NCBI GenBank assembly: GCA_038252025.1
Contig: JBBSAT010000021.1
Location: forward strand, 6,716-46,715
DNA from: Polyangiales bacterium
GTDB lineage: Bacteria; Myxococcota_A; Polyangia; Polyangiales; Sandaracinaceae
DNA: 40,000 nt
Direction: 5' to 3'
Shown here: positions 1-40,000 of the stretch, piece after piece
Numbering within the stretch: the stretch's first letter is position 1
Layout of the letters: each line of letters starts with the position of its first letter
Notes under the pieces: generated by a model
What the model was told of the DNA's origin: nothing
What the model saw: only the letters and a program-made list of their open reading frames with translations
Database searches by the model: none
Position numbers and translations under genes: made by a program

Positions 1-2
1 AG

Positions 3-479
3 GTGAGCGATCAGGTCGTCGACCCGTTCGGCGTGGTGGAGCGCACGCTCTGCGCCGGCACCGTGACGTTCGTCGGAGACATCGACACGCGATGCGAAGC
101 CTCGCCGATGGTGTGGTCCTACGCGCAGACGGCTCCGCTCGACTGCAGCTATCGCGACGGGGGCGGCATGCTCCGGTTCTACTGGGACTACTTCGACTTC
201 GAGCCCGGGTACATCCGCGAGCCGGCCTGCGATGGCTCGCTCGTGCGCGCCGTGACGCCCGCGCTCAGCCTCCACGACGAGACGGCTCAGCCGCGCGACG
301 AGGCGCAGCGACTGGTGCTCGACGAGAGCATCCTGCTCGGCCCGCCCCAGGCGAGCGTGCGCGAGCTGCGTGACGCCCTGCGCGCGCGCCGTGGCGAGCC
401 GCAGGAGAGTCTGGACCTCACGGAGCACGTCGCCGGAGCGCGGCGCGTGGGAGAGGTGACGCTCGAGCCTCGTGAGTGA
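3..479 (+). CDS. hypothetical protein, possibly 5'-truncated by the window edge
   Basis: The ORF has protein-like composition (FYWDYFDFEPGYIREPACDG) and a TGA stop at 477-479. Overlapping alternate-frame ORFs are Arg/Ala-rich shadows. Confidence 0.5.
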   Translation: MSDQVVDPFGVVERTLCAGTVTFVGDIDTRCEASPMVWSYAQTAPLDCSYRDGGGMLRFYWDYFDFEPGYIREPACDGSLVRAVTPALSLHDETAQPRDEAQRLVLDESILLGPPQASVRELRDALRARRGEPQESLDLTEHVAGARRVGEVTLEPRE

Positions 480-562
480 GCGCGGGCCGCCGTGGGTGAG
501 ATCGCGCAGACGCGCGAGCACCGGGAGGAACGAAGCCGAGCGGGACGTCGTACGACGCGACC

Positions 563-1879
563 ATGCCGCGTCACTCCGCTCTCGCGCTTCTCTTGGCGCT
601 CGCCTGTGCACCCTGCCTCGCCGTCGGCTGCGCGAGTCCGGAAGGCGTCGGCGAGCTCGACGCGGGGCACGTACAAGATGCGCGGCAGGCAGCGGACGGC
701 AGCGAGGACGCGGCGCACGACGCGGCGGCCTTCGATGCGAGCGACGCTGCGCGGGCCGATGCCAGCGCCGACATCGATGCCAGCGCCGACATCGATGCCA
801 GCGCCGAGATCGATGCCAGCACCGAGATCGATGCCAGCACCGAGATCGATGCCGGCGCCGAGATCGATGCCGGCGCCGAGATCGATGCCGGCGCCGAGAT
901 CGATGCCAGCACGGAGCTGGACGCGGCGGCCACGCCCGATGCAGCCACGCCCGATGCAGCCACGCCCGACGCAGGACCGACCCCGACTCCCTGGACGCGC
1001 TCCACGCTCACGGCACCGCCCGGCCGTCACAGCTCCGTGATGGCGTACGACTCGGCGCGCCACGTCATCGTCCTCTTCGGCGGGAACACCGGGATCACGG
1101 CGAACGGCTCCGACACGTGGGAGTACGACGGCACGACGTGGGCGCGCATCACCACGGCGACGACCCCGCCGGGACGCTGGAATTCCGTGATGGCGTTCGA
1201 CTCGGCGCGCGCCGTGATGGTCCTCTTCGGCGGCAACACCGGCATCACCGCCTACGCGTCCGATACCTGGGAGTACGACGGCGCCGACTGGACGCCCGTC
1301 ACCACGGCGACGAGCCCGCGCGGCCGGAACGGCGCGACGATGGCGTACGACAGCGCGCGCGGCGTCTCGGTGCTCTTCGGTGGAAACAACTCCACTACCT
1401 CGTACGGCTCCGATACCTGGGAGTACGACGGCACCGACTGGACGCCCATCACCACGACGACGACGCCTCGCGGGCGGCACGACGCGGGCATGGCGTACGA
1501 CAGCGCGCGTGGTCTCGTCGTGCTCTTCGGCGGCAACAACTCCACCACCTCGTACGGTTCGGACACGTACGCGTACGACGGCGTCGACTGGCAGAGCGTG
1601 ACGACGAGCGCGACGCCGCGCGGTCGCCACGGGCCGGGGATGGCGTACGACGCGACGCGCGGCGTGATCGTGCTCTTCGGGGGCAACGACTCCACGAGCT
1701 CGTACGGCTCGGACACCTGGTTCCTCGACGCTACGGGCTGGCGACAGATCACGACGAGCCCCACGCCGGGCGGTCGGTTCGACAGCGTGCTCGCGCACGA
1801 CGCGCGCCGCGGCGTCAGCGTGCTCTTCGGAGGAAACTCGAGCGTGACCGGCTACGACGGCACCGTCTGGGAGCTCTGA
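563..1879 (+). CDS. Kelch-repeat beta-propeller lipoprotein with a repetitive acidic linker
   Basis: The N-terminus MPRHSALALLLALACAPCLAVGC has a lipobox. About seven ~47-aa repeats of the form GRxxxxMAYDSARxVxVLFGGN...DTWEYDG follow. The ORF ends at TGA 1877-1879. Confidence 0.85.
   Translation: MPRHSALALLLALACAPCLAVGCASPEGVGELDAGHVQDARQAADGSEDAAHDAAAFDASDAARADASADIDASADIDASAEIDASTEIDASTEIDAGAEIDAGAEIDAGAEIDASTELDAAATPDAATPDAATPDAGPTPTPWTRSTLTAPPGRHSSVMAYDSARHVIVLFGGNTGITANGSDTWEYDGTTWARITTATTPPGRWNSVMAFDSARAVMVLFGGNTGITAYASDTWEYDGADWTPVTTATSPRGRNGATMAYDSARGVSVLFGGNNSTTSYGSDTWEYDGTDWTPITTTTTPRGRHDAGMAYDSARGLVVLFGGNNSTTSYGSDTYAYDGVDWQSVTTSATPRGRHGPGMAYDATRGVIVLFGGNDSTSSYGSDTWFLDATGWRQITTSPTPGGRFDSVLAHDARRGVSVLFGGNSSVTGYDGTVWEL
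758..919 (+). repeat. 18-bp in-frame tandem repeat, about 9 copies
   Basis: The unit gatgccagcgccgacatc and close variants repeat head-to-tail inside the Kelch lipoprotein gene, encoding (D-A-S/G-A/T-E/D-I)n. Confidence 0.9.
929..973 (+). repeat. 15-bp in-frame tandem repeat, 3 copies
   Basis: The unit gccacgcccgatgca occurs three times (the last copy reads gac), encoding ATPDA x3. Confidence 0.9.
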
Positions 1880-1895
1880 GAGAGACGCGTTCTCC

Positions 1896-2630
1896 TCACG
1901 CAGCGGCAGGCGAGCGAAGCATGCGCGCGAGCGCTCTCAGCCCGGCGACGAGCTCGCGATCCTCGGTGAGGCGCTCGGCGCTGCGCTCGAGCTCGACGAG
2001 GACGCGATCGAGCCGCGCCTCGAGCCGCGCTTCTCGCTCGCGCGTGGCGAGCGTCTCCTTCTCGAGGTCGCGCTCGAGCCGCTCGAGGCGCACCGCGCGA
2101 TCTTCGTCGCGCTCTCTCATGCGGACGACCTCCGCGAGCAGCGTGATCGCGTCCTCGCGAGGCACGAGGGCCTGGCTCCGCAGCGCTGCGATGCGCGCCC
2201 GCACGTGCGCCCAGCCGGCCTGCAGGGGGCGGAGGCCCATCGAGGCGAGATAGGCGAACGCGAGGAGATAGCCTCGACCATCGCCGAGCATCGCGCTCGC
2301 GCCGAAGGCCGCGCCCGCCGCGAGGACGTGGAGGCCCACGGCGACGAGCCGCGCGCGCGACGCGATCCGCCGCGCTTCGCTCCGCGCGCGCTCGTCGATC
2401 GCGATGCCGCGATGGACGCTCTCGTCCTGCTCCACGACCAGGAGGCGCGCCGCGAACCAGAGATCCCAGGGGAGCTTCACCAGCGCGAGGACCGAGAGCG
2501 ATGCGGCGCTGATCGCGAGCACCTCGAGCGCGATGGCCGGAGGGACGATCCCGAGCACCGCGAGCACGCCCGCAACGAGGACCACGGCGAAGAACGCGAG
2601 CGTGGCGAGCAGACGTGCGCCGCTCCTCAC
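1896..2630 (-). CDS. membrane protein with a C-terminal coiled-coil region
   Basis: The 390-aa track ORF was trimmed to GTG 2630..2628, which overlaps the upstream TGA stop (GTGA). Hydrophobic segments (LATLAFFAVVLVAGVLAVLGIV, LAISAASLSVLALV) are followed by an E/R-rich heptad-like tail. Confidence 0.6.
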   Translation of the reverse strand: MRSGARLLATLAFFAVVLVAGVLAVLGIVPPAIALEVLAISAASLSVLALVKLPWDLWFAARLLVVEQDESVHRGIAIDERARSEARRIASRARLVAVGLHVLAAGAAFGASAMLGDGRGYLLAFAYLASMGLRPLQAGWAHVRARIAALRSQALVPREDAITLLAEVVRMRERDEDRAVRLERLERDLEKETLATREREARLEARLDRVLVELERSAERLTEDRELVAGLRALARMLRSPAAA

Positions 2631-3280
2631 TGGAACGCTCCGCGGAGGGCCGACACCGAGGACCGCATCTCGAGGGCCGTCACGGTGGGAGGAAGCGCCC
2701 GCGCGGCGAGCACCTCGAGCGCCGGCCGGAGGGCGAATCGCTTCCGTGTGGCGCGCGACATCTTGCTCCCCCAAAGGCCGCGGAGCGCCGCAGGCACCAC
2801 GGGCACGGGGCGGCGAGAGAGCACGCGCTCGATGCCGGCGCGGAAGTCCGCGATCTCGCCGTCTCGCGTGAGCGCGCCCTCGGGAAAGATCGCGACGACC
2901 TCCCCGTGGGCGAGCGCATCGTCCACCTCTTCGAGCGCAGTCCGGAGCAGCTCGGGATCTTCCTTCGCGCTCGCGATCGGGATGCCTCCACAGAGCCGGC
3001 AGACGCGACCGACGATCGGGACGCGGTCGAGCCCGTTCCAGTAGACGAAGCGCAGCGGGAAGTCGCACGCCGCGCCGAGCACGAAGCAGTCTGCGTACGA
3101 GACGTGGTTCGCGACGACGAGCGCCGGGCCTCGCACCGGGAGGTGCTCTCCACCGTGCACCCGCAGCCGATAGAAGAGGTGCACGACGAGCTGGATCCAG
3201 ACGCGCAGGAACCGGCGAATGGCGAGCGGGAGAACGCCGGCGTGAAGCGGCCGCGGCCGCGGCGAGCGAGGGGCGGGCAT
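2627..3280 (-). CDS. 1-acyl-sn-glycerol-3-phosphate (lysophospholipid) acyltransferase family protein
   Basis: It carries the HxxxxD motif NHVSYAD and the FPEG motif (VAIFPEGALTRDG). Size is typical of the PlsC family at 217 aa. Confidence 0.85.
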   Translation of the reverse strand: MPAPRSPRPRPLHAGVLPLAIRRFLRVWIQLVVHLFYRLRVHGGEHLPVRGPALVVANHVSYADCFVLGAACDFPLRFVYWNGLDRVPIVGRVCRLCGGIPIASAKEDPELLRTALEEVDDALAHGEVVAIFPEGALTRDGEIADFRAGIERVLSRRPVPVVPAALRGLWGSKMSRATRKRFALRPALEVLAARALPPTVTALEMRSSVSALRGAFQ

Positions 3281-3281
3281 G

Positions 3282-3557
3282 TCACGCCTCCTCGAACTCG
3301 CGGAGGATCTTCTCGGCCTTCGCCTCGGTGATGCGCGTGAGGAGGCGCTTGGACTCCTGCTGATCGCGCAGCGTCTTGGCGAGCGTGAAGGACTGCGCGA
3401 CGGTGAAGAAGAAGCCGAGACCGAGGAAGGCCTTGGGCCAGATGGTCAGCGGCAAGTAGAGGATGCCGACCGTGGTCGTCACCAGGGCGATCGCGAAGGC
3501 GAGCCAGACCTGAAACGACCAGGCGGCGGTGTGGGGATCCTGGGAAGAGTTGCTCAT
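3282..3557 (-). CDS. YiaA/YiaB-type two-helix inner-membrane protein
   Basis: This 91-aa protein has two TM helices (FQVWLAFAIALVTTTVGILYL, AFLGLGFFFTVAQSFTLA). A GGGAGGG Shine-Dalgarno lies upstream of the ATG. Its stop is 1 nt from the acyltransferase ATG. Confidence 0.7.
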   Translation of the reverse strand: MSNSSQDPHTAAWSFQVWLAFAIALVTTTVGILYLPLTIWPKAFLGLGFFFTVAQSFTLAKTLRDQQESKRLLTRITEAKAEKILREFEEA

Positions 3558-3731
3558 GCGACCCTCCCTAGCGAGGCGTATGCCGCAGGCGCGCCGTTGA
3601 ATGTATTTGGCTTTTCTGGCACTAGATCGCGACGGTCATACATCTGATGTACTCAGCGCATACAACCAATGACGTCATGGACCGTCTGGATTCCGAGGCG
3701 CTCGGCCTCGTGCGGGCCACGGGCGTACTAG

Positions 3732-3797
3732 GGGCCCGCGGAAAAAGAAGTGGACCGGATCGGCGTCGAGGCGATTCGATTATTTTTCCGCGGGCCC
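3732..3797. repeat. perfect 15-bp inverted repeat with a 36-nt spacer
   Basis: GGGCCCGCGGAAAAA (3732-3746) is the exact reverse complement of TTTTTCCGCGGGCCC (3783-3797). The repeat ends 14 nt before ATG 3812. Confidence 0.8.
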
Positions 3798-3811
3798 TAA
3801 GCTCGCGCGCG

Positions 3812-4222
3812 ATGCTTCTTCGAGGACTCGCGCTCTCGGCGCTGATGCTGACCTCCACGCTCGGCTCCGGATGTGGTGGTGGCCGCGCCTACGACGGCTC
3901 GAACCGCACGGTCACCTGCGGCCGCGTCGGCTTCGGCGACGCGTGCATCGAGCGCGCGCTCCAGGCACGAACGAGCCGGATCCGCGGCTGCTACGAAGCG
4001 GAGCTGGCGCGCGCGCCGACGCTCGCCGGGGAGCTCGCGGTCGAGCTCACGGTCGAGGAGGACGGTGAGACGACGGGCGTCCACGCGGCGGACGACACGC
4101 TCGGGAGCGCGGTCGTGCGCGACTGCGTGCTCGGCATCATCGACGAGCTGCGCTTCTCCCCCGGGTCGCCGGGTGGGCCGACGACGCACGCCTTCCCGTT
4201 CGTGTTCGAGCCGCGGAGCTGA
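3812..4222 (+). CDS. AgmX/PglI C-terminal (TonB-C-like) domain lipoprotein
   Basis: Trimmed to ATG 3812, because codons upstream are AT-rich and non-coding-like. It has the signal/lipobox MLLRGLALSALMLTSTLGSGC, then GCYEAEL...VELTVEEDG...VRDCV...FPFVF. Confidence 0.6.
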   Translation: MLLRGLALSALMLTSTLGSGCGGGRAYDGSNRTVTCGRVGFGDACIERALQARTSRIRGCYEAELARAPTLAGELAVELTVEEDGETTGVHAADDTLGSAVVRDCVLGIIDELRFSPGSPGGPTTHAFPFVFEPRS

Positions 4223-5689
<1,467 letters not shown>

Positions 5690-5714
5690 TGACCGCGGGG
5701 GCCCCTGGGCTCGC

Positions 5715-6215
5715 TCAGCTCGTGCTCGGGACCATGGGCGAGCACGCGTTCGTGCAGAGGCCCACGCCCGAGGACGCGTCGCAGCGCACCTCGAAGAGAC
5801 AGTCAGGAGGCTGCGTGGGCACGGGCGGGGATGGGCACGGGACACCCGCGCACGCTTCGGCCCGGTGAGCGGCGATGAAGCTCTCGTAGGCGCGGCTCTG
5901 CGCGGTGACGTTCATGTCGCGGTAGGACCAGCAGCAGCCCGTCGCGTCGACGGTGCCGTCCGCTGCGCAGTCGGTGTCCGCGACGCACGAGAGCGGAGCA
6001 GGTGCGTCGCTCGTCACCCAGAAGCCGTCGACGATGCGTCCCGCGCTGGGGGTCGGCACGGGGCTCGTGGCGAGCGGCGTGGGCGGCGGCTCGCGGTCGG
6101 ATCCCGTGGTCGCGGCTTGTGGGCTGCCGCACGCCGAGAGGAGCAAGAGCAGAAAGCGGATGGAGGCGAGTGGAGCTCGTTCGGTCATCGACAGTCCCCG
6201 GGTGGCATGGCTCAT
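5715..6215 (-). CDS. Cys-rich lipoprotein
   Basis: Trimmed to ATG 6215, which overlaps the VWA gene stop (ATGA); an alternative ATG lies at 6188. It has the lipobox FLLLLLSACG and 12 Cys in the mature part. Confidence 0.6.
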   Translation of the reverse strand: MSHATRGLSMTERAPLASIRFLLLLLSACGSPQAATTGSDREPPPTPLATSPVPTPSAGRIVDGFWVTSDAPAPLSCVADTDCAADGTVDATGCCWSYRDMNVTAQSRAYESFIAAHRAEACAGVPCPSPPVPTQPPDCLFEVRCDASSGVGLCTNACSPMVPSTS

Positions 6216-7768
6216 CGGACGAGCGCGTCGACCTCCGCGGTCGCACTGGCGAGCTCCCTCGCGCGCGTCGCCTCCTCCTCCTTCTGCCGGGACATGAGGC
6301 CCGGCGGGAGGCTCGTGCGCTCTTCCTTCGCCGCGTCGTCGACGATGTCGAGCGCGCGCTTGGCTCGCTCGTCCTTCTGCCGGAGCGCCGCCTCCGTGAC
6401 GACCTGCACGGTGTGCAAGCGCGGCAGGTACTCGAGATCGAGCTCGCCCGTGGAGGGCAGCATGAACACGCCGTAGAGGGTGGCCTCCGCGCGGAGGCGC
6501 TCGATGGTGTCGAGCGGGACGTGACACTCCGCGTGCGTGAGGAGATAGAGGATGATCGACTTCTTCTCGCGACGGCGCGTGCGCTGGAGCTCCCCGGCGA
6601 GGAGACCGAAGACCTTCGCGTAGTTGCGGCCGTGCTCGCCCTTGAACGAGAGGATGTACGGAAGGTCGAGCTCCATCGCGCCTCGCTTGCGCGCGCGCGC
6701 CTGCTGCACCTCGTAGAGGCGCGAGTCGAAGAAGCGGAGGAACACGTCGTCGCCGCGGAGGAGCAGCTTCTTGGCGAGCGTGAGCGCGAGCCCGCGCGCG
6801 AACACCGAGCGCTGCCCGCGCATCGAGGCCGTGGCGTCGACGCAGAGGTAGTGAAGGCGACGGTCCTCCTCGCGGCTCTTCTCGTGCGCGTAGTAGAAGA
6901 CCTCGTTCTCCGAGAAGCGCTGATCGAAGAGATCGTCCTCCTGCGCGAGCTCGGTGAGCATCAACGAGTCGATCGTGCCGCGGCGCGCGAGGCCCGCGTA
7001 GCCATCGACGCTGAAGCTCTGCATGCCCGTCGCGCGCTTGGTCTCGAGCACGCTCGGGAGCAGATCGAGCGAGAAGTTCACCACGTCGTTCGCGTCGGGG
7101 CTCTCGAGGACGTTGAGCAGGTCGAGCATCCCGAACGCGCTCGCCGCGGACGCCTCGGCGCCGAACATCCCGAGCAGGCGAAGCGTGTCGAGATCGATCT
7201 GCTCGAGGGCCGTCACGATGCGCTGACGCTCGCGCGCGAGGTGCACGAGGAACTCGGTGTCCGAGCGTCGATCGACCGCACGAAAGAGCCCCGGAAGCTT
7301 CGGGCCGAGCGTGCCGTAGACCTCTGGATCGACGGGGAGCGGCACGCCGATGGGCCTGCGTCCCGGGCCGAGGAAGCGCTCGTAGACCGGCGCCAGCACG
7401 CGCAGGAGGATCACGGCGATGAGGTCATCGCGGAGCCGCCAGGCGCGCGCCTTCTCGACGACCTCGGTGGTCTCGATCTCCTGGAGCGTCTCGAGCCACG
7501 CGGCGTGGGCCGATGCGACCTGCGGCGTCATCGTCACGAGGGAGAGCCCGGGGCGCGGGGCGAGCACGTCCGGCGGCGCGGTGAGGAGCAGACCCAGATC
7601 GTGGACGACCCAGAACGGTGCGGGCAGCCCGACCTTCGAGAGCGAGTTCCGCCACTGCACGGCGCGGAGCACCTGCATGGTGTTCCCCACCTGCGCACAG
7701 GAGAGGAGCAGTCCTCCGAGCTCGCGGCTCTGTTCGGCGGAGATGGAGACGCTCATCGCCCCGAACAC
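6212..7768 (-). CDS. von Willebrand factor A (VWA) domain protein
   Basis: This 518-aa protein has a MIDAS-like motif LCVDATASM (DxTxS) in its C-terminal half, followed by a beta-alpha pattern. The N-terminal ~300 aa are uncharacterised. Confidence 0.7.
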   Translation of the reverse strand: MFGAMSVSISAEQSRELGGLLLSCAQVGNTMQVLRAVQWRNSLSKVGLPAPFWVVHDLGLLLTAPPDVLAPRPGLSLVTMTPQVASAHAAWLETLQEIETTEVVEKARAWRLRDDLIAVILLRVLAPVYERFLGPGRRPIGVPLPVDPEVYGTLGPKLPGLFRAVDRRSDTEFLVHLARERQRIVTALEQIDLDTLRLLGMFGAEASAASAFGMLDLLNVLESPDANDVVNFSLDLLPSVLETKRATGMQSFSVDGYAGLARRGTIDSLMLTELAQEDDLFDQRFSENEVFYYAHEKSREEDRRLHYLCVDATASMRGQRSVFARGLALTLAKKLLLRGDDVFLRFFDSRLYEVQQARARKRGAMELDLPYILSFKGEHGRNYAKVFGLLAGELQRTRRREKKSIILYLLTHAECHVPLDTIERLRAEATLYGVFMLPSTGELDLEYLPRLHTVQVVTEAALRQKDERAKRALDIVDDAAKEERTSLPPGLMSRQKEEEATRARELASATAEVDALVR

Positions 7769-7772
7769 TACC

Positions 7773-8888
7773 TCAGCCAGCGAGCTGTGGCTTCGCGCCG
7801 AGAGGAGCCGCCACGTCCGCGCGCCGTACCTTCCAGATCCAGCCGTCGTAGAGGAAGTGCAGCCAGGAGGTGCCTACGTAGTACGTGAGGTAGGCGTCCG
7901 AGTCGGCAACGCCCTGGAGCCCCAGATAGACGAGGCCGAAGCCCGCGACGAGGAGCGGCGCGAAGACGAACGGGCGGGAGAAGATCCTCGCAGCGAGGCT
8001 GCGATCGATGGGGCGCGCGGCGAACTTTCGCTCGCCGAAGTGATGCACGAACGCGACGTACTCGAGCGCGTGCGCGGTCCCGAAGCAGAGGTATCCGACG
8101 ATGGGCCCGTGCACGAGGAACACGGCGAAGAGCGCGAGCGTGGACGCGAGGAACAGAAGGCGCGGGACGCGCTGGGCGAGCGTGAGCGCGGCGCGGCGCT
8201 CGCCGAGGGCCCAGCGCGCAGCGATGAAGACGAAGGCGAGGACCGTCAGGGCGGAGACGATCCCGAAGAACGGAGAGCTCGTGAGGGGGCGGAGCGCTGC
8301 CAGCATGTCCCTGGCGTTGGGATGGCCGTCGAACGTGCTCGTCCGGAGCCCGAGCAGCACGACGGCGACGAACGGGACGATCGACCAGACGAAGAGGCGG
8401 TCGCGCCTCGCCTCCTTGCGAGCCTCGAGGCCTCCTCCGGCCTTGCCGGCATAGATCCGCAAGATCCCGTAGCGCTGCTGGATCGTGTGCCAGACGTTCC
8501 ACGTGCCGCTGACGACGAGGACGACGTCCCAGCCCGTGATGCGGAGCCCGTCGCGGACGGTGAGCGTGTCGGTGGCCCACGTGCGCGCGGCGAGGATGAT
8601 GCCGAGGACGACGAGCGGCGCGAGGACGTACTCCCGCGCGCGCTCGGCGAACGCCCGTGGATCGCCGTAGACGAGTACGAAGGTGTAGTGGTGATGCACG
8701 AACGTCAGCGCGAGCACCACCAACACGGCGAGCGCGAGCGCGTCGACGGGGTGCCCGAAGAGCACCACCCGGCCGCCACCGTCGCCGAGCCTCAGTCCGA
8801 AGACGAACCAGAGATAGAACGGCACCCAGCAGAACGAGAGGAAGGCGGTGTCCCAGGCAGGACCGCGTAGCCACCCGGAAGGCGCCAT
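7773..8888 (-). CDS. polytopic membrane protein with His-rich motifs
   Basis: Trimmed to ATG 8888. It has about 9-10 hydrophobic segments and conserved-looking His clusters (FVHHHY, WHTIQQRYG, HALEYVAFVHHF). Its stop is 4 nt from the VWA start. Confidence 0.65.
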   Translation of the reverse strand: MAPSGWLRGPAWDTAFLSFCWVPFYLWFVFGLRLGDGGGRVVLFGHPVDALALAVLVVLALTFVHHHYTFVLVYGDPRAFAERAREYVLAPLVVLGIILAARTWATDTLTVRDGLRITGWDVVLVVSGTWNVWHTIQQRYGILRIYAGKAGGGLEARKEARRDRLFVWSIVPFVAVVLLGLRTSTFDGHPNARDMLAALRPLTSSPFFGIVSALTVLAFVFIAARWALGERRAALTLAQRVPRLLFLASTLALFAVFLVHGPIVGYLCFGTAHALEYVAFVHHFGERKFAARPIDRSLAARIFSRPFVFAPLLVAGFGLVYLGLQGVADSDAYLTYYVGTSWLHFLYDGWIWKVRRADVAAPLGAKPQLAG

Positions 8889-8983
8889 CCGATGGCTATA
8901 GGCCGCGAGCGAGCCCCGCTGCAAGCCTCTCGCGGCGGGGCGGTCGAGTGCGAGACGGGTGGCCCTCGCGATGGAGCGCTGCG

Positions 8984-8999
8984 CGGAACTTCCCTTGCG
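8984..8999 (+). promoter_or_regulatory. candidate sigma-54 (-24/-12) promoter
   Basis: CGGAACT-TCCC-TTGCG has correct GG-N10-GC spacing and a perfect TTGC -12 element. The -24 element is imperfect. It lies 33 nt upstream of kinase ATG 9032. Confidence 0.3.
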
Positions 9000-9031
9000 C
9001 TCGCGCGGCGCGATGGGCGACCGTGACAGCG

Positions 9032-10666
9032 ATGGAGCACGCGGAGAAGAACGCGCCCGCGGCGCCTCCCGCGTTGCTGCGACCCCTCGCGGGCTCGAGC
9101 GCGGGGTCGGGAGCGCTGCCCGCGGAGTCCGAGCGAGCCGCCGTGCGCCGCCTCGGCTTCGTCGCCGCGGCGTCCACGGCGATAGGTCTCGTCGGCGTTC
9201 CCATGTCCCTCTTGCGACAGGCCAACCTCGGCGTCCGCGCGGGCACCGAGCGGCCGCTGGCCGTCTTGCCCATCGGCATCGCGCTCTCCGTCGCACTGCT
9301 CCTCGCGACGCGGTCGTCCCGGCTCTCGCCCAAGCGCGTGCTCGACCTGGGGCTCGTCTATCTGGTGGCGATGTGCGGCCTCGCGAGCGTCTTCATCCAC
9401 GCGCTCCCGTACGCGGCGTCCGACGTCGTGCGCGGCGTCTCCCCCATCGTGCCCGCCGTCGTCTTCTTCGCGATCGTCGTGTCGGTGCAGCCGAGGAAGA
9501 TGGCGATCGCGGCCGCCGCGAGCGTGCTCGCGGACGTGGGCGGGCTGCTCTTCGCGATCTGGCGCGGCGCGCCGGTGCCGCCCTGGAACCTCTGGCTCTG
9601 GCTCTTCACGCCGGACCTCGTGGCCGTACCGATCGCGCTCGCTTCTTCGCGCATGCTGTTCACGATCGGCGAGAAGCTGCGCGAGCTACGCGAGCTCGGG
9701 AGCTATCGGCTGGTCGAGCGCTTGGGGGCGGGCGGCATGGGCGAGGTCTGGCGGGCCGAGCACCGCACGCTTCGACGGCCGGCAGCCGTGAAGCTCGTGA
9801 AGCCCGAGATGCTCGGCGGCACCGATCCGGAGTCGCGTGCGCGGGTCCTGGCGCGCTTCGAGCTCGAGGCGCGGGCGACGGCGAGCCTCACCTCGCCCCA
9901 CACGATCGAGGTCTACGACTACGGCGTCGCGAGCGACGGCTCGCTCTACTACGTGATGGAGCTCGTGCGCGGGCTCGATCTCGAGAGCCTGGCGCGCGCG
10001 CAGGGCGAGCTCCCGCCCGCCCGGGTCGTTCACTTCCTGAGGCAGCTCTGCCTCTCGCTGCGCGATGCGCACGCCGCCGGGCTGGTGCATCGCGACGTGA
10101 AGCCGGCGAACGTGATCGCCTGCTCGCGCGGAGGCGAGCGCGACTTCGTGAAGCTGCTCGACTTCGGGCTCGTCGCGCGGACCGATCGCAGCGTCCTGGA
10201 AGGCGAGGGACCGCTCACGCTCCCGGGCGGTCTCGCCGGCACGCCGGGATACATCGCGCCGGAGGTGATGGGCGGCGATGAGGTCGACGGACGCGCCGAC
10301 CTCTACGCGGTCGGCTGCGTGGCGTACAAGCTGCTCACCGGACGGCTCGTGTTCGAGCGTCAGAACCACTACGGCCTGATCCTCGCGCACATGCAGGACG
10401 CGCCGGAGCCGGTGCGCGCGCACGCGCCGGGGACGCCGGCCGAGCTCGACGCGATCGTCCTTCGCCTGCTCGCGAAGCCTCCGGACGATCGGTTCCGCGA
10501 CGCCGACGCGGTCATCGTGGCGCTCGACGCGCTCGGGCTGCGCTGGACGGAGGACGACGCCAAGCGCGCGTGGGAGTCGCTCGGACGCGTCGAGAGGGCC
10601 GAAGAGGCCTTCGCGCCGACGCTGGTCGCGGAGCCGGCCGGCGCTCCCGGCGCAGCGATCCGTTAG
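9032..10666 (+). CDS. Hanks-type Ser/Thr protein kinase with an N-terminal multi-TM domain
   Basis: Trimmed to ATG 9032. Motifs are GAGGMGEVW, AVK, HRDVKPANV, DFGL and GTPGYIAPE. Several hydrophobic helices precede the kinase domain. Confidence 0.9.
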   Translation: MEHAEKNAPAAPPALLRPLAGSSAGSGALPAESERAAVRRLGFVAAASTAIGLVGVPMSLLRQANLGVRAGTERPLAVLPIGIALSVALLLATRSSRLSPKRVLDLGLVYLVAMCGLASVFIHALPYAASDVVRGVSPIVPAVVFFAIVVSVQPRKMAIAAAASVLADVGGLLFAIWRGAPVPPWNLWLWLFTPDLVAVPIALASSRMLFTIGEKLRELRELGSYRLVERLGAGGMGEVWRAEHRTLRRPAAVKLVKPEMLGGTDPESRARVLARFELEARATASLTSPHTIEVYDYGVASDGSLYYVMELVRGLDLESLARAQGELPPARVVHFLRQLCLSLRDAHAAGLVHRDVKPANVIACSRGGERDFVKLLDFGLVARTDRSVLEGEGPLTLPGGLAGTPGYIAPEVMGGDEVDGRADLYAVGCVAYKLLTGRLVFERQNHYGLILAHMQDAPEPVRAHAPGTPAELDAIVLRLLAKPPDDRFRDADAVIVALDALGLRWTEDDAKRAWESLGRVERAEEAFAPTLVAEPAGAPGAAIR

Positions 10667-11418
10667 CGGATCACGCGCGTCATCTCTCGCTGCAGATCGG
10701 TGCGCATCGAGTCGACGATCCAGTGAGGTGCGTCGTGCTCGTGGAGCTCGGCGCGGACCCCGAGACCTTGGAGCCGGACGATCGTCTCGCGGTCCACGTG
10801 GATCGGAATGATCGGGTCGGCGGTCCCGTGGAGCGCGATGATCGGAGGCGTGTTGGGAACGTCGAAGCGCTCCCACGCCAGCGCTTCCTCGACCAGGCCC
10901 GACGAGACCGGGAAGATCGCGCGGAAGCGCGTCGGATGGCGGAGCGCGAGCGTGTACGCGAGGTTTCCACCCTGGGAGAACCCCATCGCGATCGGCAGTC
11001 CGCGCGTCGGGTGCGCCGCCGTGATCGCGTCGACGGTCGCGATCACGCGATCGGAGACCGCGTCGAGATCCTCGGCGACGTGCACCCAGGTGTCGGGACG
11101 GCGAAAGGTGAACCAGGCATCACCGTCCCCTTCGGCGATCGGAGCGCGAAGCAGGGCGACCCGCGCGGGGACTTCGAACCCCTCGAAGGCCCGTGCGAAG
11201 CCCTCGGCATGATCGCCGCGCCCGTGCATCGCGATGATCAGCGGCAGCTCGTCCCCCGAGTGCGCTCCCCCGGTCAGCAGCTCGACCCACGCGAGCGGAA
11301 CCGGCGCTGGCGGGGTCGCCGACGGCGGAGCCGACCCGCAGGACGCCGAGAGGAGGACGAACGCGATCGCCGTGGTCACGGCCGCCCGGCGATTCGATTC
11401 GACGACGCTACGGCTCAT
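10663..11418 (-). CDS. alpha/beta hydrolase (phospholipase/carboxylesterase family) lipoprotein
   Basis: It has a GFSQGG nucleophile elbow, an HGTADPIIP block and the lipobox LLSASCG. The ATG is at 11418; an alternative GTG at 11433 overlaps the upstream stop as GTGA. Confidence 0.8.
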   Translation of the reverse strand: MSRSVVESNRRAAVTTAIAFVLLSASCGSAPPSATPPAPVPLAWVELLTGGAHSGDELPLIIAMHGRGDHAEGFARAFEGFEVPARVALLRAPIAEGDGDAWFTFRRPDTWVHVAEDLDAVSDRVIATVDAITAAHPTRGLPIAMGFSQGGNLAYTLALRHPTRFRAIFPVSSGLVEEALAWERFDVPNTPPIIALHGTADPIIPIHVDRETIVRLQGLGVRAELHEHDAPHWIVDSMRTDLQREMTRVIR

Positions 11419-11429
11419 GGCCGGAGGCC

Positions 11430-11927
11430 TCACTCAGGGTGCGTGCGAAGCCAGTACCGATCGAGCGCGAGGTCGTCGACGATGCGCGAGTGGTAGTGGC
11501 CCCAGATGTTCGAGATCATGACGCACGGGCCCTTCGCGAGGCGCTTCGTCGCGTAGATCGCGTAGTAGTCGGCGCCGCTGTCGTCATCGACGGGGCCGAG
11601 CTTGTCGAGCGGCTTCTTGCTGACCGGGCAGAAGAGCTTGCACTTCGAGCCGACGGGAATGTCGGTGAAGCCTTCCTTCCGCGTGTCGCCGTGCACGGGC
11701 GAGAGATAGACGAAGCCCGCCTTCCCGTCGGGTCGCTCGACCCAGAGGGTGATCGCCGGATTGCCGTCGAACGTCTTGTCGGTGAGGCCGACGAGGCTCT
11801 CGCCGGTCGGACCGAACGCCTGCGTCACGATGATCGAGACGCCACCCGGGACGGGCATGAGGCTGTCGCGCGGCTCGAGATCGGCCGGCGTCTCTTTGTT
11901 CTCACTGCTCGCCTTGCGTCGGACCAT
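11430..11927 (-). CDS. hypothetical cytoplasmic protein
   Basis: Trimmed to ATG 11927. Composition is protein-like (ITLWVERPDGKAGFVYLSPVHGD, YYAIYATKRLAKGPCVMISNIWGHYHSR). I recognise no motif. Confidence 0.55.
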   Translation of the reverse strand: MVRRKASSENKETPADLEPRDSLMPVPGGVSIIVTQAFGPTGESLVGLTDKTFDGNPAITLWVERPDGKAGFVYLSPVHGDTRKEGFTDIPVGSKCKLFCPVSKKPLDKLGPVDDDSGADYYAIYATKRLAKGPCVMISNIWGHYHSRIVDDLALDRYWLRTHPE

Positions 11928-12091
11928 GAAGCCTCGCTCTCTCGCACGGGCATAACACGTTCGGGCAAAGAGCACGCGTCCCCCGAACGCGGGCCGCTTC
12001 GGACGTGATCGACCCGACCTGGAAACGTGTGATCATGCGCCGACCACGCGCTGACCAGGTGCGGGCCCAACCACCGCCTCGAGGGGACACC

Positions 12092-13186
12092 ATGCATCGC
12101 TTTCACACGTCGCTCGCTGCTCTCGTCATCACCCTGAGCCTCACGCTCGTGGGCTGCCCTTCGTCGACGACCGCGCCGTCGACGGTCCCGATCGAAGACC
12201 TCGGTGGCCGCTACGCCACGACGTTCTGCGGTCTCCTGACCGACTGCTACGGCGAGGTGGTCCGGGACGCGCTCCTCGGCATCTCCAGCGAAGCGGACTG
12301 CATCGCGCTGTTCGAGCGCCAGTACATGGAGCAGGCGCTCCCTCGCTATCAGCAGGCGATCGCCGAAGGAACGATGAGCTACGACGGCACGCAGGCGCAG
12401 GCCTGCCTCGATGCGACCACGGCGCAGGGCTGCGCCGCGATCAACAGCCGAGGCACCTCGGCGTGCGACGGGCTCTTGATCGGTGAGGTCGCGCCGGGCG
12501 GCGTGTGCAGCATCAACGAGCAGTGCGCGGGCGATGCGTACTGCATGAACACGACGGTGTGCCCGGGCACGTGTCAGCCGCGCGGCTCGGTCGGCGCCAC
12601 GTGCACGTCGGACGACGCCTGTCAGGGCGGCATGAAGTGCACGGGCGGAAGCTGCACCGTTCCCGCTGCCGAGGGAGCGCCGTGCGGTGGAGCGACCAAC
12701 ATCGAGTGCGGTGGTGGCCTCATCTGCGCAGGCGCGTCGGCCACCGCAGCGGGGAACTGCCGGACGCCTGAGACCGTCCAGAACGGCGCGCTCCACGGCG
12801 CGTGCAACGTGCAGATGACGCAGCTCTGCGAGCCGGGCCTGTCGTGCGTGGTCGCCGGCCTGACGAGCATGAGCTGCGAGACGGGTGGTCTCGCGCTCGA
12901 CGCCGCCTGCCACGTGGCGGTTCCGGACGCGTGCGCGAGCGGCACCTTCTGCAGCGGAACCGACGTGACGATGGGCGACCTCGACGGCACGTGTGCGCCG
13001 CTGCCGAGCGCGGGGATGAACTGCGCGACGGTGCTCTTCGGGCCGCGCTGCGGCTCCGGGCTGCGCTGCGACACCGGCACCTGCCGTGGGACGAGCACGA
13101 CGGGCGGCGCCTGCGCGACGAGCGCCGACTGCTACAGCGGCACCTGCACCGGCGGCGCATGCGCGGCCGCGATGCTCTGCGAGTGA
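12092..13186 (+). CDS. Cys-rich repeat lipoprotein
   Basis: Trimmed to ATG 12092. It has the lipobox LSLTLVGC and repeated CxxDxxCxxGxxCxxGxC-type modules (CTSDDACQGGMKCTGGSCT, CATSADCYSGTCTGGACA). Confidence 0.7.
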   Translation: MHRFHTSLAALVITLSLTLVGCPSSTTAPSTVPIEDLGGRYATTFCGLLTDCYGEVVRDALLGISSEADCIALFERQYMEQALPRYQQAIAEGTMSYDGTQAQACLDATTAQGCAAINSRGTSACDGLLIGEVAPGGVCSINEQCAGDAYCMNTTVCPGTCQPRGSVGATCTSDDACQGGMKCTGGSCTVPAAEGAPCGGATNIECGGGLICAGASATAAGNCRTPETVQNGALHGACNVQMTQLCEPGLSCVVAGLTSMSCETGGLALDAACHVAVPDACASGTFCSGTDVTMGDLDGTCAPLPSAGMNCATVLFGPRCGSGLRCDTGTCRGTSTTGGACATSADCYSGTCTGGACAAAMLCE

Positions 13187-13200
13187 ACCGAGGGCTCATC

Positions 13201-13848
13201 TTGGCAAGCGGACGTTCCTCGATCCTCGCCCTCGCCGCCGTGGCCTGTCTCGGCTGCGAGACGGCGGCGGTGCCCGCGAGGAGCGGACCGCCTGCGCCGG
13301 CGGCGCCGACCGCGGTGGCGCCGGCGCCGCCGACGCCCGCGCCCACCGCGCCCTCACACGAGACGGCGGTCGACTTCATGGAGCCGAGCCCGGGAGCGCT
13401 TCCGCCGGTGGGAACGGTCGAGCTCGTTCCGTTCGAGCGCGCGGCGTACACGGGCGCGTGCCCCGCGAGCCTCGGCACCGCGCAGATGGCCACGGCGCCC
13501 AACGACTGGAGCTGCCTCTCGTTCGTCGACGGCGTGATGCACATGTGCGTCGGCACCGAGGAGGCGGTGGCCGACGGCGGCGACCTCACGACCTACGTGC
13601 GAACCGCGATCGAGGGGATGGGCCCAGCCGGCATCGTCATGGTCGAGCGGCGCGACGTCGTCCTCGCCGGCGCTCCGGCAGTGCGTCTCGTCTACGACAA
13701 CCCGGGCACACCCGGCCGCTTCGTGAGCTACCTCTTCGCGCGGGACGGCCACGGCTACACGGCGACCTGCACCGCAGCGCCCGCGGACACGTTCGACGCG
13801 ATGCTGCCGGCCTACGAAGCAGCGCTTCAGGCGATCCGACTTCGCTGA
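13201..13848 (+). CDS. lipoprotein, function unknown
   Basis: There is no ATG. TTG 13201 gives (M)ASGRSSILALAAVACLGC with a lipobox. A Pro/Ala-rich linker and a globular C-terminal part follow. Confidence 0.5.
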   Translation: MASGRSSILALAAVACLGCETAAVPARSGPPAPAAPTAVAPAPPTPAPTAPSHETAVDFMEPSPGALPPVGTVELVPFERAAYTGACPASLGTAQMATAPNDWSCLSFVDGVMHMCVGTEEAVADGGDLTTYVRTAIEGMGPAGIVMVERRDVVLAGAPAVRLVYDNPGTPGRFVSYLFARDGHGYTATCTAAPADTFDAMLPAYEAALQAIRLR

Positions 13849-13857
13849 GGTGCGCGC

Positions 13858-14943
13858 GTGAGGAGGCTGCGAAGGGCGATGGGCTCGGGGGCGATGCGCG
13901 CCGCGCTCACGTGCGTGCTGATGATCGGCTGCGGCGGCGCGAGCGCGAGCGGTGCCGGGCCCAGCAGCGCTGCGGCGAACGAGCCGCCCCGCTGGGCTCT
14001 CCTGACGAGCCCCACGACCGAGAGCCTGCGCGGGCTCTCCGCCGTCTCGGCCGACGTGATCTGGGCGAGCGGCGCGCACGGCACCGTCGTCCGGAGCACG
14101 GACGGCGGCGACTCGTGGAGCGTCACGGTCGTGCCTGGCGCCGAAGCGCTCGACTTCCGAGACCTCCACGCCCTGGACGACGCGCGCGCAGTGGTCCTCT
14201 CGGCCGGCGCACCCGCGCGAGCGTTCCGAACCGGGGACGGCGGCGTGAGCTGGACCGAGACGTACACGCGCGACGTCGCCGGCATCTTCTTCGACTCGCT
14301 CGCGTTCTGGGACGAGCGCGAAGGCCTCGCGATGGGCGACCCGCTCGAGAGCGAGGACGGCGCGCGCTTCGCCGTGATCGCCACGCACGATGGCGGGCTG
14401 AGCTGGGAAGAGCGCGTCGGGCCGCTCGCGCGAGAAGGCGAGGCGGCGTTCGCAGCCAGCAACGGATGCATCGCCCTTCCCGAGCCAGGGCTCGCCTTCT
14501 TCGCGACGGGCGGCTCGGTCGCGCGGGTCTTTCGCTCGACGGATTTCGGCGCGACGTGGACGAGCGCCGAGGCGCCGATGACCCACGGGCTCGGGTCGGC
14601 CGGCATCTTCTCGATCGCGTTCCGTGACGCTCGCGTCGGCTACGTCGTCGGCGGCGACTACGCGGCGCCGAACACGCCCGGGAGCTTCGCGCGCACCGAG
14701 GACGGTGGGCGCAGCTGGCGAGCGGGCAGTGCTCTCCGTGGCTTTCGCTCCGCGATCGCGGTCGCGCAGCGTGCGCTCCTGGTGGTCGGCACGTCGGGCG
14801 CCGAGCTCTCTCGCGACGAGGGCGCGAGCTGGGAGCCGATCGGAGACGAGCCCCTCAACGCCATCGCGATCGTCGGGACGACGGCATTCGCCGTCGGGCC
14901 AGGCGGAGTGATCGCGCGCCTCACCCTGGGACCGAGACTGTGA
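13858..14943 (+). CDS. BNR/Asp-box repeat beta-propeller (Ycf48/sialidase-like) lipoprotein
   Basis: It has six SxDxGxxW boxes (STDGGDSW, TGDGGVSW, THDGGLSW, STDFGATW, TEDGGRSW, SRDEGASW) and the lipobox CVLMIGC. The start may instead be ATG 13879 or 13894. Confidence 0.8.
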   Translation: MRRLRRAMGSGAMRAALTCVLMIGCGGASASGAGPSSAAANEPPRWALLTSPTTESLRGLSAVSADVIWASGAHGTVVRSTDGGDSWSVTVVPGAEALDFRDLHALDDARAVVLSAGAPARAFRTGDGGVSWTETYTRDVAGIFFDSLAFWDEREGLAMGDPLESEDGARFAVIATHDGGLSWEERVGPLAREGEAAFAASNGCIALPEPGLAFFATGGSVARVFRSTDFGATWTSAEAPMTHGLGSAGIFSIAFRDARVGYVVGGDYAAPNTPGSFARTEDGGRSWRAGSALRGFRSAIAVAQRALLVVGTSGAELSRDEGASWEPIGDEPLNAIAIVGTTAFAVGPGGVIARLTLGPRL

Positions 14944-15341
14944 CGCGAGCGTCGTGCGCCTGTCTCGCTGCGGTGATGCTGGCCGGATGCGGGGGTGAGC
15001 CCGCTCCCGTCGCGCCGCCTGCGCCCATCGACCCGCCCGATCTCGTGAGCCCGGAAGAGCGAGCGCATCGTGACGCCGAGCTGGGCGAGTGGCTCCAGGT
15101 CGATGCGCAGATCGGGACGTGTTACGAGGCGCGCGTGGCGGCGGGCGTGGTCACCGGCGTCGTCGCGGTGCGGTTCACGATCCAGCCCGACGGGCATGCC
15201 GCGAACGTCGTGATCGCGCAGGCCGAGCCCCACGATGAAGCCGCCGAGGCCTGCGTCGTGCGCGCGGTCGAGGCCATGCCGTTCACGCCGAGCGAAGTCC
15301 CCGTCGAGCGCACGATCGAGCGGCGCTTCGACGGACCGTGA
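14940..15341 (+). CDS. AgmX/PglI C-terminal (TonB-C-like) domain lipoprotein
   Basis: The GTG start overlaps the upstream stop (GTGA). It has the lipobox AAVMLAGC, then TCYEARV...VRFTIQPDG...ACVVRAVEAMPF. It is a paralog in type of 3812-4222. Confidence 0.6.
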   Translation: MTRASCACLAAVMLAGCGGEPAPVAPPAPIDPPDLVSPEERAHRDAELGEWLQVDAQIGTCYEARVAAGVVTGVVAVRFTIQPDGHAANVVIAQAEPHDEAAEACVVRAVEAMPFTPSEVPVERTIERRFDGP

Positions 15342-15386
15342 GCGAAGTCCTGCGACGCAGGACCTGACGAGCGCGAGACGGGTGTT

Positions 15387-15402
15387 CGGCACGGCCCTTG
15401 TA
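15387..15402 (+). promoter_or_regulatory. candidate sigma-54 (-24/-12) promoter
   Basis: CGGCACG-GCCC-TTGTA has a perfect GGCACG at -24 and correct spacing. The -12 element is TTGT rather than TTGC. It lies 53 nt upstream of peroxiredoxin ATG 15455. Confidence 0.3.
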
Positions 15403-15454
15403 CGGCATCCTGGCGCCACATCGACAAGACCCCTTCGACACGGAGATCGATCCC

Positions 15455-16093
15455 ATGAGCCTTCATCTCGGCAGCACCGCACCGGACTTCACGCAGGACT
15501 CGACGGAAGGGCCGATCCACTTCCACGAGTGGGCGGGCTCGTCCTGGGTCATCCTGTTCTCACATCCCGCGGACTACACGCCGGTCTGCACGACGGAGCT
15601 CGGCGCCGTCGCGAAGCTCGGGCCCGAGTTCGAGCGCCGCAACACGCGGCCGATCGCGCTCTCGGTCGATTCCCTCGAGTCGCACCTCGGCTGGGTGAAG
15701 GACATCGAGGAGACGCAGAGCGTGAAGCTCAACTACCCGATCCTCGCCGACGTGGATCAGAAGGTCGCCAAGCTCTACGACATGATGCACCCGGAGACCG
15801 ACGCGAAGGTCACCGTGCGGAGCGTCTACTTCATCGATCCGAAGAAGAAGATCCGCGCGGTGATGACCTACCCGCCGAGCGCAGGGCGGAACTTCGGTGA
15901 GATCCTCCGCCTCCTCGACTCGTTGCAGCTCACCGATCAGTTCTCGGTGGCGACCCCGGCCAACTGGCGGGACGGCGAGAAGGTCGTGATCGTGCCGTCG
16001 CTCAAGGATCCGGAGGTCCTCAAGCAGAAGTTCCCGAAGGGTTGGGAAGAGGTGCGCCCGTACCTGCGCCTGACCCCGCAGCCGAACCGCTGA
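15455..16093 (+). CDS. 1-Cys peroxiredoxin (Prx6-type)
   Basis: Trimmed to ATG 15455. The N-terminus is MSLHLGSTAPDF, with the active-site block FSHPADYTPVCTTEL and WVKDI. Confidence 0.9.
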   Translation: MSLHLGSTAPDFTQDSTEGPIHFHEWAGSSWVILFSHPADYTPVCTTELGAVAKLGPEFERRNTRPIALSVDSLESHLGWVKDIEETQSVKLNYPILADVDQKVAKLYDMMHPETDAKVTVRSVYFIDPKKKIRAVMTYPPSAGRNFGEILRLLDSLQLTDQFSVATPANWRDGEKVVIVPSLKDPEVLKQKFPKGWEEVRPYLRLTPQPNR

Positions 16094-16134
16094 GAGCGCT
16101 ACGCTCGGGCGGAGAGGAGGCTACGCTCCGCCCG

Positions 16135-17145
16135 ATGCGCTCCCGGATCTTCCCGGCTCGAGAGATGAGCGCGTGGCTCTTCGCCATCGCGCTCGCCTCG
16201 TGCTCGGGCGGTCCTCCCGCGCCGTCGACCGAGCCGTCCTCTCCGCTCCACGCGCCGCGCGCCGAGCCCGTCTCGACGCCGCTCGCCGAGGCCGCGCCGC
16301 TGCCGCCGTCGACCTACCCGGCGCCGGCGCGTCTCGTCGCCATCGGTGACGTGCACGGAGATATGGATGCGTTTCGGAGCGTGCTGCGGCTCGCCGGGGC
16401 GATCGATGCCGACGATCGGTGGAGCGGAGGCGCGCTCTTCGTCGTGCAGACGGGCGATCTCCTCGATCGCGGCGACGACGAGGACGAGATCCTCGCGCTC
16501 GTGCTGCGCCTCGAACGGGAAGCGAGCGCGGCCGGCGGCCACTTCGTCGCGCTCAACGGCAACCACGAGATCATGAACGCCCAGGGCGACTTCCGGTACG
16601 TGACGCCCGGCGGCTTCGAGGACTTCGCCTCGTTCGCTCACGGCGCGGAGAGGGCGTCCCACCACGATCTCCCACCCCAGGCGCGCGGTCGGATGATCGC
16701 GTTCGAGCCCGGCGGCCGCTACGCGCGCGAGCTCGCTGCGCGCAACACGGTCGCCATCGTGGGAGACACGGTGTTCGTTCACGGAGGGCTCGTGGCCCGC
16801 CAGCTCGACGGCGGGGTCGACGCGATCAACCGCGCCGTGCGTGCGTTCTTTCTCGCGGAGGCCCCGCTCCCTCGCGCGCTCGAGGCCGAGGACAGTCCCG
16901 TCTGGTACCGCGGCTTCGCGCTCGAGGACGACGAGGTGATCTGTGCGGCGCTCGAGACGGCGCTCGCGCGCGCGTCGGTACACCGCATGGTCGTCGGCCA
17001 TACGGTGCAGCAACAGGGGATCAACGCGGCGTGCGACGAGCACGTGTGGCGGATCGACGTCGGCCTCGCGCGCCTCTACGACGGTCCGATCGAGGCGCTG
17101 GAGATCACGCAAGACACGGTCCGCGTGCTGCACGGGGCGAGGTAG
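16135..17145 (+). CDS. calcineurin-like metallophosphoesterase, probable lipoprotein
   Basis: It has the motifs AIGDVHGD, GDLLDRG, GNHE and VGH, plus a lipobox-like IALASCSGG. An alternative start lies at 16165. Confidence 0.85.
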   Translation: MRSRIFPAREMSAWLFAIALASCSGGPPAPSTEPSSPLHAPRAEPVSTPLAEAAPLPPSTYPAPARLVAIGDVHGDMDAFRSVLRLAGAIDADDRWSGGALFVVQTGDLLDRGDDEDEILALVLRLEREASAAGGHFVALNGNHEIMNAQGDFRYVTPGGFEDFASFAHGAERASHHDLPPQARGRMIAFEPGGRYARELAARNTVAIVGDTVFVHGGLVARQLDGGVDAINRAVRAFFLAEAPLPRALEAEDSPVWYRGFALEDDEVICAALETALARASVHRMVVGHTVQQQGINAACDEHVWRIDVGLARLYDGPIEALEITQDTVRVLHGAR

Positions 17146-17330
17146 AGAGCGCCAGCGCGCGCCCCTGCTCGGTGAGCGTGAGCGCTCGCACGAGGCACAG
17201 TTCCCCGACGCTCGCGGCCGGCACCCAGGCCGCCGAGCGGCACGCCGAGTGCTCCACCTCTGCTCGTCCGAGGCAGACCTCGCGCTCGCGATGAGCACGC
17301 CGGTCGTGACCCCGAGGACGGAGGCGCCCG

Positions 17331-17828
17331 ATGCTCGATGCGATCGTTGGATATCTTCGAGATGGGCTCGTGCCCTTTCGACTCACGAGCCGACCGAGCG
17401 CAGAGGCGCTCCCGCGCTCGGCGTTTCGCGTGCCGGAGGGCGGCATCATCGTCGACACGACGATGGTCGTCGTGGGCGGCGCCCCGGTGATCGCGTGCCA
17501 CGAGAAGGGGGGACGCGTAGATCCGGCGGCGCTCGGCAACCTGCTGGGCGGCGTGGTCCTCCGGAGCGGGGCGACCGACCTTCCGGACGATCTGCGCGGA
17601 GAGCGGGGGCCCATCCCTCCCTTCGGCAAGCTCTTCGGGCTTCCCCTCGTGGTCGACACGCGCGTGAGCGAGGCGAGCATCCTGCTCATCCATGCGTTCG
17701 GGGAGAACGACGTGCTCGAGATCGCGTACGAGGACTTCGCGCGCCTCGAGCAGCCGCGCGTGGGTAAATTCGCGTTCGCCGGAGAGCTCGCAGCACCTGC
17801 GGCGGGCGCAGCGCATCCGAGCCGTTAG
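17331..17828 (+). CDS. YbaK/aminoacyl-tRNA deacylase-like domain protein
   Basis: This 165-aa protein shows a YbaK/EbsC-type pattern (GPIPPFGKLFGLPLVVDTRV, ILLIHAFGENDVLEIAYEDFARL). The assignment is by eye only. Confidence 0.5.
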   Translation: MLDAIVGYLRDGLVPFRLTSRPSAEALPRSAFRVPEGGIIVDTTMVVVGGAPVIACHEKGGRVDPAALGNLLGGVVLRSGATDLPDDLRGERGPIPPFGKLFGLPLVVDTRVSEASILLIHAFGENDVLEIAYEDFARLEQPRVGKFAFAGELAAPAAGAAHPSR

Positions 17829-17989
17829 CCGGTGCGGCAGTCTGCCCGCCAAGGAAACGACAGCCCGGGTCGTACTTTTGAACCGATGTACTAGATCGCG
17901 AGGGCAAGCCCGCCTATCGTCGGGCACACGTCGAGAGGCGATCCCGAGCTGTTGGGGCCTGGGTCTGCCGGAAGGAGACGTGGCCCCCA

Positions 17990-20900
17990 GTGCCCGCGAC
18001 CCGGTCGACCGGCCTACCACGCTTGATGATCGTCGGTGACGAAGCCGGTCGCACGCTCGTGCGCGAAGCGGCGTCGGGACTGGCCATGTCGATCGAGGAG
18101 CGCGCCGACGCGTCCATGGGCGACCTTCGCGGCGTGCGGCTCGCGGTGGTCTGCGGCCTCGGGCGCGCCAGCGATCTGGCGGAGATGCGGGCTCGGGGTG
18201 ACGACGTGGTGGTCGTCGCCGCGCTGCGCGGGACCGACGCCGCGCTGCTCGCCGGCAGCAGCGTCGATGACTTTGTCTCGCTCGACGCCCCTGCGCGAGA
18301 GATCGCCGCGCGGCTGGGCTTCGCAGCAGCGCGCGCAGCGGCGAGCCATGCAGCGGAGATCGAAGGCGTACGGCTCACCGAGGTCGCCGACGTGGTCGAC
18401 GACCTGATCGCGATCAGCTCGGCCGATGGAAGACGAAACCTATTCCTGAGCGCGGCCTTCGAGACGATCACCGGAACGCCTCGCGAGCCGGTCTTGGACG
18501 ATCCCGCGCACTACCTCGGCCTCGTGCATCCAGACGATCACTCCTTGCTCCGCGAAGCCCACATGCAGCGGCACCAGCCGCACGAGTACCGCTACAGGAT
18601 CATCCGAGCCGACGGTCAGACCCGCTGGCTGCACACGCGCGCCTTTCCGACGGCCCGGGAGGGCGGCGCACCGACGCGAGTCATCACCGTCACGCGCGAC
18701 GTGACCGCTCGAAAGAGCGCAGAAGACGACGCAGAGGCGCAGCGCAGGCTGATCGAGGGCGTGACGTCGGCGCTGACCACGCTGCTCGCGGCAGCGTCGC
18801 CGAGCGAGTCGATCGACCGCGCGCTCGCGATCCTCGGTCCGGCCGCGCTCGTCGACCGCGTGTACATCGCGCGCCACCACCGAGACGATGCCGACGAGCT
18901 GCGCGTCGCCGTCAGGCACGAGTGGGTGAGCGAGGAGACGACGCCGTCGCTGGGCACCGACGTGGGCGGCGAGCGGCCGGCCCTCCCCGAAGCGCGCCCG
19001 CTCCTCGCGATGCTGGAGCGCGGTCAGACCGTGGAGCTCGTTCGCTCCGAGCTCCCGCCGGCGATGCGTGAGCGGCTCGACCCGTCGGGTGTGCGCTCGA
19101 TGCTCGTGGTCCCGATCGTCGCGGACGGTGCCTGCTGGGGCCACGTCGGCTTCGTGGATTGTCACGCCGAACGACGCTGGGACGCGACCGCGCGCGCGAC
19201 GCTCGAGGCGACGGCAGCGGCGGTGGGCTCGACCATCATGCGGGAGCGCGCGATGGAGGCTCTGGCCGAGCAGCTCCACCGCGTGCGATCGCTCTTCGAG
19301 TCTGCGGCCAATCCAGCGCTCACCGCGCGCGACCAGCTCGATCGACTCCTCGAGGTCGGCGTGCGCCTCCACCGCGTGCGATCGCTCTTCGAGTCTGCGG
19401 CCAATCCAGCGCTCACCGCGCGCGACCAGCTCGATCGACTCCTCGAGGTCGGCGTGCGCCTCCTTGGCGTGGACGTCGCCGCCGTCCTGCGCATCCGGCC
19501 CGAGGATACGGAGACGTGCGAGGCGACGCACGTGCACCCGGCGACGACGCCGATGCAGCCCGGAGAGCGTGTGCCCCTCACGCGCGATCTCTGGGAGATC
19601 TCCATCGCGGAGAACCGCCCCATGGCCGTCGCCGACGCCGTCGGCACTCGCTACGAGGACGCACCCGCGCATCGCGATCGCGGCTTCCGTTCGTTCCTCG
19701 GTGCGCCGCTCTGGGTGCGTGGGCACGCGTGGGGCGGGCTCGCCTTCCTCGGGATGGAACGGCACCCGCAGGCATTTCGCGACACCGATCTGGATCTTGC
19801 CCGGCTGGTCGCGAGCGGCGTCTCTCACCTCCTCGAGCAGATCGAGGCCCAAGAGGAGCGCGCCGCGCTCGAGCTGAGGTTCCGCGAGACGCAGAAGCTC
19901 GAGAGCCTCGGTCTGCTCGCCGGGGGCATCGCCCACGACTTCAACAACATGCTCATGGGGATCATGGGCCACGCCGCCGTCGCGACGCGCGCCGCGAGCG
20001 AAGAGGCCGCGATCGTGCGGGAGTCTCTCGAGCAGATCACCGCGATCACGCAGCGCGCGGCAGGCCTCACGAGGCAGCTGCTCGCCTACGCAGGAAGAGA
20101 TCGGGTGCGGATCCAGCCCATGTCGCTCTCGGGCCTGGTGCGTGAGATGTCGGAGCTGCTCGCCGTCGTGCTTCCGAAAGACGCGCGCCTCGAGAACCAG
20201 CTGCCGGTCGATCTTCCGGCGGTGCTCGGCGACTCGGCCCAGCTCCAGCAGGTCGTCATGAACCTGATCACCAACGCCAGCGATGCCCTCGCCGGAGGAG
20301 CCGGCGTGATCACGCTTCGCGCTTGGGTGATCGATGCGGACGCGCTCCCCGCGGCAGGCCGCTTCGTCGCGGAGGACACCCGAGTCGAGCGCTACGCCGT
20401 GCTCGAAGTGAACGACACGGGCAGAGGGATGGGCCCCGAGACGCTGGAGCACGTCTTCGAGCCCTTCTTCACGACGAAGGGGCCGGGACGCGGCCTCGGG
20501 CTGGCAGCGGTCCTCGGCATCGTGCGCTCCCATCACGGAGCGCTCGACGTCGAGAGCACGCCCGACGTGGGCACGACGTTTCGCCTGTTCTTGCCGATCG
20601 CGGACCATGCGCCGGAGCCTGCGCATGCGAAGCCAGAGAGCCCCGCGGGGCGGCGCCTCGCCGTGCGCGTGCTCGTCGTCGACGACACGGACCAGGTCCG
20701 GAAGACGGTCGAGCGAGTGCTCACGATGCACGGGGCCGAGGTGCTCACGGCTCGCGACGGAGTCGAGGCGGTCGAGGTCGTCGAGCGCGAGCGTGAGCGC
20801 GTGGACGTCGTCGTGCTCGACCTCACGATGCCGCGGATGGATGGCGCCAAGGCGCACGAGCGCATCCGCGAGATCGTGCCGGGCTTGCCCATCTTGCTGA

Positions 20901-21025
20901 TGAGCGGCTACGCGGAAGGCGAGCAGGTCGAGCACGTGCTGTCCCAGCCGCGCACGCGCTTTCTCGCGAAACCGTTCGACATGGCGGAGCTCCTTCGAGC
21001 GCTCCGTGAGCTCCTCGCGGAGTGA
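17990..21025 (+). CDS. hybrid sensor histidine kinase/response regulator (pseudo-receiver, PAS, two GAF-like domains, HisKA, HATPase, REC)
   Basis: Motifs: HisKA H-box GGIAHDFNNML, N-box NLITNASDA, G-boxes DTGRGM and GLGLAAV, and the receiver VLVVDD...VVLDLTMPRMDG...KPF. A PAS-like segment reads YRYRIIRADGQTRWL. An alternative ATG start lies at 18026. Confidence 0.9.
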   Translation: MPATRSTGLPRLMIVGDEAGRTLVREAASGLAMSIEERADASMGDLRGVRLAVVCGLGRASDLAEMRARGDDVVVVAALRGTDAALLAGSSVDDFVSLDAPAREIAARLGFAAARAAASHAAEIEGVRLTEVADVVDDLIAISSADGRRNLFLSAAFETITGTPREPVLDDPAHYLGLVHPDDHSLLREAHMQRHQPHEYRYRIIRADGQTRWLHTRAFPTAREGGAPTRVITVTRDVTARKSAEDDAEAQRRLIEGVTSALTTLLAAASPSESIDRALAILGPAALVDRVYIARHHRDDADELRVAVRHEWVSEETTPSLGTDVGGERPALPEARPLLAMLERGQTVELVRSELPPAMRERLDPSGVRSMLVVPIVADGACWGHVGFVDCHAERRWDATARATLEATAAAVGSTIMRERAMEALAEQLHRVRSLFESAANPALTARDQLDRLLEVGVRLHRVRSLFESAANPALTARDQLDRLLEVGVRLLGVDVAAVLRIRPEDTETCEATHVHPATTPMQPGERVPLTRDLWEISIAENRPMAVADAVGTRYEDAPAHRDRGFRSFLGAPLWVRGHAWGGLAFLGMERHPQAFRDTDLDLARLVASGVSHLLEQIEAQEERAALELRFRETQKLESLGLLAGGIAHDFNNMLMGIMGHAAVATRAASEEAAIVRESLEQITAITQRAAGLTRQLLAYAGRDRVRIQPMSLSGLVREMSELLAVVLPKDARLENQLPVDLPAVLGDSAQLQQVVMNLITNASDALAGGAGVITLRAWVIDADALPAAGRFVAEDTRVERYAVLEVNDTGRGMGPETLEHVFEPFFTTKGPGRGLGLAAVLGIVRSHHGALDVESTPDVGTTFRLFLPIADHAPEPAHAKPESPAGRRLAVRVLVVDDTDQVRKTVERVLTMHGAEVLTARDGVEAVEVVERERERVDVVVLDLTMPRMDGAKAHERIREIVPGLPILLMSGYAEGEQVEHVLSQPRTRFLAKPFDMAELLRALRELLAE
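19274..19459 (+). repeat. perfect 93-bp direct tandem duplication, 2 copies
   Basis: Positions 19274-19366 are identical to 19367-19459, and the following 4 nt (ctcc) also match the unit start. This duplicates 31 aa, LHRVRSLFESAANPALTARDQLDRLLEVGVR, in frame within the kinase. Confidence 0.95.
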
Positions 21026-21133
21026 GCGGCCTCGCGTACATCGTCCCGGCGGGCACGCTCGACGATGATCAGCGGGCGTAGGCGAATGAAGCACCTGTTC
21101 GGCGTGATAGACAACGCTCGCGAGATCTCCGCG

Positions 21134-21976
21134 CTACTCGGCCGGGAGCGCGCCGAGCTCCTTCTCGGGGTCGGCGAACACGCGCTTGAGCGTCTTCGAC
21201 ATGCGGGCAGCGTGCATGCCGTCCAGCACACGGTGGTCGAACGTCGCGAACGCGCGGAGCACCTTTCCCACGGCGAGGCTCCCGTTCTCGACGACGGCCT
21301 CCTCCTTCACCGCACCGAGCGCGATGACGAGCGGCACGCGGCTGTACGGCACAAGAGGCACGTAGGCCGCTTCGAGCCCGAGCGAGCCGATGTTGGTGAT
21401 CATCACGGAGCCGAAGGGGTCCTTCGGGATGCCCGCGAAGCGCAGGTCGAGGTTGAGCGTGTAGGTGAGCCAGCCGAGCGCGTCGAGCACGGTGTTGAGG
21501 AGGAAGAACGGGATCTTCTTGAAGAGGCCGCGCGAGCTCTCGAGCGCCTTGTCCTTCCCCTTCCGGACGCTGCCGACCTTCGTCTCGAACTCGTCCACGA
21601 TCTCGAGGAGCGACTTCTTGTGCGCATCGAACAGCGTCGCCCCGCTCAGGTCGATCTCGCCGGTCTTCTCGTCCTCCATGGCGACCTGGAAGAACACGCC
21701 GATGTCCTCGCGCAGATAGATCCGGTTCCACCTGAGGATGGCGTTCGCGTCGGGCATCTCGGCGAGCGTGATCGCGACGGCCTTCGCCATGATGTGGGAG
21801 AGCGTCGCGCGCTTGCCCGTGCGCTTCCGGAAGGCGTCGAGGTAGGCCATCATCTTGTCGGCGCGAAGCTCGAGCGATCCGTAGACCGTCGGATCGTACG
21901 CAGTGCGCCACGTGCCGATGGCGATGCGCCGGAACGAGGAGAGGTTCGTCTTCGGGCGGAGGCGGAGGTTCGGCAT
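21134..21976 (-). CDS. 2-oxoacid dehydrogenase acyltransferase (E2) catalytic-domain-only protein
   Basis: Trimmed to ATG 21976, giving 280 aa. It carries the catalytic DHRxxDG motif (FDHRVLDG). No lipoyl or subunit-binding domain is encoded. Confidence 0.75.
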   Translation of the reverse strand: MPNLRLRPKTNLSSFRRIAIGTWRTAYDPTVYGSLELRADKMMAYLDAFRKRTGKRATLSHIMAKAVAITLAEMPDANAILRWNRIYLREDIGVFFQVAMEDEKTGEIDLSGATLFDAHKKSLLEIVDEFETKVGSVRKGKDKALESSRGLFKKIPFFLLNTVLDALGWLTYTLNLDLRFAGIPKDPFGSVMITNIGSLGLEAAYVPLVPYSRVPLVIALGAVKEEAVVENGSLAVGKVLRAFATFDHRVLDGMHAARMSKTLKRVFADPEKELGALPAE

Positions 21977-22066
21977 CGGCGCCGAGCATAGCCGGCGAGC
22001 GATCCGGTGGACGTGCGGCCGCGCATGGGGTGAGCGATGCCTCGGCGGCCGTGTCACCATCGGGCG

Positions 22067-22651
22067 ATGGTCCGCAATCAGCTCGGCCTGAAGCGGCGTC
22101 CCGAGGGCGCCGGGCTCGCGAGCGAGCTCGCCATGCTCTCGGAATCGATGCGCGAGGCCGTGCTCGCTGCGTGCGCCGCCTACACGGAGCTCGGCGTTCC
22201 CTTCGCGTTGGTCGGTGGGCTCGCGGCCGGAGCCCTGGGACGTCCACGGTTCACGAAGGACATCGACTTCCTCGTCGGCGAACAAGCGTTCCAGAAGCGG
22301 GGGCTGATCATTTCGTTCGCGTTCCCGATGCCGTTGCAAGCCGGCGACGTCGCGATCGACCCGATCCCGCTCCCAGAGGAGCCAGCGAGGCGGGCGGTGC
22401 TCTCCGCCGCCCTCGCCGCGGTCGACATCGACAGCACGACCGGTCAGCAGGTCCCGATCCTCGGCGCGACGTGGCTCGCTTACATGAAGCTCGCGTCCCC
22501 TCGGGGAAAGGACCGCGACGACATCGTCGGGATGATGCAAGCGGGCAAGGTCGACCTCCGCGCGCTCGAACGCGCGGTCGAGGGCGACGAGATGCTCGTG
22601 ACACGCCTCCGCGAGGCGCTCGCAGAGCTGGCGATCGCCGAAGACGAGTAG
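22067..22651 (+). CDS. small nucleotidyltransferase-fold protein (AbiEii/MNT-like)
   Basis: It has the motif FALVGGLAAGALGRPRFTKDIDFLV, a GG...G..R.TxDxD pattern typical of minimal NTases. The start may be 22037 or 22067. Confidence 0.55.
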   Translation: MVRNQLGLKRRPEGAGLASELAMLSESMREAVLAACAAYTELGVPFALVGGLAAGALGRPRFTKDIDFLVGEQAFQKRGLIISFAFPMPLQAGDVAIDPIPLPEEPARRAVLSAALAAVDIDSTTGQQVPILGATWLAYMKLASPRGKDRDDIVGMMQAGKVDLRALERAVEGDEMLVTRLREALAELAIAEDE

Positions 22652-22733
22652 ACGCCGTGACGAAGCATCTCACCCCGAGAGCGCTCGCCCCAGCGCTGGC
22701 AGGCGAAGAGCCACGCCCATTCTGGTCGGCCCG

Positions 22734-23356
22734 TCAGTGCGCTGGCCAGCGACGCGTCCGCACGAGCTCGGCACGAAGCGTCTCGAGGCCGTCGGCATCG
22801 AGGGCGACGATCGCGCTCTCGTGATCGGGGCTCCACTGGATCCCGAGCAGCTCGCACGCGGTTCGAACCGCAGTGGCGAGACCTTCGGTCCTTCCCTCGG
22901 TCCTTCCCTCGGTCCTTCCCTCGGTCCTTCCTTCGGCTCGTCCCTTGTGGAGGGCTTCGCGGATCTCCGGCGTCAGGGGCTCCCACTGCTTCGCTTGCAT
23001 CATCGCCTCCACGGCGGCTCGCGCGACGGCGCCCAGCGAGCCGAAGATGAGATCGGTGTACACGAGGCGTCGCTCACCGTCGAGCGAGCGCGCCGCTTCG
23101 ATCGCAGCGCCTGCGATCGCGCCGTCGTCTTCCTCGCCGTCGACGTGTGCACGAGAGATCCGACGCCGATCAATGTCCCGTCCGCGCGCCGCGCGCCGAC
23201 CAAGACGTCGGGGTGTACGTCACCGCGCGCGATCTTCGCCGCGATGCTGGGTGGCGCGGCGCCGAACATCTGAGCGAGGAGCCGCTCCCCCTTCTGGCCG
23301 AAAGTATCGAGCTCCGCGACGCTCACCGATCCCGCAACGAGCGCTTCATCGCTCAC
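22734..23356 (-). pseudogene. frameshifted Rpn/YhgA-family C-terminal (DUF4351-like) remnant
   Basis: GGAGGA precedes a GTG start at 23356. Frame A is protein-like up to ...GTLIGVG (about 23160). The protein-like signal then continues in another frame (HVDGEEDDGAIAGAAIEAARSLDGERRLVYTDLIFGSLGAV...KGRAEGRTEGRTEGRTEGRTEGL...) down to 22734. The span is not a multiple of 3. Confidence 0.45.
22885..22944 (-). repeat. 12-bp in-frame tandem repeat, 4 copies plus 1 degenerate
   Basis: The plus-strand unit tcggtccttccc repeats head-to-tail, encoding (GRTE)n on the minus strand. Confidence 0.9.
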
Positions 23357-23455
23357 GACGATCCTCCCCCGCTGTCGTTTCCACGACCCGATGGGAGCAC
23401 ATCCACGGCGGGAGCGCCGGGCCGACGAACCACGTTCGGTCTGGAGGCCACCACC

Positions 23456-24796
23456 GTGGTGCGAGGCGACCACCGAGAGAGGCTCGTGGCGACGACACCA
23501 CCGACCGATGAGATCGCCACCGAGCGCCTCGACATCGCGCGCGTGCTCTTCGACCTCGGCCGGGACCGCCCCCCTACGCTCGACACGCAGAGCACGCGCG
23601 CGTGTACCAGCCGATCTCCCGAGGCGTATCCTCGTCAGCCCGTGCCCAAGAGGAAGCCAACACCCGAGCCCACGAGGCCTGACGTGACATGCGACGTGCG
23701 ATCGGTCGCGGCGATCGAGCAGGCCTTCGCGCGCGAGCTGCCGCGGCTTGCGCCCCCGGACCCGACGAGGCCTCCCTCGCTCACGACGACGGAGCTCCAC
23801 GAGCAGGTGAAGACCTTCACCCGCTTCGTCTGGGCGTGCGTCGACGCGCTGCTCCCCTCCGAGCCTGCGCCGACACCGCGAGCCTTCATGGGATGGAGCG
23901 CAGAGCAGCGCGCGCTGCTCACCGAGATGGCGAAGCTCCCATCGAACGCGATGGTCAACGCGGGCGACCTCTCGGAGCGGCTGCTGCGGCTCGGCGCGAT
24001 GAGCTTCGCGCCGGGCGACTCACGCTACCTCGAGCGCTACGTGGGCCGCGTCGCGCCGAGCGTCCTCGAGCAGGTCGTCGAAGGCCGGCCACTCTGGCTC
24101 TGGCTGCGTCTCACGACGATGCGAGAGGTCCGCCCCGAGGCATTCGCCAGCGCCACCTCCCGGCTCGCGGACGCTGAACGCATCGAGCTCGCGCGGCTCG
24201 CCGTGACGAACTGCTACCAGCTCATGCGCCGCTGGCCGTTCCCCACAGCGATCACGCGGATTCAAGAGGAGGAGGATGCAGCGAGCCTCTTCGATGCCCT
24301 CCTGCCGATGCTCTCGCCGCTGGAGGACAGCTCACTCGCTCGCGCCCTCGCCGTCGAGGCGTCGTCCGAAGTTGGGGAGAGCGCGCTGATCCTTCTCTTC
24401 GTCTACATGCTCGTGCGGCGCGGCCAGCGTCTCGACGAGTCGGTGGATGCCGCGCTCGCCGAAGCGCTGGACCTCTTCCCGGTGCATGGGCGCAAGTTGC
24501 TGGCTGCCTTCACGCCGGAGAAGCGAAGCGCGATCCTCTCCAGGATGGAGCCCGTCCCCTACAATGTCAGCGGCTTCTGGACCTACGTAGATCTCCTCAC
24601 ACCGGCCGAGCAAGCCGAGCGCGTGGCGATCGCCCTCACCGGCTTCGCGAGCGCATGCAGCTCTGACGTGAGCCGTCGAGTGAAGGACATCGTCGCCACG
24701 TTCGACTCGGGGGCATGTGCGGCGCTCCGTGAGCTGGCGCAGGGCAAAGGTCCGAACGCAGCCCTCGCCGCGGAGGCGCTGGCGCTTCGAAGATGA
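23456..24796 (+). CDS. hypothetical helical protein (start uncertain)
   Basis: This long ORF has strong GC3 and protein-like composition from about 23456 (GTG). Alternative starts are GTG 23684/23699 and ATG 23888. I recognise no motif. Confidence 0.5.
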   Translation: MVRGDHRERLVATTPPTDEIATERLDIARVLFDLGRDRPPTLDTQSTRACTSRSPEAYPRQPVPKRKPTPEPTRPDVTCDVRSVAAIEQAFARELPRLAPPDPTRPPSLTTTELHEQVKTFTRFVWACVDALLPSEPAPTPRAFMGWSAEQRALLTEMAKLPSNAMVNAGDLSERLLRLGAMSFAPGDSRYLERYVGRVAPSVLEQVVEGRPLWLWLRLTTMREVRPEAFASATSRLADAERIELARLAVTNCYQLMRRWPFPTAITRIQEEEDAASLFDALLPMLSPLEDSSLARALAVEASSEVGESALILLFVYMLVRRGQRLDESVDAALAEALDLFPVHGRKLLAAFTPEKRSAILSRMEPVPYNVSGFWTYVDLLTPAEQAERVAIALTGFASACSSDVSRRVKDIVATFDSGACAALRELAQGKGPNAALAAEALALRR

Positions 24797-25002
24797 GGAC
24801 CTCGAGACGCCTCACGCGCCATCACCCGAGAGGGTGTGATGTGTCGAGCACCGTCCGGCCGTCGCGGACTGGCTGAGCGAGGGCGAGATGTCGCCCGGGA
24901 CATGACCCGCGAGCGTCGCGCCCGCGCCGCTCACCGTCGAGTCTCTCGCTGGCTGCAACGTTCTCATCGAGCGAACAGATCGTGGACTTCGAAGGTCGGA
25001 GC

Positions 25003-25326
25003 CTACCCGACGGCGACGGTCACGAACACGAAGAGCGTGAGCTCGCTCCACTCGTCGTCTGGGCCAAGGAGGTCCACGCAGACCTCATACTGGTTCGAGG
25101 TCCCGATCCGCCAGGTCGGCGCGTCCAGGATCGCGACCGCCTCGGGCGCGTGCACTGGGACGAAGTTGCCCTCGATTCGCTCCCGATAGACGCGCTCGTC
25201 CCCTCTGACCGATATCTGGGCATGCCGAAGCGCCTCGAAGTCCAATCCGCAAAGAAGCTTTGCAAGCTGGGCGATACGGTCCGTATGGCCGACGGCGGGA
25301 GTGTCGCGAACTTTCAGCTCGCTCAT
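25003..25326 (-). CDS. hypothetical small protein
   Basis: This 107-aa ORF has an ATG that overlaps the upstream stop (ATGA at 25323-25326). Composition is protein-like. Confidence 0.5.
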   Translation of the reverse strand: MSELKVRDTPAVGHTDRIAQLAKLLCGLDFEALRHAQISVRGDERVYRERIEGNFVPVHAPEAVAILDAPTWRIGTSNQYEVCVDLLGPDDEWSELTLFVFVTVAVG

Positions 25327-26744
25327 GGACGGTTTCCAGGGGGGCGTGTGACTGTGCGCGACGTCGCCCCATTCGACGAAGCTATCCCGTGCTCACTCCG
25401 GAGGGAGCGGACCGCGGACGGAAGGGACCGCGGTGAGTGAGCCGATGAAATAGGAGCGTCGTCGATCTTCGCAAAGCCAGGGAAGCCGTTCCAGGCGATC
25501 GACTCGCGTAGCATGGCGAGGAACGTGCCTTCCCGTCCGCGCAGCGGCGGATCGATCACGTCGCTCGGTGTCTCGATGCCGACGATCCCGCCCGAGAAGT
25601 TTGCCTTCGTCACGTCGTCGCCCGCGAGATCGAGCGCGTAACGAAGTGACGTCGGCGCCTCGGCGACATCGAAGTCGGATTCTTCGGCATCGACGAGCGC
25701 GGCGTCGACACTGGTGACGGCCAGCGGGTCGGCGTACCAGTGCGGGTCGTCGCCGCGATCGACGTACGTCTTCTTCTTCCACGCCGGATGGTTGCCGCGC
25801 AGATCGACGGCGCCGACGATCGCCCAGAACCGCGCGAGCGCGAGCGGCACGTGGCCGACGCGCTTCTCGAGTCTCTTCAGCTTCGCCGTGATCGCGGTCG
25901 GCTTCTTCGCCAGCGGTGTCTTGCTGGCGAACGCGTACTTCGCGCTCTTCAGCTCGCGCACGATCACCTCGAGCGCCGCGCGCATCGCCTTCAGCTCGGC
26001 GTCGAGCGCGGCGATCTCTCTCGCGCTGGGCTTCTTCGTCGCCGACTTCTTCGTCTTGGTGGCCTTCTTTCGCGCGGCCACGAGCGGCTTCCACCGCGTC
26101 TGCGGGATGGAGTAAAGGACGCCATCCGCGGTCTCGGCGAGCCCATCGTCGAAGTACGCATCGATCGTGAACGCGAGCCAGCGGTCGTCGGCCACCACAC
26201 GCGCCGAACGCGCATCGCCTCGGCCTCGGCGTTCTTCGCCGAGGATGAATCCGTAGGCGCGCAGCGCGGCGCGCCTTCGCTGCGCGTCGCCGCGTGCGGC
26301 GATCTCGGGTGGATCGCCCCGCAAGAGCGCCGCTCGGGCGCGTAGCTCCCCGACGAGCGCTTCGGCCACTCCTGGCGGGGCCTGTCCCGGCGGACCCGCC
26401 GCGGCTTCGACGCCGAGCGGACCGGCTTCGAGCAGCCCGTGCAGCGCGCAGACACGGAGCTGCGGATGCGCATCGGCGATGTGCGCGAGACGTGCGATCG
26501 CATCGGCATCGCCGGTCCGTCCCAGCGATCGCAGCTGCTGCTCGATCACGCAACGTTCCTTCGGCGGAAGACTGCGGACGCACGCGTCCACTTCGGCATC
26601 ACGCAGCAACGCCTCGCGCCGCGCCGGCCAATCGGGACGTGCGTCGAGCACGCGCAGCGTCTCGATCCAGCTCGGCGTCGCGAACACGGCCTCCGCGAAC
26701 GCCGTCAGTCCTTCGTCGGTGCGTCGCGCGAGGTCATCGCTCAT
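25323..26744 (-). CDS. hypothetical protein with a Lys-rich central linker (C-terminus uncertain)
   Basis: This 473-aa ORF is helical and Ala/Arg-rich at the N-terminus, with a KKATKTKKSATKK linker. The C-terminal part (VPLALARFWAIVGAVDLRG) faintly resembles the SMI1/KNR4 type. The last ~45 codons lose coding-like codon bias. Confidence 0.55.
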   Translation of the reverse strand: MSDDLARRTDEGLTAFAEAVFATPSWIETLRVLDARPDWPARREALLRDAEVDACVRSLPPKERCVIEQQLRSLGRTGDADAIARLAHIADAHPQLRVCALHGLLEAGPLGVEAAAGPPGQAPPGVAEALVGELRARAALLRGDPPEIAARGDAQRRRAALRAYGFILGEERRGRGDARSARVVADDRWLAFTIDAYFDDGLAETADGVLYSIPQTRWKPLVAARKKATKTKKSATKKPSAREIAALDAELKAMRAALEVIVRELKSAKYAFASKTPLAKKPTAITAKLKRLEKRVGHVPLALARFWAIVGAVDLRGNHPAWKKKTYVDRGDDPHWYADPLAVTSVDAALVDAEESDFDVAEAPTSLRYALDLAGDDVTKANFSGGIVGIETPSDVIDPPLRGREGTFLAMLRESIAWNGFPGFAKIDDAPISSAHSPRSLPSAVRSLRSEHGIASSNGATSRTVTRPPGNRP

Positions 26745-27166
26745 GCGCGCGAGCGTACGATCAGTCGGCCGGATCGGTCTCGGTCAGCCGACATGCGCTC
26801 TCTCTCGTTCGCTTCGGTGCGATCGCCGCCCGTCCTCTCTCGGCCCGGAGAACCGATCGCGCGACTGGCGCACGCCGGCCTCGATCGCTGGCGCCGAGAG
26901 CGTGATCTCCCCCACGGCTCCTGATCGACGAACGGGACGATGTCCACGCGGACCGGGTCGACTGTCGACACCAGCGAGGTGTTGTGCCTCACCTGGTGGA
27001 GCTCGGAGCCTCTCCCGAGATCGCCGATCTCGTTTCGTGGCTGGGCGGCGACGCGGCGCTCCTCATCCCGAGGTGAGGGCGACGCGTGAGTTCATCGTCG
27101 CGCTCTGGAGCGCCTCGAGCACGCAAGCGGCGTGACGCGAGGCACTCGCCTCGCTATGATCGCAGG

Positions 27167-27406
27167 GTGCGCCTCGAGAAGCTGCCTGGCTGGGTGGTCG
27201 ATGATGCCTCCTCGGTCCGGCGCGAGATGGAGCCCTACCGCCACGCGACCCCCGCGCAGCTCTGGCGTCACACCGAGGACTGCGCGCGCGACGCCATGTG
27301 GGCGGTGCGCGCAAGCCCGTTTCCGGCGCGCGTGCTCGCCTACGAGGATCCGCTGCCAGAGAGTACGCTCGCGGCGCTCGAACGACTCCGTAGGCTGCCC
27401 CGATGA
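27167..27406 (+). CDS. small protein partnered with the downstream nucleotidyltransferase (antitoxin-like position)
   Basis: GTG 27167 is in frame. The stop overlaps the downstream ATG (ATGA at 27403-27406). The product is 79 aa. Confidence 0.45.
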   Translation: MRLEKLPGWVVDDASSVRREMEPYRHATPAQLWRHTEDCARDAMWAVRASPFPARVLAYEDPLPESTLAALERLRRLPR

Positions 27407-27975
27407 GCGAGCTGGGGCGGCGCTCCGCCGTAGATGCGGGCCGAGCGATCGCCGACGCGCTCCGATCGGCAGCTCAGCCGTACGCGCTGGGTGGCGCGCT
27501 CGCGCTGGGTGTGGCCGGCGTACCCCGCGGTACCAAGGACGTCGACGTCAACGTGTTCGTCGAGCCCGACGCCTTGATGCCCGTGATCGACGCGCTCACC
27601 GCGCTGGGCATCCGCGTCGATGCCCCTACCGCGCTCGCGCGTGCACGCCGCGACGGCATGTTCGTCGGTGACTGGGACGGGATGCGCATCGATGTCTTCG
27701 TTCCGAGCATCCCGTTCTCCCGTGAGGCCGAGCGCACCGCCATCGATGTGACAGTCGACGGATGGACCGGGCGATTCCTCTCGGCGGAGGGGATCGCGAT
27801 CTTCAAGCTCCTCTTTTTTCGCATCAAGGACCGCGGCGATCTCGAGCGGCTCGTCGCGGTGCGCGGGGCGTCGCTCGATCGCGCTTACATCCGCCGATGG
27901 ATCGTCGACATGATGGGGGAAGACGACGAGCGCGTCCGCGCATGGGACGACACCGTCGCGCGCTTCGGCGACTGA
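27403..27975 (+). CDS. small nucleotidyltransferase-fold protein (AbiEii/MNT-like)
   Basis: It has the motif YALGGALALGVAGVPRGTKDVDVNVF, followed by a helical C-terminal part. It is of the same type as 22067-22651. Confidence 0.6.
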   Translation: MSELGRRSAVDAGRAIADALRSAAQPYALGGALALGVAGVPRGTKDVDVNVFVEPDALMPVIDALTALGIRVDAPTALARARRDGMFVGDWDGMRIDVFVPSIPFSREAERTAIDVTVDGWTGRFLSAEGIAIFKLLFFRIKDRGDLERLVAVRGASLDRAYIRRWIVDMMGEDDERVRAWDDTVARFGD

Positions 27976-28160
27976 TCCCGTGGCCCAGATAGGCATGACG
28001 ACATCGGGCGCTTCAGCGCGAGCCGGGCTCGTCGAGTCGTCGTCGTTCCGCGTCGTTTCGGGCGGGTGTAGTCCGCATCGTCGGCTCAGGAGACTCTCGA
28101 GGATCCTCATCACTTCGCGCGACACGGACTTCGAGGTGCTCGAGCACCGACGGCCTTCGA

Positions 28161-28550
28161 TCAGTCGCGCCAGCAGAGCGAAGGGTTCACGCAGAAATGA
28201 TGGACCTGTCCCGCCGGCAGCGCGCCCGGGCGATCGGCCCCGAAGTACTCGTCTGCGGTGCGGGGATCGCAGACATAGGAGAGCAATCCGGCGGAAATGC
28301 AGTCCGCATCGGACGAGCAGGCCACCTCGCAGGTGTGGTCGAACGCGTCGCACGTCAGGGCCGCGACTTCGGCGGAGGCTCCAGGCGTCGCGACACCGTC
28401 CGCGCAGCGTGCGCCGGTCGCGGGGCTGGTGAAGACGACATCGGTCACCGGGTCGCAGAACGCCCCGAGCTGCGCCGGTGGGTCCGCAGGAAGGGTGGCA
28501 TGGCACTCGAAACGAAGCTGCGCGCCCGCGGCGGGCTGGATCATGCGCAT
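28161..28550 (-). CDS. small Cys-rich protein
   Basis: This 129-aa ORF has consistently GC-rich third positions and 10 Cys. It lies 21 nt downstream of the FN3 lipoprotein gene. Confidence 0.5.
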   Translation of the reverse strand: MRMIQPAAGAQLRFECHATLPADPPAQLGAFCDPVTDVVFTSPATGARCADGVATPGASAEVAALTCDAFDHTCEVACSSDADCISAGLLSYVCDPRTADEYFGADRPGALPAGQVHHFCVNPSLCWRD

Positions 28551-28571
28551 CGAGGCCTCCGTTCGTCGCGA

Positions 28572-29993
28572 TCAGCAGGATGCGCCGCTGCGCATGCGGC
28601 AGCCGGTGCCGGTGCCCGACGCCGACGAGGACGCGTCTGGCCCCGTGCAGCGTGCTTGCGCCCAGAAGCGAACGCCGTATCCAGGATTCGGGCGGACCAT
28701 GAAGGCATCGGCTCCCATCCACCCAGTCCAGCCGTTGATGGTCGAGCCGGGGATGTACTCCGTTTGGTAGCGATAGCTGATGGCAGCGCCGCCCGTGCAG
28801 CTCGAGGCCGCGTGGCCCTGCGCGTAGTACCAAGTGCCCGCGCTCGGAGGGGCCAGCACCCAGCCGCCCGACGTGGAGCTGCGCACGCTTCCCGGGATCG
28901 TGACGGTGACGCTCGGCGTCCCGGGGGCGGCGATCGACGTGATCGCGTTCGCGACATCCGACCAGGCGCTGATGCGCCCGTCCGCCGCGACGGCGCGAAC
29001 GCGCACGTAGTAGCGACGCCCGGCCCTCGTCGCGGCGAGGATCGCGCTCGTGTCCGTGATCGCCGCGGTGGCGACGGGCGTGGTGAACGCGGCGTCGGTG
29101 GAGATCTCGACCGTGTAGTCCGAGGCTCCGACGGAGGCCGTCCACATGGCCGAGATCCCGCCGGGATCTGCGCTCGCCGTCAGGTCTGTCGGCGCCGCGA
29201 GCGGGCCCGCGTCCGTCGGCGCGGCGTCAGGAGGCCCGGCGTCGGGAGGCCCGGTGTCGGGCGGCCCGGTGTCGGGCGGCCCAGTGTCGGGCGGCCCGCT
29301 GTCTGGCATCCCCGCGTCACGCGGCCCCGAGCACGTCAGGGCGACCGCGCCGCAGCGCTCCCCCGACGCACAGAGCGTGGAGTCCGCGGAGACGAGGCAG
29401 ACGCCGTCGGTGCACTCGACGCTCCCGCACTCGGATAGAGCCCTCGGATCGCTCTCGCACTCCGCGCGCGATGCGCAGCGCGTCTCGGCGCATGCGTCCG
29501 GCGTCTCGGGGGAGCACGTCGGATCGACGCAGAAGCCGTTGTTGCACTCGGTGAGGAGCGGCGCGCCGCTGCGCGGGCAGACGACCCCTTCGCACGATCG
29601 AGAGACGATCGTCGTCATCGAGTAGCGCGTCGTGAGCCTCAGCTCGGTGACGCGCGACGCGAGCACGGAGTCCTCCGAGGTGAGGAGCGAGACTCTCACG
29701 AAGTAGGTTCCTGGACCGATGTCCGGGAGCTCGGCGACGCGGACGCCCGCGAGGTATCCGTCACGCGCTCGGACGGTCGTGACCGTGCCCGCTACGAGGG
29801 CGTCGGTGAACGCAGCACCCGAGACCTCGGTGCGCACGTACGCGAACTGGTCGCTCGCGACGTAGTCCGTCTTCAGGTCGACCGTCAGCCCGCTCGGCGG
29901 CGCGCACGCGAGCGCGAGGCAGGAGGCAAGTGCGAGGAACGAGATCCGGCTGAGCTTCACGTGGACCTCCGCGCACGCATTCTCGTGCGCCAT
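28572..29993 (-). CDS. secreted Cys-rich / fibronectin-III-like lipoprotein
   Basis: The signal/lipobox is SRISFLALASCLALAC; the start is ATG 29993 or GTG 29960. A Cys-rich block (CNNGFCVDPTCSPETPDAC) and a GPPDT repeat linker follow. The FN3-like segment reads APTDLTASADPGGISAMWTASVGASDYTVEIS...YYVRVRAV. Confidence 0.75.
   Translation of the reverse strand: MAHENACAEVHVKLSRISFLALASCLALACAPPSGLTVDLKTDYVASDQFAYVRTEVSGAAFTDALVAGTVTTVRARDGYLAGVRVAELPDIGPGTYFVRVSLLTSEDSVLASRVTELRLTTRYSMTTIVSRSCEGVVCPRSGAPLLTECNNGFCVDPTCSPETPDACAETRCASRAECESDPRALSECGSVECTDGVCLVSADSTLCASGERCGAVALTCSGPRDAGMPDSGPPDTGPPDTGPPDTGPPDAGPPDAAPTDAGPLAAPTDLTASADPGGISAMWTASVGASDYTVEISTDAAFTTPVATAAITDTSAILAATRAGRRYYVRVRAVAADGRISAWSDVANAITSIAAPGTPSVTVTIPGSVRSSTSGGWVLAPPSAGTWYYAQGHAASSCTGGAAISYRYQTEYIPGSTINGWTGWMGADAFMVRPNPGYGVRFWAQARCTGPDASSSASGTGTGCRMRSGASC
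29233..29307 (-). repeat. 15-bp in-frame tandem repeat, 5 copies
   Basis: The plus-strand unit ggcccggtgtcgggc and variants encode (GPPDT)n on the minus strand. Confidence 0.9.
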
Positions 29994-30697
29994 CAGTATC
30001 ACCGCACGGAGCGGTCAATGCTTCTCAAAACCTGACGCCTCCGTTCCGCGGGGAGACAGCGCCGTAGTCCAATGGGGCACATGTGGGTGGACGGGGCTCG
30101 GCACCCTTTCCACGGCTCCATGAAGGTCCAGCGTGAATCGGGGCGAGCCAAGCGCGTCGCCGGCCCGGCCACGATCCCCTCGGGATATCCGCGAACCCAG
30201 GTCGACCTGCGGCAGAACGTCAGCGCCCCCGCGAACGAACACTGGCTGGGCGCGCGCGCTGCTGACGAGCGGCGAGCAGGCGACGATCTCGGTGCGGCGG
30301 AGGGCGGACGATGCGCGCTTCGACTTCACCGTCGTTCCCACGGACGGTAGCTTCCAGCTCGTCACCTACTGAAAGCCGCCCGATCTGGCGAGACGCGGCG
30401 TCGGAGGTCGCCCGAGAGCTCGGCGCCGCGCGCGAAGGCAGCGAGTCGAGCCGCAGCCACGTCGGCAGGCTCGCGTGCCCGAGCGCCGAAGCCGCACGTG
30501 CGCTCGAAGCGCGCCCGAGGGCGACGCGATGCGCCGCCTGGCTTCCGAAGGCCGCCTCGACGCCGCGCTTGACGCTCGCGACGGGCTCCGTGATCCTCGA
30601 TCTTCGTGCTCGATGACCGGCTCACCGACCAGCGACCCCAGGCAACATTGCCTTCATGCGGACAAGGGTCCGAGCACGTGAAGCCGTGTGCTGGGGG

Positions 30698-31033
30698 ATG
30701 GTGACTCGACGCGAGCTTCCGGCGGGCCTCTATGACGCGGCGATCACGGCCGAGCTCGACGGTGCGCTCTCGTCTCTCGCGGAGGAGCTGCGCGAGATCG
30801 AGGCGCTCGATCCCACCGACAGCCCGCGCGCGCTCGCGCGTCTGGTGCACACGCGTCTGTTGCATGCGCTCTCGTCGTTCCCGACGTCGCCTCGCGGCGG
30901 GCAGCCGAGCGATGCGCTCGCGCGTCAGGTGTCGTTGACGAACGAGGTGCTGACGTTGCTCGAGGGCGTGGCGGGCTCGGGCGCATCGCCACACCGCGGC
31001 GGGCTAGCTAGGCATCTCGTGAATCCATCGTGA
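30698..31033 (+). pseudogene. orphan N-terminal fragment resembling the leader region of PLD-nuclease/DEAD-box helicase fusion proteins
   Basis: GGGGGA precedes the ATG at 30698. MVTRRELPAGLYDAAITAELDGAL...DALARQVSLTNEVLTLLEG matches my recollection of that family's N-terminus. The ORF stops after 111 aa, where base composition changes, and overlaps the 3' end of the HNH gene. Confidence 0.35.
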
Positions 31034-31864
31034 CGCTTGGTCTGCGTGCGTCGAGCACTCAGTCACCAAGTTCCATACCACCCACGGCGCCGACGGCCGG
31101 GCCCGCCGGACCCAAAGAACGGAATCGCTAGCCCCGACGCCGCAGCCGACCATGCCGCAGCCACGAGCCTCCTCAAGAGCCCAGAGCGCAGCGCGGCGCT
31201 CAATCGAACTCCGCTTCTTCGGACGAAGATGATTTCCGACCATTACCAGAGCGTCCTCCTGCATGCCCATGCGGTCGCTCTTCAAGATGTTGCATGGCTT
31301 GCACAGGACACGCACGTTCCCAAGATTGCCTCCGATGTAGTAGGGAAGTGTGTGATCCAGATCCGCCTCAAGAACGGGCTCGACGCCCTCCGCAAATCGC
31401 TGCGAGGCCTTGGCGACGCTTGACCGAACGGGCACCCCGCAGGTCGCGCAGCGGAATCCCTGACGGGATAGAATCGCGCTCAGGACTGGTTCCGGGATCG
31501 AGGCGATTCCTTCCTTCCGGGAGAGCGTGTTTGCGACGATCGCAGCGTGAGACTCTACGAGCTTATCCACAAGCAAGCTGACTTCTCGCTCTCCTCCGTT
31601 CTCCAGGTCCAGCGAACCGACACGCGCGAGGCGGGCGCGCACTAGTTCTGCACGCTCCAGGAAGTTGAGTGTCGTGGGCACATCACCGAGAAGCCACATC
31701 ATCAACCGCTCGGCGACCACGGCGGAAAGCGCGTCTCTTAGCGCGTTCGGATTCATTCCGAATGCCGCACATGTCTCAACCATCTCGTCCAACTGCACGG
31801 GACCCGTACGACCGGGTGACCTGCATTGAGCCGCGAGCTCGAGGAGACGGTTTACCAAGCTCAC
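31004..31864 (-). CDS. HNH endonuclease
   Basis: The motif is CATCG...DLDHTLPYYIGGNLGNVRVLCKPCNILKSD (CxxC...DH...N...CxxC). GTG 31864 lies 1 nt after the upstream TGA; the alternative ATG 31906 would overlap it by 41 nt. GC is lower than the surroundings. Confidence 0.8.
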   Translation of the reverse strand: MSLVNRLLELAAQCRSPGRTGPVQLDEMVETCAAFGMNPNALRDALSAVVAERLMMWLLGDVPTTLNFLERAELVRARLARVGSLDLENGGEREVSLLVDKLVESHAAIVANTLSRKEGIASIPEPVLSAILSRQGFRCATCGVPVRSSVAKASQRFAEGVEPVLEADLDHTLPYYIGGNLGNVRVLCKPCNILKSDRMGMQEDALVMVGNHLRPKKRSSIERRAALWALEEARGCGMVGCGVGASDSVLWVRRARPSAPWVVWNLVTECSTHADQASRWIHEMPS

Positions 31865-31865
31865 G

Positions 31866-33623
<1,758 letters not shown>

Positions 33624-33849
33624 TGTTTTCTTCCTGTTTCCTTTGAGTTCAACTTCATGCCGCGGGCTACGGGCTCAAGCCCGTCTGTTCGTATCCACCG
33701 CTGACGGCTGTGCTCCTGGGAACTGACGCGGTTCCGCAAGAGATCTACGAGAAGCACGGTGGCGTGGGCAAGATCGGTGTGAATGGATTAGCTCGGGATG
33801 CCGCGAGAGCATCGCGGACGGGCCGGAACGCTGTCAAGAGGCCCGAGAG

Positions 33850-33896
33850 CCGCTGCGCGGTGTAGTGGCCGGCCGGTTCGGCCGGAAGCGCAGCGG
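33850..33896 (-). terminator. candidate intrinsic terminator / operon-boundary hairpin
   Basis: The outer stem ccgctgcgc (33850-33858) pairs with gcgcagcgg (33888-33896). The inner stem ccggccg (33869-33875) pairs with cggccgg (33879-33885) around a gtt loop. The structure begins 3 nt after the stop at 33899. No U-tract follows. Confidence 0.35.
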
Positions 33897-33898
33897 AA

Positions 33899-35008
33899 CT
33901 AGCTCACTCGCGCAACCCGGCGCTTGAAACGGGCTGCGAGGTACTGCACCACCGCCTCGATGTCCTTCGGCGTGTTCTGCAATTCGTCCCAGCGCGGCTT
34001 GCGACTGCCGAAGTCCCAGTAGCCCTCGGTCCAATGGCAGTCCGGCTTCATCGCCGCCAGGTCGGCAGCGAACTGCCCCTTGCTGGGGATCTTCCTCAGG
34101 CCGTGGCGGTGCGCGATCGAGTCCATCAGGAACCCAAGCCCGGCGATCCCCGCGCCGTGCGTGAGCCGGCTCTTCTTTGGCGGCAGTTTCCACGCCTCAG
34201 GCCACGTGTGGATGACCGCGCGGAAGAAGTCCGACAGTACCCGGTACATCGCCTCCACGTCCGGTAGCCCGCCGTCTCGCACGCGGAACACGTAGAGCAC
34301 CCCATCGCTCAGGCTGTGCTCGATGAGCCGTAGCAGCGAGTTGTCCTTCACGTGCCCGTCAGGATTCGTCGCCGTCTTGATCGACCTGTACAACGGCGAA
34401 CCGTCCCGGTTGTTCAGCATCGTGACGAGCGTCGACGGCAGCTTCCGCCGCTCGAGCTGAAGCGGCAGCAGGGCATCCGTGCTCGGCAACAGCTCGTAGA
34501 TGAGCCCCTTCGGCAACGGTTTCGTCGAGTTTACCAGGATGAACTGCTCCGTCTGCTCCCGGACGCTCCCCGCGATGAACGAGCTCACGCAGATCGGGAA
34601 GGACTTCACGCTAGCCTCCCGAATCGCCGCCACGCGCTGCTGGCCATCCACGATAAAGCCGGGCCGCTCGTGGTCCGCCCGGCTCGGGTCGAGCGGCACG
34701 ACGATCTCGCCTGTCCGCGCGTAGGCGTTCTTCGGACCCGCGCTGTCAGCCTCGAACCGCACCGACTTGTCGAACGCGATGACGACCGCGTTCGGGAGCA
34801 TCGGAGACTCGCTCTCGATGAACGTGCGGATCTCGTCGATGTGCGCGAGTTGCTCCGGGCGCTGATACCCCGTGAGGTCACCCTCTTCACGCTTCACGCG
34901 GGAGACCGTGGCGAACTGGCCGATCAGCTTCCCGTCGACGCTGAACGTGTAGAGGCGACGCTTGCCTTGCTTGATCTCGATCGCGGGCAGTCGGAGCTCA
35001 GTCGTCAT
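33899..35008 (-). CDS. DGQHR-domain protein, DpdB-like (paralog 2)
   Basis: Trimmed to ATG 35008; the alternative GTG 35020 would overlap the dpdA stop as GTGA. Blocks are GDLTGYQRPE, FIVDGQQR, FILVNSTKPLPKGLIYELLP and PEAWKLPPKKSRLTHGAGI. Confidence 0.85.
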   Translation of the reverse strand: MTTELRLPAIEIKQGKRRLYTFSVDGKLIGQFATVSRVKREEGDLTGYQRPEQLAHIDEIRTFIESESPMLPNAVVIAFDKSVRFEADSAGPKNAYARTGEIVVPLDPSRADHERPGFIVDGQQRVAAIREASVKSFPICVSSFIAGSVREQTEQFILVNSTKPLPKGLIYELLPSTDALLPLQLERRKLPSTLVTMLNNRDGSPLYRSIKTATNPDGHVKDNSLLRLIEHSLSDGVLYVFRVRDGGLPDVEAMYRVLSDFFRAVIHTWPEAWKLPPKKSRLTHGAGIAGLGFLMDSIAHRHGLRKIPSKGQFAADLAAMKPDCHWTEGYWDFGSRKPRWDELQNTPKDIEAVVQYLAARFKRRVARVS

Positions 35009-35016
35009 TTTCTTAC

Positions 35017-36297
35017 TCACGCGTGGAGCGCGGGCCTTACCCGCCGGGCCTTGGCGGACGTGGGGGCATCCCCGATCACGTCGCGCTTCAGGCGTCGGAA
35101 AAAGGTCCAGACGTTGTGAAAGCCGCGCCGACGGTTGCGCTCGGCACCGCGGAACAGGATCACGTGGTGCCCGAGCCGACCGCAGACCTCGCACTCGCAG
35201 GCCTTCCACGGGCGCGCTTCGAGCGTCTCGCGATACGCCTCGGCGTAATCTGCGCGGGGATCGTAGAGGTACTCGTACTCGCACACCGCAGCGACGGTGG
35301 CCTTCACGGACCGTCGGCCGAGGTCGAAGTCGCGCATCGCGGCAAGCGCCGTCGTCTCGAGCTTCCGGGCCTTGTCCTGAGGGATCACCCCCGACTGGAC
35401 GCCGCGCATCATCCGCGGGTTGCCCTCGACCTGCGGGATCCGGATCGCGACGTAGGTGCGGTCGAGCGTGTAGAAGTTGTCCTTGTCGTCCTTGAAGGCC
35501 TGGCGCAACGGCGACGTGCTGTCGAAGCTGGTCGCGCCCAGTGCCGCAAACTCCTTCATGCGCTCGATGCGGGTGACCCCGAGGAGATGCAGGCGGGTGT
35601 GTTCCTTTCGCACCGTGGAGATGCCCTCGAGAATCTCGACTATCTCCGGGGTCTTCAGGGGGACCATGCCACCGATGGCGATATACTCGTACCCCATCTT
35701 CTGGAGCTCTTTGACGGCGAGAGCGTACGAGTTGGGGCTCCAGCCTTGAGCAACGCCCATGGGAACGAAGCCCGGCTTCGACGCTCGCGTTCGCTTCATG
35801 AACTCGCCAGCCAGTGACAACGTCATCCCCTGCCGGGTCTTGTACGCCTCTGGGACGTTCCGGCTCGCATCGAGTTCGCGCTCATAGGCGAGGATCACGT
35901 GGTCGACCGAGATCCCGAAGTCGAACCCGCATTCCGCGTAGAACGAAACGACCTCATCGACGGTGTAGGGCGGCTTCTCCTCCTTGACGTAAGTGAAGGC
36001 CCCGCAGTCCCCCATGACCGGGATGTGGCGGCCGTTCGGTCGCTGCGTGCGGAGGAACGCCTGCGACCCTTCCCGGAGGAGCCGTTGCCGCTGTGCAAGC
36101 GTGTACCGACTCCCGGTCGAACCGAAGCCGTCGACAATGCCCTTCGAGACCAGGATACCGTCCGATGCCGGCTCCTTGAAGATCTCGTGGAGGTACAGAT
36201 CGTCGCGCTGCCGTAGTCGCGTGCGCGAGCGCCGCTCGGTGGTGAAGTCGAAGCTCGGATCGACGAGATCCTGCGCGTCGGGGAGGTAGTACTTCAT
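35017..36297 (-). CDS. dpdA: TGT-like 7-deazaguanine DNA transglycosylase (DpdA/TgtA5 type)
   Basis: Trimmed to ATG 36297, which overlaps the upstream stop (ATGA). The N-terminus is MKYYLPDAQDLVDPSFDF. It also has GDCGAF, a TIM-barrel block YIAIGGMVPL and a C-terminal zinc motif CECEVCGRLGHHV. Confidence 0.8.
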   Translation of the reverse strand: MKYYLPDAQDLVDPSFDFTTERRSRTRLRQRDDLYLHEIFKEPASDGILVSKGIVDGFGSTGSRYTLAQRQRLLREGSQAFLRTQRPNGRHIPVMGDCGAFTYVKEEKPPYTVDEVVSFYAECGFDFGISVDHVILAYERELDASRNVPEAYKTRQGMTLSLAGEFMKRTRASKPGFVPMGVAQGWSPNSYALAVKELQKMGYEYIAIGGMVPLKTPEIVEILEGISTVRKEHTRLHLLGVTRIERMKEFAALGATSFDSTSPLRQAFKDDKDNFYTLDRTYVAIRIPQVEGNPRMMRGVQSGVIPQDKARKLETTALAAMRDFDLGRRSVKATVAAVCEYEYLYDPRADYAEAYRETLEARPWKACECEVCGRLGHHVILFRGAERNRRRGFHNVWTFFRRLKRDVIGDAPTSAKARRVRPALHA

Positions 36298-37433
36298 CGC
36301 TCTTCGCGGCGTGCGCCGAGGTAGGCGCGGACGAGATAGTTCGAGAGCAGGTTGATGTGGCTGCCCGTGTTCTCGAGCTCGTTCCACTTCCGTCCGAGCC
36401 CGGACCACTCGCCGCTCGTCCATGCGCACACGGGCTTGATGAGCATCAACTCCGCGCACACCTCGTCGATCGCCTTGGGCGCGTCGGTGTCGATGCTGCC
36501 CATCATGCGGTCCATGAGCTTCCCCATCGCGCGGATGCCGACGCCGTGCATGAGGCGGCTCTGAGTTGGAGGCTTGCCCCACGCCTCGGGGAACACGCGC
36601 TTCACGGCCGTCCAGAATACCAACAGGACACGCTGGACCGTCACGTAGTCCGTCTCACCCGTCGCGACGTCGCGATGAACGAAGAGCGAACCGTTCGAGC
36701 TCAGGTTCTCGGTCAGCGCGTTGATGAGAGACGTGTCCGTCACGACCTGGGTCTTGCGAGTCTCCTTAGACTCCGAGGAGCGCCGAACGATCCCGAAGAA
36801 CGGCGAGTCCGGCAGCGTCGCGAGGACCTCGCAGAGCGCGGCTGGGGCGCGCTTCGCTGCGAGGCTCGCAGGAAGATGAGCGCTCACCTTGGGCAGGAGT
36901 TCCGAGATGAGGCCCTTCGGTAGGGGCTTCGAGGTGTTCACGAGCACGAACTGATCGCGCTGCGTGTTCACGTCATCGGCCACGAACGCCGCGATCGGGA
37001 TCGAGAGGTCCTTCCGCCGGCTACGCGACAGCGCGAGCGCTCGCTGCTGTCCATCGACGATCCAGGCAGGCTTCTGGCCCCCGTTCTTCGGGATCCGGAA
37101 GGTCAGCGTGCCAGCTTCGGCGACCTCGTCGTCGATGCGCGGTCCGCGCGAGCCCTGGAAGATCGTCGACGAATCAATCGAGAGGATGAGCGCGTGGGGA
37201 AACAGCGGCTCGCTCGCAGCGTCGAGGTAGTCGACGATGTTCTTCACATGCCTCCCGACCTCGCCGCGCTGGTAGCCAATGAGGTCACCTTCGATATCGC
37301 GTGAGACACGCGAGATGTCCGCAACCTCGAGGAGCTCCGATGCGCGGAGAGCGAACAGATAGAGAGGATGTTTTGGATCCTGGACGAGCCGGAGAGCTCG
37401 TCGTCGGATGACTCCGCCGCCCCCGACGATCAT
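36294..37433 (-). CDS. DGQHR-domain protein, DpdB-like (paralog 1)
   Basis: Trimmed to ATG 37433, which overlaps the upstream stop (ATGA). Blocks are GDLIGYQRGE, WIVDGQQR, FVLVNTSKPLPKGLISELLP and PEAWGKPPTQSRLMHGVGI. Confidence 0.85.
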   Translation of the reverse strand: MIVGGGGVIRRRALRLVQDPKHPLYLFALRASELLEVADISRVSRDIEGDLIGYQRGEVGRHVKNIVDYLDAASEPLFPHALILSIDSSTIFQGSRGPRIDDEVAEAGTLTFRIPKNGGQKPAWIVDGQQRALALSRSRRKDLSIPIAAFVADDVNTQRDQFVLVNTSKPLPKGLISELLPKVSAHLPASLAAKRAPAALCEVLATLPDSPFFGIVRRSSESKETRKTQVVTDTSLINALTENLSSNGSLFVHRDVATGETDYVTVQRVLLVFWTAVKRVFPEAWGKPPTQSRLMHGVGIRAMGKLMDRMMGSIDTDAPKAIDEVCAELMLIKPVCAWTSGEWSGLGRKWNELENTGSHINLLSNYLVRAYLGARREER

Positions 37434-38344
37434 GCGCTCTCCTGACGGAACAGGCGGCCGAACCGCTTCTGTTCGCAAGCGTGGCCCGCATCTCGAAGGC
37501 GCCGAAGAAACTTCGAGGCCGACGGACGGTCTACAGCGCGGAGTTCTCGCCGGATGAATGCGCGAGCCTCTTCGTCGGTAACGGGCGCGCGAACGAGTGG
37601 CTCGATCAGCGGCGCGCTGGACTCTACCTCGGCCGCGATCGTGCGCGCCGCGTCCACGGACCACTCCCGGGGCGTTAGCGTCCCGGCGACCCGGTGTGCC
37701 AGGCGGGCATTGAGCGAGGTCATCGCCCCGCCGAGATCGGTCCGCATCGGGCCCGTCGAAAGTACGACCTGGTCGGCGAGGCCGTCGCTCGCTCCACGAG
37801 AAGTCACGACCACGACGCGGCGCGAGTTCTTCGCGACCGAGACGGCAACCTCGAGGTCTTCGTGCGCGGCGTCGACGTAGGCCGGCGATCCAATGAAGAG
37901 CAGTGACGCGCCGTTGGCGGCGAGCGAGGCGATCGACCGTTGCTTCGAGCAGACAGCCCGCCACCAGGCGCGGCGATCCAACGAAACGCCTGCTCCGCTA
38001 GCCGCAGAACTCACCGAATCCGCATTTCCTACCGCGAAGGTCGCCGAGTATGCGGACACCAGCCGCCCAGCGGGAATCAGGCCATAGCCCGCGGAGGCGA
38101 CCCAGAGATGCGCCTCCTTCCAGCCCATCGCGAGCGCCGCGGCGGGCACGTCGCGACACATCGTCCAGTGGCTCCCGAGGTAGAGCTCACCTGCGGGGGT
38201 CGTCGGCTTGGCGTCGCGAAGCGCAGCGACCCACCGCTTCGCGCGGTCTGGGCCACGCCTGTGTGCACGCAGGCGTAGGCTCGCGGTCGGTGCGGCGCGC
38301 TTGAGATCGGCGCACGCCGCGACGATGTTCAGAACGGAGCCCAC
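37430..38344 (-). CDS. uncharacterised protein (DUF6884-like pattern by eye)
   Basis: Trimmed to GTG 38344, 2 nt after the folE2 stop. The pattern IVAACADLK...PAGELYLGSHW...LWVASAGYGLIPAGRLVSAYSATF recalls the ACSxxK...PAxxLY...LSAxYGL family. It has no QueC SGGxDS motif. Confidence 0.55.
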   Translation of the reverse strand: MGSVLNIVAACADLKRAAPTASLRLRAHRRGPDRAKRWVAALRDAKPTTPAGELYLGSHWTMCRDVPAAALAMGWKEAHLWVASAGYGLIPAGRLVSAYSATFAVGNADSVSSAASGAGVSLDRRAWWRAVCSKQRSIASLAANGASLLFIGSPAYVDAAHEDLEVAVSVAKNSRRVVVVTSRGASDGLADQVVLSTGPMRTDLGGAMTSLNARLAHRVAGTLTPREWSVDAARTIAAEVESSAPLIEPLVRAPVTDEEARAFIRRELRAVDRPSASKFLRRLRDAGHACEQKRFGRLFRQESA

Positions 38345-38346
38345 AT

Positions 38347-39141
38347 TCAGCTCGGTCGGGTCCAGGTGCTGGACGCGAACGCCGCATGGTTGTGGATGCT
38401 CTCCTCGTTGCGAGCGTGCACCTTGAACCAGCTGATTCGCGCGTCTTCGCGTAGCCGGACCGCCACGTTGCGGACCATGTCCTCGACGAACACCGGGTTG
38501 TCGTAAGCCTGCATCGTGACGTGGCGCTCGTCCGGCCTCTTCAGAAGCGGATAAACGGGACATGACGCCGAGGCCTCTGCGACTTCCACGAGCTCTTCGA
38601 TCCAGACCCACGACTCTGGGCCGCTCGCGCTCGCGCATCGAACATCCATCGTCAGGTACCCGCGCTGATTGTGCGCGCCGTAGTCGCTGATCTCTTTCGA
38701 GCACGGGCACAGGCTCGTCACGGGAACACGCACCGAGAGGACGAAGTCGTGCGTCGTTCCGTCGGTGGATCCGACGAAACGGCAGTCGTAGTCCATCAGA
38801 CCCCGCGCCTTGCTGACCGGGGCCTCGCGCTCGAGAAAGTAGGGAAACGCGACGTCGATGCTCGCACTCGGCGCGTCGAGCTTCTCCTTCATCGCCGCAA
38901 GAATGCGTGGAAGGGTCCGCATCGTGATCTCGCCGCGGTGGGCCTCGATGATCTCGACGAACCGGCTCATGTGCGTGCCCTTCGCGGTGGAGGGGAGGGC
39001 AACCGACATGGAGATCGTTGCGATCGTGTGCTGCTTCTCGCGGGCTCGATCCAGGATGACGATCGGGCAACGAAGGTCGGCGATCCCGGCGGCGTCCAAC
39101 TCGACGCCACGCGAGTCCTCGCGCGACTGGACGTCGCGCAT
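38347..39141 (-). CDS. folE2: GTP cyclohydrolase IB (FolE2/MptA family)
   Basis: Trimmed to ATG 39141. Motifs are KGTHMSRF, SLCPCSKEISDYGAHNQR and EESIHNH. Confidence 0.9.
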   Translation of the reverse strand: MRDVQSREDSRGVELDAAGIADLRCPIVILDRAREKQHTIATISMSVALPSTAKGTHMSRFVEIIEAHRGEITMRTLPRILAAMKEKLDAPSASIDVAFPYFLEREAPVSKARGLMDYDCRFVGSTDGTTHDFVLSVRVPVTSLCPCSKEISDYGAHNQRGYLTMDVRCASASGPESWVWIEELVEVAEASASCPVYPLLKRPDERHVTMQAYDNPVFVEDMVRNVAVRLREDARISWFKVHARNEESIHNHAAFASSTWTRPS

Positions 39142-39509
39142 CACTGCGCGCCCTCCGGACCGGTGTAGACGCAGCCCGAAGTGCACGTCTCGCGGATCAC
39201 GATGCGCGAGAGCTGCGGGAGGGTCGGTCGAAGCTGCTTCCAGATCCAGCGCGCGAGGTTCTCGCTGGTCGGGTTCGCGAGCCCTTCGATCTCGTTGAGG
39301 TAGTTGTGGTCGAGGATCTTGTGGAGCGGCTGGAACAGCTCCTTGATGTCCGCGAAATCCATCACCCAGCCGTCACGCTCGTGCACCTCGCCGCGGACGT
39401 GGATCTCGCAGCGAAACGAATGGCCATGGAGGCGGCCGCACTTGTGACCCGGCGCGACGTGCGGCAGCAGGTGCGCGGACTCGAACGTGAACTCCTTGAA
39501 AATCTCCAT
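39141..39509 (-). CDS. queD: 6-carboxy-5,6,7,8-tetrahydropterin synthase
   Basis: Trimmed to ATG 39509, with a GGAG Shine-Dalgarno upstream. Motifs are FTFESAH, CGRLHGHSF and LDHNYLNE. Confidence 0.9.
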   Translation of the reverse strand: MEIFKEFTFESAHLLPHVAPGHKCGRLHGHSFRCEIHVRGEVHERDGWVMDFADIKELFQPLHKILDHNYLNEIEGLANPTSENLARWIWKQLRPTLPQLSRIVIRETCTSGCVYTGPEGAQ

Positions 39510-39529
39510 GGCATGCGCTCCGAAAAAAC

Positions 39530-40000
39530 TCAGGAAATGCCCAGGACCTTGTGAGTCTGGACGCTCAATCGCCACCGCGGATGCGCGAGGCAGTAGTCGA
39601 TCGCCAGCCGCGTGTTCTGCTTACGATCCGGCCCGTCGAGCGGCTGGAGAAGGAACGCGGCGAAGTCGAGGGACTCGAACTGCGCGGGATCCACGTCGGC
39701 TTGCGGGACCACGAGTTTGAGCTCGTGCCCGCGTCGCACGGCTAGACGCGAGCCCGCTTTTGGACTGACGCAGATCCAATCAATTTCTGCCGGGACCTCG
39801 ATCGTGCCGTTCGTTTCGACCGCGATCTCGAAGCCGACGGCGTGGAGAGCGGAGATGAGAGGCGCATCGAGTTGGAGCAACGGCTCACCGCCGGTGCACA
39901 CGACGAGGGGTCGCTCCCACGCGCCGGTCCACGTCTCCCGAACGTGAGCCGCGAGGTTGGCCGCGGTCTTGAAGCGGCCCCCGCCGGCTCCGTCGACGCC
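39530..40000 (-). CDS. queE: 7-carboxy-7-deazaguanine synthase (radical SAM), 5'-truncated by the window edge
   Basis: The frame is open to coordinate 40000. Motifs are CTGGEPLLQ, AVETNGT and QPLDGP...RLSVQTHK. Confidence 0.85.
   Translation of the reverse strand, partial: GVDGAGGGRFKTAANLAAHVRETWTGAWERPLVVCTGGEPLLQLDAPLISALHAVGFEIAVETNGTIEVPAEIDWICVSPKAGSRLAVRRGHELKLVVPQADVDPAQFESLDFAAFLLQPLDGPDRKQNTRLAIDYCLAHPRWRLSVQTHKVLGIS

Follow-up and report, generated by a model that had tools for sequence, protein, structure and literature searches.

Positions 31004-40000 of the window, the 40,000-nucleotide stretch of DNA analysed here, cover most of a Dpd island that was acquired horizontally and has a two-DpdB architecture. 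The island is a genuine and largely ordinary Dpd system, and its interest lies in a neighbouring gene pair encoding a third DGQHR protein (DGQ3) and an HNH endonuclease. Taken as a whole, the locus is probably best explained as a two-DpdB Dpd island in which DpdB1 (B1) acts as a second ATPase beside DpdB2 (B2) and the DGQ3-HNH pair forms a restriction arm.

Gene content and organisation of the island

Seven closely packed ORFs were located on the minus strand between 33899 and 40000 (Table 1). Based on HMM searches, they were queE (partial), queD, folE2, dpdC, dpdB, dpdA and a second dpdB. This gene run and every junction described in an earlier note on this DNA were confirmed. The queD and folE2 genes were joined by TGATG (39139-39143), and folE2 was separated from dpdC by a 2-nt gap (38345-38346) preceding the GTG start at 38344. 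ATGA overlaps connected dpdC with dpdB1 (37430-37433) and dpdB1 with dpdA (36294-36297). The dpdA gene was followed by an 8-nt gap and the ATG of dpdB2 at 35008, with GTG at 35020 as an alternative start. Public gene calls of identical proteins agreed on 426, 379 and 369 aa for DpdA, DpdB1 and DpdB2, respectively. The island boundary that the earlier note had placed at 33899 was not confirmed, as the minus-strand genes at 31866-33623 and 31004-31864 also belong to the island. The GC content across 31000-40000 was 0.56-0.66, down from 0.70, and the large ORFs of window positions 1-31000 encoded ordinary regulators and enzymes.

Table 1. Features of the Dpd island in the window.
Feature	Position	Strand	Length	Description	Matching model or structure
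queE	39530..40000	-		7-carboxy-7-deazaguanine synthase, 3' part, cut by window end	TIGR04508
queD	39141..39509	-	122 aa	6-carboxytetrahydropterin synthase	TIGR03367, PF01242
folE2	38347..39141	-	264 aa	GTP cyclohydrolase IB	NF010200, PF02649
dpdC	37430..38344	-	304 aa	predicted dPreQ0-to-dADG hydrolase, GTG start	PADLOC PDLC02817
dpdB1	36294..37433	-	379 aa	extra DpdB paralogue (DGQHR/ParB-fold NTPase), between dpdC and dpdA	NF041060, PDLC02811
dpdA	35017..36297	-	426 aa	DNA-guanine transglycosylase	NF041059, PDB 7UI4
dpdB2	33899..35008	-	369 aa	canonical-type DpdB ATPase	NF041060, PDLC02811
Spacer	33624..33898	-	275 nt	dpdB2 to DGQ3 gene, possible internal promoter region	
DGQ3	31866..33623	-	585 aa	third DGQHR protein, divergent DpdB-like ParB-fold, acidic disordered insert	
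HNH	31004..31864	-	286 aa	HNH endonuclease partner, GTG start 1 nt past DGQ3 stop	

DNA transglycosylation and preQ0 supply

The earlier note had proposed a Dpd-type operon that modifies DNA and not tRNA, and had suggested an HMM search for DpdA. This assignment was upheld. The transglycosylase scored 551 bits with the DpdA model NF041059 (cutoff 200), whereas the tRNA models TgtA, tgt_general and Tgt yielded 25, 23 and 17 bits, below their cutoffs of 350, 48 and 307. It matched the DNA-guanine transglycosylase of Salmonella Montevideo (PDB 7UI4) over the full length with an E value of 1e-121. Residues D97, F101, D132, D259 and F268 corresponded to the essential D95, F99, D130, D256 and F265 of the Salmonella enzyme. 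A tRNA queuosine or archaeosine pathway with a tRNA-guanine transglycosylase was a highly improbable reading of the operon. Its que genes are common to tRNA queuosine synthesis, the NCBI family product name is still 'tRNA-guanine transglycosylase DpdA' and a marginal Pfam TGT match of 27 bits was obtained; however, the model scores and the full-length match to 7UI4 contradict it, as do the DpdB and DpdC genes flanking the transglycosylase gene. Based on homology to characterised proteins, DpdA would replace guanine by preQ0 in double-stranded DNA. The exchange depends, in the studied system, on the ParB-fold ATPase DpdB hydrolysing ATP (PMC10164549).

The gene treated as an anonymous ORF of 304 codons in the earlier note encodes DpdC. 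Its product matched PDLC02817 over practically the full length with 220 bits and an E value of 9e-66 (residues 4-301 on profile positions 3-292 of 299) and showed a weak match to Pfam DUF6884. DpdC occupied the equivalent position in more than 70 related loci. By analogy with its characterised homologues, it would then hydrolyse the preQ0 nitrile in DNA to form dADG, the function described for DpdC in PMC10164549.

Genes for preQ0 synthesis were assigned with queE_Cx14CxxC (TIGR04508; 233 bits, profile positions 55-207 of 208) for QueE, TIGR03367 (110 bits, cutoff 89) and PF01242 (127 bits) for QueD, and NF010200 (281 bits, cutoff 215) and PF02649 (310 bits) for FolE2. From homology to characterised enzymes, FolE2, QueD and QueE would lead to preQ0. 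QueC is presumed to be encoded just past position 40000, the window end, because queC was located directly upstream of queE in approximately 39 related loci.

Two DpdB paralogues

Two DpdB-class DGQHR proteins bracketing dpdA had been proposed, and both exceeded the NCBIfam DpdB equivalog cutoff of 300 bits (NF041060): DpdB2 with 449 bits and DpdB1 with 393 bits. The scores with PDLC02811 were 458 and 434 bits, respectively. The two proteins shared 36% identity over 356 aa (E 9e-68). In DpdB1, YQR54 and DGQQR127 were intact, and its gene had an ATGA overlap at each end. The B1 and B2 groups had 67 columns in common with a conservation of at least 90%, GYQR, VDGQQR, PLPxGL, ELLP and SRLMHG among them. 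Six positions were fixed differently in the two groups, among them two at which B1 has an additional arginine. Sequences of B1 reached 540-663 bits on the B1 HMM and 307-381 bits on the B2 HMM. Identity was 45-99% within either group and 32-44% between groups. Because of these identities and HMM cross-scores, B1 and B2 were regarded as separate orthologous groups. DpdB of Enterobacter cloacae, from a canonical dpdCAB and dpdD-K island, scored 492 bits on the B2 HMM and 320 bits on the B1 HMM. By these sequence comparisons, the studied enterobacterial DpdB has its orthologue in B2, and B1 represents a distinct, ancient paralogue family.

The arrangement is not peculiar to the present locus, as the earlier note had implied, but the majority layout in the DpdA clade. 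The set of 80 related DpdA-anchored loci comprised 52 with two DpdBs, 23 with one and five that were unscorable. The order dpdC-B1-dpdA-B2 was thus present in 52 of 75 scorable loci, originating from many phyla. Extra dpdB copies had already been counted in one published survey. The two-DpdB layout was often found together with canonical dpdD/K/J/G/H, so the double DpdB is not tied to the loss of restriction genes. B2 was located downstream of dpdA in all 80 loci, and B1 never occurred without B2 in this set. In the DpdA tree, nested one-DpdB loci appeared at six or more positions, corresponding to at least six losses of B1. B2 is the sole DpdB of the studied enterobacterial type. Locus L088 showed dpdC-B1-dpdA with B1 as the sole DpdB and no B2. 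Mean pairwise distances were 0.62 for B1, 0.60 for B2 and 0.61 for DpdA, and B1 retained the complete NTPase motif set.

The first suggestion of the earlier note, a heteromeric loader in which B1 and B2 form an obligate clamp loading DpdA, is unlikely. DpdB of S. Montevideo forms a homodimer, and dimerisation of its ParB-like N-domains around DNA has been proposed (PMC10164549); two paralogues could accordingly pair as a heterodimer. The translational coupling of the two genes flanking dpdA, the complete NTPase motifs in both proteins and the restriction of B1 to loci with B2 among the 80 DpdA-anchored loci are in line with this. An obligate partnership is nevertheless opposed by the repeated loss of B1 with retention of B2 and by B1 serving as the sole DpdB in L088. 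In addition, the biochemically reconstituted system functions with a B2-type protein alone (PMC10164549). Distance-matrix correlations pointed in the same direction, with partial r values of 0.43 and 0.57 for DpdB-DpdA versus 0.26 for B1-B2, a weak signal that carries no significance test.

Somewhat more doubtful still is a position of B1 outside the modification chemistry, either as a DndB-like regulator or as a modification sensor communicating with restriction genes, the latter being the split of roles suggested earlier. DndB, a relative from the same Pfam family, regulates transcription of the dnd genes (PMC5699537, PMC12707154). Evolution can dispense with B1, and the fixed differences from B2 with the additional arginines also fit such a role. 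Against it, B1 scored above the DpdB equivalog cutoff, was the sole DpdB in L088 and was found with both DpdD-K-type and DGQ3-type neighbours, and is therefore not bound to one type of restriction arm. An inactive sensor is unlikely because all NTPase motifs were kept and B1 evolved as slowly as B2 and DpdA. Judged from sequence conservation, B1 appears to be neither an obligate heterodimer partner nor a dead sensor. It would instead be a second, catalytically competent ATPase serving DpdA and may act as an accessory or alternative loader, perhaps broadening or altering target-site usage. A sensing role fits better with DGQ3 and its HNH partner.

The DGQ3-HNH gene pair

The earlier note had overlooked the DGQ3 and HNH genes. 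An hhalign comparison of the DGQ3 family profile with the DpdB2 profile gave 98.9% probability and an E value of 1.4e-17 over 287 columns. FQR45 and DGQHR267 were conserved. DGQ3 remained below the cutoffs of the DpdB and DGQHR HMMs and had no Pfam match. The AF2 model showed a pLDDT of 84 and a pTM of 0.80, with residues 147-205 disordered and 30 of these 59 residues being D or E. A Foldseek search with DGQ3 retrieved no significant solved structure (best E 0.33); BrxU and DndI were among the top matches, neither of them significant.

The HNH protein is also 286 aa long in the public gene call. Nine homologues had the invariant motifs Q..RC..CG, L[DE]H..P...G[ND] and LC..CN..K as well as a C-terminal C..C..C..H cluster. 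The match to PF14279 (HNH_5) was weak with 18.7 bits; a 55%-identical homologue, P0244, carries PF14279. A homologue of the HNH protein always followed a DGQ3 homologue. The DGQ3 family was small, with 124 representatives at E<=1e-30 among 1.84 billion. In distant phyla, the pair was almost always a neighbour of two-DpdB dpd cassettes, and DGQ3 homologues beside dpd cassettes were present in Mycolicibacterium, Cyanobium, myxobacteria and many metagenome contigs. The family adjoined dpdB2 or the dpd cassette in M. fortuitum, Cyanobium, the P0140 contig and loci L030, L036, L071, L087, L088, L090, L094-96, L098, L099, L104 and L113.

In the window, tblastn queries with DpdD, K, J, H, G and an SNF2 (DpdE-like) protein had no match. 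The reported lack of dpdD-K applies to the window only, which ends inside queE on a contig that is at most about 6.7 kb longer. Full-length DGQ3 is anticorrelated with DpdD/G/H/J/K among full-flank loci, with a ratio of loci with to loci without these genes of 1:5 for full-length DGQ3 versus 31:15 (Fisher p=0.026). Most likely, the role of dpdD-K would be taken over by the DGQ3 and HNH genes, which suggests a compact restriction arm, probably replacing the usual restriction genes. DGQ3 would be the sensor and NTPase of this arm and the HNH protein its putative nuclease. Following the logic of SspE and GmrSD, the ParB-fold NTPase would read the DNA modification and license HNH cutting of DNA without 7-deazaguanine. 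The pair is not a strict alternative to helicase-based restriction because it occurred in M. fortuitum together with an SNF2 (DpdE-like) helicase and a PLD-helicase.

The spacer upstream of DGQ3 contained an AGGAA-rich ribosome-binding region ahead of ATG 33623, read directly from the sequence. A consensus promoter or terminator was not found in the spacer, and Rfam gave no match there. The GC3 of DGQ3-HNH was 0.69-0.70 versus 0.78-0.89 for the dpd and que genes. Because of the gap and the lower GC3, DGQ3-HNH may be a separately acquired and separately transcribed module. The same two features would suit an independent defence or selfish element located by chance beside dpd, leaving Dpd as a modification-only ('orphan') system. 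Defence genes generally cluster in islands, which would also favour this scenario. Islands without a restriction operon have been reported, among others in the myxobacterial genus Archangium (GATOR-GC), and a Corallococcus homologue (L084) had no dpd genes in reach on a contig ending 3.3 kb away. Such an independent element is nonetheless improbable. Despite its tiny size, the family was dpd-adjacent in members of Myxococcota, Actinomycetota, Cyanobacteriota and Gemmatimonadota as well as on many metagenome contigs, with convergent as well as co-directional arrangements, and in L113 the DGQ3 gene overlapped dpdB2 by 4 nt. DGQ3 itself is a DpdB homologue, and a second, unrelated pair of HNH and DndB-like genes filled the same neighbourhood in other dpd loci.

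Comparison with known systems

The island resembled the Dpd system of S. enterica serovar Montevideo and other enterobacteria (dpdCAB and dpdD-K) in its full-length homologous DpdA with the essential Asp and Phe residues, and in the dpdCAB order with DpdC upstream and a B2-type DpdB downstream of dpdA. Both are supplied by preQ0 genes and reside in low-GC islands. The present locus differed in the extra B1 between dpdC and dpdA and in the absence of DpdD, E, G, H, J and K from the window, with the divergent DGQHR protein and the HNH nuclease at the usual dpdD-K site. The base-contacting His181 of Salmonella DpdA was replaced by Gln184, which was invariant in the present clade.

The DGQ3-HNH pair shared with SspE, an NTPase-nuclease that senses phosphorothioate, and with the type IV restriction enzymes GmrSD/BrxU the combination of a ParB-fold DGQ(Q/H)R NTPase with an HNH-type nuclease and the position beside a DNA-modification cassette. 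In functional terms, SspE has been named the nearest relative of DpdB (PMC10164549). Unlike in SspE and GmrSD, NTPase and nuclease are separate genes here, and the pair had neither a DUF262 or DUF1524 HMM match nor an EHxxP motif. What the pair would read is a 7-deazaguanine base, not phosphorothioate or glucosyl-hmC. The analogy is one of domain logic and does not draw on any demonstrated similarity.

DndB, itself a DGQHR protein that regulates the phosphorothioation operon dnd, is a member of the superfamily that contains B1, B2 and DGQ3, and the literal DGQHR motif occurs in DGQ3. B1 and B2 matched Pfam DndB with 60-76 bits and TIGR04172 with 47-58 bits (cutoff 450). In contrast to dnd operons, dndA and dndC-E were absent here, and B1 and B2 are DpdB equivalogs, i.e. 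ATPases serving a transglycosylase.

In phage DpdA systems, a large share of G is modified, and DpdB and DpdC are generally lacking. Phages 9g, CAjan and iggy use a DpdA-family transglycosylase and preQ0 genes to introduce 7-deazaguanines into DNA (PMC6884629, PMC10484667). The present locus shares these two components; it differs in being chromosomal, in carrying two DpdBs and DpdC and in its surroundings of ordinary bacterial genes.

Gene organisation and setting of the Dpd island

Seven back-to-back open reading frames occupied positions 33899–40000 of the minus strand. Direct reading of their junctions gave TGATG for queD/folE2, TGA-AT-GTG for folE2/ORF304, ATGA for both ORF304/dpdB1 and dpdB1/dpdA, and an 8-nt gap or a GTGA overlap upstream of dpdB2. 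The gene run, the reading frame lengths and every junction matched those described in an earlier note on this DNA. Products of 379, 426 and 369 aa were also present in public gene calls for an identical 5.8-kb contig and for the 46.7-kb NCBI contig. Two more minus-strand genes, overlooked in the earlier note, were located beyond dpdB2 after a 275-nt spacer. They encode a third DGQHR protein, here termed DGQ3, and an HNH partner.

The GC content decreased from about 0.70 over the first 30 kb to 0.56–0.66 over 31000–40000. The rest of the window encoded ordinary regulators and enzymes, such as a sigma-54 activator, a Ser/Thr kinase, a hybrid histidine kinase and a 2-oxoacid dehydrogenase E2. Based on the GC drop and these flanking genes, the block looks like an acquired island with its left edge near 31000. 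Scans of 30500–40000 yielded no promoters or terminators above background, and Rfam gave no match above background and no preQ1 riboswitch. Directly beyond the island, a predicted protein combines a fibronectin-III-like domain with a short repeat rich in proline, PDSGPPDTGPPDTGPPDTGPPDAGPPDA; it has no bearing on the Dpd finding.

Positions and assignments of the island genes in the window and of related features in compared loci (L numbers) from other genomes and metagenomes
Feature	Locus	Position	Strand	Length (aa)	Assignment or remark
queE	window	39530–40000	minus		TIGR04508; cut by window end
queD	window		minus		TIGR03367, 110 bits (cutoff 89)
folE2	window		minus		NF010200, 281 bits (cutoff 215)
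dpdC (ORF304)	window	37430–38344	minus		PADLOC PDLC02817, 220 bits, E 9e-66, end to end
dpdB1 (B1)	window	36294–37433	minus	379	DpdB, NF041060, 393 bits (cutoff 300)
dpdA (TGT-like)	window	35017–36297	minus	426	NF041059, 551 bits (cutoff 200); PADLOC DpdA, 558 bits
dpdA Gln184 codon	window	35746–35748	minus		GVAQGW
dpdB2 (B2)	window	33899–35008	minus	369	DpdB, NF041060, 449 bits (cutoff 300)
DGQ3	window	31866–33623	minus	585	FQR and DGQHR motifs; acidic disordered insert
DGQ3 acidic insert	window	33009–33185	minus	59	residues 147–205
HNH partner	window	31004–31864	minus	286	starts 1 nt past DGQ3 stop
Fibronectin-III-like protein	window	28572–30002	minus	476	predicted
dpdC-B1-dpdA	L088	2045–5060			metagenomic
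DpdB-like gene	L031	2756–3835			convergent to dpdB2
DpdB-like gene	L024	13859–15013			convergent to dpdB2
Second DGQ3 partner family	L113	11756–12862
Second DGQ3 partner family	L084	11702–12778
Second DGQ3 partner family	L085	12393–13523
Second DGQ3 partner family	L030	12768–13571
Second DGQ3 partner family	L071	12464–13531
Second DGQ3 partner family	L090	4906–5982
HNH + DndB-like pair	L045	12231–14342		330; ~373	PF01844/PF14279 above threshold in HNH protein
PLD-DEAD/ResIII-helicase-DUF3427 protein	L082	6748–9846			Mycolicibacterium fortuitum
PLD-DEAD/ResIII-helicase-DUF3427 protein	L085	20333–21689			Cyanobium
PLD-DEAD/ResIII-helicase-DUF3427 protein	L072	4172–6004

Assignment of the modification genes

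The TGT-like protein was identified as DpdA, and both DGQHR proteins exceeded the DpdB cutoff. ORF304 was present as described in the earlier note but is not anonymous, being DpdC; it had no match among the NCBIfam models and a weak match to Pfam DUF6884. Models of tRNA-modifying enzymes scored 25 (TgtA), 23 (tgt_general) and 17 bits (Tgt) on the TGT-like protein, with Tgt and TgtA cutoffs of 307–350. Because these scores are far under the cutoffs, a function in tRNA modification was excluded. The protein falls with the DpdA model, in agreement with the earlier proposal that the operon modifies DNA rather than tRNA.

The crystal structure of the Salmonella Montevideo DNA-guanine transglycosylase (PDB 7UI4) aligned to residues 1–404 of DpdA with an E value of 1e-121. 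Asp95, Phe99, Asp130, Asp256 and Phe265 were found to be important in Salmonella DpdA by mutagenesis or modelling (PMC10164549). The general acid/base Asp95 and the nucleophile Asp256 correspond to D97 and D259 in the window DpdA, and Phe99, Asp130 and Phe265 to F101, D132 and F268. All five were invariant in an alignment of 26 clade sequences. Gln184 replaces the base-contacting His181 of the S. Montevideo enzyme (GVAHGW) and was likewise invariant in all 26 clade members; this difference may confer a different base recognition.

The DGQQR motif was located at residue 121 in one DpdB copy and at residue 127 in the other, and both proteins are predicted ATPases. By homology, the modification module of DpdA, adjacent DpdB and DpdC is present, with a predicted product in DNA. 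PreQ0 would be synthesised, inserted into DNA by DpdA and DpdB, and hydrolysed by DpdC to dADG, an order proposed because the reconstituted Salmonella system works in this way (PMC10164549). The modification half of the locus is ordinary.

Two position-fixed DpdB families

B1 and B2, the DpdB proteins encoded upstream and downstream of dpdA, shared 36% identity over 356 residues. The window proteins were mapped onto 80 loci with DpdA relatives (52–64% identity) from species-representative genomes; the best DpdA match among GTDB representatives was 64% identical. The gene order was dpdC-B1-dpdA-B2 in 52 of 75 scorable loci and dpdC-dpdA-B2 in the other 23. In the mapped loci, upstream copies were always closest to the upstream copy of the window and downstream copies to its downstream copy. 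After extraction and alignment, identity was 45–99% within the groups and 32–44% between them, and HMM scores were 540–663 bits on the model of the own group and 307–389 bits on that of the other. By these measures, B1 and B2 are clean orthologous groups. Their hosts belonged to Myxococcota, Acidobacteriota, Actinomycetota, Planctomycetota, Gemmatimonadota, Chloroflexota, Cyanobacteriota and other phyla.

An Enterobacter cloacae plasmid showed the canonical layout, with a gene in the dpdC position, dpdA and dpdB, followed by convergent dpdD-K-J-H. Since its single DpdB scored 492 bits on the B2 HMM and 320 bits on the B1 HMM, B2 is the orthologue of the studied DpdB and B1 an additional, ancient paralogue. 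With 36% identity and intact motifs in both DpdB proteins, neither copy is a pseudogene or the product of a recent tandem duplication. The published dpd plasmid of Microcoleus PCC 7113 was rejected as a precedent because it is laid out differently: its DpdA is part of a long fusion, and its one DndB-like gene lies on the opposite strand. Extra DpdB-like genes were observed in L031, with 352 bits on the B1 model versus 327 bits on the B2 model, and in L024, with about 90 bits; neither is clearly B1, B2 or DGQ3.

The two diverged DGQHR paralogues reported in the earlier note are thus real but not singular: theirs is a common architecture. A published survey counted extra dpdB copies (n = 801; PMC12235509), and the duplication itself is already catalogued there. 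A description of the extra dpdB as a position-fixed paralogue family was not found in the literature searched. The present comparisons give the extra copies of the survey a concrete definition, in which B1 is a distinct, position-fixed paralogue family with a predicted function. In current annotation, the NCBI model gives B1 the same name as B2, that of canonical DpdB.

Predicted role of B1

Both groups carried the ParB-type NTPase signature GYQR, PN, VDGQQR, PLPxGL, ELLP, SRLMHG and CxWTxGxW. Their alignment contained 67 columns conserved to at least 90% in both groups and six positions fixed differently. Mean pairwise distances were 0.62 for B1, 0.60 for B2 and 0.61 for DpdA, which indicates that B1 is under comparable constraint. 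The intact motifs and this constraint argue against B1 being an inactive sensor, one form of the sensing role suggested in the earlier note, which is considered less likely.

In a neighbour-joining tree of DpdA, loci with one DpdB were nested at no fewer than six places among loci with two, which suggests repeated loss of B1. In the metagenomic locus L088, which comprised dpdC-B1-dpdA and left no space for B2, the sole DpdB was of the B1 type (570 bits on the B1 versus 326 bits on the B2 HMM). The DpdA of L088 was more divergent, with 39% identity. An obligate B1/B2 heteromer, one form of the heteromeric loader suggested in the earlier note, is physically plausible because Salmonella DpdB is a homodimer (PMC10164549), but the repeated loss of B1 and the presence of B1 alone in L088 make it less likely. 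The two-DpdB layout occurred both with DpdD/K/J/G/H neighbours (L002, L003, L009, L043, L044, L054 and others) and without them. Taken together, motifs, constraint, repeated loss, L088 and the varied neighbours are most simply explained by B1 as a putative second competent ATPase serving DpdA, helpful yet dispensable. In a mirror-tree analysis, B1, B2 and DpdA all co-varied (r 0.69–0.79); the partial correlations, calculated without a significance test, were suggestive only.

A divergent DGQHR–HNH pair, possibly in place of dpdD-K

Proteins identified by PADLOC as DpdD, the PLD nuclease DpdK, the YprA-like helicase DpdJ, DpdH and DpdG in related loci were used as queries against the window. 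The tblastn search gave nothing better than E 0.1 for these five and nothing at E ≤ 0.01 for an SNF2 (DpdE-like) query. A PLD-helicase query had no match, and the ten largest other ORFs of the window were unrelated to dpdD-K. The lack of canonical dpdD-K genes stated in the earlier note was borne out for these queries within the window; the source contig has no more than about 6.7 kb outside it. About half of the 80 loci yielded a match to at least one of DpdD/K/J/H/G within 10 kb. Full-length DGQ3 was negatively associated with DpdD/G/H/J/K in complete-flank loci (1/6 vs 31/46, p = 0.026).

DGQ3 scored under threshold on every curated model tried. Its family profile aligned to the DpdB2 profile over 287 columns with 98.9% probability and E 1.4e-17, which identifies it as a third, very divergent DpdB-like protein. 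The acidic insert, with 30 D/E and one K/R including a run of eight Asp, follows the N-terminal strands and precedes the DGQHR motif. Its length varies across the family, and it might be a DNA-mimicking autoinhibitory segment. In the HNH partner, CxxC...L[DE]H...G[ND]...CxxCN..K was invariant among nine homologues, with a further Cys/His cluster. This corresponds to the HNH signature (catalytic His of a D/E-H dyad, Asn and CxxC zinc ligands), and the protein is a predicted nuclease, in which the His of LDH lies at about residue 183. Pfam HNH_5 scored 18.7 on it, below the threshold of 27.5; the homologue P0244, with 55% identity, carries PF14279.

GC3 was 0.69–0.70 for DGQ3 and the HNH gene and 0.78–0.89 for the dpd and que genes, with about 0.70 overall GC in the flanking chromosome. 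The island appears to combine two modules that differ in history. The lower GC3 and the 275-nt gap point to a putative acquisition of DGQ3-HNH as a module, perhaps later.

It is established that DGQ3-HNH is associated with dpd cassettes in genomes, that DGQ3 is a DpdB homologue and that the HNH motif is conserved; beyond this, we infer that the pair may be a restriction or effector arm of the island. SspE, described as functionally the nearest relative of DpdB, serves as the model: in it, a DGQQR NTPase senses DNA modification and controls a nuclease (PMC10164549). Likewise, the DGQ3 NTPase would sense the modification and control the HNH nuclease. Against this, or limiting it, stand the different GC3 and the spacer, and a Foldseek search with DGQ3 that gave no significant structural neighbour (best E 0.33). 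The resemblance is one of logic only. SspE and GmrSD fuse a DUF262 (DGQQR) NTPase to a DUF1524 His-Me nuclease, with an EHxxP nicking motif in SspE, whereas a ParB-fold DGQHR protein and a separate HNH protein are present here, without a matching Pfam, NCBIfam or PADLOC family and without EHxxP. On the two DpdB proteins, the DndB model TIGR04172 gave 58 and 47 bits (cutoff 450), and their Pfam DndB match was superfamily-level only, and no dnd genes (dndA, dndC-E) were found among the window ORFs.

On a tentative and somewhat improbable reading, DGQ3-HNH would read 7-deazaguanine (dADG/dPreQ0) marks as a minimal restriction arm of two genes that replaces the eight-gene DpdD-K, and B1 and B2 would divide the labour of marking, for instance by target site or into replication-coupled and maintenance modification. 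If true, the island would be a compact, undescribed Dpd subtype in which three paralogous ParB-fold NTPases write and read one base modification. According to a 2025 review, the restriction activity linked to ADG "has not been further explored" (PMC12707154). The canonical Dpd restriction machinery comprises eight large genes; the reading of 7-deazaguanine would be much easier to approach experimentally with a cassette accompanied by just a DGQHR protein and an HNH nuclease. Reduced restriction content was reported for Myxococcota dpd islands, and HNH genes were noted without interpretation near some islands lacking a restriction operon (PMC12235509). The basic understanding of Dpd systems is unaffected by either B1 or DGQ3-HNH. 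The more interesting content of the locus is the compact variant, worth testing, in which B1 and B2 are joined by a third, divergent DGQHR protein and its HNH nuclease.

Distribution and partners of the DGQ3 family

The DGQ3 family was small, with 148 matches in an indexed search and 124 at E ≤ 1e-30 when 1.84 billion representatives were searched exhaustively with the profile. Members adjoined a dpd cassette wherever flanks sufficed, and the apparent exceptions were at contig ends. DGQ3 was found beside dpd in Mycolicibacterium fortuitum, Cyanobium, a JGI contig on a putative conjugative element, three myxobacterial or Gemmatimonadales genomes (L030, L036, L071) and a dozen metagenome contigs. 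The metagenome scan, which covered mostly 2–6 kb contigs and is not a frequency estimate, showed dpdB2 and dpdA adjacent in many. L113 held the co-directional order queC-queE-queD-folE2-dpdC-B1-dpdA-B2-DGQ3-partner, with a 4-nt overlap of DGQ3 and dpdB2.

The word-indexed search with the HNH protein returned three sequences, and family membership was set by tblastn in DGQ3 loci. The partner of DGQ3 was the HNH family, a second family of ~360 aa without a recognisable domain, or both in series. The second family (~356–376 aa) had no Pfam or PADLOC match and was absent from the window. Eight further dpd loci had a different HNH + DndB-like pair in the corresponding neighbourhood. In L045, the HNH protein was followed by a DndB-like DGQHR protein; similar pairs adjoined dpd cassettes in L055, L057, L067, L069, L075 and L077. 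There are thus at least two recurring versions of the combination of HNH with an extra DGQHR protein.

In M. fortuitum, DGQ3-HNH occurred together with an SNF2 helicase. The large PLD-DEAD/ResIII-helicase-DUF3427 protein adjoined the DGQ3-dpd block in two distant phyla and was not present in the window. P0215, a 406-aa match to the DGQ3 family, carries a precomputed PF01242 (QueD/PTPS) domain and may be a fusion or merged gene call that links the family to preQ0 genes.
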